Source of the DNA: Oscillospiraceae bacterium | GTDB lineage: Bacteria; Bacillota; Clostridia; Oscillospirales; Acutalibacteraceae | DNA length: 58,351 bases | Assembly (NCBI GenBank): GCA_029012165.1 | Contig: JAQXLO010000065.1 | Span: 1-58,351, forward strand | Reading direction: 5' to 3' | The notes under the pieces: model-generated | What the model was told of the DNA's origin: nothing | What the model saw: only the letters and a program-made list of their open reading frames with translations | The model's database searches: none | Part shown: piece after piece, positions 1-58,351 of the stretch | Layout: every line of letters starts with the position of its first letter | How positions within the stretch are numbered: the stretch's first letter is position 1 | Translations under genes and position numbers: made by a program

Positions 1-746
1 GCCTCGATCAGGGAGATCTCTTTATCCAGCACCGCCTTGGGCAAACGGTACTCGGGGATGCCGTAGCGCAGCATACCGCCGAGCTTGGGCATTTTGTCAT
101 AAATCGTGACGGTGTGACCCTTGCGGCGCAGGAAGTACGCCGCCGTAAGTCCGCCGGGACCGCCGCCGATGACTGCGACCGTTTTGCCCGTATCGGGCGC
201 ACATTCGGGGACGAAGGGTTCCGCTTTTAAGTCCATATCCGCACCGAAAGCCTTCAGCGCCGCCAGAGAGACAGGCTCCTCCACCAGTGCACGGCGGCAC
301 TTCTTTTCGCAGGGGTGCGGGCATACTCTGCCGATGGACGCCGGAATCGGGATCACGTCCTTCATGGTTTGCGCCGCCTTATGGTATTCCCCGCAGGCGA
401 TCAGCGCCGCATACTTCTGGCAGTCCGTGCCGCCGGGGCAAGCCAGAGAACAGGGCGCAATGCAGTCGCCCGTGTGGTCGGACAAGAGCATATCCAGCAC
501 GAACTTGCGGGAACGCAGGACACGCTCGGACGCCGTCTCCACCACCATACCGTCCGCAACCTTGGTGGCACAGGCACGCAGCAGTTTGGGACCGACCTCG
601 CACACGCACAGACCGCAGGCGCCGTAGGGGGCGATGCGCTCGTCATGGCACAGGGTCGGAATCTCCACACCGTGCTCCTTCGCCGCCTCTAAAATCGTCT
701 GTCCGGCGGTGACTTCTATTTCCATACCGTTCAGTGTAATTTTCAT
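1..746 (-). CDS. 2Fe-2S domain + GltD/NfnB-like FAD/NAD(P)H oxidoreductase (3' end runs off the window start)
   Basis: Absent from the ORF track because it has no in-window stop. My minus-strand translation from ATG 746-744 reads MKITLNGMEIEVTAGQTILEAAKEHGVEIPTLCHDERIAPYGACGLCVCEV... and later GKTVAVIGGGPGGLTAAYFLRRKGHTVTIYDKMPKLGGMLRYGIPEYRLP. This gives a HydA/NuoG-type 2Fe-2S N-domain, Cys clusters and a glutamate-synthase-small-subunit dinucleotide fold. It starts 10 nt after the NuoF-like stop. Confidence 0.8.
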   Translation of the reverse strand, partial: MKITLNGMEIEVTAGQTILEAAKEHGVEIPTLCHDERIAPYGACGLCVCEVGPKLLRACATKVADGMVVETASERVLRSRKFVLDMLLSDHTGDCIAPCSLACPGGTDCQKYAALIACGEYHKAAQTMKDVIPIPASIGRVCPHPCEKKCRRALVEEPVSLAALKAFGADMDLKAEPFVPECAPDTGKTVAVIGGGPGGLTAAYFLRRKGHTVTIYDKMPKLGGMLRYGIPEYRLPKAVLDKEISLIE

Positions 747-756
747 TCTGCTCACC

Positions 757-2511
757 TCACACTTTCCGTACTGCGCCAAAGCGGCACACATCCGCACACT
801 GTCCGCACTTGATGCAGACGGCCGGATCAATGGTGAAGGGTTTCTTCACTTCGCCGCTGATGGCGCCCACAGGACACTTTTTGCTGCAAAGAGAACATCC
901 ACGGCAGCTCTCGGGGTCAATTTCATAGCGGATGAGTGCCGTGCATTCGCCTGCGGGACAGCGTTTTTCCTTGATATGCGCCTCGTATTCGTCCCGGAAA
1001 TAGCGAATGGTCGTCAGCACCGGGTTCGGTGCCGTCTGTCCGAGACCGCACAGGGCGTTCTCCTTGATGCGCTGGCACAGATCCTCCAGCAGCTCAATGT
1101 CGCCCTCCTTGCCCTCACCGTCACAGATGCGGGTCAGAATCTCCAAAAGCCGTCTGGTGCCAATGCGGCAGGCCACGCACTTGCCGCAGGATTCCTTGGT
1201 GGTAAACTCCAAAAAGAACTTCGCCATCTGCACCATGCAGGTGCTCTCGTCCATAATCACCATGCCGCCGGAACCCATGATGGCACCCGTGGCGGACAGC
1301 GCCTTGTAGTCGATGACGGTGTCGAGATATTCCTTGGGCACACAGCCGCCGGAGGGACCGCCGAGCTGGACGCCCTTGAACGCTTTATCGGTGCGCATAC
1401 CGCCGCCGATGTCAAAAATCACATCCCGCAGTGTCTTTCCCATGGGGATCTCCACAAGACCGCCCTTGCGAATCTTGCCGGTCAGGGCAAAGACCTTGGT
1501 GCCCTTGCTGCCCTCGGTGCCCATGGCGCAGAACGCTTCGCCGCCGTTTTGCAAAATCCACGCCACGTTGGCAAAGGTTTCCACGTTGTTGATGTTGGAG
1601 GGCTTGTGCCAGTAGCCCGATGCCGCCGGGAAGGGCGGCTTCAGACGGGGCATACCACGCTGTCCCTCGAGAGATTCGATCAGCGCCGTCTCTTCGCCGC
1701 AGACAAAGGCGCCTGCGCCCGCCTTGATGCGGAAATCACAGGAGAAGTCCGTGCCGAAGATATGTTCGCCGATATAGCCCGCCGCCTTCGCTTCCGCAAT
1801 CGCCTTTTCCAAGCGCTTGATCGCCAGCGGGTACTCGGCACGCACATAGACGATCGCCTCCGCCGCACCGATGGCATAGGCACCGATGAGCATACCCTCG
1901 ATCAGGGCATGGGGATCGCCCTCGATGACGGCACGATCCATAAAGGCGCCGGGGTCGCCCTCGTCGGCGTTGCAGATGAGATATTTGGGACCGCCCTCGC
2001 TCTGGCGGGCAGCGTTCCACTTGAACCACGTGGGGAAGCCTGCGCCGCCTCTGCCGGCAAGACCGGAGGTTTTTATTTCGTCAATGACCTGTTCGGGGGT
2101 CATGGCAGTGACTGCCTTTTTCAGCGCCGCATAGCCGCCGTGCGCCACCGCATCCGCCAAACTCTCGGGGTCGATAATACCGCAGTTGCGCAGGGCGATG
2201 CGGGTCTGCTTGTCCAGAAATGCGCTGTCCTGCTCGGAAACCAACAGTTTTTCCAAAACCGCTTCATCGCCGCTTTCGACATACTGTGTGATCGTTTCCG
2301 CATCCTCGGGCATCACCTTCACCAGACGCAGCAGCTTGTCCCCGTTGTATATATCCACAATGGGCTCCAAAAAGCACATACCGATACAGCCGGTGACGGA
2401 AAGCTTGGCGGGCAGATTCTTTTCGGCAATCGCCGCCTGCAATGCGTCATATACCTTGCCGGCGCCTGCCGAAATGCCGCAGGAGCCTTGTCCGACTTTA
2501 ATTTCAAGCAT
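757..2511 (-). CDS. NuoF/HydB-like NADH-binding FMN/FeS flavoprotein subunit
   Basis: ORF 757..2541, trimmed to ATG 2511 (MLEIKVGQGSCG...) behind AGGAGG. It has a thioredoxin-like 2Fe-2S N-domain, a NuoF core (GLAGRGGAGFPTWFKW) and a C-terminal 2x[4Fe-4S] region (CRGCSLCSKKCP / CIKCGQCADVC). It overlaps the NuoE-like stop by 8 nt. Confidence 0.9.
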   Translation of the reverse strand: MLEIKVGQGSCGISAGAGKVYDALQAAIAEKNLPAKLSVTGCIGMCFLEPIVDIYNGDKLLRLVKVMPEDAETITQYVESGDEAVLEKLLVSEQDSAFLDKQTRIALRNCGIIDPESLADAVAHGGYAALKKAVTAMTPEQVIDEIKTSGLAGRGGAGFPTWFKWNAARQSEGGPKYLICNADEGDPGAFMDRAVIEGDPHALIEGMLIGAYAIGAAEAIVYVRAEYPLAIKRLEKAIAEAKAAGYIGEHIFGTDFSCDFRIKAGAGAFVCGEETALIESLEGQRGMPRLKPPFPAASGYWHKPSNINNVETFANVAWILQNGGEAFCAMGTEGSKGTKVFALTGKIRKGGLVEIPMGKTLRDVIFDIGGGMRTDKAFKGVQLGGPSGGCVPKEYLDTVIDYKALSATGAIMGSGGMVIMDESTCMVQMAKFFLEFTTKESCGKCVACRIGTRRLLEILTRICDGEGKEGDIELLEDLCQRIKENALCGLGQTAPNPVLTTIRYFRDEYEAHIKEKRCPAGECTALIRYEIDPESCRGCSLCSKKCPVGAISGEVKKPFTIDPAVCIKCGQCADVCRFGAVRKV

Positions 2512-2980
2512 CGTTCTCTGCCTCCTTCCGCAGGGTCTCAAAAATGTCTCTGACCTTGGCCGGGGTCAGAGAGCCGTAGGTCTCGCCGTTGATCATCATG
2601 ACGGGAGACAGGGAGCAGCAACCCAGACACGCCACGCATTTCAGGGAGAACAGACCGTCCTCGGTGGTCTCGCCGTCCGAAATGCCCAGCTCCTCCGCAA
2701 TGGTGCGGGCAATGGTGTCTGCGCCGTTGACGTGGCAAGCCGTGCCCTTGCACAGCTGAATGAAATATTTGCCGACGGGGGTGAATCGGAACTGCGTGTA
2801 AAATGTCGCTACACCGCAGACCCGTGCCACGGGGATGTCCATGCGCTCTGCGATCTCTCGCAGTACATCCTGCGGCAGATAGCCGTAAATATCCTGTGCC
2901 TTCTGCAAAACCGTAATCAGACTGCCGGGAACGGCGCTGTACTGTTCCAGAACCGCACGGAGTGCATCGTGTTTATCCAT
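2504..2980 (-). CDS. NuoE/HydC-like thioredoxin-fold [2Fe-2S] subunit
   Basis: 158 aa with FYTQFRF...CKGTACHVNGA...CLGCCSLSPVMMING, the NuoE-type four-Cys pattern. It is the first gene of a three-gene operon. Confidence 0.9.
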   Translation of the reverse strand: MDKHDALRAVLEQYSAVPGSLITVLQKAQDIYGYLPQDVLREIAERMDIPVARVCGVATFYTQFRFTPVGKYFIQLCKGTACHVNGADTIARTIAEELGISDGETTEDGLFSLKCVACLGCCSLSPVMMINGETYGSLTPAKVRDIFETLRKEAENDA

Positions 2981-3014
2981 CAGGATCCGACCTTTCGTTA
3001 AAGGATTTCAGTTT

Positions 3015-3043
3015 ATTCTACTCCTTTCAAAAAACTCTGTCAA
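3015..3043 (-). promoter_or_regulatory. sigma-A-type promoter for the NuoE/NuoF/GltD-like operon
   Basis: On the minus strand: TTGACA (3043-3038), a 17-nt spacer, then TAGAAT (3020-3015), about 35 nt upstream of ATG 2980. Confidence 0.6.
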
Positions 3044-3054
3044 TATTAGAAAGC

Positions 3055-3083
3055 AAAAAGTGCCTCCCTTGGAAACACTTTTT
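3055..3083. terminator. Hairpin terminator downstream of spoIVA (flanked by A/T runs on both sides)
   Basis: AAAAAGTG-cctcccttggaaa-CACTTTTT lies immediately after the spoIVA stop at 3098. Confidence 0.6.
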
Positions 3084-3097
3084 GCCTTATTGTTCTA

Positions 3098-4573
3098 TTA
3101 AAGAATGATACAGATCAGCCCGCTGCACCCCTCGTTGATGACTCTTTCCAGCGTTTCCTGAATTCGCATTCGTGCATCGGTGGGCATCTTGTACAGCTTG
3201 TTATGCAGTCCCTCGTTGACCAATTCGTGCAGGGATTTTCCGAAGATGTTGGAGCCCCAGATCTTGGACGGGTTTTCCTCGAATTCCTTTAAAAGGTACA
3301 TCACCAGCTCCTCCGACTGGGATTCCGAGCCGACAATGGGTGCGACCTCGGTGGTGATGTTGGCTTTCATAATGTGCAAAGACGGCGCCGAAGCCCGCAG
3401 ACGCACACCGTACCGTCCGCCCTGCCGCATGATCTCCGGCTCCTCCAGGTGCAGTTCCTCCAGCGTGGGCATGACGATCCCGTACCCCGTTGCCTCCACC
3501 TCATCCAAAGCGGTGCGCAGACGTTTGTACTCCCTCTCCATGGCAGCCAGCGTGCGCATCTTCGTCAGCAGTGCCTGCTCATCGGCGATGTCCATGCCGG
3601 TGGTTTCCGTGAGCACCTTGTAAAACAGCTGCGGCTCGATCACGGCGGTGATCCGTGCACTGCCTGTGGACAGATCCATGGTGTCGATCCGGGCGGAGAG
3701 CAGATAGGCACACTGTCCGACGCTGTCCGCCATGCTCTGAATATCCCGCATATGGGACAAACCCTGTGCCGCTTCCCGCACCGCATCCGTTACGGCGGCA
3801 CGCAGCCAATGGGAGCGCTCCAGCGTCATCAGCCAGTGAGGCAGATCCATGCACACCTCCTTGACAGGGAACTCAAAGAGGATCTGGGAGAGAATGCTGC
3901 GGATCTCCTCCTCCCCCATGGTCATGCAGTTGACCGGCAAAACGGGCACGCCGTACTGCGTGCGCATGGCGGCGGCAGTTTCCCGGGCGGCAGGCGAGTC
4001 CGGTTCGGTGCTGTTGAGCAGGACGATAAACGGCTTGTTCAGCGCCTGCAGTTCGGAGATGACCCGTTCTTCCGCCTGTTGGTACTCCTCCCGGGGGATG
4101 TCGCTGATGGTGCCGTCCGTTGTGACCACAAGGCCGATGGTGGAATGCTCGCTGATCACCTTTTTCGTGCCGATCTCCGCCGCCATGTTGAACGGAATTT
4201 CCTTGTCGAACCACGGCGTTTTCACCATGCGCGGCTGTTCATTCTCGATGTACCCCAGAGAGCTGGGCACGATATATCCCACGCAGTCGATCATCCGCAC
4301 ACGCAGATTGGTGTTGCCCGCCAGCACGATCTCCGCCGCATTCTCGGGAATAAACTTCGGCTCCGTGGTCATGATCGTCCTGCCGGACGCCGACTGGGGC
4401 AGTTCGTCGTTGGCACGCTCTTTTTTGTACACATCACGGATGTTCGGCAGAACCAACGTATCCATGAACCGCTTGATAAAAGTGGATTTCCCCGTTCGCA
4501 CAGGGCCGACGACGCCGACGTAAATGTCCCCGCCGGTGCGGATCGCAATATCGCTGTAGATGTTGCCTTGCAT
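3098..4573 (-). CDS. spoIVA: Stage IV sporulation protein A (spore-coat morphogenetic ATPase)
   Basis: Starts MQGNIYSDIAIRTGGDIYVGVVGPVRTGKSTFIKRF (Walker A) and is 491 aa. The start is set at ATG 4573 behind GGAGGAG. The track ORF extends to 4864 only by reading into the MITE. Confidence 0.93.
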   Translation of the reverse strand: MQGNIYSDIAIRTGGDIYVGVVGPVRTGKSTFIKRFMDTLVLPNIRDVYKKERANDELPQSASGRTIMTTEPKFIPENAAEIVLAGNTNLRVRMIDCVGYIVPSSLGYIENEQPRMVKTPWFDKEIPFNMAAEIGTKKVISEHSTIGLVVTTDGTISDIPREEYQQAEERVISELQALNKPFIVLLNSTEPDSPAARETAAAMRTQYGVPVLPVNCMTMGEEEIRSILSQILFEFPVKEVCMDLPHWLMTLERSHWLRAAVTDAVREAAQGLSHMRDIQSMADSVGQCAYLLSARIDTMDLSTGSARITAVIEPQLFYKVLTETTGMDIADEQALLTKMRTLAAMEREYKRLRTALDEVEATGYGIVMPTLEELHLEEPEIMRQGGRYGVRLRASAPSLHIMKANITTEVAPIVGSESQSEELVMYLLKEFEENPSKIWGSNIFGKSLHELVNEGLHNKLYKMPTDARMRIQETLERVINEGCSGLICIIL

Positions 4574-4700
4574 AGTATCTCCTCCATATTCGCCATTTTC
4601 ACGACAATTCATTTTGTATAAAGATATGTCCCGCCTCGGACAAATATGACAGAGAAAACGAATTCGAGTGCAATAGACTGTTCCGGCTCCATAAAATGCA

Positions 4701-5032
4701 CGCTCTTCACGGAAAATTGTGGGTTTTGTGCTTCGCACTGGGGAACCCCCGGCGAGGGTTCCCCATGCCAAAACAGTCCACCGGACTGTTTTGGCTCCCC
4801 TGCGAGGGGAGCTGTCTGCGCAGCAGACTGAGGGGTTCAAAACGCCGCCGCACGCAGACAGCAAAAGTCAGCGAAAAACCCTCCCGACGAGGCTGACGCC
4901 TCGCCACCCTCCCTCGCAGGGAGGGCTTTCGCTTTGTAAAACCAAACTTTCGCCGGACTTTTTCGACAGTCTGGCAAGCCTTCCCAAAGGCTTGAGAGAA
5001 ACTTTAAATCCCACAAAAATCCGTGATGAACC
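4701..5032 (+). mobile_element. MITE-like structured repeat, copy 1 (variant internal module)
   Basis: The left end CGCTCTTCACGGAAAATTGTGGG and right end AATCCCACAAAAATCCGTGATGAACC are imperfect inverted repeats. Flanking 8-mers are AAAATGCA (4693-4700) and AAAAAGCA (5033-5040), a 7/8 match. It shares the hairpin block GGGGAACCCCCGGCGAGGGTTCCCC / CCAAAACAGTCCACCGGACTGTTTTGG with the other three copies. Confidence 0.8.
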
Positions 5033-5087
5033 AAAAAGCAAAAACGCCGAAGCACGAAGCTTCGGCGCATGAGAAGTTCAGACGGAA

Positions 5088-5294
5088 TCAACCAAAGAGA
5101 TTTTTGAAGAAAAGATAGATCGAATCAATCACGTTGAAGAACGCTTTAACATTGATCGTCAGCTTTTCAAACAGCACGGTGATAATGCCGTAGTCGGTCA
5201 TAGTGACACTGCTGTCTGCGGCAAATGCCGTCACGGAAAGGACGAGCGCCATGACAGCCAGAACACCCACGGTGAAGAAAATTTTTCTGCGCAT
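5088..5294 (-). CDS. Small secreted protein: signal peptide + amphipathic tail only
   Basis: 68 aa with a signal peptide (VTAFAADS) followed by ...VLFEKLTINVKAFFNVIDSIYLFFKNLFG. AAAGGAG RBS. It is the last gene of the tightly spaced 5-gene array. Confidence 0.65.
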   Translation of the reverse strand: MRRKIFFTVGVLAVMALVLSVTAFAADSSVTMTDYGIITVLFEKLTINVKAFFNVIDSIYLFFKNLFG

Positions 5295-5310
5295 AAACGG
5301 TTCTCCTTTC

Positions 5311-6006
5311 TTATGCCTTCTCGCCGTTGAAGATCACATCATACAGCCATGCTTTCACGTAGAGGATGGCGTTGCACACAGCCTTGATCGCCTTCATGAT
5401 CGGCTCGGAAATCGCCTTGCGGATGGAATAGAAGAAGTCCACGATGTAGTACAGGTCGTCCACATCTTCGCTGGTGTTGAGCTTGTGGTTCTTTTCCCAG
5501 ACCGCATAGCAGGCGATGGAGTTGGCCGTCGCATTGAAGTCGGTGACGACCCAGCCGACGAAGGTGTTATCCTCGGAGTAGGCGATGGTAAAGTCGGTGA
5601 AGTCGATGTCACGGATCTCGCCGGGCTGGTTCTTGGGGCACTCATCCCGGACATATTCCACGGCAGAGGGGCTGAAGGCGATGTTGTTGGCATCGGCAGG
5701 CTCCCACTTGCCCTTGGGTCTTGCGTCCACATCGGGATAGTAGAAAACCGTAAGACCCTTCGTTCTGCCGGTCTTGTAGCTGATGATCTGATCGCCGGGC
5801 TTGAGGAGTGTCGCAACGTCGTTGCCTGCCTCCAAGTACTTCAGCGTGGAGAAGTCGGGATCCTGACAGATCTCATAGGTGGAATAGGTTACCGGCTCTT
5901 CGGTGGTTTCGGTTTCCGGCTCCGTGACGTCCTCGGCATACGCTAGCATCCCGGAGAAAGAGAACACTGTTAAAACGGCCAAAAGGACCGCAAGAATTTT
6001 TTTCAT
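5311..6006 (-). CDS. Secreted protein, tail-bearing family (paralog of 7457..8290)
   Basis: Signal peptide MKKILAVLLAVLTVFSFSGMLAYAEDV. It shares KPGDQII...LTVFYYPDVDA and FVGWVV...CYAVWEK (an InlB-B-repeat-like F-GW...YA-W signature) with the 277-aa protein. C-terminal tail: FFYSIRKAISEPIMKAIKAVCNAILYVKAWLYDVIF. Confidence 0.75.
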   Translation of the reverse strand: MKKILAVLLAVLTVFSFSGMLAYAEDVTEPETETTEEPVTYSTYEICQDPDFSTLKYLEAGNDVATLLKPGDQIISYKTGRTKGLTVFYYPDVDARPKGKWEPADANNIAFSPSAVEYVRDECPKNQPGEIRDIDFTDFTIAYSEDNTFVGWVVTDFNATANSIACYAVWEKNHKLNTSEDVDDLYYIVDFFYSIRKAISEPIMKAIKAVCNAILYVKAWLYDVIFNGEKA

Positions 6007-6027
6007 TTCAATAGCTCCTTTCGATCC

Positions 6028-6762
6028 TTATTTTGCACGGATGCCCTTGCCCAGAATCTTTGCCCAGAAAGCGATCAGCTTGGGAACGACCTTGAGCAGG
6101 ACATCGCCGAGCTTGTCTAAGAAAGCGCACCAGTTGGTGTACAGTTTCTCAACGAAGCTCTCGAAGCCGCTGGGTTCACGGGTCTCGTAAACGGCCTTGA
6201 CCTTGATGTTCAGGCTGTTCGCCGTATCGACCACGGAAGTGATCTCCCATGCGGTGACAGTGGTGTACTGATAATAGGTGGTTCTGGCGTAGTCATAGTC
6301 GATGGACAGGGTGATGTCGTTTTTGAGCTTCTCCTGCTCTTCCTTGGGCAGAGCGCTCTGAATCTCCAGACCGGACTTGAAATCGCCGTTTTTGACTTCC
6401 ATTTCATCCACGGAATCGCCGACAGCCTTCACGGTATATGTACCGGCATACAGCTCGCCCGAGGTGAAGGAGGCGACGTTGTCACGGAAAGAAACGAGAC
6501 CGACAAAGGATTCGTTTGCATATTTCTTTTGCAGTGCGCTGGTGACGTTCTCCGCATCCTCTTTGGCGACGGCGTAGGTGAACATGAACGTCTCGCAGGT
6601 GTCAAAGGCGGATGTGATCTTGTCGCCGGGGGTCAGGATCTGACCGACATAGTAGCCGGACTCCGTCTTGTTGGGTTCTTCGGCGTCCTCTGCGGCGGCG
6701 CCCACGGCAAAACAGCCAAAGACGGACAAAACAGCCAGCAGGATCGCAAGTACTTTTTTCAT
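6028..6762 (-). CDS. Secreted protein, tail-bearing family
   Basis: Signal peptide MKKVLAILLAVLSVFGCFAVGAAAEDA. C-terminal tail: FESFVEKLYTNWCAFLDKLGDVLLKVVPKLIAFWAKILGKG. Confidence 0.75.
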   Translation of the reverse strand: MKKVLAILLAVLSVFGCFAVGAAAEDAEEPNKTESGYYVGQILTPGDKITSAFDTCETFMFTYAVAKEDAENVTSALQKKYANESFVGLVSFRDNVASFTSGELYAGTYTVKAVGDSVDEMEVKNGDFKSGLEIQSALPKEEQEKLKNDITLSIDYDYARTTYYQYTTVTAWEITSVVDTANSLNIKVKAVYETREPSGFESFVEKLYTNWCAFLDKLGDVLLKVVPKLIAFWAKILGKGIRAK

Positions 6763-6789
6763 TTTATAATCCTCCTATTGCACAGCCGA

Positions 6790-7431
6790 TCAGACAAGGA
6801 AGCTGCCGATGCGGGCAAACAGCTCTGCCAGATAGTTGATGACGTAGTCGATGACCGTCTTGATGTAGCCGCGCATCATGGTCTTGTAGCCTTCCCAGCC
6901 GGTGAGCGGGGGAATATCCCACTCAGCCTCTAAGATCACGCGGTTGAATTCGGTGCCGGAGTAGACGGAAGTGACCTTCCACTGCTTGAAGCCGTAGCCG
7001 AGATCGCTGGCGTAGTCGATCATGAGGTTGGTCTGACGGGCGCCGTTGATGTAGGCATACTGGGGATAGTCGCCCAGCGCACACACAGCATAGCCGCTGC
7101 CGCTGTAGTCCACGAATTTTTCGACCTTATTGCCGCTGGAGGCGTCTGCGCCTGCACAGTATTCCACGATCAGCACGGCGCTGACAGCCGCTTCCGCTTG
7201 GGCGACAGGCTCCTGCGGATCCTCCTGGGGCTGTTCGGGAAGAAGGATGATGTCGGTGGGGTTGAGGTATGTATCCTGCTTGGCGTCGATGGCCGCCACA
7301 AGATCCTCAATCTTGTATTCCACGGGGGTATAAGCGGGTTCCTCCGCTGCGTCCTCGGCGCTTGCACCGACGGTGAAAATGCCCAGTGCAAGGACGGACG
7401 CCATGAGGATGGCAAGAATCTTTTTCAGCAT
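6790..7431 (-). CDS. Secreted protein, tail-bearing family
   Basis: Signal peptide MLKKILAILMASVLALGIFTVGASAEDA. It contains GYGFKQWKVTS...VILEAEWD (InlB-B-repeat-like). C-terminal tail: YKTMMRGYIKTVIDYVINYLAELFARIGSFLV. Confidence 0.75.
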   Translation of the reverse strand: MLKKILAILMASVLALGIFTVGASAEDAAEEPAYTPVEYKIEDLVAAIDAKQDTYLNPTDIILLPEQPQEDPQEPVAQAEAAVSAVLIVEYCAGADASSGNKVEKFVDYSGSGYAVCALGDYPQYAYINGARQTNLMIDYASDLGYGFKQWKVTSVYSGTEFNRVILEAEWDIPPLTGWEGYKTMMRGYIKTVIDYVINYLAELFARIGSFLV

Positions 7432-7456
7432 GGTATGGTTCCTCCCTTACGCAAAA

Positions 7457-8290
7457 TTAAGCTTCGATGCCGAAAATACCGTACAGCCAGTTGCGCACGC
7501 CGGTATTCAGGATCATCGCCAGTGCAGCATTCAGCAGAGCAGGGACGGCTCTGATCCAGCCGGAAGCAACGCCGATGTAGTACAGAACCTTGTTCATGGC
7601 GTTGATGACGGGATCATCGCTCTCCTCGTAGCCGGGACCGTCGGGCTCCTCAGGCTCTTCGGGAGCGGCGTCTCTGTCCCACAGGGCATACAGCTCGATG
7701 CCGCCCATAGAGGCGCTGGACAGGGAGACGTTGCCGGAGGACTTGAGCATGACCCAGCCGAGGAATTTGGCACCGTCCAGTGCAAAGTCCATGGGAACTT
7801 CGCCTCTGTCCAGAAGTGCAGAGTCTCTGGACATGGCCACGTCACCGAGGTCGGCAATGGTAAAGGCGAGGGTGTCGCCCTTGACAAAGTCGGCGGTGGT
7901 GTAGAAGCTCTTGTAGTAGTTGGGGCTCTTGGCCATGAAATCGTCAACGGTTTCGCCCTTTTCGGCATCGACCGTCCACTTGGTCGTATCCAGATTGTAC
8001 TGCGGCACCTTGACGTCCTTCCAGTCCACATTCTTGCGGTTGCTGGCGCCGATGGCGGCGGCGTCCGGGTAGTAGTACACACGCAGTGTCTTGGTCTTGG
8101 CGGTCAGTGCGCCGATCTCGATCACGTCGCCCGCCTTGAGGATCGCCACCTCGCCATCGGGGGAAGCCTGTCCGATACGGGGCATCTCCGAGAGCTTGTA
8201 CGTGGCGCCCGTTTCTTCTGCGGCGGCGGAGACGGCGACAACGCTGAACGCCATGACCACTGCCAGCAAAACGGCAAGTACTTTTTTCAT
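7457..8290 (-). CDS. Secreted protein, tail-bearing family (first gene of the array)
   Basis: Signal peptide MKKVLAVLLAVVMAFSVVAVSAAAEET. It contains KAGDVIE...LRVYYYPDAAA and FLGWVM...LYALWDR, then an acidic/Pro linker EEPEEPDGPGYEESDD. C-terminal tail: VINAMNKVLYYIGVASGWIRAVPALLNAALAMILNTGVRNWLYGIF. Confidence 0.75.
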   Translation of the reverse strand: MKKVLAVLLAVVMAFSVVAVSAAAEETGATYKLSEMPRIGQASPDGEVAILKAGDVIEIGALTAKTKTLRVYYYPDAAAIGASNRKNVDWKDVKVPQYNLDTTKWTVDAEKGETVDDFMAKSPNYYKSFYTTADFVKGDTLAFTIADLGDVAMSRDSALLDRGEVPMDFALDGAKFLGWVMLKSSGNVSLSSASMGGIELYALWDRDAAPEEPEEPDGPGYEESDDPVINAMNKVLYYIGVASGWIRAVPALLNAALAMILNTGVRNWLYGIFGIEA

Positions 8291-8475
8291 TAATGATTCC
8301 TCCTTAAGAAAATCGTCTGAACTACCGGGTCGGGGTTTCCAATCCGATTCAAAATTATTCTAAACGATTTCTTTTATTTTTACAAGAGGAAAACGTAATT
8401 TTGTCAAATTTTTTTGTTCATTCACCGTCAGGTTGCCTATACTTTCCGTTCATTTTTTGTGCAGAATGCTGTTTT

Positions 8476-8769
8476 TTACAAAAAAGAGGAGGATAGAATT
8501 TTCTTTATCGAATTTAAGATTGCGGCAATATTTCCCACCGGGTACGGCAGGCAGCAGAACCACTCCCGAAACGCCGGCAGATGCAGCTTGTCCGACAGAC
8601 GGGTGAGCGTCTGCTGCACAGGCGTGTCCGTCTGCACGGAAGCCTCCACCCCCGACGCCATGTATTCCGTCCGCCGGGCAACGATGGTCGTCCCCGCCGC
8701 CAACAGGGTCAGGCAAAGACAGATCGTTTGAATCAAAAAAAATGCTCGAAGTAATTTACGGGTCTGCAT
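8476..8769 (-). CDS. Hypothetical small membrane protein downstream of spoIIP
   Basis: ATG 8769 lies 6 nt after AGGAGG, which sits inside the spoIIP 3' end. The product starts MQTRKLLRAFFLIQTICLCLTLLAAGTTIVA (one TM). Third-position GC is high through most of the ORF. No family recognised. Confidence 0.45.
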   Translation of the reverse strand: MQTRKLLRAFFLIQTICLCLTLLAAGTTIVARRTEYMASGVEASVQTDTPVQQTLTRLSDKLHLPAFREWFCCLPYPVGNIAAILNSIKKILSSSFL

Positions 8770-9865
8770 TCGACTCCTCCTGTACATACTGCTCCAGCAT
8801 TTGCGCCAGCGCATGACCGAACAGCCGCCCGGAATAGACGGCTTCCTGCAATGTGTTCGCCTCGCTCCCGAACTCCACCAGCAGGGAACAGGGCGTCAAA
8901 TCCATATTGTACTTCCGATAGCAGAAAAAAATGGGGCGCATCAGCGTGGGCGCAGACGCTTCACACGCATCCTGCAAACGCAGTGCAAAGCGGAAATTCC
9001 GCTCCCAAGTGCTGAACTCCTGCGCACTGCCGGTGCCGCCCTGTGTCCCGGCGATGAGCATGATCTGTGCCGCCTTTTTGCCGTGCACCGTCGTGACGGG
9101 CTTTACCTTGGTGCCGTTGTTCTCCTGAATCGCATCCCGGTGCACATCCAAAACCACGGACAGCTGCGGGTACTGCTTCAGATATTTTTCCACCGTTGCA
9201 CGGGAGCGATCGTAGGCGCCGCTGTATTTCCTGTCGTGCACCGTCTTGTCATGGATCACCTGAAAGCCCGCCGCCTCCAGTTCCTGCGCAATCGCCGTGC
9301 CCACCCGGGCGACATTGCGGTCGGTGTCCTCTGTGCGTGTGGTCACGTCCGCCGCATACCAATCCCTGTCCAGCGTCTCATAGCCTTCGGTGGTATGGGT
9401 ATGGTAGATCAGCACCGCCGGCTTCGATTTGTCCACGGTCAAATCGGGGCCTGTTTCCCACGCTTCGTCATAGTCCGGCTCCACGTCCTCGGTCATGTTG
9501 CGGATAAACAGATTGCGAAACTTTTCCGTGGCGTAGGTGCCGTCATAGGTCGTTTCCCGGATGTCGCCGTCCTTTTTCTGACGGCTCTGCTCTTCCTTTG
9601 CCTGTTCGATCCATGCCAGTATATCTGCCGGCGTCTGCGTCAGACCGCCCGACAGGACGGGAGCCGCCTGCGCAGGTGCCGATACGGCGGACGCCTGAAA
9701 ATACTGCCGTACCTGCATCATCCCGCCCTCCGGCAAGGCGGCACACGCCGCCAAAAACGCCAGCCGCTGCGTCATGCTCTGGGGCAGGACGAACACGCAC
9801 CCCAAAAGCAATACCGTCAAAAAAGTCATCAGCGGTTCGGACAGATCGGACAGTTTCTTTTTCAA
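8756..9865 (-). CDS. spoIIP: Stage II sporulation protein P (engulfment amidase family)
   Basis: N-terminal TM, then KPAVLIYHTHTTEGYE ... SVVLDVHRDA ... IMLIAGTQGG, the SpoIIP pattern. It follows gpr, as in many Firmicutes. The start is TTG 9865 and is uncertain. Confidence 0.85.
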   Translation of the reverse strand: MKKKLSDLSEPLMTFLTVLLLGCVFVLPQSMTQRLAFLAACAALPEGGMMQVRQYFQASAVSAPAQAAPVLSGGLTQTPADILAWIEQAKEEQSRQKKDGDIRETTYDGTYATEKFRNLFIRNMTEDVEPDYDEAWETGPDLTVDKSKPAVLIYHTHTTEGYETLDRDWYAADVTTRTEDTDRNVARVGTAIAQELEAAGFQVIHDKTVHDRKYSGAYDRSRATVEKYLKQYPQLSVVLDVHRDAIQENNGTKVKPVTTVHGKKAAQIMLIAGTQGGTGSAQEFSTWERNFRFALRLQDACEASAPTLMRPIFFCYRKYNMDLTPCSLLVEFGSEANTLQEAVYSGRLFGHALAQMLEQYVQEESNADP

Positions 9866-9926
9866 AACCGGTCACCACACTTTTTTATACTATTATATAT
9901 ACTATGCTATGCGGTGACGGCGGCAG

Positions 9927-10790
9927 TTATGAGACCAGCATCAGAATCTCCTCGCAGGACAAATGCGGCTGCAGTGCCTTGTTGACCGCCAAAGCCAGCA
10001 GCCGTGCGGCACGCTCGATCACCAGATCGATCTCCCGGGGCGTGATCATCATATCCGCCCCCTCCCGCAAAAGGGCGCCGTTCTCCTCCTGCGTCAGGTC
10101 GTGCACCAGCGTGGCGGCATCCACCACCGTCGGCACACCCACGGCAATCACCGGCACGCCGAGGCTTTCCCGGGTAAGCGCCTTGCGGGCATTGCCTACG
10201 CCGGAGCCGGGGGTCACGCCCGTATCCGCCATCTGAATGGTGCATCCCAAACGGGACAGGCGTCTTGCCGCCAACGCATCCACGGTAAGCACGGCGGACG
10301 GCTTCGCCATCTCCACGGCGCCCCGCAGCAGTTCCCCGGTCTCCATCCCCGTTTTGCCCAGAACGCCGGGAATCAGATTGACCACCGGCCGCAGATCCCC
10401 CAGACCGGTGGAATGCGCCAGTTCCTGCTCGATATGCCGTGTAGCAAACACCAAAGCCGAAAACTTCGGCCCCAATGCGTCCGGCGTGATATCCCCGTTG
10501 CCCAGTCCCGCCACCAAAATCGTCCCCTGCTCGGGCAAAAGCGTGCGAAGCTCAGATGCAATGTCCTCCACGAGCGGGTCGGTGATTTCCGCATTGCGCC
10601 GAAAGGGCGGTACCTCCACCGTGATGTACCGTCCCACCGGCTTTCCCAGCGCACGGGCGCCCGTTTCGTCCTGCACGCAGATACGTGTGATGCGCATCCC
10701 CGGCTTCTCCTGCACCATGCAGGTCACGCCTTGGGGCGTTTGCTCCATACTTTCCTGCATCTCCAGCGCCAAGTCTGTCCTGTAATCCAT
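9927..10790 (-). CDS. gpr: Germination protease (GPR endopeptidase)
   Basis: MDYRTDLALEMQE...ITRICVQDETGARALGKPVGRYITVEVP...ILVAGLGNGDITPDALGP...IAVGVPTVVDA, a typical GPR. It is divergent from rpsT, the conserved arrangement. Confidence 0.9.
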   Translation of the reverse strand: MDYRTDLALEMQESMEQTPQGVTCMVQEKPGMRITRICVQDETGARALGKPVGRYITVEVPPFRRNAEITDPLVEDIASELRTLLPEQGTILVAGLGNGDITPDALGPKFSALVFATRHIEQELAHSTGLGDLRPVVNLIPGVLGKTGMETGELLRGAVEMAKPSAVLTVDALAARRLSRLGCTIQMADTGVTPGSGVGNARKALTRESLGVPVIAVGVPTVVDAATLVHDLTQEENGALLREGADMMITPREIDLVIERAARLLALAVNKALQPHLSCEEILMLVS

Positions 10791-10841
10791 GGTTTTTTCC
10801 TTTCTGCGTCATAAAAAAACAATATTCTTGCAAAAATAGTC

Positions 10842-10870
10842 TTGCATTTTTATTCGGAATATGGTACACT
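10842..10870 (+). promoter_or_regulatory. sigma-A-type promoter for rpsT
   Basis: TTGCAT (10842-10847), a 17-nt spacer, then TACACT (10865-10870). Confidence 0.55.
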
Positions 10871-10887
10871 AACTAAACGTAATAGTA

Positions 10888-11011
10888 GGCGATTGCGAAA
10901 GTTCGGTATGGATTCCCCCCATCCTGCGCATCCGCTGACTTACACATCATTCTCGGTATACGGCGTTTGGCGACAACAGTTCCCCTTCTCCCCCGGGCTT
11001 TCGCAATCGCC
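10888..11011 (+). promoter_or_regulatory. Structured rpsT 5' leader (long-range 14-bp stem)
   Basis: GGCGATTGCGAAAG (10888-10901) is the perfect complement of CTTTCGCAATCGCC (10998-11011). The stem encloses about 96 nt and ends about 20 nt before the GGAGG RBS. Confidence 0.5.
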
Positions 11012-11042
11012 GACCCGTACCAACACAAAGGAGGTGCCACCA

Positions 11043-11297
11043 ATGCCCAACATTAAGTCCGCAAAAAAGCGTGTCCTCGTCAGCAAGACCAGAGCTGCCC
11101 GCAACAAGTCCGCAAACTCTGCGCTCAAAACCGCCATTAAAAAGGCACACGTCGCTGCCGAGACCAACGCCGCCGACAAGGAAGCCGTTGTTCGTGCTGC
11201 CATCAAAAAGGTTGACCAGGCACAGGCCAAGGGTCTTTTGCACAAAAACAACGCCGACCGCAAAAAGTCTGCGCTTGCCAAGCTTCTCAATGCGTAA
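11043..11297 (+). CDS. rpsT: 30S ribosomal protein S20
   Basis: MPNIKSAKKRVLVSKTRAARNKSANSALKTAIKK..., 84 aa. RBS AAGGAGG. The track ORF start at 10842 is an artefact. Confidence 0.95.
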   Translation: MPNIKSAKKRVLVSKTRAARNKSANSALKTAIKKAHVAAETNAADKEAVVRAAIKKVDQAQAKGLLHKNNADRKKSALAKLLNA

Positions 11298-11330
11298 GTT
11301 ATCCCTATTATTTTTTTGGAGGATAAGATT

Positions 11331-11531
11331 ATGTGCAAATTTTTTAAGAAGTTATTCAAGTTCCTCGCAGTCGTCGCCGCTATCGCCGGCGCCGTCGCTG
11401 GTGTGTACTACGCCGTGAAAAAGTTCAAGGACAAGAAGGAAGCCAGCGAAGAGGATTTCGTTCCCTGTGAGTGCTGCGACTGCGACGCTTGCTGCGAAAC
11501 AGAAGAAACGCCCGCAGAGAGCGCCGAATAA
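11331..11531 (+). CDS. Small membrane protein with acidic Cys-rich tail
   Basis: ATG 11331 follows GGAGGA. Product: MCKFFKKLFKFLAVVAAIAGAVAGVYYAVKKFKDKK... then VPCECCDCDACCETEE. It is followed by a strong terminator. Confidence 0.6.
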   Translation: MCKFFKKLFKFLAVVAAIAGAVAGVYYAVKKFKDKKEASEEDFVPCECCDCDACCETEETPAESAE

Positions 11532-11545
11532 TTCCTGCACCGTTC

Positions 11546-11582
11546 GGAACCGTTTCGATCATCGAGACGGTTCCTTTTTTTG
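11546..11582. terminator. Bidirectional rho-independent terminator
   Basis: GGAACCGTTTCGATCATCGAGACGGTTCC followed by a T-run, lying between convergent genes (stops at 11531 and 11595). Confidence 0.8.
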
Positions 11583-11594
11583 TTCCCTGCGAAA

Positions 11595-11960
11595 CTATTT
11601 CGCCCGTGGCTTCGTGACAAAGGACACCAGCAGCCCGCACAGCACCGCTGCCGTCACGCCCCCTGCGCCCGCCGTCAGTGCCCCGGTCAAAACGCCTGCC
11701 AAGCCGTCCGTGGCGATGGCCTCTTTCGTGCCCTTCACAAGGTTGTAGCCGAAGCCCGTCAGCGGCACCGTCGCACCGGCGCCCGCCCAGTTCACCAGCG
11801 GCTCATACACGCCTACGGCGCCGAGGAATACTCCCGCCACCACGAAGCCCACCAAAATTCGTCCCGGCGTCAGTTTGGTTAAATCCATGAGAACCTGACC
11901 CACCACGCAGATCAGCCCGCCGACAAAAAACGCTTTCAACAGATCCATGACGATCTCCAT
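11595..11960 (-). CDS. SpoVAC/SpoVAEB-family stage V sporulation protein
   Basis: MEIVMDLLKAFFVGGLICVVGQVLMDLTKLTPGRILVGFVVAGVFLGAVGVYEPLVNWAGAGATVPLTGFGYNLVKG matches the SpoVAEB/SpoVAC pattern as I recall it. The start is chosen at ATG 11960, 7 nt after GGGCGG; 11966 is also possible. Confidence 0.8.
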   Translation of the reverse strand: MEIVMDLLKAFFVGGLICVVGQVLMDLTKLTPGRILVGFVVAGVFLGAVGVYEPLVNWAGAGATVPLTGFGYNLVKGTKEAIATDGLAGVLTGALTAGAGGVTAAVLCGLLVSFVTKPRAK

Positions 11961-12323
11961 ATGCATCCGCCCTTTCTTTTTTCGTAGTGTATACAGAAAA
12001 GGCGGATTTATCCTCCCGAAAACAGCAAAACACCCGTGGAGTGCGGCCACGGGTGTTTGCTTCTTGCAAGGGTGTAAAAAAGAGGAGAAAAATGATGAAG
12101 TGCTTTCTTTCTGAAAGCATCTATAGTATAACCGTTAAATGTGAAAATAGTGTTAAGAAACATTACATTTCTCATGACATTTTTGAAAACTTTATGGAAA
12201 CAAACAGGAAAATGTGTCCGTCCAAAAATTTCTCTTGTATTTTCCCCCTGATTCTGTCATAATGATTATGGAGATTTGGCGTACCGAATCTATATATTAG
12301 TATAACGAAAGGCAGGTTTTTCC

Positions 12324-13724
12324 ATGAAAGGCAACTGCGCCGTGATCCTTGCCGCCGGCGAAGGCACAAGAATGAAGTCGAAAAAGCCGAAGGTACTCGC
12401 CGAGGTGCTGTACACGCCCATGATCGACTGGGTGATCGACAGCGCAAAGGCCTGCGCTTTGGAAGAAAAGGATATCTGCGTCGTGACCGGCCACGGCAAA
12501 GAACTGCTTTGCGCCCATCTGCCGCAGGGGATCGCAACTGTGGAACAGACACAGCGTCTGGGCACGGGACACGCCGTGCTGCAAGCCAAGGAATTTATTC
12601 AAAAACACGGCAGCGGCAATGTGCTTGTGCTGAACGGGGATGCGCCGCTGATGGACGAGGAGACTGTTTCCTGCGCTTTGGAGTACCACACCCGCTGCAA
12701 CGCCGCCGTCACCGTGATCTCCGCCGCCGTGGAGGATCCCACCGGGTACGGACGCATCGTGCGGGACGCCCGGGGTGATTTCGCCGCCATTGTGGAGGAG
12801 CGGGACGCAACGGACGAACAGCGTGCCATCTGCGAGGTCAACTCCGGTGCCTACTGGTTTGACTGTCAGGCGCTGCTTGTCGCATTGGATCGACTGCAAA
12901 GCAACGCCGCCTGCCGCCGAAACAGTGCCGGGGAATGCTACCTCACCGACGCCGTATCGATTTTGCGCAGTATGCGGCAAAAGGTGATGACCTTTACGGC
13001 GCAAAGTGCCGATGTGGTGCGTGGCGCCAACGACCGCATACAGCTCGCCGCCCTCAATGAAATTGCCCGGATGCGCATCATCAACCACCACCGCAAAAAC
13101 GGCGTGTCCATCCCCTTTGCGGACGGCATCGTCATTGCACCCGGGGTACAGATCGGTCGGGATGCGGAAATTCTGCGGGGCACGACCCTGAAAGGCAGCA
13201 CCGTCATCGCCGAGGATGCGCTCATCGGTCCCGACACCACGCTGGACAGCTGCACCGTCGGCGAGGGTGCGGTCCTGCTGAGCGTTTACGGTGAAAACGC
13301 CACGATCGGCGCAGGCACCCGGATGGGTCCCTTTACCCATCTTCGTCCCGGCACGGTGGTGGGCAAGGATGTGCGGGTCGGCAACTTTGTGGAAATCAAA
13401 AATTCCAACATTGGCGACGAAGCCAAGGTGTCCCACCTGTCCTACATCGGTGACACGGACATGGGACCGCAGGTCAACGTGGGCTGCGGCTGTGCCACGG
13501 CCAACTTCACGGGCAAGGAGAAGTTCCGCACCACCATCGGCGAACACGCCTTTATCGGCTGTGACACCACCCTTGTGGCGCCGGTAACGGTGGGCGATCG
13601 TGCCTACACCGCCTCCGGCTCCGTCATCACCGAGGATGTCCCCGACGATGCGCTGGCGCTCGGTCGTGCCCGTCAGGTCATTAAAAGAGACTGGGTCAAA
13701 ATCAAAAAGCCCTACAGAGAGTAA
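12324..13724 (+). CDS. glmU: Bifunctional UDP-GlcNAc pyrophosphorylase / GlcN-1-P N-acetyltransferase
   Basis: AVILAAGEGTRMKSKKPKVL at the N-terminus, left-handed beta-helix hexapeptide repeats at the C-terminus, 466 aa. Confidence 0.93.
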   Translation: MKGNCAVILAAGEGTRMKSKKPKVLAEVLYTPMIDWVIDSAKACALEEKDICVVTGHGKELLCAHLPQGIATVEQTQRLGTGHAVLQAKEFIQKHGSGNVLVLNGDAPLMDEETVSCALEYHTRCNAAVTVISAAVEDPTGYGRIVRDARGDFAAIVEERDATDEQRAICEVNSGAYWFDCQALLVALDRLQSNAACRRNSAGECYLTDAVSILRSMRQKVMTFTAQSADVVRGANDRIQLAALNEIARMRIINHHRKNGVSIPFADGIVIAPGVQIGRDAEILRGTTLKGSTVIAEDALIGPDTTLDSCTVGEGAVLLSVYGENATIGAGTRMGPFTHLRPGTVVGKDVRVGNFVEIKNSNIGDEAKVSHLSYIGDTDMGPQVNVGCGCATANFTGKEKFRTTIGEHAFIGCDTTLVAPVTVGDRAYTASGSVITEDVPDDALALGRARQVIKRDWVKIKKPYRE

Positions 13725-13733
13725 GGATGGTCT

Positions 13734-14315
13734 ATGTTGAAAAAAACGGTTTGTAAAATCACCGCCCTTGTTCTGCTCGCCGCACTGCTGTTTTCCTTCG
13801 CCGGCTGCGGGGGCAGCGGTGTGCGTGTGCGCTCGGTCACGGTCGTGAACAGCGACTTTTTTGAGCAGATTTACGACGCATGGCATTTCGGCGATCAGCC
13901 GCTGCAGCAGGGAGACAAGCTTTACAGCATCGCCTGCGCCTTCAGCGGTACATATGAAGCATTTGAAAAAACATTTCTCTACAAATACGACTCCTACCTG
14001 GGCATGGAGTGTCAGCTGGAGGTGACCAATAAAACAAAGGACGTCATTACCGCCACCGGCATCCGAGTCACCGACAACGGCTTTGAGGGCACCTATATCA
14101 GCAGCCGTCTCGGCGTCTGTGAGGATGTACAGATTCCCGCCGGGGAAACGGTGCTCGTTTCCTTCCTGTTTTTGGGCAACGGCAGCATCTATACCAACGA
14201 GGAATTCATCAACAAGGTGTTCCCCCAGATGCCCATGGAGCTTGTGTATACCGATGCGTCCGGTGCACAGCTGACGGCACCCATCCAATTCAAATCTGTC
14301 AAAGCGGTGTCATAA
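13734..14315 (+). CDS. Lipoprotein, paralog family member 1
   Basis: Lipobox LLFSFAGC. The C-terminal domain shares NKTKDV...G.RV.DNG..GTYIS...IPAGETV...EEF..KV...M.L.Y.DA with the next three genes. Confidence 0.75.
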   Translation: MLKKTVCKITALVLLAALLFSFAGCGGSGVRVRSVTVVNSDFFEQIYDAWHFGDQPLQQGDKLYSIACAFSGTYEAFEKTFLYKYDSYLGMECQLEVTNKTKDVITATGIRVTDNGFEGTYISSRLGVCEDVQIPAGETVLVSFLFLGNGSIYTNEEFINKVFPQMPMELVYTDASGAQLTAPIQFKSVKAVS

Positions 14316-14882
14316 ATGATGAAAAAAATATTCAAAATCGGATTTTGTGCGCTTTTGATTTTTGCGCTTGTGTACGCCGTGCTCGGGCTGCACTTCGGCA
14401 GCAATCGTTTGCAGGCACAGTTTGTGCAGGTAAAAAACTCCGACTGCGTGGAGAAAATGACCCTTGACTGGGAGAAGTATGCCTACATGGCGGACGGGTT
14501 CCCCTTTACCCGGGAGGAATTTTACAAGGAAGCCATCGAGCCCTACGATGTCTATTACGGTCAGCGCATACAGGTAACGGCTGTCAACAAAAACAAGTTC
14601 GACATCCGCATTCTCGCACTGGAGATCCTTTCCGGCAACGGCAGCGGCACCATCTATGTGAGCTGTCTGCCCGAACGGGTGGTCACGATTCCCGCCGGCA
14701 CCAAGGAGCCGCAGTCCGTTTGGTTTCCTGTGATCTCCAGCGGCCCCGCCAACGAGGAAGTACTGGAAAAAGTGCGCAACAATATGCAAATCAAAATCAT
14801 TTACGTGGACGCCGCCTGCGATGCGCAAACCCTTGCGGACGCAGACGAAGCGCTCCTGCACAAAGAATGGATACGAAAGTAG
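14316..14882 (+). CDS. Membrane-anchored paralog family member 2
   Basis: N-terminal signal anchor MMKKIFKIGFCALLIFALVYAVLG, then VNKNKFDIRILALEILSGNGSGTIYVS...IPAGTKEP...EEVLEKVRNNMQIKIIYVDA. Its start abuts the preceding stop. Confidence 0.75.
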   Translation: MMKKIFKIGFCALLIFALVYAVLGLHFGSNRLQAQFVQVKNSDCVEKMTLDWEKYAYMADGFPFTREEFYKEAIEPYDVYYGQRIQVTAVNKNKFDIRILALEILSGNGSGTIYVSCLPERVVTIPAGTKEPQSVWFPVISSGPANEEVLEKVRNNMQIKIIYVDAACDAQTLADADEALLHKEWIRK

Positions 14883-14891
14883 GAGGTACCT

Positions 14892-15449
14892 ATGCGTAAA
14901 ATATTGACTTTCGCCCTCGTCCTCTGCCTCATTTTTTCCCTGTCCGCCTGCGGCGGCACCGAGGACACGCTCCATGCGAAATTCAACGCCCTGTATCTGA
15001 CGGATTTCCCGCAGGAGTACATGGACAGCCCTGCGGATTTTGCCGAGCAGATCGGCGGATTCGGTCTGGAGGACTTTGCCTCGACCTTTGCCGACCCCGC
15101 CGCTTTCCGCTGTTACAATGCGGAGCTTGCCGTCTCCAACAGCAACGCTTTCGCCGTCAATATGCTGGGGGTGGCGATGGACAGCAAAAACAACGGCAAA
15201 AACGGCGTCTATTTCTGCACCTACGACGGCGGCGTGACCATCGGTATGCCCGCCAATTTTGACGGGGCGCAGACCGTCTTCTATACGGTGATCGCAGAGA
15301 AATCCCTCTCCATGGAGGAGGTTTTGCAGGAACTGGGCAAAATGGATATCCGCTGTCTGTACGTGGATGCCGATACGGGCATCGAGTCGCTGAGCGAAGT
15401 GACAGAAAAGGATCCGCTGAAAGAAAGCCCCATTACCTATTCCAAATAA
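14892..15449 (+). CDS. Lipoprotein, paralog family member 3
   Basis: Lipobox IFSLSAC, then SNSNAFAVNMLGVAMDSKNNGKNGVYFCTYDGG...MPANFDGAQ...MEEVLQELGKMDIRCLYVDA. Confidence 0.75.
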   Translation: MRKILTFALVLCLIFSLSACGGTEDTLHAKFNALYLTDFPQEYMDSPADFAEQIGGFGLEDFASTFADPAAFRCYNAELAVSNSNAFAVNMLGVAMDSKNNGKNGVYFCTYDGGVTIGMPANFDGAQTVFYTVIAEKSLSMEEVLQELGKMDIRCLYVDADTGIESLSEVTEKDPLKESPITYSK

Positions 15450-15461
15450 ACGGAGGCATCT

Positions 15462-16364
15462 ATGAAACGTTTTTACAAAGTACTGCTCCCGGCGCTGCTG
15501 CTGGCGCTGGCGCTGGGCGGCTGTAAGAGCCGGGATGCGGCGACAACGACAGACGGTTCTGCCTACAGCGAATCGTCCCGGACCGTCCTGACCACACAGG
15601 CAGAATCACTGCACGAAGATACGGCAGAAACATCCACACCCGGTGCAAGCACAGAAAAAGCGGATGTGACCGGAAAGCCTGCTGCGACAACAACCAAACC
15701 CGCTGCGAGCACCGCCAAACCCGGTGCGGCAACCACCAAGCCCGGTGAGACAACCGCCAAACCCGGTGCGGCGTCTACCAAACCCGGCACAACAACGACC
15801 AAACCTGCCACGACCACCAAACCCGCCACAACCACCAAGCCCGCCACGACCACCACCAAGCCCGGTGCGCCTGCCGTCAATCCCGCCACAAAACCGGCGG
15901 AAACTACGGCGGCTCCCGTGGCGAAGGGCGATCGGATCGCCGGCAGGATCACCTACCTGAACGAAGCGAACGACTACGCCGCCAAGCTGACGGCGGAAAA
16001 GCTGAAATATTTCGGGATGCCTGCGGACAAGCAGAAGGATGTTTTGGCGCACCCGGAAAAGTATGCGTTCTATTCCTTAGACATCGCACTGGAAAACAAG
16101 GAATCCGTCCCGGTCACGCTGTACTATCTGGACGTGGGCGGCAACGGCACCGGGGGCATCTACATCAACGGTGACACCTCCGGCGACATCGGTCTGCCTG
16201 TGGGCGGTTCGATCACCAACCGTTTCTTCGTCATTGCCCCGGCGGAGGATGCGGACGGCTCCGTCCTGTCCAAGGTTCGGGGGATGAATCTGCGCATAAA
16301 ATATGCCGCCACACTGGAGGACGACAGCGCCCCCGTGCAATATGTTTATTCCAAAATCGGTTAA
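15462..16364 (+). CDS. Lipoprotein, paralog family member 4, with Thr/Pro/Lys-rich linker
   Basis: Lipobox LALGGC, then a long (T/A)TTKP(G/A) low-complexity linker, then ENKESVPVTLYYLDVGGNGTGGIYINGD...LPVGGS...SVLSKVRGMNLRIKYAA. Confidence 0.75.
   Translation: MKRFYKVLLPALLLALALGGCKSRDAATTTDGSAYSESSRTVLTTQAESLHEDTAETSTPGASTEKADVTGKPAATTTKPAASTAKPGAATTKPGETTAKPGAASTKPGTTTTKPATTTKPATTTKPATTTTKPGAPAVNPATKPAETTAAPVAKGDRIAGRITYLNEANDYAAKLTAEKLKYFGMPADKQKDVLAHPEKYAFYSLDIALENKESVPVTLYYLDVGGNGTGGIYINGDTSGDIGLPVGGSITNRFFVIAPAEDADGSVLSKVRGMNLRIKYAATLEDDSAPVQYVYSKIG
15675..15875 (+). repeat. In-frame degenerate tandem repeat (ACCACCAAGCCCGSN units) encoding a TTKPA/TTKPG linker
   Basis: Visible 12-15-nt periodicity in the DNA, and TTKPAT/TAKPGA repeats in the protein. 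Confidence 0.8.
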
Positions 16365-16374
16365 GAGGGTTAGG

Positions 16375-16974
16375 ATGTTTATTAAAAAGGACAAGTTCGC
16401 CGTCGGCGCACCCGACTTTCTGATCGTCGGACTGGGCAACCCGGGCGAAAAATATGCGTTCACCCGCCACAACGCAGGCTTTCTGTGCCTTGATCTGCTG
16501 GCGGACAAGGAAAACGCCAAAATCAACAAAATCAAATTCAAGGGGGTTCTCGGGGAAGCCGCCATCGGCGGGCATCGCTGTATTCTCTTAAAGCCCCAGA
16601 CCTTTATGAACAACAGCGGCGAGTCGGTACGTGCCGCCGCCGATTTCTACAAAATCCCGCCGGAGCACGTGCTGGTGATCTTCGACGACATCTCCCTGCC
16701 CTGCGGCAAGCTGCGCATCCGCCGCAAAGGCAGTGCCGGCGGGCACAACGGCATCAAAAGCATCACCGCCCATCTCGGCAGTGATGCTTTTCCCCGGATC
16801 AAACTCGGCGTCGGCGAAAAGCCGGATCCCCGGTGGGATCTGGCGGACTGGGTGCTCTCCAACTTCCAAAAAGAGGAACTCACCGCCTTGCGTGAAGCTT
16901 CGGACAAGGCCTGCGATGCCGTGGAGAAGATCGTCTGCGGCGGCATCGAACAGGCCATGAGCTTGTATAACTGA
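16375..16974 (+). CDS. pth: Peptidyl-tRNA hydrolase
   Basis: FLIVGLGNPGEKYAFTRHNAGF...KPQTFMNNSGESV...DDISLPCGKLRIRRKGSAGGHNGIKS. ATG 16375 (MFIKKDK) lies behind AGAGGG. Confidence 0.93.
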   Translation: MFIKKDKFAVGAPDFLIVGLGNPGEKYAFTRHNAGFLCLDLLADKENAKINKIKFKGVLGEAAIGGHRCILLKPQTFMNNSGESVRAAADFYKIPPEHVLVIFDDISLPCGKLRIRRKGSAGGHNGIKSITAHLGSDAFPRIKLGVGEKPDPRWDLADWVLSNFQKEELTALREASDKACDAVEKIVCGGIEQAMSLYN

Positions 16975-17154
16975 TCACTTGAGCATATACTGCAAGCTGT
17001 CCAGCATATCCTCCATGGAGCGGATCGCCTTGGCCGCTTTCTTCTTCATGGGTGTTTTGCCGTGCATCATGCTCGTGCCGATGGCAGCCGCTGCGCCGCC
17101 GATGGCCATACCCAGACCGATGCTGGTCATGGCGCAGGTCGTTTTCTTCTGCAT
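16975..17154 (-). CDS. 59-aa glycine-zipper small protein (below the ORF-track length cutoff)
   Basis: My translation: MQKKTTCAMTSIGLGMAIGGAAAAAIGTSMMHGKTPMKKKAAKAIRSMEDMLDSLQYMLK. AGGAGG lies 8 nt upstream of ATG 17154. Its stop codon abuts the pth stop. Confidence 0.5.
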   Translation of the reverse strand: MQKKTTCAMTSIGLGMAIGGAAAAIGTSMMHGKTPMKKKAAKAIRSMEDMLDSLQYMLK

Positions 17155-17244
17155 ACCCGTGTGCCTCCTTTCCTTTCAAGTTATTTGTAGTATTTCCGTA
17201 AAAACGAGAAAAAGTCATTCTATTGCTGATCCGAGGAGTTTTTT

Positions 17245-17757
17245 ATGCATACGCTGAACATCGTTTTGGTGGAGCCGGAGATCCCGCAAAACACCGGCAA
17301 CATCGCCCGTACCTGCGCCGCCACCGGCGCAAGACTGCATCTGGTGGAGCCGCTGGGCTTTCGCATTGATGACGCCAAGCTCAAGCGGGCAGGGCTGGAT
17401 TACTGGCATTTTCTGGACATCACCTACTACAAGGGTCTGGACGATTTCTTTGCCAAAAACGACGGACCCTTCTTCTATTTTTCCACCAAGGCACAGCACA
17501 TCCACTCCGATATGCACTACCCCGACGGCGCCTATCTGGTGTTCGGCAAAGAGACGAAGGGTCTGCCGGAGGAACTGCTGTTTCGCAACCCCGACACCAC
17601 CGTCCGCCTGCCGATGATTGCCGAGGCACGCAGTCTGAACCTGTCCAACAGCGTGGCTGTGGGGGTGTATGAAGTTCTGCGGCAGTGGGGCTACCCGGAG
17701 CTGTCCTGCGCCGGCGCCCTGCGGGAATATTTTTGGAGCAATGCCAAATCGGAATAA
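17245..17757 (+). CDS. trmL: tRNA (cytidine/uridine-34 2'-O)-methyltransferase, SpoU/TrmL family
   Basis: LNIVLVEPEIPQNTGNIARTCAATGARLHLVEPLGF...LVFGKETKGLP...ARSLNLSNSVAVGVYE. Confidence 0.88.
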   Translation: MHTLNIVLVEPEIPQNTGNIARTCAATGARLHLVEPLGFRIDDAKLKRAGLDYWHFLDITYYKGLDDFFAKNDGPFFYFSTKAQHIHSDMHYPDGAYLVFGKETKGLPEELLFRNPDTTVRLPMIAEARSLNLSNSVAVGVYEVLRQWGYPELSCAGALREYFWSNAKSE

Positions 17758-17801
17758 TGCTTGGGGGCTGTCGCATTTCGCAATTTGTGCGGCAGTCCCC
17801 C

Positions 17802-17830
17802 TTGATTTTACCGCCCGATAATGCTATACT
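17802..17830 (+). promoter_or_regulatory. sigma-A-type promoter for metA
   Basis: TTGATT (17802-17807), a 17-nt spacer, then TATACT (17825-17830). It is preceded by a GGGGGCTG...CAGTCCCCC hairpin at 17763-17801 that probably terminates trmL. Confidence 0.55.
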
Positions 17831-17866
17831 CTTACATGGTTTTTTGCACAAAAAGGAGTGAGACAA

Positions 17867-18796
17867 ATGCCGATTAAGATCGCCGATCAACTGCCCGCAC
17901 AGCGGACGCTGGAGTCCGAGAACATTTTCGTCATGACTGAGGAGCGGGCATCCATGCAGGACATCCGACCGCTGCGCATTCTGCTGCTGAACCTGATGCC
18001 CACCAAGATCGAAACCGAGACGCAGTTTCTCCGCCTTTTGAGCAATACGCCTTTGCAGGTCGAGATCGAGCTTTTGCAGACCTCCACCCACAAATCCAAA
18101 AACACGTCCGAGGAACATATGATCAAGTTCTACAAGACCTTTGACGAGATTCGTGACCAGCGGTTCGACGGCATGATCATCACCGGCGCTCCCGTGGAGC
18201 AGATGGCGTTTGAGGACGTGGACTACTGGCCGGAGCTGTGCGAAATCATGGAGTGGAGCAAAAAGAACGTCTACTCCACCTTCCATGTCTGCTGGGGCGC
18301 ACAGGCAGGGCTGTACTACCACTACGGTGTCCCGAAGCACCCCCTCCCGGAAAAGATGTTCGGCGTCTTTCCTCACCGTCCCCTCGACCTTTTTCATCCG
18401 CTGATGCGGGGCATGGACGATATTTTCTATATCCCCCACTCCCGCCACACCGAGACGAGAGCCGGCGACATTGCTCTGGTCAAGGACTTGCAGATTCTGT
18501 CCTACTCCGACATCTCCGGCGTACACCTGATCTCCGACATGGAGTGCCGCAACTTCTACGCCACGGGACACTCCGAGTACGACAGGGACACCCTCGCCCG
18601 GGAGTATTTCCGTGACCGGGACAAGGGCTTGCCCATCCGTGTGCCCTACAACTACTTCACCGACGACGACCCCACAAAGCCCGTTTTGATGAAGTGGCAC
18701 GGCACCGGCTCCCTGCTGTTCTCCAACTGGCTGAACTACTTCGTGTATCAGCGCACCCCCTACGATTTATCGACCCTTACAAACAGCGAAAAATAA
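17867..18796 (+). CDS. metA: Homoserine O-acyltransferase (MetA family)
   Basis: [23 protein letters not shown]...[26 protein letters not shown]...[18 protein letters not shown] 17867 lies behind AAGGAG. Confidence 0.92.
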
Positions 18797-18820
18797 TCCG
18801 AACATAGAAAGGTGTTGTTT

Positions 18821-21800
18821 ATGACAGACAAAGAGCTTCAGGCAATCTCCTCCATTGACGCAATGGAATACCACGTCAACGACTGGCGTGATGCAACCAA
18901 GGGCAAGCAGAGAGGCATCTTCTCCTTCGATGACCTTGCCGCCATTAAGATCAAGGAACTGAAAAAGCGCATCTACACCGACGTGGAATTCATGAAGCCG
19001 TGGAAAATGCGTGAGTGCATTTACAAGGACATCGGCGAGTACGAATATCTCTACGAGGGCTGGAAAGACCTCCACGTGGGCGACCGCTGGGGCCGCAACG
19101 GTGTGAGCGCATTTTTCAAGAACGATTTCGACCTGCCCGAGCGCTTCAAGGGGCACAAGGTTACGCTGAACGTCTACTTCGGCGGCGACTCCCTCGTCAC
19201 CCTCAACGGCGTACCCTATCAGGGTCTTGACCCCTTCCGCAACAGCATCCTGCTCAAGCAGTGTGCCGAGGGCGGCGAGCACTACGATGTGGACATCGAG
19301 TCCTACTTTGTCTGGCACTCGGACGAGCCGGAGACCAAGACCCTCGCCTGCTCCTTCATCGCCTGTGTCGATCCCGAGATCGAGGAGATCTTCTGGGACT
19401 TCAAGGCTGTGTACAACGCCCTGTTCATGCCCGTGCTGGACGAGTCCCTGTGCGAGCTGATCCGCTCGGCACTCAAGGAAGCATTCAATTATGTCAACTT
19501 CGACTTGGAGGGTGACGCATTCAAAGCGGGTCTGAAAAAAGCGCAGAAGATCCTGCACGATCAGGTCTATGACTGCGACAAATTCGCCTCCATCGGCAAG
19601 CTGGCGCTGGTCGGCAACTCCCACCTGGACATTGTGTTCATGTGGGCATACAAGGAGTACGTCCGCAAGGTCGGTCGTACCCATGCGACGATGCTCCGTC
19701 TGATGGAGCAGTACCCCGACTTCATCTTCTCCCAGAGCACGGCCGTCACCTACGAGGAGATGCGCAAAAATTACCCCGTCCTGTTTGAGCAGGTCAAACA
19801 GCGTATCCAAGAGGGTCGCTGGGAATACATCGGCGCCATGTGGGTCGAGCCGGACTGCAACCTCATCTCCGGCGAATCCTTTACCCGTCAGCTCCTGCAC
19901 GGCATCCGCTACGCTGAAAAGACCTTCGGCATCACACCCAAGACCTGCTGGCTTCCCGACGTGTTCGGCAACAGCTGGGCGATGCCGCAGATCATGAAAA
20001 AGGCAGGCGTGGAATACTTCGTCACCCACAAAATGTATATTTGGAACGACACCAACCCCTGGAAATACAACACCTTCTGGTGGGAGGGTCCCGACGGCTC
20101 CCGTGTGTTCTCCATCGTTCCCCCCACCCACTTCATCGGCACGGTCGAACCCGACTCGCTGAAAATGAACTGGAAGCGCTACTCCGACAAGACCACCATC
20201 GGCGAGTCCATGTACTGCTACGGCTGGGGTGACGGCGGCGGCGGTGTAGACGCTGAGATGCTGGAGTATGTCAAACGCTACAAGAAGTTCCCCGGTCTGC
20301 CGGAAACCGAAGTCAGCACCATTGAGGCTTCCCTCGGCCGCATGAAGTCCAAGGCCACCGAGGACAACATCCCCATTTGGAAGGATGAACTGTACCTCGA
20401 GGAGCACCGTGGCGTCCACACCACCAAGGCGATGCTCAAAAAGCTGAACCGCTACAGTGAAAACCTCTACCGTGAAGCGGAGCTGTACAGCTGTATCGCC
20501 TCGCTCTACGGCTATGAATATCCGCTGGAAAAGCTGAACGAGGGTTGGATTCAGATCCTGACCAACCAGTTCCACGACTCCCTGCCCGGCTCCCACATCA
20601 CGGAAGTGTTCCATCAGCTGTGCGATCTGTACAAAAAGATTACCGACATCGGCGAATCTGTCCGGGACGAGGCACTCGCCGTGATCGCTTCGCACATCGG
20701 CGGCGTGGCGGACGGCGGCAAGCCCTTCGCCGTGTTCAATTCCCTTGGTACTGCCGCAACGTCCAAAGTCGAGCTTCCCTACCGTGAAGTGGAGATCTTT
20801 GATGCTGACGGCAATCGTGTCCCCGTCCAAGGCTACACGAAGCTGAACGGCGAAAAGGTGCTTGTCTTTATCGCAAAAGACGTCCCCGCCGTGGGCTACA
20901 AGGTCTACTACACCAAGCCCGCCCCTGTCGCCGAGGCTGTGGAAATCGCCGGCGATACGGTGGAGAACGACAACTTCCGCCTTGTCTTTGACCAGAGCGC
21001 AGAGCTGACCTCCATCTACGACAAGGTCAACAGCCGTGAAGTCCTCGGCGGTAAGGGCAATGTGTTCCGCATCTACGAGGATATGCCCGGCAAGTATGAT
21101 GCGTGGGATATCGTCGCAACTTATGTTGACGTCCAGTTCGACACCGAACCCGGCAAGGTCGAAAAGATCGTCAAGGGCGATGTGTTCACCTGCGTGACCA
21201 TTTCCAAAAAGATTCTCAAATCCTTTGTCCGCCAAAACATCCTCGTCTATAACGACCTTGACCGCATCGACTTCGACAGCTACATCGACTGGCAGGAGCG
21301 CCGCAAGCTGCTCAAGGTCGGCTTCGACACCAACATCTTCGCCAGCAAATACACCCGTGACATTGCCTATGCCACCATCGAGAACAGCAACTACCGCCAG
21401 AATCCCTACGACAAGGCAAAGTTCGAGGTTTCTGCCCACAACTTCATTGATATGTCCGAGGACGGCTACGGCTTGAGCATCCTCAACGACTGCAAGTACG
21501 GCTTTGAGGTGGACAAACAGCGCATGATCGTCACTCTGCTGAAAGGTCCGCTGAACCCCGATCCCATGTCCGACTACGGCGACCACTACTTCACCTACTC
21601 CCTGTACCCCCACAAGGGCAACTGGAAGAAAGCCAAGACCCTCACCCGTGGTCTGGAGCTAAACAATCCGATGCACGCCGTGGAAGTCTCGGCAAACGGC
21701 AGTGACAAGTCCGGCTCCTTCATGTCCCTGAACGTGGAGAACGTGACGCTGGAAGCGGTGAAGAAGTGCGAGGATGAGAACGCCTACATCGTCCGCATGG

Positions 21801-21976
21801 TCGAAAAGACCGGCGCTTCCGCCGATGTCACCTGCACCCTGTTCAAGGACATCGACAAGGCGTTTGAATGCGACCTGCTCGAGCGCAATGACGTTCCCGT
21901 CACCGCCGAGGGCAACACCCTGTCCTTTACCATCAAGCCCTTTGAGATCAAGTGCTTCAAGGTATTTGTAAAATAA
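18821..21976 (+). CDS. GH38 alpha-mannosidase
   Basis: LVGNSHLDIVFMWAYKEY...MWVEPDCNLISGESFTRQLLHG...FWWEGPDGSRV...YCYGWGDGGGG...YLEEHRGVHTT, about 1050 aa, a typical cytoplasmic GH38. Confidence 0.9.
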   Translation: MTDKELQAISSIDAMEYHVNDWRDATKGKQRGIFSFDDLAAIKIKELKKRIYTDVEFMKPWKMRECIYKDIGEYEYLYEGWKDLHVGDRWGRNGVSAFFKNDFDLPERFKGHKVTLNVYFGGDSLVTLNGVPYQGLDPFRNSILLKQCAEGGEHYDVDIESYFVWHSDEPETKTLACSFIACVDPEIEEIFWDFKAVYNALFMPVLDESLCELIRSALKEAFNYVNFDLEGDAFKAGLKKAQKILHDQVYDCDKFASIGKLALVGNSHLDIVFMWAYKEYVRKVGRTHATMLRLMEQYPDFIFSQSTAVTYEEMRKNYPVLFEQVKQRIQEGRWEYIGAMWVEPDCNLISGESFTRQLLHGIRYAEKTFGITPKTCWLPDVFGNSWAMPQIMKKAGVEYFVTHKMYIWNDTNPWKYNTFWWEGPDGSRVFSIVPPTHFIGTVEPDSLKMNWKRYSDKTTIGESMYCYGWGDGGGGVDAEMLEYVKRYKKFPGLPETEVSTIEASLGRMKSKATEDNIPIWKDELYLEEHRGVHTTKAMLKKLNRYSENLYREAELYSCIASLYGYEYPLEKLNEGWIQILTNQFHDSLPGSHITEVFHQLCDLYKKITDIGESVRDEALAVIASHIGGVADGGKPFAVFNSLGTAATSKVELPYREVEIFDADGNRVPVQGYTKLNGEKVLVFIAKDVPAVGYKVYYTKPAPVAEAVEIAGDTVENDNFRLVFDQSAELTSIYDKVNSREVLGGKGNVFRIYEDMPGKYDAWDIVATYVDVQFDTEPGKVEKIVKGDVFTCVTISKKILKSFVRQNILVYNDLDRIDFDSYIDWQERRKLLKVGFDTNIFASKYTRDIAYATIENSNYRQNPYDKAKFEVSAHNFIDMSEDGYGLSILNDCKYGFEVDKQRMIVTLLKGPLNPDPMSDYGDHYFTYSLYPHKGNWKKAKTLTRGLELNNPMHAVEVSANGSDKSGSFMSLNVENVTLEAVKKCEDENAYIVRMVEKTGASADVTCTLFKDIDKAFECDLLERNDVPVTAEGNTLSFTIKPFEIKCFKVFVK

Positions 21977-21988
21977 TCGGTGTATAAC

Positions 21989-22027
21989 AAAGCCGCTGTC
22001 TTCCAAATCGGAGGACAGCGGCTTTTG
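21989..22027 (+). terminator. Rho-independent terminator after the mannosidase gene
   Basis: AAGCCGCTGTC-ttccaaatcggag-GACAGCGGCTTTTG. Confidence 0.75.
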
Positions 22028-22046
22028 CGTTTACAACGGATTTATT

Positions 22047-22276
22047 CGTTCTTCACGGAAAATTGTGGGATTTGTGTTTCGCACCGGGGAACCCCCGGCG
22101 AGGGTTCCCCACGCCAAAACAGTCCACCGGACTGTTTTGGCTCCCCTCCGGCGCTTTTGGTGGTGGTTGGATTTCGCCGACTGCGGTCGGCGACCAAAGG
22201 CGCCGCCTTTGGAATCCGCAAGCCTTCCCAAAGGCTTGACCGAAACTTTTAATCCCAAAAAAATCCGTGATGAACC
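22047..22276 (+). mobile_element. MITE-like structured repeat, copy 2 (cleanest copy)
   Basis: TIRs CGTTCTTCACGGAAAATTGTGGGATT and (reverse complement) GGTTCATCACGGATTTTTTTGGGATT. A perfect 8-bp direct repeat GATTTATT flanks it (22039-22046 and 22077-22084). The interior is a chain of six perfect hairpins. Confidence 0.85.
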
Positions 22277-22279
22277 GAT

Positions 22280-23389
22280 TTATTTCAGCCAGTCAAGACC
22301 ATCCCGAATCAGCGCCGGGATGTGCGTCAGGGCGACCCAGAGCGTGCGGAAAATGCGAAATGTACCCTCGGCAACATAGCGTATCGGGTTAAAAACCTCT
22401 TTTTTCAGCGTCTGCGGCGCCGATGCGGCCTCGGGGTCGATGGTGCAGTTCAACGTCACGCACACGGCGGCGTGGTCGGAAAGATGCCCGGGCCATGTGA
22501 TTTCTTCGCAGTCGAAGTCGTTGTACACCGCCTGCACCAGATCAAAGGAAACGCCGGCGCCGTCCCGATAGTACACATGGTCGAGGGTGTCCCACACCCG
22601 GGGATATTCGCAGCCGTAGCGGGCGTACATCTCCCCGTAGGTAAAGTCGTAGTTTCCGCCGTTATTATACTCGACCCATGCGTCCTTGAAGCCCTTGTTC
22701 ACAAAATTGTCCAAAAGCTTTTGGCAAAGATCCACCTTGAATTGTCCGTTCCTGTACCCCTCGCGGAAAACGGAATAATTGGTGTTGAAATCCCCCGTCA
22801 GGATCACGGCACGGTCAGCGGAATAGCCCTCGATCCATCGGCTGAGCTGGTCAAACTGATCCGCCTTCGCCTGCATGGAAGCGTCGTCCTCCCATGCGTC
22901 AGCGTGCAGAGTGTAGACGTCCACGAAAACGCCGTCTGCAATTTCCACCGTGCAGCAGAGAAATCCCTTGGGCGTCAGCTCGTCCGAGCCGCAGTCGAAA
23001 ACACCGTAGGCGCTCTCCCACCCTTCACGGGCAACATTGTAGATCGGGTATCGGGAGAAGATATTCAACCCGTCCCCCACCACGGCGGGGCCGGAAGTGT
23101 TTGTCGCATAGGGCATGGCAAGGTTTCGCCGAAGGGCGGTGTGGTAATTAAAATCCTCCTGCACGCATAAAATGTCGCAGTCCGCTGCGTTGACCTGCTC
23201 GGCGATCAGCTTCGTTGCCGTCCGGGCAGGACGTTTGGTGGAGGACAGCGCCGCCGGAATGGGCAGACCGTCCACGTTGAAGGAAATAACGTTCAGCGTT
23301 TTCTGCGTCGTCCCGTCTGTGGCGCAGACGCCCACCGCACAACCGACACACAGCCCAATCGCCAAAAGTACGCAAAGAATCTTTTTCAT
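22280..23389 (-). CDS. Secreted endonuclease/exonuclease/phosphatase (EEP) family protein with amphipathic C-terminal tail
   Basis: Signal peptide MKKILCVLLAIGLCVGCAVGVCATDG, then LNVISFNVDGLP...DILCVQEDFN...ILTGDFNT...LSDHAAVCVTL (EEP motifs). C-terminal tail: VFNPIRYVAEGTFRIFRTLWVALTHIPALIRDGLDWLK. Confidence 0.8.
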   Translation of the reverse strand: MKKILCVLLAIGLCVGCAVGVCATDGTTQKTLNVISFNVDGLPIPAALSSTKRPARTATKLIAEQVNAADCDILCVQEDFNYHTALRRNLAMPYATNTSGPAVVGDGLNIFSRYPIYNVAREGWESAYGVFDCGSDELTPKGFLCCTVEIADGVFVDVYTLHADAWEDDASMQAKADQFDQLSRWIEGYSADRAVILTGDFNTNYSVFREGYRNGQFKVDLCQKLLDNFVNKGFKDAWVEYNNGGNYDFTYGEMYARYGCEYPRVWDTLDHVYYRDGAGVSFDLVQAVYNDFDCEEITWPGHLSDHAAVCVTLNCTIDPEAASAPQTLKKEVFNPIRYVAEGTFRIFRTLWVALTHIPALIRDGLDWLK

Positions 23390-23445
23390 ACAACCACCTC
23401 TGTATTTTCAAAAGCAAAAGGTCACACCCAAACGGATGTGACCTT

Positions 23446-23520
23446 TGGAGCTGATGGTCGGAATCGAACCGACAACCTGCTCATTACGAGTGAGCCGCTC
23501 TGCCATTGAGCCACATCAGC
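23446..23520 (-). tRNA. tRNA-Thr (anticodon CGU)
   Basis: Reverse complement: GCTGATGTGGCTCAATGGCAGAGCGGCTCACTCGTAATGAGCAGGTTGTCGGTTCGATTCCGACCATCAGCTCCA. Acceptor stem 7 bp, D arm GCTC/GAGC, anticodon stem GCTCA/TGAGC with loop CTCGTAA, T arm GTCGG-TTCGATT-CCGAC, encoded CCA. A hairpin with a T-run lies at 23421-23444. Confidence 0.92.
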
Positions 23521-23602
23521 AAAAGAATGCTTTTGTATTATACTATAAGCCTTCTTTTTTTTCAAGTGTTTTTTGCAATTTTTATAAAATATTTTTTTGC
23601 GT

Positions 23603-24283
23603 TTACAGCTTTCCGTTCAGGATCAACAGGACGACGGCGCACACGGCGAGGATCGCCAGGGCGATGAGCATCATGCGCAGGGTCGTTCCCTTGCCGCTGG
23701 CGTTCCCCTCGGACGCCGGCATCAGCTTCGCACTGCGCAGCGCCTTGGTCAGGGGCTTGTAGAGGATCAGCGTGATCGCCGCATTGAGCGCACCTTTGAT
23801 CATGTTGAAGGGCAGGAACACGGGGACGAGCATATCCACCACCGCTTCGCGGGGCATCCCCATATAGATGGGCGTCAGGAACACGTTCCAAAGCAGCATC
23901 ATGCCCGTCATCAGCAGTACCCCGGACAGCAGTCCCGTGACCGCCATGGTGAGGGTGCGGCGCTTGTAATACAGCAGGGCGCCGGGCAGGATAAATGCGC
24001 CGGAGGCGACGATGTTCATCACGAGTCCGATCCAGCCGGTATCGCTATAGGTCAGCGTCTCCAGAACCGAGGTGACCACCGTGATCGCCAGCGCCGGCAA
24101 AGGTCCCAGAAGCAGGGCGCCGATGGCAAGGATCACGTCCTTCGGGTCATACTTCAGCCATGCGGCAGCCGGGAACAACGGCGGCAGAACGAAGTGCGCC
24201 AGCGTCGTCAAGGCGAAAGCGATGGCGCAGAACATGGCACATACCGTGAGCGTACGGGCACTGTTTTTTTGCGTTTTTGCCAT
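23603..24283 (-). CDS. ribU: ECF-transporter S component, riboflavin-type (RibU-like)
   Basis: ATG 24283 lies behind GGAGGT. The product is a polytopic membrane protein (MAKTQKNSARTLTVCAMFCAIAFALTT...). The substrate is assigned from the FMN riboswitch immediately upstream. Confidence 0.8.
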   Translation of the reverse strand: MAKTQKNSARTLTVCAMFCAIAFALTTLAHFVLPPLFPAAAWLKYDPKDVILAIGALLLGPLPALAITVVTSVLETLTYSDTGWIGLVMNIVASGAFILPGALLYYKRRTLTMAVTGLLSGVLLMTGMMLLWNVFLTPIYMGMPREAVVDMLVPVFLPFNMIKGALNAAITLILYKPLTKALRSAKLMPASEGNASGKGTTLRMMLIALAILAVCAVVLLILNGKL

Positions 24284-24302
24284 AAAGATTACCTCCTGAA
24301 AA

Positions 24303-24496
24303 TAAAAAATCCTGCAAGCGTCAGGTGGACGTTTGCAGGAAAACCAACAATGGACGGCACAGCCATGCGACCGCACCAAGGTGCATCCTCTCCCGTCCGG
24401 ACTTTTACCGTCGGTATCGGAATTGCACCGATTCAGCCTTGCGGCTCGCAGACTTTTACTGCCGGTGGGGACTTTCACCCCGCCCTGAAGATGGTT
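24303..24496 (-). promoter_or_regulatory. FMN riboswitch (RFN element) with terminator expression platform
   Basis: The reverse complement reads ...ATCTTCAGGGCGGGGTGAAAGTCCCCACCGGCAGTAAAAGTCTGCGAGCC...GAATCGGTGCAATTCCGATACCGACGGTAAAAGTCCGGACGGGAGAGGAT, which matches the conserved RFN cores. It is followed by CCTGCAAACG...CGCTTGCAGG and a T-run (24303-24339). Confidence 0.9.
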
Positions 24497-24554
24497 TCAT
24501 TATAGCACACCGTACCCGTTTGTCAAGCGGAAAGCGGTATTTTTTTCAAAATGT

Positions 24555-25817
24555 TCATGCGTGTGCCTGCATGGCGGCAAAAATGTTGTGCCCCGCCAAC
24601 AGGCGTTTCATGTTTTCCTCGATCTCCCGAGACGCCAGCATGGAGGAAAACATCATGCCGAACACATCGCCGAAGCAGTAGGCGGTCATTTTGATGTGGT
24701 TCTCCGGCGTGCGGCCGAGAACGGCACGGAACATCTTGACGTGCTTTTGCAGCTGCGCCGGCATACGAACAACGCCGAGATTGGACAGCACAGAGGTGAA
24801 CAAGCATTCGCCGTACAGCTTGGCGCCTGTGCGAAGAATCAAGCGTTTGACTCCTCGGGGCGCATAGGTAAACACAGGCATGCTCGCCTGCGCAACATTG
24901 GTGCAGATCATATCGTGAAGAAGCTCTTTGTTCGTGCCTTCCTGAAACTGTTTTTTTACATGATCCAAAATCTCCGGAAACGTCGGGCGCTCTTTCGCAC
25001 GGGGTACAGACACTAAAAAGTACAGGGAAAAGTTGCGCAGCGTTTCCGACCCGAACAGCTTGCGCAGATTGACGGGCACGGACAGGGTGATGGGCTTTTT
25101 CGTGGCGCTTCCCTCCTCGCTCTCCAAGAAGCTTTGCAGGAACACAGCCGTCAAAAACTCCGTCAGCGTTGCGCCGTAGGCTTTGGATGCCGCCTTGATG
25201 GCGCTCAGGGGCATGGTCAGCTCCGTCTGGTGCCACGGGGCAAAGGGACCGTTGGGATGGTAACGGAACGCCCGCTTGCCGGAACGGCTGACGCTCTTGT
25301 GTCCCTTTTCGTAATTGGTACGGAAGCTGTCCTCCGTTTCCGTTTCCTTCACGGGATCCAGCGGGGACAGAATACCGTCCGTGCAGGGGATGTCCTCCCC
25401 CATACTGCGGTAATACTCCGCAAGGATGGTCTTGAGCAGGGTGATCACACCGCTGCCGTCCGACACGGCATGGAACGCCTCCACGCCCACCCGGTTGCCT
25501 CGATAGAAAATGCGGATCAACGGCTCCCCGTCCTCCATGGCAAAGGGCAGATGCATGACGGCAGGCTGAGGCATGACCAGCTTGTCCGTCTCGTGCAGAT
25601 GGCGCAGCTTGTAGCCGAGGGCATCCTTGTGCAGACAGACAAACATCGTCGGCACACGCTCACACAGCTTGCGAACGACTGACCGCAGCCGCTCGGGATC
25701 CACGTCCCGGTCGAGGTCTGCCTCCATGTGAAAGGACTGGTTCAGATCTTTTCGGCCGATGTAGGGATAAATGGTCGCAGAACAATCGAGGGTATATAAT
25801 TCATCTTGCGTTTTCAT
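24555..25817 (-). CDS. Stand-alone HxxxD acyltransferase (condensation-domain / alcohol-acetyltransferase-like superfamily)
   Basis: 420 aa with a VEAFHAVSDGSG motif (HxxxDG) at about residue 130, in the position typical of NRPS-C/PapA/WS-DGAT-like acyltransferases. ATG 25817 lies 7 nt after GGAGG. Confidence 0.6.
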   Translation of the reverse strand: MKTQDELYTLDCSATIYPYIGRKDLNQSFHMEADLDRDVDPERLRSVVRKLCERVPTMFVCLHKDALGYKLRHLHETDKLVMPQPAVMHLPFAMEDGEPLIRIFYRGNRVGVEAFHAVSDGSGVITLLKTILAEYYRSMGEDIPCTDGILSPLDPVKETETEDSFRTNYEKGHKSVSRSGKRAFRYHPNGPFAPWHQTELTMPLSAIKAASKAYGATLTEFLTAVFLQSFLESEEGSATKKPITLSVPVNLRKLFGSETLRNFSLYFLVSVPRAKERPTFPEILDHVKKQFQEGTNKELLHDMICTNVAQASMPVFTYAPRGVKRLILRTGAKLYGECLFTSVLSNLGVVRMPAQLQKHVKMFRAVLGRTPENHIKMTAYCFGDVFGMMFSSMLASREIEENMKRLLAGHNIFAAMQAHA

Positions 25818-25945
25818 AGGCAAACCTCCAATCTTTTTTTCAGTATACCATTAAAAAATAGGAATTTCAATATAACTTTTACAAATTTTGTAAATAAAGA
25901 AAAGCCCGGCTGCAACGCCGGACTCTCCGCAGAAAAAGGGGACAG

Positions 25946-26143
25946 TTATTTCATGCCCTTTTCGTAAGCCTCGATCATCTTCTTGACCATCTGGCCACCG
26001 ACAGAACCGGCTTCCTTGGAAGTCAGGTTGCCGTTGTAACCCTGTTTCAGATTGACGCCGACCTCATTGGCAGCTTCCATCTTGAAACGGTCGAGAGCTT
26101 CTCTTGCCTCGGGAACCATATTGCTGTTACCGCTCTTTGCCAT
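25946..26143 (-). CDS. Alpha/beta-type small acid-soluble spore protein
   Basis: MAKSGNSNMVPEAREALDRFKMEAANEVGVNLKQGYNGNLTSKEAGSVGGQMVKKMIE, a classic SASP signature. Confidence 0.92.
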   Translation of the reverse strand: MAKSGNSNMVPEAREALDRFKMEAANEVGVNLKQGYNGNLTSKEAGSVGGQMVKKMIEAYEKGMK

Positions 26144-26303
26144 GATTCGTTTCACTCCTTTAAGTCAATTTGCGCTTGCAAGTGTATTGTGTGCGCCGAA
26201 TGCAAAAATACAGATGAAAAATAATGGCAGATAGGATAAATTCGGACTTGTTTTTCTGCGGCAAAAAATGTATGCTATATGTAGATTGTTGAGGTGATTC
26301 GGC

Positions 26304-26774
26304 ATGAAAAAGGAAAACAAAAAGAAAGACGAACCAAAAGAGAAAAGCGAATCCTTTTTGGACAATAAATATCAAATGCTGTATATGTGCTTGGGTATGT
26401 GCTTCGGCATGAGCATCGGGATGGCAGTGGGCAGTGCCGTGTTTGACAATCTGTCTGTCGGAATGTGCATGGGGATGTCGCTCGGCATGGCAATCGGTAT
26501 CGGCATCGGCGCATCCGTAGACCGCAAAATCGCCGAACAGGCGTTGTGTATCACGGACATTCTCGAGGAGGATTTCGGCTGTGAGGGCGTACCCGACGAT
26601 GCCGAAGTGACCGTTACGCTGGTGCTTGTCGATGTTTCCGGCAACGAATCCCGCCGCAAAATTCCCGACCGTCTCGCCGTCGAACGGGATTTACAAATCG
26701 GCGACCGTATCTATTTCAACGAAAACGGCAGTATCGAAAAGTACAAAAGGAGCGAAAACAATGAAAGACAATAA
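26304..26774 (+). CDS. Hypothetical membrane protein with Gly/Met-zipper segment
   Basis: Lys-rich N-terminus, then LGMCFGMSIGMAVGSAVF...GMCMGMSLGMAIGIGIGAS, then a soluble C-terminal region. RBS GAGGTG. It overlaps the next gene by 14 nt. Confidence 0.6.
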   Translation: MKKENKKKDEPKEKSESFLDNKYQMLYMCLGMCFGMSIGMAVGSAVFDNLSVGMCMGMSLGMAIGIGIGASVDRKIAEQALCITDILEEDFGCEGVPDDAEVTVTLVLVDVSGNESRRKIPDRLAVERDLQIGDRIYFNENGSIEKYKRSENNERQ

Positions 26775-27201
26775 AGACCTTGTCCGTGCAGTAAAATTCG
26801 TTCTGTTTTCCTGCGGTGCGGGCATCATTCAAGTGCTCGCCTTTACGCTGTTGAACGAAGTCGTCAAGCTTCCCTACTGGCCGGCGTATCTGACGGCGCT
26901 GGTGCTGTCCGTGCTGTACAACTTCACCGTCAACCGCAAATTCACCTTTAAGTCCGCCGCCAACATCCCCATCGCCATGCTCAAGGTGTTCGGCTACTAC
27001 TGCGTGTTCACCCCCGTTTCCACATGGCTGGGGGACTATTTTGCCGAATCGAAGGGCGTCAACGAATACATCGTGCTGGCCGTCACCATGGTCTGCAATC
27101 TGGCGACGGAGTTCCTTTTCTGCCGCTATGTGGTGTACCGCAACAGCATCGACACCAACGAAAGCGCACAAAAGGAAAAAACAGTCCAACAAGAGCGCTG
27201 A
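26761..27201 (+). CDS. GtrA-family membrane protein (polyprenyl-phosphate-sugar flippase-like)
   Basis: MKDNKDLVRAVKFVLFSCGAGIIQVLAFTLL...VLYNFTVNRKFTFKS...NLATEFLFCRYVVYR, four TMs and the GtrA pattern. ATG 26761 lies behind AGGAG. Confidence 0.8.
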   Translation: MKDNKDLVRAVKFVLFSCGAGIIQVLAFTLLNEVVKLPYWPAYLTALVLSVLYNFTVNRKFTFKSAANIPIAMLKVFGYYCVFTPVSTWLGDYFAESKGVNEYIVLAVTMVCNLATEFLFCRYVVYRNSIDTNESAQKEKTVQQER

Positions 27202-27228
27202 ACACAGCCTATTGGGGAGGAAGAATCT

Positions 27229-27471
27229 ATGGAAACAAAATGGAGCCGGGAAAAGGCTTGGGCGTGGTACAACGCAAGAGCGTGGATCCGAGGCTGCAAC
27301 TTCATGAGCAGTGACTGCGCCAACCGCATCGACCGGTGGCAGTCCTATGGCTTTGAAAAACAGTTCCACGACCTCTACCGCCCCAGCCTGCGTCCGTACA
27401 ATCCCAACGAGATCCGGATGATGCAAAGGATGTGTACGCTGGCGAACAAGGACTTTGCGGAAAAAGCATAG
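27229..27471 (+). pseudogene. Possible N-terminal remnant of a glycoside hydrolase
   Basis: METKWSREKAWAWYNARAWIRGCNFMSSDCANRIDRWQ resembles, from memory, the N-terminus of a cellulase-superfamily (GH5-like) enzyme family (W..EKA..WY...PW..GCNF.PS.A.N..E.WQ). The ORF ends after 80 aa with no catalytic region. Confidence 0.3.
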
Positions 27472-27482
27472 GAAGTGAGCGC

Positions 27483-28235
27483 ATGAATGATTCGGAAAAG
27501 TTAGTGGTATGCATAGGCAAGGGAGCATCCATGGATGCGGCCGCCGCCCTCGCAAAGCATATAGGGGCACCCCTGTGCGATACGCCGGGTGAGGCGCTGA
27601 CGCTGCGGATGGACGGCGACGGGCTGTCCCTGTGCGGCTATGGGATGACCTTTCGCGGCGATTTTACGCAGATGCTGCACCGCATTACGCACGGTCGTTT
27701 GCCGCACGAAATGCTTGCCCGCCTGTCCAAAACCCATGTGCCCCACCCCACAGCGGTGGATGCCACCGCCGGCATGGGTGAGGACAGCCTGCTGCTGGCG
27801 GCGTGCGGATATGAGGTCACGCTGTATGAGCAGAACCCCGTCATTGCCGCACTGTTGCAGGACGCACTGCACCGTGCCAAAAGTCATCCCGTCCTGCGCC
27901 CCATCGTGGAGCGGATGCATCCCGTGGAGGGCGACAGCACCCTGTGGATGCCGAAGATGTCCGATGCGCCCACCCTCGTCTATCTCGACCCCATGTTCCC
28001 TGCCCGGCAGAAATCAGGGCTGATCCACAAAAAGCTCCAGCTGATTCAAAAGCTGGAACAGCCCTGCGCCGAGGAATCCGCCCTTTTGGAAGCGGCACTG
28101 GTCGCACATCCGCAAAAAATTCTCATCAAGCGCCCGCTGAAAGGCGCCCCGCTTGCGGGCAAAACGCCCCATTACACAGTCAAGGGCAAGGCGATCCGCT
28201 ACGACTGTTTTCACTTTCCCGCCGAATACGGTTGA
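27483..28235 (+). CDS. Class I SAM-dependent methyltransferase, RsmJ/DUF548-like
   Basis: VDATAGMGEDSLLLAACGYEVTLYEQNPVIAALLQDALHRA...LVYLDPMFP matches the RsmJ-type pattern as I recall it. Confidence 0.7.
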   Translation: MNDSEKLVVCIGKGASMDAAAALAKHIGAPLCDTPGEALTLRMDGDGLSLCGYGMTFRGDFTQMLHRITHGRLPHEMLARLSKTHVPHPTAVDATAGMGEDSLLLAACGYEVTLYEQNPVIAALLQDALHRAKSHPVLRPIVERMHPVEGDSTLWMPKMSDAPTLVYLDPMFPARQKSGLIHKKLQLIQKLEQPCAEESALLEAALVAHPQKILIKRPLKGAPLAGKTPHYTVKGKAIRYDCFHFPAEYG

Positions 28236-28321
28236 CAAGCGGCGCACAATATTATACAATACGACTATAATCGACAGCGCACGTTTTTCGTGTGCTGTCC
28301 ATGAAGAAAGGATCGTGCATC

Positions 28322-28627
28322 ATGAAAAAAATTCTCTGCATTTTTCTCGCTCTGCTTTTGCTCTTTTCCCTGAGTGTGCCTGTGTGCGCAGAAGATGCGG
28401 GCAATACGGGCAGCGAAAGCGAAACCTCCCAGTCCGCTCTGGACACCTCCAGTTTCGGCGCATTTCTGGTTTCTCTGATTAAAGTGATCGTCAACAACCT
28501 CAAAACCGTTTCCGCAGAGGATCTGCTCAAACTCCCGGCGAATGCCATGGCGGACATCACCACCGCCATTTTCCAAGTGCTTCGCCTGCTCGGCAGCCTC
28601 TTCGGCGCCATTGGCGGCGCCGCCTGA
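28322..28627 (+). CDS. Small secreted protein: signal peptide + amphipathic helices (tail-only family member)
   Basis: MKKILCIFLALLLLFSLSVPVCAEDAGNTG..., then SSFGAFLVSLIKVIVNNLKTV...ITTAIFQVLRLLGSLFGAIGGAA. Confidence 0.65.
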   Translation: MKKILCIFLALLLLFSLSVPVCAEDAGNTGSESETSQSALDTSSFGAFLVSLIKVIVNNLKTVSAEDLLKLPANAMADITTAIFQVLRLLGSLFGAIGGAA

Positions 28628-28645
28628 TCTCCCCCGGCAAAAATG

Positions 28646-28685
28646 AACCGCCACAGTCGATGATGTTTCGACTGCGGCGGTTTTC
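28646..28685. terminator. Bidirectional terminator between convergent genes
   Basis: CCGCCACAGTCGA-tgatgtt-TCGACTGCGGCGG followed by TTTT. Confidence 0.8.
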
Positions 28686-28692
28686 TATGCTG

Positions 28693-28923
28693 TCAGGAAA
28701 TCTTTTCCTCGAGAAATGTGCAGATATCCTTTACGGTTTTAAACTGCAATTCGCCCTCAAACTGAATGCCAAAGCGTTCCTCGATCAGGATGGCAACCAT
28801 CATCATCCCGAGGGAATCCAGCCCCAGATCCTTTTTCAGGGAGCTTTTCTCGGTGATGGCATCCAGATCGGTTTCCGGGAAAGCGCTTTGGATAATTTTT
28901 TTCAGCTCTTCAAAAACATTCAT
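28693..28923 (-). CDS. Acyl carrier protein
   Basis: 76 aa with KKDLGLDSLGMMMVAILIEERFGI (a DSL phosphopantetheine-attachment motif). Confidence 0.88.
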   Translation of the reverse strand: MNVFEELKKIIQSAFPETDLDAITEKSSLKKDLGLDSLGMMMVAILIEERFGIQFEGELQFKTVKDICTFLEEKIS

Positions 28924-28925
28924 CT

Positions 28926-30434
28926 TCACACCCCCTGATTTCTGGCAACCTTCATGGCGTTGGTGCGCTTAAAATCTTCTTTCCGAACGATGGTTTTGGC
29001 GATCTGCTTGTAGGACGGCAGCTGGGCATTCACTTCGTCCGTGATGTTTTGGAACAGCGCCTGTGTTTCTGCATCGCTTTTCTCGCCGACTGCGGCTTTC
29101 AGCGGAAGGATTTCGACGGCGATCACCTGTTTGCCGTTTACCGTGTCCTGCCGGACAAGGCAGTCCTTCACCGCATCGTACTTGTAGAAGTATTTTTCCA
29201 GCTCCTCGGGGGAAATATTTTCTCCGTTGCCCAGAACGATGATGTTTTTGATTCTGCCCGTAATATAGATATACCCGTCCTCGTCAAAGCGAACCAGATC
29301 GCCCGTTTTCAGCCAGCCCTCCTCGTCAAAGGCCGCAGCCGTCTCCGCTTTATCCCCCCAATAGCCGAGCATGAGGTTGTCGCCCTTGATGCGCAGTTCT
29401 CCGTCCACCACCTTTGTCTGCTGTTCGGGATAGACCATCCCCATCGACTCCGGCTTGCGGAGCACCTCCTTGTTGCCGGAGGTCAGGTTTGCGCCCTCCG
29501 TCAAGCCGTATCCGGCGACAACCCCAATGCCCAGGGCATCAATTTCGTGCATCAGGCGCGGCGGCACGGGCGCCGCACCGATCACCAGCATCTTCAAGCT
29601 TTCCGAGAACCCTTTCCCCTTCAGCTTCGTCAGCGTGACCAGAATCTCCGCCATTTCCGGGACGATCACCAGCACATTGGGCTTGTAGACGGGGATCTGC
29701 GTAAAGGCCGCTTTGACGTCCCGGCACTGGAAAATCAGTCCGCCGGTATACAGGCAGGAGAGAAACCCTCTGACCAACCCGAAGATATGCGACAGCGGCA
29801 GGATGGCGATGTACCGCTGATACAGGGTCTCCCCCGGCGTGAAACAGCCGTTAAAGGCGCCGCGCATGATGGCGCCGTGTGTCATGACGGCGCCCTTGGG
29901 CACGCCTGTCGTCCCACCGGTAAGGCAGATGGAGCAAACCGTATCCTTGGTGAGCTCTGCGGGTTCTGCCGGTTCGGCATCGGGATAGACGGTGGAAACC
30001 TTTTGTCCCGGCGCAGTCTGCGCCGTTTCCCGAAGAGCTTCGTCATAGAACAAACAGTTCACTTGGAACTTTTGGCACAATGCAGACAGTGTGTTACCGT
30101 CCAGCGCCGCCGGCAGCATCACGCTGACATAGCCGCCCGTCACAATGGCAAGGTACAACTCCATGGCCTCCATCGTGTTGGGAGAAAATACCGCAACCCT
30201 GTCCCCCTGCCGCAGTCCCAGCGCACGGAGATGTCCCCGCCGCACCGCCACTCTTTCGCAAAGGGCACGGTATGTATAGCGGACGGTACCGTCAGACACC
30301 GCCGGTCGTTCGGCATACTGTGCGCACGCAAACGCCAGCAAACCATTTACCGTCGGGATGTAGTTCAAAAGCTCTTTTTCCTCCTGGGTAAACATCGCAT
30401 AGAAATACTCTTTTTGTTTTTGCAGCCTATCCAT
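28926..30434 (-). CDS. AMP-dependent acyl-CoA/acyl-ACP synthetase (ANL superfamily)
   Basis: LTGGTTGVPKGAVMTH, GYGLTEG and TGDLVRFDEDGYIYITGRIKNIIVLGNGENISPEELE. Start at ATG 30434 (MDRLQKQKEYF). Confidence 0.88.
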   Translation of the reverse strand: MDRLQKQKEYFYAMFTQEEKELLNYIPTVNGLLAFACAQYAERPAVSDGTVRYTYRALCERVAVRRGHLRALGLRQGDRVAVFSPNTMEAMELYLAIVTGGYVSVMLPAALDGNTLSALCQKFQVNCLFYDEALRETAQTAPGQKVSTVYPDAEPAEPAELTKDTVCSICLTGGTTGVPKGAVMTHGAIMRGAFNGCFTPGETLYQRYIAILPLSHIFGLVRGFLSCLYTGGLIFQCRDVKAAFTQIPVYKPNVLVIVPEMAEILVTLTKLKGKGFSESLKMLVIGAAPVPPRLMHEIDALGIGVVAGYGLTEGANLTSGNKEVLRKPESMGMVYPEQQTKVVDGELRIKGDNLMLGYWGDKAETAAAFDEEGWLKTGDLVRFDEDGYIYITGRIKNIIVLGNGENISPEELEKYFYKYDAVKDCLVRQDTVNGKQVIAVEILPLKAAVGEKSDAETQALFQNITDEVNAQLPSYKQIAKTIVRKEDFKRTNAMKVARNQGV

Positions 30435-30438
30435 TTTC

Positions 30439-31110
30439 TCACACCTCAACAAACTGTTTTGTATTTTGACTGTTGTCCGGGCAGATCTCCTCGTACATCT
30501 CGCCCACGATTTGCCGGAACCGGGCAACCTCCGCCTGCATCGCTTCCGACGTAAATGTGCCGCATTGCAGCGGCATCGGTCTGCCGATCTTGATTTTCAG
30601 TTTCCCGCGGGTGAAAGGCTTGTACACGCCGTTGATGGCCACGGGCAAGACCGGAACATTCGCCATTTTGGCCAGCAGGACAAAGCCCGGCTTGAATTGG
30701 TCGATGGTTTTCTCCTTGAGCGTCGTCCCCTCCGGGAACAATATGACGGAGCTTCCCTCCCGGATGCGGGCAACGCAGGTGTGCACCCAGTCGATGGATG
30801 CGGATTTTCGGTCAATCGGGATGCAGCCGCATCCCCCGGCGGCCAACCTAAGGAGCGGTTTTTCCAAAATGTCCTTGGCCACGATGGAGCATACGTCCTG
30901 CTGTTGAAAGACATATCTCAAAATCAGCCCGTCGGACGAGGCCAAATAATTATCCTTTGTCCGCTGGGTATGATTACAGATAATGACGCAGGGCTCCCCT
31001 GCAATGTGCCGCAGTACGTTTTCATCCTCAAAAAGGATCTCCGGCTTGTAGCAGGCGTCCACGGCATTGGACAAAACAGAAAGCTTCCATTTACTTGTTT
31101 CCATTTTCAT
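30439..31110 (-). CDS. PlsC/LPLAT-family lysophospholipid acyltransferase
   Basis: VIICNHTQRTKDNYL (H-block) and SVILFPEGTTLKEK (FPEGT block). It is the first gene of the acyltransferase-ligase-ACP operon. Confidence 0.75.
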   Translation of the reverse strand: MKMETSKWKLSVLSNAVDACYKPEILFEDENVLRHIAGEPCVIICNHTQRTKDNYLASSDGLILRYVFQQQDVCSIVAKDILEKPLLRLAAGGCGCIPIDRKSASIDWVHTCVARIREGSSVILFPEGTTLKEKTIDQFKPGFVLLAKMANVPVLPVAINGVYKPFTRGKLKIKIGRPMPLQCGTFTSEAMQAEVARFRQIVGEMYEEICPDNSQNTKQFVEV

Positions 31111-31247
31111 CACCGTAATACAGGATAAAACAGCTTTATAAACTTTTGATAAACTTTTGTGATTTGTCCTTAAATTAACACTTTGTTTATATTTGTGTGG
31201 TTTAATGGTGTAAACAGATGTATTTTGACGAGAGGTGACGCAGAATT

Positions 31248-31919
31248 ATGTTCAATATCCTTGTGGTGGATGACGACAAAAAGATGAACGAAATCTACTG
31301 CTCCGTGCTGTCGTACAACGCTTTCCATCCCTTTCCCGCCTTTGACGGACAGCAGGCGCTGGATATCGTGGCAGAAAACCAGATAGATCTGGTGATCTCG
31401 GATATCATGATGCCGGGCATGGACGGGTATGCGCTGACCGAACAACTCCGGGCAGATTATCCCGAAATGCCGATTCTCATAATCTCGGCAAAGGAGAAAT
31501 TTGAGGACAAGCAAAGGGGTTTTATGATGGGGACGGACGACTACATGGTCAAACCTGTCAACTTGAACGAAATGATCCTGCGGGTCAACGCGCTTCTGCG
31601 CAGGGCAAAAATCGTCCACGAACGCAAGCTTGTGGTGGGTGGCACCATCCTGAACTTCGACACCTACACCGTGTGCTTCGACGGGAAAGAGATTCTTGTT
31701 CCGCAAAAAGAATTTCTGGTGCTGTACAAGCTGATCTCCTACCCCTCGCAAACATTTACCCGCCGTCAGCTAATGGATGAATTTTGGGGATATGATACGG
31801 ATTCTGAGGAGCGCACCGTTGATGTGCACATCAACCGCCTGCGCGAACGCATCAAGGACTGCAAGGACATCAAAATCGAAACCATCCGGGGACTCGGTTA
31901 CAGAGGGGTGAAGCTATGA
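31248..31919 (+). CDS. OmpR-family response regulator
   Basis: ILVVDDD...DLVISDIMMPGMDG receiver domain plus a winged-helix C-terminus (VDVHINRLRERI...IETIRGLGYR). Confidence 0.92.
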   Translation: MFNILVVDDDKKMNEIYCSVLSYNAFHPFPAFDGQQALDIVAENQIDLVISDIMMPGMDGYALTEQLRADYPEMPILIISAKEKFEDKQRGFMMGTDDYMVKPVNLNEMILRVNALLRRAKIVHERKLVVGGTILNFDTYTVCFDGKEILVPQKEFLVLYKLISYPSQTFTRRQLMDEFWGYDTDSEERTVDVHINRLRERIKDCKDIKIETIRGLGYRGVKL

Positions 31920-32965
31920 AACTGAAATCCAAAAAAATGCAAAGAATATACAGGCAGGCTCTTTTTCTCGTGTTCTTCACCTTTGGCACTTCTATCCTGC
32001 TTTTCCTTTTGATTCTCTTCTTAATTTTCCGAAACAGAATATTTGAGGAGAATTTCATTAGTGACAATACACGTCTGATCTTGGTCTGCTGTTTCATCTC
32101 CCTGCTGATCGTCAGCCAAGGCATCGCCTTGCTTTGGAGCAAGCGAATCATCAAGCCCGCCAACATCATCACGCAGGCGATCAACAACGTGGCGCAGGGC
32201 AACTTTGACGTGGAGATCGACACCTCCGATTTCAATGATGATCTGAAGGTCGTGGGCGAGGTCGTCAACAAAATGATTTGCGAGCTGAAAAGCATGGAGG
32301 TCATGCGGGAGGATTTTGTGTCCAACGTGTCCCACGAATTTCGCGCACCCCTGTCCGCCATTCAGGGGTACGTCACCCTCTTGAGCAGCCCTGTTCTCTC
32401 GACGTCGGAAAAGGAAGCGTATTTCGACCTGCTGACCCAATCGACCCATCAGCTTTCCGACCTCGTGGACAATGTGCTCAAGCTGTCCCGTCTGGATTCG
32501 CAGAACATCATTCAGCAATCCGAAAAGTTCCGTCTGGACGAGCAGATACGATGTGCCATTCTCCTGTATGAAAAGCAGTGGTCTGAAAAAAATCTGGAAC
32601 TGGAATTGGAACTCCCGGTGTGTGCATACGTCGGCAACGAGAAAATGCTGAATCAAATCTGGGTCAACCTCATCGGCAATGCCGTCAAATTTACCGACAA
32701 CGGCGGCAAGATCAGCGTCCGCATAGACACTTCACCGGCAGACGCCGTCATCGTCACCATATCCGATACGGGAATCGGCATGAGCGACGACGTACAAAAG
32801 CACATCTTTGAGCGGTTCTATCAGGGAGACACGTCCAGAAAATCCCACGGAAACGGATTGGGACTGGCTATTGTCAAAAAGATCGCAGACCTCATTGACT
32901 GCGAAATTTCCGTGAACAGCACATTGGGCGTCGGCAGCACCTTCACGGTAACTTTGAAGCAATAA
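31916..32965 (+). CDS. Sensor histidine kinase (2 TM, HAMP, HisKA, HATPase_c)
   Basis: FVSNVSHEFRAPLSAI H-box and NLIGNAVKFT...DTGIGM...GLGLAIV N/G boxes. It overlaps the RR stop by 4 nt. Confidence 0.92.
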   Translation: MKLKSKKMQRIYRQALFLVFFTFGTSILLFLLILFLIFRNRIFEENFISDNTRLILVCCFISLLIVSQGIALLWSKRIIKPANIITQAINNVAQGNFDVEIDTSDFNDDLKVVGEVVNKMICELKSMEVMREDFVSNVSHEFRAPLSAIQGYVTLLSSPVLSTSEKEAYFDLLTQSTHQLSDLVDNVLKLSRLDSQNIIQQSEKFRLDEQIRCAILLYEKQWSEKNLELELELPVCAYVGNEKMLNQIWVNLIGNAVKFTDNGGKISVRIDTSPADAVIVTISDTGIGMSDDVQKHIFERFYQGDTSRKSHGNGLGLAIVKKIADLIDCEISVNSTLGVGSTFTVTLKQ

Positions 32966-33071
32966 TCGGCGCAGCCTTGAGCGCACCGTTTACCCCCGTT
33001 TTTGCATCGCCCATTGACAAATGGAGTATATGCTACTATAATGGAAACAAAAAAGGAGATTTCGTTTCCTC

Positions 33072-33551
33072 ATGCGAGAAAAAATTATCGAAGCGTCCAT
33101 CGAAGCGCTGAAAAAAGAGGGCTTGAAATTTTCGGTAGATACCTTAGCCGACGGCTTGAAAATCTCGAAAAAAACCGTGTACAAATTTTTCCCGGATAAG
33201 CAGGCGCTGGCTTTGGCGCTGTATGAGAAATACTATTCCGATACCCTTGGCAAGGTCAAGGCGCTGGTTCGCAGGGATGCGGTCTGCAAGGAAGCCTTAC
33301 TGCTTCTTTATTTCGACGCAAAAATGATGACCCGCAAGGAGATTTTCAACAAGTATGCACTCCACGAAGCCGTCTATGCATTCACCGCACGGCAAAATGA
33401 TACCCTCTGGTCGGCCATTTCTGTATCTTGGGATGGGAGCGCAGAGGACAAGCAAACCCTCCGTCTCATCGTGGACGGCACTTTTGAAAAGCTCTGCACG
33501 CAGGGCGTCTCTCCGAATGACGTGATAAAAAGGTTGGTCGATTGGATATGA
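33072..33551 (+). CDS. TetR-family transcriptional regulator
   Basis: N-terminal HTH IIEASIEALKKEGLKFSVDTLADGLKISKKTVYKFFPDK. Confidence 0.85.
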   Translation: MREKIIEASIEALKKEGLKFSVDTLADGLKISKKTVYKFFPDKQALALALYEKYYSDTLGKVKALVRRDAVCKEALLLLYFDAKMMTRKEIFNKYALHEAVYAFTARQNDTLWSAISVSWDGSAEDKQTLRLIVDGTFEKLCTQGVSPNDVIKRLVDWI

Positions 33552-33641
33552 TTCTCGGTATCAACGAAGTGATCGCCGTCATCCTTGCGAAGTACGCTTT
33601 TCAATGGGCAGGCGAGATTCCGAAATAATAGAAAGAAGAAA

Positions 33642-34016
33642 CGTTCTTCACGGAAAATTGTGGGATCTGTGCTTCGCACCGGGGAACCCCCGGCGAGGGT
33701 TCCCCACGCCAAAACAGTCCACCGGACTGTTTTGGCTCCCCTCCTGCGCATTTCTGTTGTCAGGGCAATACCGCACAGATTGGGGTATGCGGATTGCGAA
33801 GTAAGATTTTTTGTCAGGTTGCACAGAAAGACCGCCGACTTGCTGACGCAAGTCAAGGGATTTTTGTGTAAACTGACGGAATAAGATTCAAGCAAGGCGT
33901 GTGCCGCAATTTGTGTGGTGTTGCCCAAGATTTCGCCGACTGCGGTCGGCGACCAAAGGCGCCGCCTTTGGAATCCGCAAGCCTTTAAAAAGGCTTGACC
34001 GAAACGTTTAATCCCA
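33642..34016 (+). mobile_element. MITE-like structured repeat, copy 3 (expanded interior, degenerate right end)
   Basis: The left TIR and first hairpin block are intact. About 180 bp of unique sequence (33745-33925) sits between the two conserved hairpin blocks. The right end stops at AATCCCATTAAAAT without the CCGTGATGAACC terminus. I see no clear TSD. Confidence 0.7.
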
Positions 34017-34023
34017 TTAAAAT

Positions 34024-34050
34024 AGGGAGCCTCTCAAAAGCAGAGGTTCC
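34024..34050. terminator. Hairpin terminator downstream of the S24-peptidase operon
   Basis: GGGAGCCTCT-caaaagc-AGAGGTTCCC with T/A-rich flanks. Confidence 0.55.
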
Positions 34051-34097
34051 CTTTCTGATTTATGAAGCAGGATACATTTTTGGGATGGGTTTTCCGT

Positions 34098-34571
34098 TTA
34101 TTTTTTTTGAATTTTACGCACCAAGGGCGCCAAAAAGCGGACATACTGGGGATAGATATGCAAGCGGAAAAGACGCACCAAGGGCAGTCCTGACTGATAA
34201 AGCTTGTAGCCGAAGGATCGACAGTCAATGACCTTGCCCTCCTTGCGGCGCACACGGACGAGCCTCGCCAAAATCCATTCCGGCTGTACGCCATATTCCA
34301 CATCCCTTTGGTTGTCGCCACGCAGGACAAAGCCGTCCTTGCGCTTTCCGATCACCCGGTGCAGCACAAATTCGCCGTCCGGCCGACGATAAAAAATCAC
34401 GTCGCCCCGCTGAATCGGTCTGTCCGGCTTGCGCAGGGTAGCCGTGTCCATTTTATTGCGCAGCAACGGCAGCATACTGAATCCGCTGGTCACAAACGAG
34501 ACCTCGCCCCCGTTTTGCAAAACAAGCTGCATCGCCTCGGAGACCTGGTACAAGTGCACCTTTTTAGGCAA
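34098..34571 (-). CDS. S24/S26-family Ser-Lys peptidase (no N-terminal membrane anchor)
   Basis: SGFSMLPLL...RGDVIFYRRPDGEFVLHRVIGKRKDGFVLRGDNQ. TTG 34571 lies 9 nt after AAGGAG and overlaps the PqqD-like stop by 8 nt. Confidence 0.8.
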   Translation of the reverse strand: MPKKVHLYQVSEAMQLVLQNGGEVSFVTSGFSMLPLLRNKMDTATLRKPDRPIQRGDVIFYRRPDGEFVLHRVIGKRKDGFVLRGDNQRDVEYGVQPEWILARLVRVRRKEGKVIDCRSFGYKLYQSGLPLVRLFRLHIYPQYVRFLAPLVRKIQKK

Positions 34572-34827
34572 GGAAACCCGCTCCTTTTAGCTTTTGCAGA
34601 AACTCGTCAACGTCCGCCTGCGCCGTCGCACGGTCGATGGCATATTCCTTCGTCATGGCATCGACCACCGCATCCGGCGTCGTCTCCTCGAGCAGATGGT
34701 TCCAAACAAACTCCCCTGTCTCGTTCAGCGTCGTCAAACCTGAAAGCTGCATGGAGACATCACCCGTTGCAAGGACGATACTGCTGTCTCCCACCTTGCA
34801 AAGCTGATAGCCGTCTTTTATCCTCAT
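34564..34827 (-). CDS. PqqD-family protein (RiPP recognition element-type peptide chaperone)
   Basis: 87 aa: ...SIVLATGDVSMQLSGLTTLNETGEFVWNHLLEETTPDAVVDAMTKEYAIDRATAQADVDEFLQKLKGAGFL. Length and pattern are those of PqqD/RRE proteins. ATGA overlap with the upstream kinase-like gene. Confidence 0.8.
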   Translation of the reverse strand: MRIKDGYQLCKVGDSSIVLATGDVSMQLSGLTTLNETGEFVWNHLLEETTPDAVVDAMTKEYAIDRATAQADVDEFLQKLKGAGFLA

Positions 34828-35567
34828 GGCGCATTTCCTTTCCGCATTTCATTATAGGAGGTTTGCACTGCGTCCATGCTGATGTTGCAGTGCAGCTGAT
34901 AGATGGGCACTTGTGTGACCAGAACATGAACCGTCTCCAGAAGTTTCGTGTACAGCTCCACACTGCGTGGGCGAACGGTCTGGTTGAGCAGCGCAAAAAT
35001 CGCTTCCCGCTGCGGGAGGCGCTCGATGGAGTTGGTTTCTGCCCGGGCAACCACGGCAATGCCCTTGAGCGGCACACGCTCATTTTTGCTGATGTCGAAC
35101 TTGCCACTGAACGGTGTGCCGTAGGCATAGCATCTGCCCTGCACGATGCGCAGCGCCGGTTTGTCGTCGTTCAGAATGTACGCCTTATCCTTGAAATATT
35201 CCAGCCAGAGTCCCGTATGGGTAGATTTTCCCGTGCCGCTGGGGGCGGTGAAAAGGTAGGCTTCGCCGTCCACGACCACCGCAGAGGCGTGCAGAAGCAT
35301 CCCTTTGAAATACAGCAGTTTTTCATAAAAGCGTGCGCCCATAAGGAGATACTCCAAACTGCCGTTGTCCAGATGCGGCGCCTGAGAGCGGTACTCGTCG
35401 ATATCCGCCTGCGTGACAGACAGAGGAAGCGCCATCTTGTCCACCTGAACCGCATACTTTTGACTGCGCTGCTGAAGCAGAGGGTACTTTGCATCGTACT
35501 CAATGCAAAGGTCGGCAATGCGATACTGCAAGGGTAAATCTCCTTTTTCTAACAATTTTTGCGCCAC
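34824..35567 (-). CDS. HPr-kinase-related P-loop kinase-like protein
   Basis: GEAYLFTAPSGTGKSTHTGLWL (P-loop), followed by ...GTPFSGKF.... Architecture is as in HprK-related kinases of RiPP clusters. The track start is GTG 35567. TTG 35531, 8 nt after AAAGGAG, is a likely alternative start. Confidence 0.7.
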   Translation of the reverse strand: MAQKLLEKGDLPLQYRIADLCIEYDAKYPLLQQRSQKYAVQVDKMALPLSVTQADIDEYRSQAPHLDNGSLEYLLMGARFYEKLLYFKGMLLHASAVVVDGEAYLFTAPSGTGKSTHTGLWLEYFKDKAYILNDDKPALRIVQGRCYAYGTPFSGKFDISKNERVPLKGIAVVARAETNSIERLPQREAIFALLNQTVRPRSVELYTKLLETVHVLVTQVPIYQLHCNISMDAVQTSYNEMRKGNAP

Positions 35568-35746
35568 GGCACAGAATCTGTGCCGCCGAGCAAAACCTGC
35601 TTTTTTGTGGATACTACCGCAAATGTCCTTCTTTGCCGCCCTATGCAGCAGGGTGGCGCAGACAGGCTCATGCGGTACTCAAACGGGCAGACAGCCGAGA
35701 CTGCCTGCCCGCATGATTATGGTGTTTTCGATCCGTTTAGGGTCGA

Positions 35747-38701
35747 TCAGTTTCTGGTAACAGTGGGGCCGTAGACAATGCCAACGCCTTCGATTTCCAC
35801 ATAGGGACGAAGGACAACAGCGTACGGGAAGTTCGCCTTGGTCAGGGAGACTGCGTAAGTGCCGTTGTTGTTGGTATTTCTGGAAGTACCCTTCTTGACC
35901 ATGCTGTTGGTGCTGTTGACAACCAGTTCGGTGTCCACATCCACCGTTGCAGGACCAAAGACGATACCGGAGCTGAGAACCTTCAGGCCGGACTTAACGC
36001 TTCTTTCAGCATAGAAGGTATCCTTCACGCCATCATCGGTCTTCCAGACGATGTTAATCGTCCAGTCGGGAGCTTCAGCGCCGTAGACTGCGGTGAATTC
36101 CGCAGAGCGGACGACCTGGTGTGCATAGGTCTTTTCCACGCTGACGATGTTGCCTTCTGCATCCTGCCAGTAGGAGAAGTTGTCGCCCGTGGCGGTGTAG
36201 GTGGCAGTCTTACCGACCTCGATGTTCGCAGTAGTTGTTTCGCCGTTGTCATTGTAAACAAGGGTGCACATCTGATCTGCGTTGAAGGAGGGGATGAGGA
36301 TCAGTGCGTTGGAGCCGGGACGATAGGCAAGAACGTGACCGGTCTTGCTGTAGCTTGCGCCGGAGATGGCGAAAGCGGAGCTGCCGCCGCCGTAGTAGTT
36401 GTACTCAGGAACGAGAGATGCCACATCAATCTCGTTGCCGACCTTACCGGGCCAATCGCCGAAGGTGAAGCCGGGGATGTCGATGGTGTCCACACGGGAC
36501 AGGGAAACCAGAGCAGCCTCATCGCCTGCGGTGGGAACATAGCTTTCTTCACCGACAACGTTACCGATGGAGGAAGCGAATGTGACGGTAGGCTCATCCA
36601 GATAACCGAAGTGGGCGCTGAGCTCACGGTCGGTCTTGGTGACAAGGGTCAGGTCAGGATCGGTGCTGATGATGTTGCCTGCGTTGTTTGCCCAGTACAG
36701 GAACTCGCAGCCCTCAGCGGGAGTAGCGCTCAGGGTGACAACACCGTTGTGGGTGTCGTTGACTTCCACGTCGCTGGAGATACCGTTATCGGTGGCAACA
36801 GTACCTTCGCCGATGACTTCTGCTTCGACCTTAACGGGAGCTTCTTCGATTTCGACAGTTGCGTCTTCAAAGACACACCAGCCCATGACATCGTTGCCGT
36901 TCACGAACTTCTCGGGAGTGATGTACTCGTCGAGGTTGTGGTAAACATAGACAGCCTTGTCAACATAGTAGGGGATCAGTTCCTTGTTGTTTTCCGCCTT
37001 GGTCAGGAGATTCTGCACGGTGGAGCTTGCCATGACACGATCATACACCTGAACTGCAGTATCTGCAAGATCCGCAACCTGCTTGAGGGTATCGACCTTG
37101 TCGGTGTAGCCCGCCATGTCGATCAGCTTGGCAACATTGCCGTCTTCCAGAACGGCAACGAGACCGTCCACAGCGTCCTTGGCATCGAAGAGGATGTCGA
37201 TCACGCCGCCCTCTTCAAAGATCTTTTCATATGCCCAGTAAGCGATGTCGCCCCACATGGAGTCATCGTTGAGAACACCAAACTGTGCGTCGAACTCGTC
37301 CTTGATCTGGCTTACGGAATCCAGAGGTGCATAGGCATCCTTGATCACTTCAGGATCTTCCGTGAACTTCGCTCTCTGGCCGTAGCCGATGTAGTACTTG
37401 CCCTTGGCGGGATCCAGTGCGTAATCCTGGTTGCCGTTGAGCATAACAGCACCGCCGAGGTTGAACAGAGCCTGCTGCAGCGCCTTGAACTCTGCACTGT
37501 CTGCGATGGCGAAGCCGATTTCACCGTTGTTTTCGGGATTGGGAAGCTCATCGACCGTCTTCCACAGGTCGCACAGCATATCCATAACCTGGTCATACTT
37601 GCTGCAAACCCATGTGTAGTCCAGCTTATCCATTGCGATTTCATATGCTCTGTTCAGATAGTATCTGGCGTTGATCGCATACTTTGCAATGTCTGTCTGC
37701 ATCTCTGCCCAAACACGATATCTGACCTGAACGCCTTCCTTTGCAGCAGCAGAGGAAATGCTGGCGGTGTAGTTGACGCCGTCCTCGGTGGTCATCTTGA
37801 CGTTCTGACCGTTGGAAAGGACTGCATACTCAGGGATATACTTGTAGGAGCAGGTGGTGCTGTATCTGTTGGGCCAGATGTTGGAGTCGTCCACAGAAGC
37901 GGTGACTTCCGCCATGGCTTCGCCTTCAACGACGGTGACGGTTGCGTCACTGTCCACGGGTCTGGCATAGGCATACACTCTGTCGCCGAGAACCGTCTTG
38001 ATCAGGTTGATTTCCTTTTCGGTGAGCTTCTTGTTGCCGTTGAACATACCGTTGAGATGGTCTGCAGCATTGACCTTCTCTGTGCCTTCGGCAATGACTT
38101 CGTTGGTACGGATGCCTCTCATGGCGCCGATGATGATGGCGTCATAAACGGTAACCTTGCCGCCCTTGGAGGCGCCGGTCACAGCGTTGTTCACGCCGTA
38201 GCGGCCATACAGGGAAGCCTTGTACAGGGTGACGTCTGCACCGTTCAGAGCCTCAATTGCGCTGCCGGTGGAAACGGAATACTTCTTCTGGGTGGGGATG
38301 CGGGTCATGCCGCCGCTGACGCTCACGCCGTTGATCGTCAGAGAACCGCCGTTCACACGGATGGCAGCAGGGCTCTTGTCCTTCACCGTCTTGAGCATCT
38401 CCGCAGAGGAAACATCTGCGAATCTGGAGACGACACGGCCGTCGGTGATGGTGACATTGGCACCGTTGATGGTGATTGCAGCCTTGCCGCGCTCGCCCTG
38501 AATGCTATGGCCGCCGAGATCGAGGGTAAAATCCTTGTCGATCACGATGGATTCCGTAACATTGGCAGTCAGCGTGTAGCTGCCGTCTGCTGCATCGATG
38601 GCAGCCTGAAGGGTGCCGGCAGCAGAAGCTGCAACTGCGCAGGTGCTGACAATCATGAGAACGGTTACTGCAACAGCGAGAATTCTTTTTGCAATTTTCA
38701 T
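35747..38701 (-). CDS. Large secreted surface protein: beta-helix-like N-domain, helical middle, multiple Listeria-Bacteroides (InlB-B) type repeats
   Basis: Signal peptide MKIAKRILAVAVTVLMIVSTCAVAASAAG. The N-terminus has ITINGANVTITDG / IRVNGGSLTINGVSVSGG PbH1-like repeats. The C-terminal half has CEFLYWANNAGNIIS...LSAHFG and FSYWQDAEGNIVS...FTAVYG repeats. 984 aa. Confidence 0.85.
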   Translation of the reverse strand: MKIAKRILAVAVTVLMIVSTCAVAASAAGTLQAAIDAADGSYTLTANVTESIVIDKDFTLDLGGHSIQGERGKAAITINGANVTITDGRVVSRFADVSSAEMLKTVKDKSPAAIRVNGGSLTINGVSVSGGMTRIPTQKKYSVSTGSAIEALNGADVTLYKASLYGRYGVNNAVTGASKGGKVTVYDAIIIGAMRGIRTNEVIAEGTEKVNAADHLNGMFNGNKKLTEKEINLIKTVLGDRVYAYARPVDSDATVTVVEGEAMAEVTASVDDSNIWPNRYSTTCSYKYIPEYAVLSNGQNVKMTTEDGVNYTASISSAAAKEGVQVRYRVWAEMQTDIAKYAINARYYLNRAYEIAMDKLDYTWVCSKYDQVMDMLCDLWKTVDELPNPENNGEIGFAIADSAEFKALQQALFNLGGAVMLNGNQDYALDPAKGKYYIGYGQRAKFTEDPEVIKDAYAPLDSVSQIKDEFDAQFGVLNDDSMWGDIAYWAYEKIFEEGGVIDILFDAKDAVDGLVAVLEDGNVAKLIDMAGYTDKVDTLKQVADLADTAVQVYDRVMASSTVQNLLTKAENNKELIPYYVDKAVYVYHNLDEYITPEKFVNGNDVMGWCVFEDATVEIEEAPVKVEAEVIGEGTVATDNGISSDVEVNDTHNGVVTLSATPAEGCEFLYWANNAGNIISTDPDLTLVTKTDRELSAHFGYLDEPTVTFASSIGNVVGEESYVPTAGDEAALVSLSRVDTIDIPGFTFGDWPGKVGNEIDVASLVPEYNYYGGGSSAFAISGASYSKTGHVLAYRPGSNALILIPSFNADQMCTLVYNDNGETTTANIEVGKTATYTATGDNFSYWQDAEGNIVSVEKTYAHQVVRSAEFTAVYGAEAPDWTINIVWKTDDGVKDTFYAERSVKSGLKVLSSGIVFGPATVDVDTELVVNSTNSMVKKGTSRNTNNNGTYAVSLTKANFPYAVVLRPYVEIEGVGIVYGPTVTRN

Positions 38702-38783
38702 GATTTCTTTCTCCTTATCTTTTTATTTTTGAATATACGCAACAAAACCGATGCTGCATATCGGCTTCGCGTTATCCCGAAAA

Positions 38784-39959
38784 TCAGCCGTTGGCGGCAG
38801 AAACAATGTCGCCGTAAACGATGAACTGCGCATCCGCCGCATTCTTGACGATCAGGAAGGGGCGGACATATACGCTCTGCCCGATGTCCACGTTGGACTG
38901 TGCCACAGAGAACGTGCCGCAGTTCTCGTTGGAGTTGCCGTAGACCTTGCGGATGCCGGCGGTGGCGGAATCGCCCGCCGCACTGACGATCATGGAATCC
39001 TCCGTCTGCTCCGTCTTGGAGACGAGCAAACCGTGGGAGAGCACGGTATAGTCCGTCGGCACGCTGCGCTCTGCGTAGAAGGTGATCTTGAACTCGGTCG
39101 TGTCAGGGACGATCTTGGACACCCGTGCCACGGGCGCAGGTGTGACGTCCTCGCCGTAGACGGCAGTCAGGGTGACGTTGTAGTTGATGCGGAAGCTGTA
39201 GTTGCGCTCATAGCTGATGACAGCGCCGCTGCTGTCCTTCCAGTAGGAAAATGCCTGACCCTCGCCGTTGACCGGCTCGGCTTTCAGATTTACGGTCTGG
39301 AAGTTTTGATAGGTGCCTGCGCCGGAAACGTAGGCATCGTTGGTGATCTTGACGGTGTAGCTCTCGCTGTTGACCGTGTAGATGGGGTAGACCACCACAT
39401 CCTCGGTGGTTGCGGCGATCTCCTGCTCGGTCATGGACCAGCGCTGGAAGGTAAAGCCCGGGAGCACGCCTGCGGCGGGCACATTGATGTCCTCGTCGAA
39501 GGCATACATGGGGTCGGAATCCAGCAGCTTGTTGCCGCCGTAGTTGACGTAGGTCACGAAGTGCTCCGTATCGGAAACCACGGCAAACTGCGCACGCAGA
39601 TGCATACGGGACGCCACGGTGAAGCTGACGCTGCGGTCATAGGAATAGACACGGCCGCTGTACTCGTCCAGCCAGAACATGAAGGTACGGGTCGCCGTGT
39701 CCGCCGCAGTCAGCTTGACCACTTCACCGACAGGGTTGGTACCGATATACTGGGTACGGGTGCTGCCGGAATAGTCGTCGCCCATCTCATAGAGAATCTT
39801 GCCGCCGTTGCTGGTCAGCTTGATCGGCTGTTTTCCGGTGCCGTTGTCTCCGTTGAAGGAGATCATATTTCCTGCCAAAGAGGTCAGTGCACAGGAAAAG
39901 ACCAGCGCAATGGCCAGCAATACAGAGAAAACACGCTTGCAAATGGAAGTTTTCTTCAT
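38784..39959 (-). CDS. Secreted InlB-B-repeat-containing protein
   Basis: Start at ATG 39959 (MKKTSICKRVFSVLLAIALVFSCALTSLAG). Repeats: FMFWLDEYSGRVYS...LRAQF, FTFQRWSM and FSYWKDSSGAVIS...LTAVYG. Its C-terminal domain is shared with the 984-aa protein. Confidence 0.85.
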   Translation of the reverse strand: MKKTSICKRVFSVLLAIALVFSCALTSLAGNMISFNGDNGTGKQPIKLTSNGGKILYEMGDDYSGSTRTQYIGTNPVGEVVKLTAADTATRTFMFWLDEYSGRVYSYDRSVSFTVASRMHLRAQFAVVSDTEHFVTYVNYGGNKLLDSDPMYAFDEDINVPAAGVLPGFTFQRWSMTEQEIAATTEDVVVYPIYTVNSESYTVKITNDAYVSGAGTYQNFQTVNLKAEPVNGEGQAFSYWKDSSGAVISYERNYSFRINYNVTLTAVYGEDVTPAPVARVSKIVPDTTEFKITFYAERSVPTDYTVLSHGLLVSKTEQTEDSMIVSAAGDSATAGIRKVYGNSNENCGTFSVAQSNVDIGQSVYVRPFLIVKNAADAQFIVYGDIVSAANG

Positions 39960-39996
39960 CAGGCTACATCCCGCTTTCACATATAAATACATCCTC

Positions 39997-40025
39997 ATTA
40001 TAAAGGAAGTGTTTCCAAAAATCAA
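39997..40025 (-). promoter_or_regulatory. Strong sigma-A-type promoter for the 391-aa surface protein gene
   Basis: On the minus strand: TTGATT (40025-40020), a 17-nt spacer, then TATAAT (40002-39997). Confidence 0.6.
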
Positions 40026-40061
40026 TACCCTTTTTTATAAAAAAACGTTTTTTTTAAAATG

Positions 40062-42008
40062 TCACAAACTGATCTCCCATTCCACGGCGTCTTGTGGAAT
40101 TTGCACCGACCGAACACCGGCGGGCAGATTCAGCTCCACCCGGCGTTCGCCGACAGCGCCCGAAAGGGTGATCTTTTTCCCGTTTTCCATGCGCACGCAC
40201 ACCCATCCGCCCTGCACGGGGTAGTTGTCCACCGCCACCGTTTCGCCGTACCACGCTTCGGGAATGCCTCGGAACAGGATCAGCGTCCCGTCCGTCTTTT
40301 CGGCGATCAGCGCATCCAGCAGCGTCTTGCTCGCCGTGGACTGCCCCCAGATATGCGGACAGGCACCGCCGCCGCACGCTGCGTGCGGACGATTCCAGAC
40401 CGACGTTTCCGCCGGATATCCGACCGCCTCCCACCAGGAAAAGGGTCCGCTCATGGCGTGTTCGATCATGAACCGATACGCTTCAATGCCGGCCGAGCGG
40501 TATTTCTCCCCCCGCAGCGCCGCACTGCCGTAGCCGGCGTTGTAGGCACTGCAATACCATCCGTGGGGGTAGCCGCCAAAATTGTACGGACTGTCCGACA
40601 CGGTGCGGCGCATCCTGCCCACATATTCATAGGTGCTGTCGATTTTGTCCAGCATGACGCCGTACTGCGGCGCCCCCAGCAGATAGCCGTCCCACGCCCA
40701 TCTGCCGAACAAAAACATAGACAGGGCGTTGGCGTCCCGGGGATCCCTGCGCTGTCCCTTTTCATTGGGGCGGGTCATGGAAATGGGGATGTAGTCGATG
40801 CCCTGTTCCCGCATCAGCCCCTCAAGCTGTGCGTTGCAAGCGCTGAGCAGACTGTCATACTGCGCCGACGCCCACGCCGCCTCTTCCGTTTTACGCAGCT
40901 CGTCGCAGATATATTTGTATGCCGAAAGTCCCGTCAGCGCCGACCAGTTGTCCACCGTCCAGTGTCCCAGAGAGTCGATGGCGTTGGTGGGCTTCATGAT
41001 GCCGTACTCTCCCCTGTCCCCCTCGATGGTGTGGGTATTCTCCGCAATTTCCGAAAACTTCTCCTGCACATATGCCCTGTCCCCCGTTTTTTGCAGGTAC
41101 AGCGCAAAGGGCCAGCTGTATTTCCAGCGGGCGTCGGGATAGAGAACGTGATCCAAAATATGTGCCGCATATTCCCGGAAGTGACGGAAATCCCCCATGG
41201 TCAGCAGTGCCGCCATGATGCCCAGCGTATCGTGGTCAAACACGTTGTCGTACCCGTTTTCCCCAACGTGCAGACGATCGCCGTCCTTGACGATCATGGT
41301 GTAGATGTACCCCGCCTTGTATGCGTTGACCAGTTCTTTGTCCGGCAAGGTCGGCTGTGCAATTTCGGAAAGGCGCTGCGTCCAGTAGGCCTTCATGTGC
41401 ACATAGTGGGACTGCCAGTCCCCTGCTGTCCGAAGTGTGTCCGCCGGCGGAAAGGGATATGTCCCGCCGAATCTGTCCGCAAAGATTGCAAAATCCGCCG
41501 TCACCGTTTCCCCCGCCTCCACAGAGCGGGGTACGTCCGTCAGCGGGATGAGATATTTGGAAACGTCCCGCATAGCAACGGCGTCCTGTCCCCGGTTGCA
41601 AAGGGTCATCCGCGAATAGGCGGCGACGAAGTCCCGCCCCTGCAGCGTGAGCTTGTCGGCAAAGCTTTCCAGCGTGACCTCCAGCGTCCCCGCCGCAAAA
41701 CGGCTCACCAGACACGGCAGAAAGCCCTCCCTGTTGTGCCAGTCGATCTTGCCGGTGATGTCCTTTTCCGTGAAGCCGAAATGCACCAGCACATTGCCCC
41801 TGTCCCGCAGCAGATAGCACCCGTCCGCAAAGGCGATGGGCGCATGGCGATCTCCCTCCCAGCCGAACACGGATTGGAGACCGTAATGCTTTTTGCACAG
41901 CAGTTTTTTCGTCATGGCGCCCTTTTTGGATCGTGTGTGCTTCACCGCCATAAAGCGGAAATATCGGTTCACCCCAAAGGCAAAGAGCGCATGAAGCGGA
42001 TGCGGCAT
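40062..42008 (-). CDS. Uncharacterised (alpha/alpha)6 six-hairpin glycosidase-like protein
   Basis: A long ORF with good codon bias. Trp/aromatic-rich motifs (HWTVDNWSALTGL, FGRWAWDGYLLG, GGYPHGWYCSAYNAGYG, PFSWWEAVGY) are reminiscent of GH15/GH95/GH78-type barrels. No signal peptide. The true start is probably internal (ATG 41951 or 41915). Confidence 0.5.
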   Translation of the reverse strand: MPHPLHALFAFGVNRYFRFMAVKHTRSKKGAMTKKLLCKKHYGLQSVFGWEGDRHAPIAFADGCYLLRDRGNVLVHFGFTEKDITGKIDWHNREGFLPCLVSRFAAGTLEVTLESFADKLTLQGRDFVAAYSRMTLCNRGQDAVAMRDVSKYLIPLTDVPRSVEAGETVTADFAIFADRFGGTYPFPPADTLRTAGDWQSHYVHMKAYWTQRLSEIAQPTLPDKELVNAYKAGYIYTMIVKDGDRLHVGENGYDNVFDHDTLGIMAALLTMGDFRHFREYAAHILDHVLYPDARWKYSWPFALYLQKTGDRAYVQEKFSEIAENTHTIEGDRGEYGIMKPTNAIDSLGHWTVDNWSALTGLSAYKYICDELRKTEEAAWASAQYDSLLSACNAQLEGLMREQGIDYIPISMTRPNEKGQRRDPRDANALSMFLFGRWAWDGYLLGAPQYGVMLDKIDSTYEYVGRMRRTVSDSPYNFGGYPHGWYCSAYNAGYGSAALRGEKYRSAGIEAYRFMIEHAMSGPFSWWEAVGYPAETSVWNRPHAACGGGACPHIWGQSTASKTLLDALIAEKTDGTLILFRGIPEAWYGETVAVDNYPVQGGWVCVRMENGKKITLSGAVGERRVELNLPAGVRSVQIPQDAVEWEISL

Positions 42009-42092
42009 ACCAATCCCCCCCTAAAAAAGAGCTGTCCCATTTCGGCGAAGGCAATTTTTTGTGCTTTGCGAAATGCGACAACTCCAAAGGTT

Positions 42093-42788
42093 TTACAGTC
42101 TTTCCAGTACCTCGGGATGGGCGTCCAAGTCGATGCGCCGATAGTCGTCCTCTGCGTCAAAGAACCAGCACCGTGCGTCCGGGCGCTCGGGAGAGTGCAG
42201 GATATACCGCTTGTCGTCCACAAAGCAGATCGCCGCATCGTTCTCGCACGCAATCGACGAGATCTTTCGGGAACGCACCACGTCATTGAACGACTGCCAC
42301 GTCTCGGAGTCGTAGTGGGGGCAGTTGCAGTACGGAATCAGATCCAGACAGTCCACAAACATAAATTCGTGTTCGGGACCGCAGTCATCGTACCCCTCAC
42401 GGAACCAGCACATGGAGCCGGAGGAGGCGCCAAAGAGCACCTTGCCCGCCTGTGCCGCTTCACGCAGATATTTGTCCACATGGTACCGCCGCCACATTTC
42501 CGCCACAAACCGCAGATTGCCGCCGGGCACATGGATCACGTCCGCTTTGCGAATCTTTTCGGCGATCAGCGCCTCGGTCACATAGTCCCGCGTCACAAAC
42601 AGCGCATCCACTTCGCATCCCCAGTTGAAAAAGCGGGAATACATGGACGTGTCAAAGTTGTCGAAGATGGTGGTGGGAATGGTCAGGAAATTCGGCTTCT
42701 CCTTATCGCACAGCGACAGAATGTGCCGCACCAGAAAATCTCCGTGCCTGCCGTCAAAGCCGCCGCCGATGGCTACAATTTTGCTCAT
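42093..42788 (-). CDS. S51-family peptidase (dipeptidase E-like, class I amidotransferase fold)
   Basis: MSKIVAIGGGF...DVIHVPGGNLRF...VLFGASSGSMCWF (nucleophile-elbow Ser). ATG 42788 lies behind AAAGGAAG. Confidence 0.7.
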   Translation of the reverse strand: MSKIVAIGGGFDGRHGDFLVRHILSLCDKEKPNFLTIPTTIFDNFDTSMYSRFFNWGCEVDALFVTRDYVTEALIAEKIRKADVIHVPGGNLRFVAEMWRRYHVDKYLREAAQAGKVLFGASSGSMCWFREGYDDCGPEHEFMFVDCLDLIPYCNCPHYDSETWQSFNDVVRSRKISSIACENDAAICFVDDKRYILHSPERPDARCWFFDAEDDYRRIDLDAHPEVLERL

Positions 42789-42868
42789 ATTTTCTTCCTT
42801 TCTCCGCCGAAACACGGATTGCTTTTGCAGTTCCATTGTATCGAATGTCCCGCCCGTTGTCAATCCTT

Positions 42869-43627
42869 TTATCCCAGCGCCACATCCAGCGTCATCATCA
42901 GGGAAAACCCCAGCATGAACATGAGCGTGCCGGTGTAGGCACGGCCGCATTCCGACATTTCGGGCACAAGTTCCTCCACCACCACATAGATCATTGCCCC
43001 CGCCGCAAAGGCAAGCAGATACGGCAGGATCGGTACGATCAGCGTGGACAGCAGTACCGTCAGCGCTCCGGCAATGGGTTCCACAATTCCGGACAGTACG
43101 CCCCGCCCAAAAGCCTTGCCCTTTCTCATGCCCCGGGACGCCAGAGGCATGGAGATGATCGCCCCCTCGGGGAGATTTTGGATGCCGATGCCCATGGAGA
43201 GCATCATCGCCGCCGAAAAAGCCGTATCGGACTGTCCCGCAAGGGCGCCCGCAAACGCCGCCCCCACCGCCATGCCCTCCGGAATGTTATGTATGACCAC
43301 AGCCAGCACCAGCATGGCGACCTTTTCGTTCTCTTTCTGTGCCTGTATGTGCGGCAAAAGCTTATCCGCCAGCATCATGGACACAATGCCCACGCAGAAT
43401 CCGCTCACCGCCGGAAAGAACGCCAGCTTGCCCATGTCCGCCGCCCGATCAATGGACGGCAGCAGCAGGCTCCACACCGATGCCGCCACCATCACACCCG
43501 CCGCAAAACCGATCAGTGCGTGCTGGAGCACGGCGTTGATTTCTTTTTTCAAAAACAGCACGCACGCCGCACCCAGCGCCGTGCCGATAAAGGGGATCAT
43601 CAGTCCCCAAAAAACTGTATCTGTCAT
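42869..43627 (-). CDS. ZIP-family divalent metal transporter (ZupT-like)
   Basis: VIHNIPEGMAVG and GIQNLPEGAIIS motifs, 8 TM-like segments. ATG 43627 (MTDTVFWG). Confidence 0.88.
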   Translation of the reverse strand: MTDTVFWGLMIPFIGTALGAACVLFLKKEINAVLQHALIGFAAGVMVAASVWSLLLPSIDRAADMGKLAFFPAVSGFCVGIVSMMLADKLLPHIQAQKENEKVAMLVLAVVIHNIPEGMAVGAAFAGALAGQSDTAFSAAMMLSMGIGIQNLPEGAIISMPLASRGMRKGKAFGRGVLSGIVEPIAGALTVLLSTLIVPILPYLLAFAAGAMIYVVVEELVPEMSECGRAYTGTLMFMLGFSLMMTLDVALG

Positions 43628-43713
43628 CCTGTCCCTCTCTCCTTGTTTTTTGACAGTGGGTCTGTGTATAGACCGTCCGCCATATGCAGACATTCTATAC
43701 TATGTTGCGACAG

Positions 43714-43748
43714 ATACGGCTGTGAAAAAACACCGCCGCACATCAGGC
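43714..43748 (-). terminator. Rho-independent terminator after the cohesin/Cys-repeat gene
   Basis: On the minus strand: GACACTGCCGCC-tgatgt-GCGGCGGTGTTTTTT. Confidence 0.75.
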
Positions 43749-43764
43749 GGCAGTGTCTCTTCTG

Positions 43765-45537
43765 TTATCGGAGTTTTTCCATCCCGACATATTCCTGCAC
43801 GAGGACGGGAAGCTTGCGGAACAGTGCTTTGAAGAAAGCGGCGAGTTTGGCGAAGAAGCCGGTTTTGACACTGACGGTCTCGGTTTCGGATTCGGCGAGT
43901 GTCTTGCCGTCCTGCATATACTTCGCCTGCACTGTAAAGGTTTTCTTGGCTTCTTTCACGGTATAGGTGTCGCCCGTACCCATGTCCTTGCCGTCCACGA
44001 ACCAGTGCACTTCGGCGCCGTCCACAGGGCTGTTTACCACTGCGGCAAAGGTAATGGTCGTTCTGTAGTCCACTGTCCGACTGCTTTGGAAATTGCGAAC
44101 CGCAACCGTCGGCAGCATGGGAATCGGCAGGGTCTCAAAGGCAGCGCAGGCGGAACATTCCCGTCTTTTTTGACCGGCTTCGGTCTGCGTCGCTTCCTTG
44201 ACAACGACCCATGCGCCGAAGGAATGCCCCAACGCTTCCGTTTCGTCGCTCTTATAGCTGTCGCCGCAGGCGGAACAGGTGTAGGTGGTGCAGCCCTTTT
44301 CCGTGCAGGTGGGCGGTGTGACAACGGAATCATACTTGTGTCCCGCTGCCTCTGTTTCATCGGCGGTGTAACTGTCGCCGCACATGGAACAGGTATAAGT
44401 AGTATAGCCCTTTTCCGTACAGGTGGGTGGTGTGACGGCAGAGCTGTATTTGTGTCCCGGCGCATCCGTTTCGTTGTCCGTGTAGCTGTCCCCGCAGGCG
44501 GAGCAGGTATAAGTAGTATACCCCTTTTCCGTGCAGGTGGGCGGCGTCACGGTGCTGTCATAATCGTGACCCAGCGCTGGTATCTCCTGCGTTTCGCTGA
44601 GCCGTTCATCACAAACAGCACAGACAGTGTATTCCTCCCCCTTCGCCGTACAGGTCGGTTCGGTGCGGACTGTCTTTTCCGTGTGCGGGATCGTTTCGAT
44701 GTCCTCCGTGTAGCTGTCCCCGCAGCGGGAACAGGTATAGGTCGCCGCACCCGTTTCCGTGCAAGTCGCTTCTTTCGTCACGGTGCAGTCATAATCGTGA
44801 CCCAGTGCAGGTATCTCCTGCGTTTCGCTGAGCCGTTCATCGCAAACAGCACAGGCAGTGTATTCCTCTCCCTTTGCCGTACAGGTCGGCTCGGTGCGGA
44901 CTGTCTTTTCCGTGTGCGGGATTGTTTCAATGTCCTCCGTGTAGCTGTCGCCGCACACGGAACAGGTGTAGGTGGTATAGCCTTTCTCCGTACAGGTGGG
45001 CGGTGTCACGACGGAGGTATATTCATGGGTATGCGCACCGGAGCTCGTCACGGTGACGGTGCCGCTCTGTGTCTGGAAAGAAACCGGCTGCAGGTCGCAG
45101 TTGAAGCAGGAACTGCTGCTGCAAGTCAGCGAAACCGTCGTATCCCCAAGGGGTGCATCTTCCCGAACTTGGAAGGTAAAGGTCACCAAGATGCCATCCT
45201 GCGTGTGGTTCGTCGTGGACAGGGAATCCGACCACAGCACGTTGTAGGGCACTGCCGTCTTGTCGCCGCCGGGCACCATGGTGCCGGTACCCAGCAGACC
45301 ACCGTCCTGCACTGTCGTCAGCGTCAACACGTCGGGATCATAGCTGATCTGCACAAGGGCGGCAATGATGCCGGGATTGCGGACAATCTCCACCGCCACA
45401 TCCACGCTTTCCCCGGGGTGGGTCGTCACGCTGACGATGCGCAGCGTCGGTTCCTCTGCCGCCGAAGCCAGCGTACCCGTCCCGAGCGCCAGCAGGGTTG
45501 CCAATAGTATACTGCACACCTTTTTCCAAAACATCAT
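43765..45537 (-). CDS. Secreted protein: cohesin-like N-domain + 8 His/Cys repeats + Ig-like domain + amphipathic tail
   Basis: Signal peptide MMFWKKVCSILLATLLALGTGTLASAAEEP. LRIVSVTTHPGESVDVAVEIVRNPGIIAALVQISYDPDVLTL is cohesin-like. The repeats are of the form H.Y....TPPTCTEKGYTTYTCS.CGDSY. C-terminal tail: TGFFAKLAAFFKALFRKLPVLVQEY. Confidence 0.85.
   Translation of the reverse strand: MMFWKKVCSILLATLLALGTGTLASAAEEPTLRIVSVTTHPGESVDVAVEIVRNPGIIAALVQISYDPDVLTLTTVQDGGLLGTGTMVPGGDKTAVPYNVLWSDSLSTTNHTQDGILVTFTFQVREDAPLGDTTVSLTCSSSSCFNCDLQPVSFQTQSGTVTVTSSGAHTHEYTSVVTPPTCTEKGYTTYTCSVCGDSYTEDIETIPHTEKTVRTEPTCTAKGEEYTACAVCDERLSETQEIPALGHDYDCTVTKEATCTETGAATYTCSRCGDSYTEDIETIPHTEKTVRTEPTCTAKGEEYTVCAVCDERLSETQEIPALGHDYDSTVTPPTCTEKGYTTYTCSACGDSYTDNETDAPGHKYSSAVTPPTCTEKGYTTYTCSMCGDSYTADETEAAGHKYDSVVTPPTCTEKGCTTYTCSACGDSYKSDETEALGHSFGAWVVVKEATQTEAGQKRRECSACAAFETLPIPMLPTVAVRNFQSSRTVDYRTTITFAAVVNSPVDGAEVHWFVDGKDMGTGDTYTVKEAKKTFTVQAKYMQDGKTLAESETETVSVKTGFFAKLAAFFKALFRKLPVLVQEYVGMEKLR
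44559..45020. repeat. Two near-identical direct DNA repeats (231-bp period) inside the Cys-repeat gene
   Basis: The segment from 44559 (tcataatcgtgacccag...) recurs from 44790 with only scattered mismatches over about 185 bp. Both copies encode YTCS.CGDSYTEDIETIPHTEKTVRTEPTCTAKGEEYT.CAVCDERLSETQEIPALGHDYD. Confidence 0.85.
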
Positions 45538-45697
45538 GGTTCTGTCCCCTTTCCTGAACTTTTCCACCTTTAATGGTAATATAAAACCCCGAAAACGTCA
45601 AGAAAATATTTTGCAAAGTACATATTTTCTTGACGGGTCTGCATATCTATGGTAAAATCAATATTTGTAAAAGTATGACTGAAAGGATTATCCAAGC

Positions 45698-46765
45698 ATG
45701 AAACGAGTACTTGTCTTATTCGGCGGCGTTTCCTCGGAGTACGAGGTCTCCCTGCGTTCGGCAAAATCGGTCATCGACTGCATCGACAGAAGTCTCTGGG
45801 AGGTTCTGACTGTCGGCATCACCAAGGACGGTCAATGGTTCCTGTACAGCGGAAGCAGCGCAAGGATCGAAAGCGGTGCATGGTGCACCGACACAGAAAA
45901 TCTCGCCCCCGCCATCCTTTCCCCCGACCGCCTTGTGCACGGCCTGACGGTATTCCGCACGGACGGCGTGGAAAATGTGCCTGTGGATGTGGTTTTCCCC
46001 GTCCTGCACGGCAAAAACGGGGAGGACGGCACCATGCAGGGCTTTTTGCAGCTGGCGGGCATCCCCTTTGTCGGCTGTGACACCCTGTCCTCCGCCATGA
46101 GTATGGACAAAGCCGCCACCAACACCATGGCCGACCACATCCATATGCCCCAGGCCAAGTGGCTGTGCACCAACAGGTGGGACTACAACGGCGACAGCGT
46201 CGCCTTTCGGCGGGAATGCACCGAAAAGCTGGGCTATCCCCTGTTTGTAAAGCCTGCCAACGCCGGCTCCTCCGTGGGAATTTCCAAGGTCTATTCCGAA
46301 GCAGCGCTGGACGAGGCCATTCGCCTCGCCTTTGAGCACGATACCAAGGTCGTTTTGGAGGAGGGCATCGACGGCTATGAGCTGGAATGCGCCGTCATCG
46401 GCAACGAAACGCCCGAGGCGCCCATGGTGGGCGAAGTGATGCCCTGCAACGACTTCTACGACTACGACGCCAAATACATCGCCGGCGACAGCGCACTGTA
46501 TATCCCCGCCCGTATCACCCCCGAAGCCTTCCGCACCGTGCAGGAATATGCCGTGCGGATCTACCGCACCCTGGGCTGTTCCGGTCTGTCCCGTGTGGAT
46601 TTTTTCCTGCGCAAGAGCGACGGTCAGGTTCTCTTTAACGAGATCAACACCATCCCCGGATTCACTTCCATCAGTATGTATTCCAAGATGCTGGTCGCCG
46701 CAGGCATCCCCTACGGGGAGATCGTGAACCGCCTGCTGCGCCTTGCCATGGAGAAGTGGAGCTGA
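45698..46765 (+). CDS. ddl: D-alanine--D-alanine ligase
   Basis: MKRVLVLFGGVSSEYEVSLRSA...VFPVLHGKNGEDGTMQGFLQLAGIPFVGC...FVKPANAGSSVGISK...NEINTIPGFT. Confidence 0.93.
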   Translation: MKRVLVLFGGVSSEYEVSLRSAKSVIDCIDRSLWEVLTVGITKDGQWFLYSGSSARIESGAWCTDTENLAPAILSPDRLVHGLTVFRTDGVENVPVDVVFPVLHGKNGEDGTMQGFLQLAGIPFVGCDTLSSAMSMDKAATNTMADHIHMPQAKWLCTNRWDYNGDSVAFRRECTEKLGYPLFVKPANAGSSVGISKVYSEAALDEAIRLAFEHDTKVVLEEGIDGYELECAVIGNETPEAPMVGEVMPCNDFYDYDAKYIAGDSALYIPARITPEAFRTVQEYAVRIYRTLGCSGLSRVDFFLRKSDGQVLFNEINTIPGFTSISMYSKMLVAAGIPYGEIVNRLLRLAMEKWS

Positions 46766-46766
46766 C

Positions 46767-47216
46767 ATGGAAAAGAAAACGATCCTTTTGACGATTCGTG
46801 ACCGTCACATTCAGGACGGCGAAGCCGACAGCTCGGAGCTGATCACCACAGGAACCTTCCAAGGCACGGCGGAGGATTTCACCATCTGCTACAACGAGCA
46901 GGACGATGCCCTGAAAAGCTGTGTCACCACTGTGCGTGTCGAGGGTCAGGAGCGCATCACCATGGTGCGCACCGGCAGTACCACGGCGGAGCTGATCCTC
47001 GAAAAAAACAAGCGGCATAATTGCCACTACAATACCCCCTACGGCAGTTTTGTTTTGGGCGTGTACGCCAAGGAGATCGTCTCCCAGGTTCTCCCCGAGG
47101 AGGCCTGCGGCGCCGTGGCGTTCCGCTACACGCTGGATTTCAACTCTGCCAACAGCACCGAAAATGAACTCAACATACTCTTTAAGGAGGCAACGTCCAA
47201 TGTCCCTGATTGTTAA
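46767..47216 (+). CDS. DUF1934 (YwiB-like) beta-barrel protein
   Basis: A small acidic protein located immediately upstream of and overlapping argS, the usual genomic position of DUF1934. The family assignment is from memory of that context and the sequence style. Confidence 0.6.
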   Translation: MEKKTILLTIRDRHIQDGEADSSELITTGTFQGTAEDFTICYNEQDDALKSCVTTVRVEGQERITMVRTGSTTAELILEKNKRHNCHYNTPYGSFVLGVYAKEIVSQVLPEEACGAVAFRYTLDFNSANSTENELNILFKEATSNVPDC

Positions 47217-48885
47217 AAAAGTCCAGCAGGACATCCGTGAAAAAATTCTTGAAGCCACCGCCCGTGCCATGGCCGACGGCACTCTGCCCACCGTTCCCAC
47301 GGGCGACTTCATCATCGAAGTGCCCGCCGACCGCAAAAACGGCGACTTCTCCTCCAATGCCGCCATGGCATGGGCGAGGGATTTTCACAAAGCCCCCCGC
47401 ATGATCGCCGATGCGATCGTTTCCCACATGGATCTCGCCGGCACCTATCTGGAGCGCTGTGAAATGGCGGGTGCGGGTTTCCTCAATTTCTACCTTGCCG
47501 ACACCTACTATGCCGCCATTCTGCGGGATATCCGCAACAAGGGTGCCGATTACGGCCGCTCCGACTACGGCAAGGGACAGCGCATCAACGTGGAATTCAT
47601 CTCCGCCAACCCCACCGGTCCCATGCACATGGGCAATGCCCGAGGCGGTGCGCTGGGCGACTGTCTGGCGGCTGTGATGGATGCCGCCGGGTACGAAGTG
47701 TCCCGGGAATTTTACGTCAACGATGCCGGCAACCAGATCGAAAAATTTGCCCTGTCTCTGGACATTCGCTACCGCCAGCACTTCGGCGAAGAGATCGAAA
47801 TGCCCGAGGACAGCTACCACGGCGAGGACATCAAGGAACACGCCGAAGCTTTTGCCGCCCTGTACGGCGACAAATATCTGCACGAGGACGAGGCTGTCCG
47901 CCGCAAGGCACTGGTGGACTACGCCCTGCCGAAAAATATTGACCTCATGCGGGAAAATGTTGCCAAGTACCGCATCGTCTACGACAAGTGGTTCTTTGAA
48001 AGCGAGCTGCACAAGGGCGAGGTCGCCGAGGTCATTCAGCTGATGCGGGACAAGGGTCTGACCTACGAAAAGGACGGCGCCCTTTGGTACAAGGCAACCG
48101 AACACGGCGGCGAAAAGGACGAGGTGCTCATCCGTGCCAACGGCAACCCCACCTACTTCGCCGCAGACATCGCCTACCACCGCAACAAATTGCAGGTGCG
48201 TGGGTTTGACAAAGCCATCGACATCTGGGGCGCCGACCACCACGGGCACGTCGCCCGCATGAAGGGCGCACTCGAAGCCATCGGTATCGACGGCGGCAAG
48301 CTGGACGTCATTCTCATGCAGCTGGTGCGTCTGATGAGCGGCGGCGAAGTGGTACGTATGTCCAAGCGCACGGGCAAAGCCATCACCCTGACCGACCTGC
48401 TGAACGACATTCCCATTGACGCCGTGCGTTTCCTGTTCAATATGCGTGAACCCGGCTCGCAGATGGAATTTGACCTCGACCTTGCCGTGGAACAAAGCGC
48501 CCAGAATCCGGTGTATTACTGCCAGTATGCCCACGCAAGAATTTGCAGCATCTTCCGCAAACTGGAGGCGGACGGCATCACGCCCCGGGACTGCACCGAG
48601 GCGGAGCTGATGCGGCTGAACGCCCCCGAGGAGCGGGAGCTGATTCGCCATCTGGCTTCCCTGACGGACGAGATCATCACCGCCGCCAAAAATTACGACC
48701 CGGCGAAGATCACCCGCTACACCATCGACCTTGCTTCCCTCTTCCACAAGTTCTACAACGCCTGCCGTGTTTCCGTGGAGGATGAAGCCCTCATGCAGGC
48801 AAGACTGTTCCTGTGCGCCTGTGTGCGGGACACCATCAAAAATATCCTCACGATGCTCAAAATCAGCGTCCCCGAAACGATGTAA
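47200..48885 (+). CDS. argS: Arginine--tRNA ligase
   Basis: MSLIVKKVQQDIREK...VEFISANPTGPMHMGNARGGALGD (HIGH region)...MSKRTGKAITL (KMSKS-like)...DLASLFHKFYN. ATG 47200 lies behind AAGGAGG. Confidence 0.93.
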   Translation: MSLIVKKVQQDIREKILEATARAMADGTLPTVPTGDFIIEVPADRKNGDFSSNAAMAWARDFHKAPRMIADAIVSHMDLAGTYLERCEMAGAGFLNFYLADTYYAAILRDIRNKGADYGRSDYGKGQRINVEFISANPTGPMHMGNARGGALGDCLAAVMDAAGYEVSREFYVNDAGNQIEKFALSLDIRYRQHFGEEIEMPEDSYHGEDIKEHAEAFAALYGDKYLHEDEAVRRKALVDYALPKNIDLMRENVAKYRIVYDKWFFESELHKGEVAEVIQLMRDKGLTYEKDGALWYKATEHGGEKDEVLIRANGNPTYFAADIAYHRNKLQVRGFDKAIDIWGADHHGHVARMKGALEAIGIDGGKLDVILMQLVRLMSGGEVVRMSKRTGKAITLTDLLNDIPIDAVRFLFNMREPGSQMEFDLDLAVEQSAQNPVYYCQYAHARICSIFRKLEADGITPRDCTEAELMRLNAPEERELIRHLASLTDEIITAAKNYDPAKITRYTIDLASLFHKFYNACRVSVEDEALMQARLFLCACVRDTIKNILTMLKISVPETM

Positions 48886-48898
48886 ACCAGCCCAAACG

Positions 48899-48946
48899 CA
48901 AGGACTGCCGCATCCCGTAAAGGCTTGCGACAGTCCTGTTTTTTTG
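48899..48946. terminator. Terminator between argS and the convergent lipoprotein gene
   Basis: CAAGGACTG-ccgcatcccgtaaaggcttgcga-CAGTCCTG followed by TTTTTTT. Confidence 0.7.
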
Positions 48947-48957
48947 TAATTTTCGTT

Positions 48958-49509
48958 TTACCGCTCGGGAGAGTAGGTAAACACCATATCCTCGCCCGCA
49001 TTCTCCTCGGCATCTTCCCAGCGCATCGTTTTGTCCTCGCCCATGCGGAACGTGCCGCTGCCGTTCTCGGAAAGCACTTCACGGGTTTCCTCGCCCTCGT
49101 CCGTATAGCTCACCAAGGTTTTCACGGCGTCGGCATAGGTGAAGGTATCGCTGTCCGGGTGATAGACCGCCGTCATTTTCCACTCCACGGACTGCCATGC
49201 GCTGTCGCCCCATTGAATCAGAATCTCCGCCTCATCGTCGCTCGTCGCCTGTATGCGCACGGTGCATCGGCCTTCGCCGTAAGTGCCGGCGTAATCCTCT
49301 GCCGTGCGTACGGCAATCGTCGGCTCGGTCTGCGCCGCCGTTGTCGAAGCGGCCGCTTCGGTTGTCTGCGCCGCCGTTGTTGTCGAAGCGGCCGCTTCGG
49401 TCGTCTGCGCTTCGGTCGTCTGCGCTTCGGGCGTCTGTTTGTCGCACGCCGTGAAGCTGAACACAGTCAACGCCAAAGACAGTGTGATTGCAATCATACG
49501 TTTATGCAT
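48958..49509 (-). CDS. Lipoprotein with TTEA-repeat linker
   Basis: MHKRMIAITLSLALTVFSFTAC lipobox, then QTTEAQTTEAAASTTTAAQTTEAAASTTAAQTE repeats (DNA tandem repeats about 49325-49440), then an acidic globular domain. Confidence 0.75.
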   Translation of the reverse strand: MHKRMIAITLSLALTVFSFTACDKQTPEAQTTEAQTTEAAASTTTAAQTTEAAASTTAAQTEPTIAVRTAEDYAGTYGEGRCTVRIQATSDDEAEILIQWGDSAWQSVEWKMTAVYHPDSDTFTYADAVKTLVSYTDEGEETREVLSENGSGTFRMGEDKTMRWEDAEENAGEDMVFTYSPER

Positions 49510-49583
49510 TTCGACATCTCCTTTATTCATTCAAAAAGCCGTGCTTCACAAGAGTGGAACACGGCTTCTTTATAGGCACAAGA

Positions 49584-51641
49584 TTAGATTTTCATTGCCA
49601 CTTCATAGGCACGCCACACGACGGAACGCAGGTTGCCGATCTCCAAGCAGTCGCCCACCAGATGGACGTTCTTGCCCTTGGGCGCCAAGGGTGCGGGAAT
49701 GTAACCGGCACAGCTGATGACGGAATCGCAGGGAATGTCGATCTCCTTACCGTCCTTGGTGCCGCAGACGATGGAATCGTCCCGCACCGCCTTGAGGGTG
49801 GTCTCCAGATAGACGGGCGTCTTGTGCAGCTCGAACCACTCACGCAGATAGGAGGAGTTGGCAAGGCAAACACCCTTCTGCGCCACTAAGTCGTCCTTCA
49901 TTTCCACGATGATGGGCTTTTTGCCCTGCAGGGCAAGCTCATAGGCGATCTCACTGCCGGTCAGACCGCCGCCGATAACGGCAACCGTCTCGCCGACTTC
50001 CTTCTTGCCGTTGAGGAAGTCGCACGCCTCGACCATCTTTTCGTAGCCGGGCACACGCTTGAGCTGACGGGGCACGGAGCCGGTGGCGATGATCACGGGA
50101 TCGGAGCCGAATGCGGCAATGTCCTTGACCTCGTCGTTCAGATGCACTTCGATATCCAGCTTCTTCATCTGCAAGCGGTACCACTCCAGCAGTTCACGCA
50201 GCTTGCCCTTGTAGGACTCTGCACTGGCAGGGATAAAGGTGCCGCCGAGGACATCGCTCTTTTCATGGATGATGGGGTTATGACCACGCTCTTTGAGCAC
50301 ACGGGCGGCTTCCATGCCGCCGATGCCGCCGCCGACGATATGTACGGTTTTGGGCGATGTGGTCTTTTTGATGTAGTGCTTGTTCCACTGCATGGTCTCG
50401 GCGTTGACGGCGCAGCGGGACAGGTGCAGACTGTCGGACAGCTCCTGATCGTTGGCAACGCCCTTGTAGTGGCACATATTGAAACAGCCGTTGTGGCACA
50501 GGATGCACGGACGGATGTCCTCTTCCTTATCGTTCATCATCTTGGTGACCCACTGCTGGTCGGCTAAGAACGGACGGGCAAAGCCTGCACCGTCGAGCTT
50601 GCCGTCGGCGATAGACTGCGCCGCAACACGGGGATCCATGCGACCGGCGCAGATTACGGGAATGTCGCAGAACTTCTTGATATGTTCCACGTCGGCAAGG
50701 TTGCAGTTTTCGGGCATATAGATGGGCGGGTGTGCCCAGTACCATGCGTCGTAGGTGCCGTTGTCGCAGTTCAGGCAGTCGTAGCCCGCATCCTGCAGGA
50801 ACTTGACGGCGATCTCGGACTCCGCCATGTCACGACCGACCTCCACGTAGTCCTCCCCCGGCAGAGCGCCCTGACGGAAGCCCTTGGTCTTGGACACGAC
50901 GCTGTAGCGCAGAGAAACGGGGAAGTCCTTGCCGCACTCTTTTTTGATTGCCTTGACGATCTCGGCGGCGAAACGATAGCGGTTTTCCAAAGAGCCGCCG
51001 TACTCATCGGTACGTTTGTTGACATATTTCAGTGTGAACTGGTCGAGCAGATAACCCTCGTGGACAGCGTGGATCTCCACACCGTCTACGCCTGCCTCCT
51101 GCAGCAGCTTTGCAGACTTGGCAAAGGCGTCGATGAACTCCTGAATCTCTTCCTTGGTCATCTCACGGGAGGGCACCTTGTCGGACCAGCGGTTGGGTGC
51201 AGGGCTGGCAGTGGCGGTAATTTTGTCGATGTTCATGATGGGCTTGCTGATGGTACGCACGACGGGCGTGTTGTACAGCATCTCCATCATGCTGTCAATG
51301 GTGAACGAACGGCCGAAACCGGCAGTCAGCTGAACGAACAGCTTGGCGCCTGTCTTGTGGAATTCGGGCATCCATTTCGCCAGATCCTTGTACATCTTTT
51401 TCTTTTTGTGCAGCCACTGTCCGAGCATCGGGTTGTACACAGGCTGACAGCCCGGCAGAACAAGGCCGCAGTTGTTTTTGGCGACTTCCATGATGAAGCG
51501 TGCGCCGGCCTTGTCGAAGTGGTTCACTTCCATCCAACCGAAGAGGTCAGTGCCGCCCATACTGGTCAGTACGATGCGGTTTTTGATCTCACAGTTGCCG
51601 ATTTTCCACGGGGTGAATAAGGGGGCTAATTTCTGATCCAT
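49584..51641 (-). CDS. Old-yellow-enzyme + FAD/NAD(P) two-domain flavoenzyme (2-enoate reductase / 2,4-dienoyl-CoA reductase family)
   Basis: OYE TIM-barrel N-half (GVEIHAVHEGYLLDQF), an FeS Cys motif (RPCILCHNGCFNMC), then VHIVGGGIGGMEAA and VAVIGGGLTGSEIA Rossmann motifs. ATG 51641. Confidence 0.85.
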   Translation of the reverse strand: MDQKLAPLFTPWKIGNCEIKNRIVLTSMGGTDLFGWMEVNHFDKAGARFIMEVAKNNCGLVLPGCQPVYNPMLGQWLHKKKKMYKDLAKWMPEFHKTGAKLFVQLTAGFGRSFTIDSMMEMLYNTPVVRTISKPIMNIDKITATASPAPNRWSDKVPSREMTKEEIQEFIDAFAKSAKLLQEAGVDGVEIHAVHEGYLLDQFTLKYVNKRTDEYGGSLENRYRFAAEIVKAIKKECGKDFPVSLRYSVVSKTKGFRQGALPGEDYVEVGRDMAESEIAVKFLQDAGYDCLNCDNGTYDAWYWAHPPIYMPENCNLADVEHIKKFCDIPVICAGRMDPRVAAQSIADGKLDGAGFARPFLADQQWVTKMMNDKEEDIRPCILCHNGCFNMCHYKGVANDQELSDSLHLSRCAVNAETMQWNKHYIKKTTSPKTVHIVGGGIGGMEAARVLKERGHNPIIHEKSDVLGGTFIPASAESYKGKLRELLEWYRLQMKKLDIEVHLNDEVKDIAAFGSDPVIIATGSVPRQLKRVPGYEKMVEACDFLNGKKEVGETVAVIGGGLTGSEIAYELALQGKKPIIVEMKDDLVAQKGVCLANSSYLREWFELHKTPVYLETTLKAVRDDSIVCGTKDGKEIDIPCDSVISCAGYIPAPLAPKGKNVHLVGDCLEIGNLRSVVWRAYEVAMKI

Positions 51642-51782
51642 GCTCTGTCTCTCCTCACATAAAATTCGGCAAAACACCTATGATATTATTGTACATTTTT
51701 TTGTGCGTTTGTCAAGATGAAAACAAAAGAAAGCGCCGCCAAAAGACGACACTTTCATCGGTAACAGGTTCGTCGCTTTGCC

Positions 51783-52073
51783 CTACCTCTGCTCCCCGCC
51801 GAGATAGTCGTCTGTGGATTTAGAATAGGGGTTTTTGTTCTCCGGGTACGGGGTCGGTGTATCGGCGGCACGGTTGGCGAGTGAAAACACCACCGTAATC
51901 ACCAGCGCATACAGCACCCAAATGCCCAAAAGGACAAACGTCGGAAACAGCGGGAAGTGCAGCCACAAGTGCAGGCAATAGTACACAATCGCCGCCACAC
52001 ACCACTCGAAACGAAATACCATATTCAGCAGCAGACACAGAATAAATCCGTGGTCTTTTGCCGTTCTTCGCAT
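51783..52073 (-). CDS. Small 2-3 TM membrane protein
   Basis: AGGAGG lies 6 nt upstream of ATG 52073, directly after the upstream gene's stop. The core is hydrophobic (ILCLLLNMVF...LLGIWVLYALVITVVFSL). Confidence 0.55.
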   Translation of the reverse strand: MRRTAKDHGFILCLLLNMVFRFEWCVAAIVYYCLHLWLHFPLFPTFVLLGIWVLYALVITVVFSLANRAADTPTPYPENKNPYSKSTDDYLGGEQR

Positions 52074-52076
52074 GAA

Positions 52077-53408
52077 TTATTCCTCCTGTTCGGCGTAGAT
52101 GCGCTCCACACCGTAGTACTTTGCCATATTGGCGTTGGCAAAATGGTCGGGATCGTCACTCAGATACTCCAGCTGGTAAAAGGCACAGTACTGGCTTTGC
52201 GGCACCGGCACCGGCAGGGTGATCTCCCGCTCTCCGAGCGCCTTTTTTTCCTCGATGGTCTGTATATTCTCCTGCACCGCTTCGTGCATCAGGTACATAT
52301 CCTGTATGCCGAAGGGGCACCAATAAAACAGCGACAGGCAGACAAGCGTCGAAAGACAAAGACAAGCCATGTGCGCCTTTTCCGTTTCCGAAAGGGCGAG
52401 AAGCAGAATGCCGTCCGCAGCGATAAACAACAGCGCCGGCGCCGCCATACAGCGAACCGGGTAGTATCGGGACAGGGTAAAGATCAGTCCCGCACCCATG
52501 GCGCCGCAGGCAAACACGGCAGAAAGCAAAAGGCGCTTTTTATCCGCACGCAAAGCGAGCGCCGCAAACAACAGAATAACAAAGGCGATGAGGACAGGGC
52601 GCATTCGATAGAAGCGATCCGTCACCTTGCCGAACTGATACAGCAGGCGAATGAGGGAAAAGCCGCCGCTTTTGTTGCTGCGCTCCGCCGGAGCAAAAAC
52701 CATGCAGGCATAGCCAACAACGGCGAAAATGATGGATGCGATCGCCGTCGGCGGCACCTTGCGTTTTTCCGCAAAGCGCACCAGCAGGACAAACAGGATC
52801 GCCATAAAAATCGCTGCTCCGGACAGATTTTCCAAATATGCGCCCATGCACACGGCACCGAGGGCAAACAATGCCTTTATAAACACATTTCCGTCTTGCA
52901 GCAGGTTTTTCCGTCCCTCGTACAGCCGCACAAAGGGCAGGAGAAACAAGAACGCCGGAATCTGCGCCCACAGGTAGTTGCACGACCCATCCAGCCAGAA
53001 GTTGACCTGACCGAATCCCGGTTCAAAGACCCAGACGGCAGAAAACAGCGTGAGCAAAAAGAGATTGTTCGTTTCTTTTCCCCTGCACAGCCTGTACAGC
53101 AGACAGAGACTGAGCGCAAAAACGGCGGCGTTGATCACGTTGAACACCGTCTTGGGCAGGTTTTCAAAAATCTGCACAAAGGCGTGGGCAATCAGACGTC
53201 CGTTCATGGTATAGGCGTGGGCACGCATGGAATCGAGCAGGGCGGAAACACTGCGCACCGGCTCGCCGTCCGCAAAGGAGTAGGTGTACAGAAAATCATC
53301 CGCACACTTGTCCGTCAGCATATTGCCCACCAGCATGACCACAAACACCGCCGCAAGCAGCAGCAGTGTGACAATACGGGAGGTGTTGATCTTTCGGATA
53401 AACTGCAT
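52077..53408 (-). CDS. Polytopic membrane protein, GT-C-like / DUF6056-like (GtrC-type candidate)
   Basis: 443 aa with more than 10 hydrophobic segments. It lies immediately downstream of a GtrB-like GT2, the position occupied by serotype-converting GT-C enzymes. The family name is from memory and is not verified. Confidence 0.55.
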   Translation of the reverse strand: MQFIRKINTSRIVTLLLLAAVFVVMLVGNMLTDKCADDFLYTYSFADGEPVRSVSALLDSMRAHAYTMNGRLIAHAFVQIFENLPKTVFNVINAAVFALSLCLLYRLCRGKETNNLFLLTLFSAVWVFEPGFGQVNFWLDGSCNYLWAQIPAFLFLLPFVRLYEGRKNLLQDGNVFIKALFALGAVCMGAYLENLSGAAIFMAILFVLLVRFAEKRKVPPTAIASIIFAVVGYACMVFAPAERSNKSGGFSLIRLLYQFGKVTDRFYRMRPVLIAFVILLFAALALRADKKRLLLSAVFACGAMGAGLIFTLSRYYPVRCMAAPALLFIAADGILLLALSETEKAHMACLCLSTLVCLSLFYWCPFGIQDMYLMHEAVQENIQTIEEKKALGEREITLPVPVPQSQYCAFYQLEYLSDDPDHFANANMAKYYGVERIYAEQEE

Positions 53409-53419
53409 AACTTCTTCCT

Positions 53420-54346
53420 TTACAGATCGCCGCAGGTCTCGGCAATGATGAAACGGGGTCTTGCTTTGATCTCGTCATAGATGCGCCCCACATAGAAACC
53501 GAGGATACCGATACCGAGCATACAGCCGCCGCCGATGAGGAGCATCAGCAGGGCAAGTCCCGTGCCCATGCCGACAGCATAGCCCGCAATCAGGCGAATG
53601 AGCGAAACGATGCCCCACACACCGCACACCGCCAGCAGCAGAACACCGAGCACGGTGACGAACTGCATGGGTGCGTTGGAAAAGGCGGAAATATTGTTCA
53701 GCGCATATCGGATCAGGGATTTGGTGGACCACTTGGACTCCCCCGCCTCCCGTTCCCGCACGTCAAAATACACCGTTGCGGTGCGGAACCCCACCCAAGA
53801 GGACAGGGCACGGAAAAATGCCCCCCGCTCCGGCATTCCCAGCAGGGCGTCCACCGCCTTGCGATCCAGCAGTTTGAAGTCGGAGGCGTTCGCCATGTCG
53901 ATGCCGGACGCCTTGCCGATCAGGGCATAAAAGCTGTTGGCGGCAAAGGCGTGCAGTCCGCTCTCCTGCCCCCGGCTGGATTTCTGCCCTTCGATCACCT
54001 CAAAGCCTTGCTGCCAAAGCCTATACATCTCCACGATCTTTTCCGGCGGGTGCTGCAGATCGCAGTCGATGACCACACAGCACTCTCCCTTGGAACGGGA
54101 CAATCCGGCAGCGATGGCAGATTCCTTGCCGAAGTTGCGGGAAAAATGGATGCCGCACACGTTGTGCCGTTCCCCGGCGGCGGCGGTGATCTTTTCCCAT
54201 GTGCCGTCCTTGGAGCCGTCATCCACAAACAGCAGTTCGTTGGGGATGTCCGCTTCCTGTAAAATAGAACTGATCACAGAAGCTGTCTTTTCGATCATCG
54301 CTTCTTCGTTATAAGACGGTATGATAACAGACAAAAGTCCTTGCAT
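53420..54346 (-). CDS. GT2 polyprenyl-phosphate glycosyltransferase (GtrB/ArnC-like)
   Basis: LSVIIPSYNEE, VDDGSKDGT and IDCDLQHPP (DxD), plus two C-terminal TMs. Confidence 0.88.
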   Translation of the reverse strand: MQGLLSVIIPSYNEEAMIEKTASVISSILQEADIPNELLFVDDGSKDGTWEKITAAAGERHNVCGIHFSRNFGKESAIAAGLSRSKGECCVVIDCDLQHPPEKIVEMYRLWQQGFEVIEGQKSSRGQESGLHAFAANSFYALIGKASGIDMANASDFKLLDRKAVDALLGMPERGAFFRALSSWVGFRTATVYFDVREREAGESKWSTKSLIRYALNNISAFSNAPMQFVTVLGVLLLAVCGVWGIVSLIRLIAGYAVGMGTGLALLMLLIGGGCMLGIGILGFYVGRIYDEIKARPRFIIAETCGDL

Positions 54347-54422
54347 ACAGACACTTCCTTTTTTCGGTTATTCCTATCATACAATAGTTTGCAAAAGATT
54401 GCAAGAAATTATTAAAAAGCTA

Positions 54423-54482
54423 TTGACAAGGCGCTGTTGGTGCGATATAATCCAATCAATGAACAAATGAATAGTTGTTCAT
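54423..54482 (+). promoter_or_regulatory. Consensus sigma-A promoter plus perfect palindromic operator upstream of the metal ATPase
   Basis: TTGACA (54423-54428), a 17-nt spacer, then TATAAT (54446-54451). This is followed by ATGAACAA-atgaatag-TTGTTCAT (54459-54482), which has perfect 8-bp arms. Confidence 0.7.
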
Positions 54483-54505
54483 ATGTTTGAGAAGAGGTGT
54501 TTCGG

Positions 54506-56398
54506 ATGTCTGAACATACCCACAATTCTAACTGCGGATGCGGCGAAGAACACGAACATGGCGAACATTCGCTGAAAAGCAGTGTCCTGCGCCTATGTGT
54601 TTCAGCGGTATTCCTTGTTGCCGGGCTGCTCCTGCACCACAAGGGACTGCTGTGGCAGAGCCTTGCCGTCTGCATCCTTGCCTATATCCCTGTCGGCTAT
54701 ACCGTGGTTTGGGAAGCGGTGGAAAACCTGCTGCACGGCAAGCTGTTTGACGAAAACTTTCTGATGACCGTTGCCACTGTCGGCGCCTTTTTCGTGGGCG
54801 AATATCCGGAGGCAGCGGCTGTCATGCTCTTTTACCAGCTCGGCGAGCTGTTTGAGCACATCGCCGTGAACCGCTCCCGTGGCTCCATCGCAGCGCTGAT
54901 GGATATCCGTCCCGACGCCGCACACCGCAAGACGGAAAACGGCACTGAAACCGTCCCGCCCGAAGCCGTTGCCGTCGGGGATATCCTGGTCGTGTCCCCC
55001 GGCGAACGCATCCCCTTGGACGGCGTGATCCTGTCCGGCACGGCACAGCTGGACACCTCCGCACTCACGGGGGAATCCCTTCCCCGCACGGTGCAGGCGG
55101 GAGACAGTATTCCGGGCGGCTGCATTGATCTGGACGGCGTTTTGGAGATGCGTGCGGAAAAGGTGTATGCAGAATCTACCGTACACAAAATTTTGGAGCT
55201 GGTGGAAAATGCCGCCTCCAAAAAATCCCGCTCCGAATCCTTCATCAGCCGTTTCGCCGCATGGTATACACCCGTTGTCGTGGCGCTGGCCGTCCTGCTG
55301 GCTGTGGTGCCGCCCCTTGTGACGAAGGACGCTTTCTCCGTATGGATCTACCGTGCCCTCAACTTTTTGGTCGTTTCCTGTCCCTGTGCGCTGGTCATCT
55401 CCGTTCCGCTGAGCTTTTTCGGCGGCATCGGCGGCGCTTCCCGCTGCGGCGTGCTGGTCAAGGGCAGCACATATCTGGAAGCCCTGTCCTATGCCGACAC
55501 GGTGGTCTTTGACAAAACCGGCACCCTGACACAGGGTGTGTTCCGTGTCAGCGCCATTCATGCGCAGGGCATGAGTGATGCAGATCTGCTGTACTATGCC
55601 GCCGGTGCGGAGCAGTTCTCCTCCCACCCCATCGCCGTATCCCTGTGCCGGGCGAGCAAAACGGTTCCGGTGCAATCCGATATCCGTGCCATGAAAAACC
55701 ATGCAGGCAAGGGTGTTTCCGCCATCGTCGGCGGCAGAGAAGTGCTGGCGGGCAATGAAAAGCTGATGCAGGAAAGCGGCATTTCCGTTACGGTCCCCCC
55801 GGAAAACGGCACGGTTGTCTATGTGGCTGTGGACGGCGTATACGCAGGTTCCATCGTCATCACCGATGCGCTCAAGCCCGACGCCGCTGAAGCCATCGCC
55901 GCCCTGAAAGCAGACGGCATCCGCACGGTACTGCTGACGGGTGACCGGCAGGAAAATGCGGACGATGCGGCAAAAGCGCTGGGTCTGGACGAAGTACACG
56001 CACAGCTTCTCCCCACGGACAAGGTGGCGCACCTGGAAGCCATTTTGCAAAACAGCCGGGGCAAGGTGATCTATGTGGGCGACGGCATCAACGACGCTCC
56101 CGTGCTCGCCCGTGCCGATATCGGCATTGCCATGGGCAAGCTGGGCAGTGACGCCGCCATTGAAGCGGCGGATGTGGTCATCATGAACGATGCCCTCTCC
56201 AGCATCCGTACCGTGCGCCGCATCTCCGCCAAGACACTGCGCATCGTGCGGGAAAACATCGTCTTTGCCCTTGCAGTCAAAGCGGTGATCCTGCTGTGCA
56301 GTGCGCTGGGGTGGACAGGGCTGTGGATGGCGGTATTCGCCGATGTGGGCGTGTGCCTTCTGGCCGTACTCAACGCCCTGCGGGCACTGCGCAAATAA
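54506..56398 (+). CDS. Heavy-metal (Cd/Zn/Co-type) P1B ATPase
   Basis: His/Cys-rich N-terminus MSEHTHNSNCGCGEEHEHGEH, plus SCPCALVISVP, DKTGTLT, SSHPIA and GDGINDAP. Confidence 0.9.
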   Translation: MSEHTHNSNCGCGEEHEHGEHSLKSSVLRLCVSAVFLVAGLLLHHKGLLWQSLAVCILAYIPVGYTVVWEAVENLLHGKLFDENFLMTVATVGAFFVGEYPEAAAVMLFYQLGELFEHIAVNRSRGSIAALMDIRPDAAHRKTENGTETVPPEAVAVGDILVVSPGERIPLDGVILSGTAQLDTSALTGESLPRTVQAGDSIPGGCIDLDGVLEMRAEKVYAESTVHKILELVENAASKKSRSESFISRFAAWYTPVVVALAVLLAVVPPLVTKDAFSVWIYRALNFLVVSCPCALVISVPLSFFGGIGGASRCGVLVKGSTYLEALSYADTVVFDKTGTLTQGVFRVSAIHAQGMSDADLLYYAAGAEQFSSHPIAVSLCRASKTVPVQSDIRAMKNHAGKGVSAIVGGREVLAGNEKLMQESGISVTVPPENGTVVYVAVDGVYAGSIVITDALKPDAAEAIAALKADGIRTVLLTGDRQENADDAAKALGLDEVHAQLLPTDKVAHLEAILQNSRGKVIYVGDGINDAPVLARADIGIAMGKLGSDAAIEAADVVIMNDALSSIRTVRRISAKTLRIVRENIVFALAVKAVILLCSALGWTGLWMAVFADVGVCLLAVLNALRALRK

Positions 56399-56570
56399 AC
56401 AATCTTTTCACACGGCCATGCCGCTGTCTTTTCATTTTCTTGACAGAATACTGTTTTTGATGTATAGTTTTTGCAGTGAATACGGATAACCTCGGCAAAG
56501 CGGTCGGTGGCGTATGGATTTTTCGACCTGCGCCGAGTGTATTCCGGAACTGTGAGGTGTTTCGGACGCA

Positions 56571-57410
56571 ATGAAAATTGGTGTTGTGGATGTGGGCGGC
56601 GGACTGAGAGGCATTTTCGGTGCCGGCGTTCTGGACTACTGCTTGGAGCACGGCATTCGGTTTGATGTGGGGATCGGCGTGTCCGCCGGGAGTGCAAATC
56701 TGGCGTCCTATGCGGCAGGTCAAGCCCGGCGCAACTATACATTTTATACCGAGTACGCCTTCCGCAAGCAGTATATGAGCATGGATAATTTCCTGCACAA
56801 GCACTCCTTTGTGGACATGGAGTATGTGTACGGCACACTCTGTCGTGCCAACGGTGAAAACCCTCTGGATTACCTTTCCCTGCGGGACAACCCCATGGAG
56901 CTGTATGTGGTCGCCGCAGATGTGCACACGGGAGAACCCATTTATTTCGACAAGCACAACATACAGCAGGATGTGTACGATGTCTTTAAAGCGTCCTCTT
57001 CCATTCCCTTCGTCTGCCCGCCCTACGAGATTCAGGGCGTACCCTACTATGACGGCGCCTTGGCCGATCCGGTGCCCGTGGAAAAAGCCTTTGCGCTGGG
57101 ATGCGACCGTGTGGTGCTGATTTTGACAAAGCCCGAAAGTCTGCGCCTGCGATCCCGAAAAGAGGAGGTTTTGGCGGCGCTTATCCGCAAGCAATATCCC
57201 ATTGCCGCAAAAAACCTGCGTCAAAGAGCCGTGCGATACAACAAAAGCGTGGAGGCGGCACAGGCCTACGCCAAGCAGGGCAAGGTGCTGATCGTGTCCC
57301 CGGACGATACCTGCGGCGTGGATACACTCAAAAAGGATCGAGCCGCCTTGGAAAAGCTGTACCAAAAAGGGTACGCCAGCGGCACCGATATCGCTTGCTT
57401 TCTTGCATAA
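56571..57410 (+). CDS. Patatin-like phospholipase
   Basis: GGGLRG oxyanion motif, GVSAGS (GxSxG) and YYDGALADP catalytic Asp motif. Confidence 0.88.
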   Translation: MKIGVVDVGGGLRGIFGAGVLDYCLEHGIRFDVGIGVSAGSANLASYAAGQARRNYTFYTEYAFRKQYMSMDNFLHKHSFVDMEYVYGTLCRANGENPLDYLSLRDNPMELYVVAADVHTGEPIYFDKHNIQQDVYDVFKASSSIPFVCPPYEIQGVPYYDGALADPVPVEKAFALGCDRVVLILTKPESLRLRSRKEEVLAALIRKQYPIAAKNLRQRAVRYNKSVEAAQAYAKQGKVLIVSPDDTCGVDTLKKDRAALEKLYQKGYASGTDIACFLA

Positions 57411-57520
57411 AAAAGAGACCATCCCGGAATTTGTGTAAACCTCCAAAATGATGTAGAATAGAAGCACCATATTGGATGTAAAAATTTGGTTTGTTCCCTT
57501 GTGCCGATTCCGTTTTGGGT

Positions 57521-57607
57521 TCATTTCTTGGCGAAGCGGAAAGGTTTTCCCACATTCAGGACAAAACTTCGCTTCTCCTGCGTTTTTTCACATTTCGGAC
57601 AATACAT
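57521..57607 (-). pseudogene. 28-codon ORF that looks like the frameshifted head of a zinc-ribbon protein
   Basis: AGGAGGGTG lies 8 nt before ATG 57607. The product is MYCPKCEKTQEKRSFVLNVGKPFRFAKK. Shifting frame by one at about codon 13 gives KFCPECGKT, which completes a CPxC...CPxCG ribbon. Confidence 0.35.
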
Positions 57608-58066
57608 TTTTATACACCCTCCTTACAATAAAACCCTCTTTCACAATCTGCGGTGATCGGGATAAATTCACATACCGCACGACCATGGGTGGGCTATGTC
57701 TGATTATTCTTGCACAGTCTGTATAGTTTCCGATTTCCTATGCAGACGGTGTATTGCAGCGGTTTCTTCGCTTGTTATACGCTTCGCCGTATCAACGTCC
57801 TGCTGTGTCTCATTTTCTCCGATTCAAAAAATGCAGTTCCGGCGAAGCTGCAAACATAATATGTATTGTCAATACTTTTTCTGAAAAAATTGAAAAAGTT
57901 AGCGAAAACAGGATGAATCTCTCATCTTCACAAATGTATGGGCGGACAAGCCGTGGTGTGGCTTGCCCGCCTGTTTTCATTTGATATTCGTGTTTATGCA
58001 AAAGACACAAAGCTTTTATTCCGCAAAAACGCAGGAGGAGAAGGAGCTTTCGGCGAGAACGAGAGG

Positions 58067-58103
58067 ACAGGTGCGGGCATACAGACCGCACCTGTATTTT
58101 TTT
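58067..58103 (+). terminator. Rho-independent terminator whose T-tract was the MITE copy-4 target
   Basis: ACAGGTGCGG-gcatacaga-CCGCACCTGT followed by ATTTTTTT. Confidence 0.65.
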
Positions 58104-58332
58104 GGTTCATCACGGATTTTTGTGGGATTAAAAGTTTCGCTCAAGCCTTTTTAAAGGCTTGCGGATTCCAAAGGCGGCGCCTTTGGTCGCCGACCGCAGT
58201 CGGCGAAATCCTAACAAAAGAAAAGCGCAGGAGGGGAGCTAAAACAGTCCGGTGGACTGTTTTGGCGTGGGGAACCCTCGCCGGGGGTTCCCCGGTGCGA
58301 AGCACAAATCCCACAATTTTCTGTGAGGTGCG
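58104..58332 (-). mobile_element. MITE-like structured repeat, copy 4 (inverted orientation)
   Basis: About 90 percent identical by eye to copy 2 over its full length when reverse-complemented. It is flanked by the identical 8-mer ATTTTTTT (58096-58103 and 58333-58340). Confidence 0.85.
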
Positions 58333-58351
58333 ATTTTTTTGCATATTTTTA

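Follow-up and report, generated by a model that had tools for sequence, protein, structure and literature searches.

The window, i.e. the whole stretch of 58,351 nucleotides analysed here (contig JAQXLO010000065.1 of an uncultured rumen/gut Oscillospiraceae bacterium), harbours a conserved and previously undescribed operon of five genes, G1 to G5, whose products appear to be exported proteins with helical C-terminal tails. It is proposed, at somewhat less than even probability, that these products assemble at the surface into a heteromeric complex in which the tail helices bundle together and G3, as a lipoprotein, provides the tether.

Organization and conservation of the operon

G1-G5 constitute one transcription unit with its own promoter and terminator (Table 1). 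The five minus-strand genes with gaps of 16-27 nt described in the earlier note were recovered in an ORF check at the coordinates claimed there (5088-8290). From G1 to G5 the gaps are, in order, 25, 27, 21 and 16 nt, and each gene starts with ATG, preceded at 6-9 nt by an AGGAG(G) ribosome-binding site. Such short gaps and strong ribosome-binding sites fit co-translation of G1-G5 in similar amounts. At the position matching that of the promoter, TTGnnA-N17-TA(G/C)AAT was found upstream of the operon in all of the 11 close loci, and an analogous promoter, TTGCnn-N17-TAnAAT, is present in four distant loci (L012, L015, L018 and L019). The intrinsic terminator lies 20 nt past the G5 stop codon. 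A stem of 5-8 bp occurs at a similar spot in the 5' UTR of every locus, with differing sequences and modest z-scores (-0.5 to -3.3); a consensus 5' UTR structure sought with RNAalifold across the loci was not found, and Rfam gave no match in the operon region.

The operon occurs in identical gene order at at least 14 other loci, thus at least 15 in all. All carriers are uncultured Acutalibacteraceae-like Clostridia, each represented by a metagenome-assembled genome. Each of the five genes, with its tail counted in, has a dN/dS in the range 0.06-0.26 against the closest locus (0.06 for G5 versus L007), and all five are under purifying selection. Recurrence in at least 14 loci together with low dN/dS indicates that the array is not due to chance.

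Table 1 Features of the operon and its flanks in the window
Feature	Position (nt)	Strand	Description
SpoIVA gene	3098-4570		Flank of operon; confirmed by family search
Intrinsic terminator	5034..5068	-	Closes operon; 10-bp stem, 7 G-C pairs, then TTTTGCTTTT
G5, 68 aa	5088..5294	-	Signal peptide and ~40-residue amphipathic helix, nothing else
G5 tail	5091-5201	-
G4, 231 aa	5311..6006	-	G1 paralogue; Flg_new-like unit and two-helix tail
G4 two-helix tail	5314-5457	-	Ending WLYD.IF
G4 Flg_new-like unit	5491-5607	-
G3, 244 aa	6028..6762	-	Signal peptide with [G/S]-C, beta-rich domain, single long amphipathic helix
G3 amphipathic helix	6031-6168	-	Residues 199-241
G3 Cys codon	6712-6714	-	Residue 17
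G2, 213 aa	6790..7431	-	Signal peptide, small N-terminal domain, Pro/Glu linker, beta domain, tail
G2 tail	6793-6906	-	GW(A/E)G..M.RGYIKT.IDY.I.YL
G1, 277 aa	7457..8290	-	Signal peptide, ~180-aa beta-rich domain, Pro/Glu-rich linker, two-helix tail
G1 two-helix tail	7460-7615	-	Conserved ending R.WLYGLFGIEA
G1 Flg_new-like unit	7673-7795	-	End of beta-rich domain
5' UTR short hairpin	8317..8352	-	Individual folds; weak feature
Sigma-A-type promoter	8357..8385	-	TTGTAA-N17-TAGAAT; consensus scan
Small membrane ORF	8476..8766	-	Single-pass, ~96 aa, LLPAPVGN motif; conserved in 8 loci
SpoIIP gene	8756-9865		Flank of operon; confirmed by family search
Gpr gene	9927-10790		Flank of operon; confirmed by family search

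The sporulation genes at the flanks

The array indeed lies between spoIIP/gpr and spoIVA, from which the earlier note had derived a possible spore- or envelope-associated role. A sporulation function, with products in the forespore intermembrane space or on the spore surface and expression by read-through from gpr/spoIIP, is considered very improbable. The order rpsT-gpr-spoIIP-small ORF is found directly upstream in nearly all loci, spoIVA, spoIIIA or spoVAC is often near the operon, and read-through is possible since a terminator was not detected in the stretch from the small ORF to G1. Against this stand the operon's own conserved sigma-A-type promoter and the aligned upstream regions, which showed no conserved -35/-10 pair for a sporulation sigma factor. 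The candidate GCACA...GGTGAtaATGA was rejected as a sporulation promoter, its spacing being 18, 21 or 33 nt and its position in one locus within coding sequence. Furthermore, spoIVA is not a conserved neighbour: in other loci the downstream gene is ATP synthase, iscS/thiI, spoIIIA, TetR/dnaK or lepA. Two loci (L005 and L014) have no spoIIP at the operon site, and in L012, where only a 51-residue remnant of Gpr survives and the locus has lost spoIIP, the operon has remained intact. In L018 lepA follows the operon, which, together with the Bacillus subtilis order rpsT-gpr-spoIIP-yqxA-lepA, points to inherited synteny. The position beside sporulation genes thus appears to reflect inherited gene order and is not evidence for a spore role.

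The small membrane ORF between spoIIP and G1, missed in the earlier note, overlaps the end of spoIIP and is always directly upstream of the operon. It has no Pfam match, was kept in L012 despite the gpr/spoIIP deletion, and in L015 can be recognised by its C-terminus. It may or may not belong to the operon.

The encoded proteins and their relation to Flg_new repeats

Every N-terminus of G1-G5 shows K/R, a hydrophobic core, A-x-A and then E/A-D/E, and the core amounts to about -2 kcal/mol (simple Hessa-scale sum over 19 residues); these features support prediction of all five products as Sec-type exported proteins. The signal peptides had been called near-identical. They are similar, with only K3, L5 and A6 invariant in the five, and G5 begins with MRRKIFF. 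Searches of G1-G5 against Pfam, NCBIfam, PHROGs and PADLOC returned signal-peptide-level noise only, and PDB sequence profiles gave no match. AlphaFold2 models reached a pLDDT above 90 at residues ~28-206 of G1 and a mean pLDDT of 84.2 for G3. Foldseek found no hit at E<=0.001 for the G1 and G3 models in PDB, or for G3 in BFVD; the best hits had E=0.04-0.05 and TM-scores below 0.2. Literature searches for such a helical tail or operon gave nothing relevant.

Profile comparison (hhalign) identified two paralogue pairs, G1 with G4 (99.6% probability) and G2 with G3 (96.6% probability over 200 columns, tails included). The G1/G4 profile also matches G2-type proteins over nearly their full length, and at this profile level both pairs are assigned to one superfamily. 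The F.GW...YA.W unit of these proteins is best classified as a divergent Flg_new/InlB B-repeat. The combined G1 and G4 profile matches true Flg_new repeats many times over in giant surface proteins, for instance P0176 in 14 stretches (E=4e-16), where Pfam counts 15 repeats, and it also matches P0185, P0190, P0207 and P0188; in all five proteins the matched region is assigned to Flg_new/TIGR02543 by Pfam/NCBIfam. The matching part of the profile, positions ~142-197, is the F.GW...YA.W unit. Direct searches of G1-G5 with the Flg_new, Flg_new_2 and TIGR02543 HMMs gave no match even at E<=1. An InlB-B-like unit had been proposed for four genes; for G1 and G4 this holds at profile level, for G2 and G3 solely through their homology to G1/G4. 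Neither alignments nor AlphaFold2 models of G1-G5 revealed tandem repeats of ~65-70 residues, and there is one unit per protein.

Flg_new proteins (PF09479, TIGR02543; InlB B-repeat, Listeria-Bacteroides repeat) are Sec-secreted surface proteins of Firmicutes, as the operon products probably are, and in the two-repeat protein P0188 the C-terminus, too, consists of a Pro-rich linker followed by an amphipathic tail with aromatic residues. The operon proteins differ in having a single divergent unit inside a ~180-aa domain without PDB neighbour, and use neither LPXTG nor a GW anchor. Within the best explanation, to which the proposed complex also belongs and which as a whole we rate somewhat below an even chance, the operon would derive by tandem duplication from a single gene encoding a secreted protein of Flg_new type.

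Family-specific amphipathic tails

Hydrophobic-moment analysis confirmed that the tails are amphipathic C-terminal helices. Within G2-G5, the hydrophobic moment over 18 residues peaks in the tail (0.53-0.60), the median tail values in these families are 0.45-0.55, and hydrophobicity shows a periodicity of 95-100 degrees in all families but G4. The G1 tail is less amphipathic and surpasses the other four in hydrophobicity. AlphaFold2 also predicted helical tails, with fair confidence for G3 (helix 199-241 at a pLDDT of about 73-88) and low confidence for the G1 monomer, in which helices 227-248 and 250-273 have a pLDDT below 55. On the Hessa scale, applied as a simple sum without full position-dependent prediction, the tails amount to 7.8-13.5 (G2), 6.2-11.6 (G3), 7.0-9.4 (G4) and 5.1-7.8 kcal/mol (G5); the G1 tail, at 1.8-10 kcal/mol, is borderline for membrane insertion in a few orthologues. 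With +5 to +10 kcal/mol versus about -2 for the signal peptides, the tails are, as had been suspected, too polar for ordinary C-terminal transmembrane anchors. Nor did Pfam or NCBIfam assign them to any known family of anchors or sorting signals. An LPXTG/CTERM sorting signal was rejected on the lack of an LPXTG-like motif, the neutral or acidic ends and the lack of an NCBIfam anchor/CTERM match. A dockerin (PF00404) was dismissed because there is no Pfam match and the D/N/G-rich loops are absent.

A single anchor or sorting signal common to all tails is not supported. Each of the five tail HMMs recovers its own orthologues only and never those of another family, and a scan of the window and the loci found such a tail on no other ORF. 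In G1-G4, polar columns of the tails are conserved as well as hydrophobic ones (0.61-0.73 versus 0.63-0.72). Net tail charge varies between operons from +6 to -13, and the tails of L017 and L018 are acidic throughout; both observations speak against membrane binding by simple electrostatics.

In Escherichia coli, PBP5 and PBP6 are exported with a cleaved signal peptide and carry a non-transmembrane amphipathic helix at the C-terminus. By analogy, each tail could be an independent in-plane membrane anchor, the products being separately tethered paralogues that form no complex. This reading, which we regard as unlikely, agrees with the high hydrophobic moment, the richness in aromatic residues and the extreme C-terminal position of the tails, with the Pro/Glu-rich spacer ahead of the G1 tail, and with the Lys-rich G3 tail in the window (net +4). 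It is hard to combine with the variable and, in two loci, strongly acidic charge, and family-specific conservation of the polar face is unexpected for a generic lipid-binding helix. G5, moreover, would be an anchor with nothing to anchor, and some homologues (P0161 and P0162) extend beyond the tail with a hydrophilic, Pro-rich sequence. While the position of the helices is thus shared with PBP5/PBP6, the operon differs in encoding five family-specific tails of 37-52 residues, often of two helices, with one tail-only product and no conserved polar-face charge, and there is no sequence relationship.

The lipobox-like cysteine of G3

The earlier note had also missed a lipobox-like Cys in G3. A permissive PS51257-like lipobox is present in all 30 G3 sequences (0-1 in each other family), with [G/S]-C at residue 17 invariant among them; a strict lipobox (L-[AS]-[GA]-C; [LVI][ASTVI][GAS]C) occurs in 2 of the 30, and the distant G3 of L018 has no Cys. 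G3 is probably a lipoprotein, judging from its N-terminus. Like bacterial lipoproteins processed by Lgt/Lsp it has a K/R n-region, a short hydrophobic core and [G/S]-Cys at about residue 17. Unlike typical lipoproteins, it has atypical -3 and -2 positions, and the Cys precedes a hydrophobic stretch and a good, paralogue-inherited A-x-A signal-peptidase-I site, retained 7 residues past the Cys.

G5 and the four-gene form of the operon

G5 is, as had been noted, essentially a signal peptide plus tail. Every one of the 12 complete five-gene loci has it, and the 3 loci with a long G4 lack it. In this sister clade with a four-gene operon, long forms of G4 (272-308 aa) stand for G4 and G5 and have an extra C-terminal helix. 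Homology of G5 to this helix is not significant (hhalign E=0.15; in the HMM test only 1 of 5 long forms beats its shuffles), and an origin of G5 by splitting off from it is unsupported and remains a mere suggestion. The complementarity of G5 and long G4 may go back to one evolutionary event, the four-gene loci looking like a single clade.

The co-encoded amphipathic helices, and the resemblance of G5 to a Sec-dependent peptide, would also suit a multi-component secreted membrane-active system of toxin or bacteriocin type, in which the tails co-insert into a target membrane, the Flg_new-like heads bind the target and the small membrane ORF could in principle be the immunity protein. Of the alternatives this is the least probable and considered very improbable. 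Instead of being cationic, the mature peptides range from neutral to acidic, no toxin, bacteriocin or defence family was matched in Pfam, NCBIfam, PHROGs or PADLOC, and the invariant G3 Cys points to products that stay with the producing cell. The cluster is a core locus with conserved synteny and vertical inheritance, without mobile or accessory context.

A proposed tail-bundle complex

The synteny and vertical inheritance of the cluster suit a core role in the envelope better than one as an accessory toxin, and several observations were counted for a helix bundle as the core of a complex. The tails are family-specific with polar faces conserved like the hydrophobic ones; G5 is under strong purifying selection while consisting of a helix only, as a bundle subunit might; and operons lacking G5 have an extra helix in long G4. 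In the proposed heteromeric complex, the operon would be driven constitutively from the sigma-A-type promoter and, after Sec export, the family-specific tail helices of G1-G5 would pack into one hetero-oligomeric helical bundle, so that the subunits form a roughly equimolar complex on the outside of the cytoplasmic membrane. In this complex G5 would serve the bundle alone, G3 would provide the tether by its N-terminal lipid anchor, and the tail of G1, being comparatively hydrophobic, may make further contact with the membrane. Pro/Glu-rich linkers would hold the beta-rich passenger domains out to the wall or environment, where their role is probably binding or adhesion. We infer bundle formation, lipidation, surface location and binding function alike from the features described above.

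The cohesin-dockerin system of rumen Clostridia likewise uses a short C-terminal module for non-covalent surface assembly, as proposed here. In contrast, Pfam shows neither Ca-binding repeats of dockerin type nor a cohesin partner for the operon proteins, and the proposed contact is helix-helix among co-encoded paralogues. Other Clostridial Flg_new proteins, e.g. P0188, may follow a looser version of this tail logic.

Significance

Gram-positive bacteria retain proteins at their surface via sortase/LPXTG, as lipoproteins, by transmembrane anchors or by wall-binding repeats (LysM, GW, SLH, CWB2, dockerin-cohesin). It is conceivable, though rather doubtful at present, that the operon represents an undescribed way to build and retain a monoderm surface complex, with 4-5 co-encoded Sec substrates joined by a tail bundle, one helix-only subunit, a lipidated G3 as tether and a passenger fold unseen in PDB. 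A practical lesson is that adjoining spoIIP and spoIVA provides no evidence of a sporulation role. If the proposal is true, co-encoded helix-tailed subunits holding each other at the membrane would be a new retention route, and the operon would define a new fold as well as several new families of proteins in the abundant uncultured Oscillospirales of rumen and gut.

The operon and its products

The five consecutive minus-strand ORFs (G1 to G5) that an earlier note had placed at 5088-8290 were located there, and they form one operon. All start with ATG, with an AGGAG(G) ribosome-binding site closely upstream, and the intergenic gaps from G1 to G5 are 25, 27, 21 and 16 nt. Each encoded N-terminus has its hydrophobic core between an MKK/MRRK n-region and an A-x-A site, and E/A-D/E comes next. 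A sigma-A-type promoter precedes G1; the motif TTGnnA-N17-TA(G/C)AAT aligned upstream of the operon in 11/11 close relatives, and comparable sigma-A-type promoters were found 5' of the genes in distant versions. G5 is followed by a 10-bp G+C-rich hairpin and a T-tract. The 5'-UTR hairpin has different stem sequences in different loci and weak statistics (z between -0.5 and -3.3); as a 5' stem-loop it might stabilise the mRNA.

Features of the operon and of the surrounding window
Feature	Position	Strand	Remarks
G1	7457-8290	-	277 aa
G2	6790-7431	-	213 aa
G3	6028-6762	-	244 aa
G4	5311-6006	-	231 aa
G5	5088-5294	-	68 aa
Promoter	8357-8385	-	TTGTAA-N17-TAGAAT, sigma-A-type; -10 box at 8357-8362
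5'-UTR hairpin	8317-8352	-	short; equivalents in loci L001-L014, at equal distance from the -10 box
Small single-pass membrane ORF	8476-8766	-	~96-116 aa, conserved, LLPAPVGN motif
tRNA gene	23449-23520	-	ordinary feature, unrelated to the operon
FMN riboswitch	24381-24496	-	109 bits; ordinary feature, unrelated to the operon

Searches of G1-G5 against Pfam, NCBIfam, PHROGs and PADLOC gave no family match above signal-peptide noise, and literature searches turned up no description of such a tail or operon. The finding is real and the protein families are undescribed. Among 5.8 billion clustered proteins only 38 relatives of G1 were found, besides 60 of G3 and 68 of G4. The operon is present in only 5 of 185,579 GTDB species representatives; these are all metagenome-assembled genomes from rumen or gut, with Acutalibacteraceae, Ruminococcaceae or Clostridia as their labels. 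Gene set, order and approximate sizes are constant in all loci long enough for judgement, among them a much more divergent five-gene version, locus L018 (278/203/248/260/85 aa). Comparison with the closest locus yielded low dN/dS values (G1 0.24, G2 0.26, G3 0.11, G4 0.10, G5 0.06), with the C-terminal tails at least as constrained, indicating that G1-G5 are real, selected genes.

Passenger domains

Paralogy is clear for G1 and G4 (hhalign 99.6% over 165 columns), and G2 and G3 align over their full length, tails included (96.6%). G1/G2 and G4/G3 can be aligned only in the signal peptide and at a PGD.I motif. When a profile of G1+G4 was used for an exhaustive HMM search, it recovered G2-type proteins nearly full-length (P0178, E=1e-14). 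It follows that the G1-G4 passenger proteins constitute one superfamily, expanded by tandem duplication. Positions ~142-197 of the same profile repeatedly matched the repeats of giant Flg_new proteins (P0176 among them) and a two-repeat protein, P0188. At profile level the InlB-B-like unit noticed earlier, F.GW...YA.W, is thus a divergent Listeria-Bacteroides (InlB B) repeat. In the AlphaFold2 predictions the passenger domains are compact and rich in beta structure (pLDDT above 90); Foldseek found no structural neighbour for them in PDB or BFVD. P0188 itself, a small protein of 232 aa, combines a signal peptide with two true Flg_new repeats and a Pro-rich linker, and ends in CKWCGKTHDGFFQKIVGFFHNIFAAIFGAKY. 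This hints that aromatic amphipathic tails may extend to more Clostridial Flg_new surface proteins.

Genomic context and sporulation

Pfam and NCBIfam searches confirmed, with strong scores, that SpoIVA, SpoIIP and Gpr flank the array. Upstream of the operon the neighbourhood is conserved, with rpsT, then gpr, in most cases spoIIP, and finally the small LLPAPVGN ORF, which overlaps the end of spoIIP, always lies 5' of the operon and has no match in Pfam. The downstream neighbour is spoIVA in the window and in L013, and elsewhere ATP synthase, iscS/thiI, spoIIIA, TetR/dnaK or lepA. At the operon site spoIIP is absent from L005 and L014. In L012 (GCA_024693205.1, JAILLJ010000080.1) the operon is intact, spoIIP is gone and all that is left of gpr encodes 51 N-terminal residues (49% identity, E=8e-13). 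A 181-aa ORF of L012 (6771-7316) is an in-frame fusion of these first 51 Gpr residues with the small membrane ORF. It is the scar of a deletion that removed spoIIP completely and gpr for the most part, which suggests a possible loss of sporulation in this lineage. Since the small ORF was retained despite the deletion, its function may be tied to the operon and not to spoIIP.

A spore-associated role had been considered for the array. No terminator was detected between the spoIIP unit and the operon, so read-through from spoIIP is possible. However, the sigma-A-type promoter, the variable downstream genes and the survival of the operon where gpr or spoIIP was lost make a dedicated role in sporulation improbable.

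A ~115-bp intergenic element of stacked perfect hairpins occurs in the window at ~4700-4870, ~22050-22210 and ~33640-33800 in three nearly identical copies, and a rearranged copy lies at ~58180-58300. One of the copies separates the operon terminator from spoIVA. Its core is GGGGAACCCCCGGCGAGGGTTCCCC, then GCCAAAACAGTCC-NNN-GGACTGTTTTGGC, and the 13-mer was counted 12 times (<=2 mismatches), where 1.8 occurrences would be expected. In appearance the element is REP- or MITE-like.

C-terminal tails and a possible surface complex

The description of the tails as amphipathic held for G2-G5, in which the helical hydrophobic moment peaks in the tail (0.53-0.60), but less so for G1, whose tail is more hydrophobic. 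Summed biological-scale insertion energies are +5 to +10 kcal/mol for the tails (1.8-10 for G1, the most hydrophobic) versus about -2 for the signal-peptide cores. In agreement with the earlier note, the tails therefore do not qualify as ordinary transmembrane anchors. AlphaFold2 modelled them as helical, with one 43-residue helix in G3 (pLDDT ~73-88) and two low-confidence helices in G1. Each tail profile found its own orthologues only, without cross-matches between families, and no other tail-bearing ORFs in 265 kb of window and loci. Polar tail columns are conserved to the same degree as hydrophobic ones in G1-G4, and the net charge of the tails varies between +6 and -13; in L017 and L018 the tails of every subunit are acidic. 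The family-specific profiles, polar-column conservation and variable charge rule out a common sorting signal.

Strict co-occurrence, variable charge and conservation that is family-specific on both helix faces do not suit generic lipid binding and point to specific protein-protein packing. Tails acting as independent in-plane membrane anchors are an unlikely alternative, though the least unlikely one. A membrane-active toxin-like system is rated lowest, slightly below a sporulation role. The most likely mechanism, proposed tentatively, is a heteromeric cell-surface complex that would assemble via the C-terminal helices and be tethered by G3 as predicted lipoprotein. Only G3 has an invariant [G/S]-Cys at residue ~17, with the PS51257 lipoprotein pattern in 30/30 G3 proteins against 0-1 per other family. 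On the other hand, few of these proteins have the strict lipobox, the Cys is followed by an A-x-A site, and in the G3 of L018 the Cys is missing. G3 is probably lipidated, because a Cys removed by signal peptidase I would have no reason to be invariant, and could tether a complex. In a sister clade (L012, L015, L017) with four genes, G5 is absent and G4 (272-308 aa) has an extra C-terminal helix. This pattern would be expected from fusion or fission of interacting helices, for which sequence support is weak, and may reflect a single evolutionary event.

The function put forward here is a proposal only. The operon is narrowly distributed, but its architecture is distinctive and directly testable.

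Follow-up and report, generated by a model that had tools for sequence, protein, structure and literature searches.

What do a kinase-like protein, a PqqD-type RiPP recognition element (RRE), and a peptidase do together in a locus with no lasso cyclase, exporter, or precursor gene in view? The question is raised by three minus-strand genes of an Oscillospiraceae bacterium, carried by a stretch of 58,351 nucleotides that was analyzed as a whole (the window). A sequence-only reading had taken them for an orphan cassette with the logic of a RiPP-like phosphopeptide pathway.

The HprK-like kinases BsfK, PsmK, and PadeK phosphorylate lasso precursors (PadeK and PsmK at the terminal Ser of the core). 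BsfK depends on the RRE and on the leader, in which YxxPxL is conserved (PMC10368454). The metal site of PsmK is of the DD type, and a hexose is put on the phosphate by PsmN (PMC6993621). HprK-like kinases and NTP transferases are both known as lasso tailoring enzymes (PMC6993621, PMC7533575). We found no description of the present cassette in the literature (searches for HPr kinase/PqqD/signal peptidase, RRE/HPr kinase, and leader strings).

Organization of the locus

The three open reading frames occur exactly at the positions of the sequence-only reading (Table 1). The translational coupling is visible in the sequence, with an ATGA overlap between the ScmC-like and PqqD genes (34824-34827) and an 8-nt overlap between the PqqD and peptidase genes (34564-34571, TTGCCTAA); the ribosome-binding sites are also intact. 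The translations contain all of the motifs quoted before, that is LFTAPSGTGKSTHT (the P-loop of the ScmC-like protein), GFSMLP, LHRVIGK, and GDN. The first gene had been given as 235-247 aa. Its frame stands, but the GTG start does not: the longest ORF (34824..35567, minus strand) has 247 aa from GTG 35567, and the true start is most likely TTG 35531, because an AAGGAG box lies 9 nt 5′ of it and the homologues (a 99%-identical one included) nearly all have ~235 aa.

Table 1. Coordinates of the trio and of the features around it in the window
Feature	Coordinates	Strand	Remarks
Dispersed palindrome-containing repeat element ("MITE")	33642..34023	.	downstream of the trio
Predicted cytoplasmic S24/S26-fold peptidase-like protein	34098..34571	-	157 aa, TTG start; candidate leader peptidase
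PqqD-type RiPP recognition element (RRE)	34564..34827	-	87 aa; ATGA overlap with the upstream stop codon
ScmC-family P-loop protein, HprK/PEPCK fold by model	34824..35531	-	235 aa from TTG 35531
GC-rich hairpin GGGCAGGCAG-TCTCGG-CTGTCTGCCC	35685..35710	-	between the 984-aa gene and the trio
984-aa secreted protein	35747..38701	-	signal peptide, beta-helix-like N-terminal part, InlB B-repeat modules; Pfam Flg_new_2
391-aa secreted protein	38784..39959	-	Flg_new_2 E 1.8e-9; paralogue of the C-terminal third of the 984-aa protein
648-aa protein, no assigned family	40062..42008	-	no signal peptide; most conserved gene of the block

Compared with the closest relative (dS 0.3-0.5), dN/dS values are 0.078, 0.129, and 0.112 for the first, second, and third gene, which indicates purifying selection on the trio. 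The arrangement is not due to chance, since dozens of independent genomes repeat the same genes in the same order and dN/dS is 0.08-0.13.

The three proteins

With the first protein, a Pfam search gave no match. Its homologues, up to 99% identical, carry the precomputed Pfam family PF27840 ("ScmC"). The best-scoring curated model is ScmC of NCBIfam (TIGR04249, E 6.7e-8), ahead of the HprK-related kinases A/B, with 32.2 bits for a cut-off of 125 that is not reached; the scores are far under the cut-offs of the curated ScmC and HprK-related models alike. A PDB sequence search with the ScmC profile returned nothing useful. The AF2 model (pLDDT 94) has PEPCK and HprK/P as its top Foldseek matches in the PDB (E about 3e-5); there are 54 matches at E<=1e-3, and the best 50 of these 54 are all PEPCK or HprK/P chains, with TM of only 0.3-0.5. 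By this model, the protein has the HprK/PEPCK P-loop fold, in agreement with the first assignment as HprK-like. In 20 diverse homologues, H81, the (S)GTGKSTHT P-loop, NDDKP, GTPFSGK, and LHAS are invariant, so that the P-loop, the acidic DD metal site, and the conserved His that mark the HprK/P-like superfamily are all present. The protein is a candidate kinase by its fold, its motifs, and analogy with PsmK and BsfK. The phosphopeptide proposed earlier is an extrapolation from there and a phosphorylation site cannot be named; the related cores are without the terminal Ser of paeninodin-type substrates.

The second protein matches Pfam PF05402 over residues 21-86 (67.5 bits for a gathering threshold of 23.4, E 1.3e-18) and, on this sequence evidence, is a bona fide PqqD domain, as had been supposed from its size and pattern. 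The best NCBIfam models are lasso-type PqqD (B1) chaperones, all under cut-off (NF033530 with 49.8 vs. 70, NF033536 with 31.5 vs. 80).

For the third protein, NCBIfam gives the archaeal-type signal peptidase I (TIGR02228, E 1.4e-7) with 31.5 bits vs. a cut-off of 51.85. A Ser/Lys dyad had been proposed; across the homologues, S32, H71, and D86 are invariant and the Lys of LHRVIGK is not. Ser/His/Asp is the pattern of ER/archaeal-type signal peptidases, and the conserved residues indicate a peptidase of this type rather than one with a Ser/Lys dyad. The AF2 model (pLDDT 85) ends with two basic amphipathic helices. Its best Foldseek match is human SEC11C (7p2q_A, E 8.7e-4, TM about 0.47), followed by SpsB, lambda cI/LexA/UmuD, and SipA. 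The model suggests, with modest Foldseek support, a LexA/signal-peptidase fold, and the S24/S26 assignment is retained. HisF matches in a PDB sequence search were spurious. In a hydropathy scan, we did not observe a signal peptide or transmembrane segment (the maximum over 19 residues is 0.88); the membrane anchor is missing, as previously stated.

Homologues and their precursor peptides

The ScmC-like family comprises 5422 homologue clusters, and the gene has at least 592 matching stretches in species-representative genomes. The hosts are gut and rumen Clostridia (at least several hundred species-level genomes). In whole clades, the family occurs without PqqD. In 86 loci, the genes that usually come after it are PqqD (65/86) and the peptidase (47/86), and further neighbors are ABC genes (~30) and NTP_transf_5 (19). 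The word "orphan" is right only in part, given these frequencies and the clade-wide block described below.

In 16-17 of the 86 loci (16, plus a divergent one in locus L047, or ~20%), small ORFs, singly or in pairs, closely precede the ScmC-like gene, on the same strand and always at a distance of 70-1500 nt. ORFs were called with weighting by conservation, which favors the genes proper over an antisense ORF of 409 aa. These precursors belong to at least 285 clusters, all unnamed, and appear from their sequences to form a new family with a lasso-like leader. The leader consensus is MKKxYxKPELxVxxFxVEDIIT-x-S (a leader of this type is MKKTYEKPELNVEQFDVEDVITAS). In 120 peptides, Y is found in 113, P in all, and the hydrophobic residue in 115; at the end of the leader, position -3 is T/A in 115 and position -1 is S/G in all 120, and the sequence is hypervariable thereafter. 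Small residues at -3 and -1 are the rule for S26 peptidases. The leader ending resembles such a signal-peptidase-type site, and cleavage would probably occur there. The cores are ~18% Asp/Glu and do not end in Ser. Asp or Glu at core positions 7-9 was considered as a sign of a lasso ring and is uninformative because the cores are ~18% acidic anyway. In an NCBIfam scan of ten candidate precursors, the sole matches were the paeninodin family (E 0.19, at the N-terminus of one peptide) and thiopeptide precursors (0.098).

In independent gene calls, the order is secreted protein, precursor(s), ScmC, PqqD, ~150-aa peptidase, ABC, and NTP_transf_5. Peptides with a conserved leader and a hypervariable core encoded directly upstream of the kinase-like gene are what the RiPP-like logic of kinase, RRE, and leader peptidase predicts. 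Asn-synthase, transglutaminase, and radical-SAM genes do not form a recurrent family among the 111 neighbors of the 16 precursor loci, and Radical_SAM is missing from the 25 families listed there (down to two members). Dedicated scans, the independent gene calls, and PGAP annotation likewise showed no cyclase or B2 gene.

The window itself is different. A leader-profile search in six frames over all 58 kb gave nothing at E<10, in line with the first reading. Regular expression, profile HMM, and small-ORF clustering brought up no precursor in the window or L001-L008, and seven 20-kb loci from its clade are equally without a detectable one. The only ORF of the 215-nt spacer upstream of the trio (35549-35671) was rejected as a precursor, as it is not conserved in the closest relative, L006 (91% ScmC identity). 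As had also been noted, no biosynthetic partner accompanies the trio: there is no lasso cyclase or B2 protease near it or among ten large ORFs (outside 28-46 kb, the scan covered ORFs of about 450 aa and more), no radical-SAM/SPASM maturase adjoining it (every gene scanned from ~28 to 46 kb is of another family or of no family at all), and no ABC exporter with it in the window.

The window clade and the genes flanking the trio

The order 648-aa/391-aa/984-aa/trio is fixed across the clade of the window, in which ScmC identity goes down to about 50%; by sequence comparison, the trio is the 3′ half of a clade-conserved gene block. This clade is a monophyletic group. L014 and L018, within its sister group, still have a precursor and an ABC exporter along with a 984-aa-like protein. 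The window clade, without precursor, exporter, and transferase, is derived. The fixed synteny with secreted proteins is a feature that the leader-guided model presented below does not explain.

For the 648-aa protein, there is no match in Pfam (to E<=10), in NCBIfam, or by PDB sequence search. Across the clade, its alignment columns average 75% identity, and its 500 relatives in a library of 1.84 billion proteins are mostly embedded in proteins of 1000-2500 aa. The 391-aa gene is syntenic across the clade and the 984-aa gene in L001 and L005-L008, with N-terminal homologues of the 984-aa protein adjoining precursor and ScmC in L014 and L018. The two proteins align over about 310 residues (BLASTP, E 2e-18). 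They had been described as two very large secreted repeat proteins; both are secreted, but only one is large (984 vs. 391 aa), and DNA tandem repeats were not found in either gene. None of the six block proteins matched an anti-phage defense model of PADLOC.

The hairpin that precedes the trio is unique in the window (0 expected by chance) and is identical, at the same position, in L001, L005, L006, L007, and L008. The 215-nt spacer around it folds with z = -6.2. An Rfam scan of 33400-36000, hairpin included, returned no match. On the other side, the bounding "MITE" is indeed a dispersed repeat, with copies (blastn) at 4700-4801, 22047-22264, and 58116-58326 and also in L006; it has internal palindromes and inverted repeats but no clear terminal inverted repeats. 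The element stands where relatives in the clade have a CPBP/Rce1-like membrane protease gene (present in L001, L002, L005, L007, and L008, absent in the window genome).

Comparison with known systems

With the paeninodin, pseudomycoidin, and Bsf lasso clusters (A, B1, B2, C, D with K and N), the trio shares a discrete PqqD-type RRE and a P-loop enzyme of HprK fold that carries a DD motif; its relatives share in addition NTP_transf_5, an ABC exporter, and MKKxYxKPEL precursors with acidic cores. On the other hand, the trio has neither an Asn-synthetase-like cyclase nor a transglutaminase-like B2, and the Ser/His/Asp S26-like protein holds the place of B2. The leaders of the relatives end with T-x-S, not T-x, and their cores are without a terminal Ser. 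The kinase-like protein belongs to a separate family (ScmC, 235 aa), and the window lacks precursor, exporter, and transferase.

In the SynChlorMet system (ScmC TIGR04249, ScmD TIGR04248), an ScmC-like protein is likewise paired with a PqqD-family protein, but the scores of the trio are far under the equivalog cut-offs (32 vs. 125 bits and 13.5 vs. 100). The SynChlorMet cassette is defined by radical-SAM/SPASM enzymes, which neither adjoin the trio nor recur in its relatives.

The peptidase shares with the ER/archaeal signal peptidases (Sec11, SipW) the LexA/signal-peptidase fold, a GxSMxP Ser box, an HRV His box, and a GDN box and, like SipW, is operonic with secreted proteins. It differs by the missing transmembrane anchor, scores under all curated cut-offs, the C-terminal basic amphipathic helices, and a candidate substrate that is a RiPP-type leader instead of a Sec signal peptide. 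Like SodX, the Ni-SOD maturation protease and itself a cytoplasmic S26 relative, it would be cytoplasmic and would remove an N-terminal propeptide.

A close parallel in gene order is found in plasmid pNP243 of Butyrivibrio fibrisolvens D1 (NZ_CP146964.1, 186-194 kb), where the PGAP annotation has, in order, an ScmC-like gene (as hypothetical), a 57-aa ORF beginning with MKKAYVKPEL, PqqD, and an S24/S26 peptidase. Genes for a nucleotidyltransferase, ABC proteins, and glycosyltransferases are close by, and an asparagine-synthase-like gene is missing. The differences from the window are an identity of only 32% over the P-loop domain, a Cys-rich core, GES in place of GDN, and the presence of the precursor.

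Possible function of the trio

On balance, we think it probable that the trio is a leader-guided maturation module of paeninodin-type lasso ancestry. Its substrate in this genome would be encoded elsewhere or have changed, since the cis precursor is gone and the trio is still constrained. Along this line, a paeninodin-type ancestor would have lost its cyclase and cysteine protease. The PqqD protein would grip a YxxPxL-type leader and hand the peptide to the ScmC-like enzyme, with phosphorylation of a core Ser/Thr as the most likely outcome, and the Ser/His/Asp peptidase would cut the leader after the conserved Thr/Ala-x-Ser. In the majority of the relatives with a full gene set, the last steps would fall to an ABC exporter and NTP_transf_5, a family whose PsmN-like members attach hexose to the phosphate; in the window clade, the trio has been kept behind the 648-aa enzyme and the two secreted paralogues.

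A broader proposal, which we hold only tentatively, is that the trio represents an undescribed RiPP-like class common in gut and rumen Clostridia. There, a cytoplasmic S26 homologue would remove leaders of the lasso type, and acidic, Cys-free cores would be phosphorylated and often glycosylated via NTP_transf_5, with no lasso ring. The products may work with the large surface proteins whose genes nearly always directly precede these loci, and the module of the window may have been re-targeted, either in trans or on the secreted paralogues with the 648-aa enzyme.

Alternatively, the trio could serve the 391-aa and 984-aa paralogues themselves (in maturation, modification, or control), possibly with the 648-aa enzyme. 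SipW serves TasA/TapA and SipA serves pilins, and signal peptidases and SipA are the nearest structures to the peptidase. The fixed block, maintained despite the drop in ScmC identity, would agree with such a role. A large secreted protein is also present directly 5′ in every precursor-bearing locus with enough flank; the upstream neighbor has a signal peptide in 31/67 loci vs. 205/740 background genes (p = 0.002) and at least 700 aa in 11/67 loci vs. 42/915. We nevertheless consider this function unlikely. Signal peptidases act on the trans side of the membrane, out of reach for a peptidase without signal peptide or transmembrane segment. Both paralogues have ordinary Sec signal peptides and no match to the leader profile, most trio loci are without such proteins, and a hairpin that resembles a terminator stands between the trio and the 984-aa gene. 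A YxxPxLxxxG-like motif (YVRP[FY]) at the C-termini of the two proteins was rejected as an RRE site because it is the last hairpin of the domain common to both paralogues and its Pro is not conserved.

A role of the ScmC-like protein other than as a Ser/Thr kinase is also quite improbable; it would then spend ATP on different chemistry at an RRE-bound peptide, such as activation of a carboxylate for cyclization or ligation, or act as a non-catalytic partner of PqqD as in the radical-SAM SynChlorMet cassettes. The best family match is ScmC and not the HprK-related kinases A/B, the fold matches PEPCK (with a carboxylate substrate) no less than HprK/P, the acidic cores are without the C-terminal Ser on which lasso kinases act, and the family can occur without PqqD. 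We know of no precedent for carboxylate activation by an HprK/PEPCK fold in peptide maturation. The P-loop, His, and DD motif common to HprK/P and PsmK are, however, invariant (PMC6993621), and 19 loci contain NTP_transf_5, whose target in pseudomycoidin is the phosphate left by the kinase.

An origin of the trio by separation from a canonical lasso pathway, with cyclase, B2, precursor, and exporter elsewhere in the genome, is very doubtful. Such an origin would account for the lasso B1 chaperones as best NCBIfam matches of the PqqD protein, for the YxxPxL leader and the Thr near the cleavage site of the related precursors (PMC10368454), for the weak paeninodin match at one peptide N-terminus, and for the kinase-like and NTP transferase genes, which are of types that tailor lasso peptides (PMC6993621, PMC7533575). 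But the neighborhoods of the relatives show no recurrent cyclase, B2, or radical-SAM gene, and in loci that unite a precursor with RRE, kinase-like, exporter, and NTP transferase genes, nothing resembling an Asn-synthase or transglutaminase gene lies within 7-10 kb. The S26-like gene has the position and size of B2 after the RRE gene, and lasso genes are normally clustered.

Finally, the absence of precursor, ABC exporter, NTP_transf_5, and CPBP gene from this genome could suggest a functionless remnant, which is hardly credible in view of the low dN/dS of all three genes, the conservation of all family-invariant residues, the intact coupling and ribosome-binding sites, and the persistence of the arrangement across a deep clade.

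If the leader-guided model is right, a very common module of Clostridia from human and animal guts makes a modified peptide so far unexamined. Lasso-type recognition of leader by RRE would have been reused without the lasso cyclase, a soluble signal-peptidase homologue would have its first role as a RiPP leader peptidase, and a function would follow for the "ScmC" family and for HprK-like/PqqD pairs outside lasso clusters. With B. fibrisolvens D1 as a cultured carrier, a direct test is feasible. The giant surface proteins and capsule genes that repeatedly adjoin these loci hint at cell-surface biology and not at antibiosis, and the precursor-less clade of the window would be a natural experiment on a module after the loss of its peptide.

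Identity of the three proteins

The three minus-strand ORFs lie exactly where the sequence-only reading had placed them, and the two gene overlaps that it claimed (ATGA at 34824–34827, and 8 nt, TTGCCTAA, at 34564–34571) can be read directly in the sequence. A purine-rich box occurs 8–9 nt 5′ of each downstream start. The first gene (ScmC-like) probably starts at TTG 35531, with AAGGAG 9 nt 5′ of it; the resulting protein has 235 aa, as do nearly all homologs, a 99%-identical one included. For the third gene, homologs that start M-x-K-x-V-H-L-Y confirm the TTG start.

The second protein is a clear PqqD domain (PF05402, 67.5 bits vs. a threshold of 23.4); its best NCBIfam neighbors are lasso-type PqqD chaperones, with scores under their cut-offs. 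For the ScmC-like protein, there is no match in the local Pfam copy. Its top NCBIfam match is ScmC (TIGR04249, E 6.7e-8, 32 bits vs. a cut-off of 125), followed by the HprK-related kinases A and B, and the newer Pfam family PF27840 (“ScmC”) is assigned to its homologs. In 20 diverse homologs, LHAS, the P-loop SGTGKSTHT, NDDKP, and GTPFSGK are invariant. An HprK/PEPCK fold is supported by the AlphaFold2 model (pLDDT 94), which matches PEP carboxykinases and HPr kinase/phosphorylases (1knx, 1kkm, 1jb1; E ~3e-5), and we infer a kinase activity.

The third protein (S26-like) gives weak scores with the models for archaeal-type signal peptidase I, the Ni-SOD maturation protease, and SipW. Its model (pLDDT 85) is nearest to human SEC11C, then to SpsB, lambda cI, LexA, UmuD, and SipA, with the C-terminus predicted as two long basic helices. 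The Ser/Lys dyad first proposed does not hold: the residues invariant among homologs are S32, H71, and D86, the Ser/His/Asp pattern of ER/archaeal-type enzymes. Since no hydrophobic segment is present (maximum 19-residue hydropathy 0.88), the peptidase should be cytoplasmic.

Candidate precursor peptides in relatives

At 16 relative loci, and in a divergent further case (L047), one or two ORFs of 34–57 aa occur 70–1500 nt 5′ of the ScmC-like gene on the same strand. A profile search retrieves at least 285 protein clusters (34–66 aa), all “hypothetical” or unnamed and none a member of a Pfam or NCBIfam family; the assembly collection has one such peptide, P0215, in 739 of its blocks. From column counts in 120 peptides, the leader reads M-K-K-x-Y-x-x-P-E-[ILFV]-x-[IV]-x-x-F-x-V-E-D-[IV]-I-T-x-S (in short, MKKxYxKPELxVxxFxVEDIIT-x-S), with the Tyr in 113, the Pro in all 120, and a hydrophobic residue two positions after it in 115. 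YxxPxL is the motif by which lasso leaders engage their PqqD-type B1 protein (PMC10368454). At the leader/core boundary, position –3 is Thr (99/120) or Ala (16/120) and position –1 is Ser (117/120) or Gly (3/120). Past it, the sequence is hypervariable; the cores (median length 26 aa) contain 16.5% Gly and 12% Asp, with a mean net charge of –3.8, and Cys occurs in just one of the 120 cores. The classical specificity of S26 peptidases is for small residues at –3 and –1, and the boundary thus fits the S26-like protein as putative leader peptidase.

Gene calls made independently bear out the following layout: secreted protein, precursor(s), ScmC, PqqD, ~150-aa protein, ABC, NTP_transf_5. We found no paper on the cassette or on the leader, and the peptides form a new family of candidate RiPP precursors. 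In L086, a second small ORF adjoins P0215 (MFKKIIACLLMLFCCAMLAGCTNEDD...); since it has a signal peptide and a LAGC lipobox, it seems to encode a very small lipoprotein and not another precursor.

Distribution and gene neighborhoods

The ScmC-like protein has 5422 homolog clusters in a word-indexed protein search, and a collection with a single genome per species yields at least 592 confirmed stretches. Among the matches listed, the titled records are all Clostridia MAGs except three (one is a Herbivorax isolate; the others are a bin with Bacteroides as its title and a record called simply “bacterium”), and the closest relative is an Acutalibacteraceae MAG (L006; 91% identity, same gene order). 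ORFs were called and clustered in 86 loci, neighbors were counted with profile HMMs, and the identities of neighbor families were determined separately. The neighbors of the ScmC-like gene are PqqD in 65 loci, the S26-like peptidase in 47, an ABC exporter (ABC_membrane + ABC_tran) in ~30, NTP_transf_5 in 19, and a CpsD-like tyrosine kinase in 11. In L005, L007, and L008, a tandem second PqqD gene is found between the first PqqD and peptidase genes. Several precursor-bearing loci have a LysM/Secretin_N protein 3′ of the module, followed in L088 and L089 by T2SSE/T2SSF-type (type IV pilus-like) genes; others have capsule genes there (Wzz, CpsD, glycosyltransferases).

Pfam was run on 111 neighbors from the 16 precursor loci. 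NTP_transf_5 and ABC (eight members each) are the most frequent families, then glycosyltransferases and capsule genes; Asn-synthase, transglutaminase, radical-SAM, and YcaO are not among the 25 most frequent families (down to two members). Targeted scans, precomputed Pfam calls, and PGAP annotation agree on their absence. In the window, where the sequence-only reading had seen neither cyclase nor exporter, none occurs among the flanking genes (~28–46 kb) or the ten largest other ORFs.

Coordinates of the features (L numbers, relative loci carrying the ScmC-like gene)
Feature	Locus	Coordinates	Strand	Remark
ScmC-like ORF	Window	34824–35567	–	Longest ORF
PqqD gene	Window	34564–34827	–	ORF
S26-like peptidase gene	Window	34098–34571	–	ORF, TTG start
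648-aa protein	Window	40062–42008	–	No signal peptide; 5′ of trio
S51-family peptidase	Window	42093–42950	–	PepE/cyanophycinase-like
Cohesin-domain protein	Window	43765–45567	–	600 aa
Hairpin	Window	35685–35710	–	GC-rich; directly after 984-aa gene
Hairpin copies	L001; L005; L006; L007; L008	9801–9826; 9901–9926; 9818–9843; 9874–9899; 9687–9712
Dispersed repeat at trio	Window	33642–33764, 33929–34023		Intergenic; halves ~165 bp apart
Dispersed repeat copies	Window	4700–4801, 22047–22264, 58116–58326
CPBP/Rce1-like gene	L001; L002; L005	11544–12449; 11449–12324; 11760–12659	Opposite	Also L007, L008
Second PqqD gene	L005	10965–11240
Precursor ORFs	L014; L018; L024; L070; L086; L088	9665–9823; 9754–9909; 9773–9928; 9110–9412; 10001–10162; 9833–10123		Others too
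LysM/Secretin_N protein	L070; L078; L088	15640–17388; 15412–17133; 16133–20123
Lipobox ORF	L086	10242–10397
PGAP-annotated module	L090, NZ_CP146964.1	186–194 kb		Plasmid pNP243

A precursor-less clade

The window, L001, L002, and L005–L008 form a monophyletic clade. In all of them, the trio occurs in a block with genes for the 648-aa protein and for 391-aa and 984-aa secreted proteins, paralogs across ~310 residues, encoded 5′ of it. The highly conserved 648-aa protein (mean column identity 75%) has no Pfam, NCBIfam, or PDB-sequence relative; its ~600-aa domain is elsewhere mostly embedded in 1000–2500-aa proteins (500 representatives), and it appears to be an uncharacterized catalytic-looking module. 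No precursor, ABC exporter, or NTP_transf_5 lies nearby in this clade. Because the sister group includes L014/L018, with a 984-aa-like protein, the precursor, and the ABC exporter all kept, and precursor-bearing loci are also scattered over the tree, the precursor-less state is derived. The trio (dN/dS vs. L006 of 0.078, 0.129, and 0.112) and the upstream genes (0.11–0.14) are not decaying.

After the peptidase gene, most clade members have a gene for a CPBP/Rce1-like membrane protease, a family often tied to bacteriocin immunity or peptide processing; a NUDIX hydrolase gene often lies past it. The window and the examined part of L006 lack this gene, with a dispersed palindromic repeat in its place (~100–220 bp, internal palindromes, copies 94–96% identical). 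The repeat had been taken for a MITE; it is indeed dispersed and palindromic, but MITE status is unproven because it has no clear terminal inverted repeats. The ~165 bp between its halves at the trio are missing from the copy at 22047–22264.

The 215-nt spacer before the trio (35532–35746) is strongly structured (z = –6.2) and contains a hairpin, GGGCAGGCAG-NNNCGG-CTGNCTGCCC, conserved in sequence across clade species whose proteins share just 30%–57% identity. Neither spacer nor hairpin matches an Rfam family. The U-tail is weak in most copies. Instead of acting as a simple terminator, the hairpin could attenuate transcription, mark a processing site, or bind a protein.

Just 5′ of the block are genes for a cohesin-domain protein and an S51-family peptidase (the latter syntenic in L006 too), and in L088 a dockerin-bearing 1703-aa protein adjoins the module; together, these hint at a cellulosome-like surface context.

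Proposed function

The best-supported reading is that the trio is an RRE-guided maturation module. PqqD would bind the leader, the ScmC-like enzyme would modify the core (Ser/Thr phosphorylation is the likeliest reaction, judging from BsfK, PsmK, and PadeK), and the S26-like enzyme would cleave after T-x-S. BsfK depends on both RRE and leader, and PsmK on a DD metal site (PMC10368454, PMC6993621). In complete clusters, NTP_transf_5 (PsmN-like) would then modify the phosphate further, with export of the product left to the ABC protein. The window's trio may have a substrate encoded elsewhere, or it may have been redirected to a different one.

A rival reading, in which the trio acts on behalf of the neighboring secreted proteins in the window's clade, is kept alive by the gene 5′ of the ScmC-like gene or its precursor, which encodes a signal peptide in 31/67 loci (vs. 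205/740 background genes, p = 0.002) and at least 700 aa in 11/67 (vs. 42/915); the predicted cytoplasmic location of the peptidase, and the lack of any leader-like sequence in these secreted proteins, speak against it.

As a maturation module, the trio resembles in its workings the tailoring half of paeninodin-type lasso clusters. It does not itself qualify as a lasso cluster, because there is no cyclase and no B2, nor a SynChlorMet cassette, because there is no radical-SAM enzyme. The known kind here is RRE-dependent peptide maturation, of which the window carries an atypical, precursor-less derivative. In a cultured organism, Butyrivibrio fibrisolvens D1, pNP243 encodes, in order, a hypothetical protein, a 57-aa ORF, a “PqqD family protein,” and an “S24/S26 family peptidase.” The 57-aa ORF (MKKAYVKPELKASMNG...CYDPCWNPCYNPCQPSYGRIW) follows the ScmC-like gene and precedes the PqqD gene; its leader begins like those of the precursor family, but its core is Cys-rich. 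This locus offers a tractable test case.
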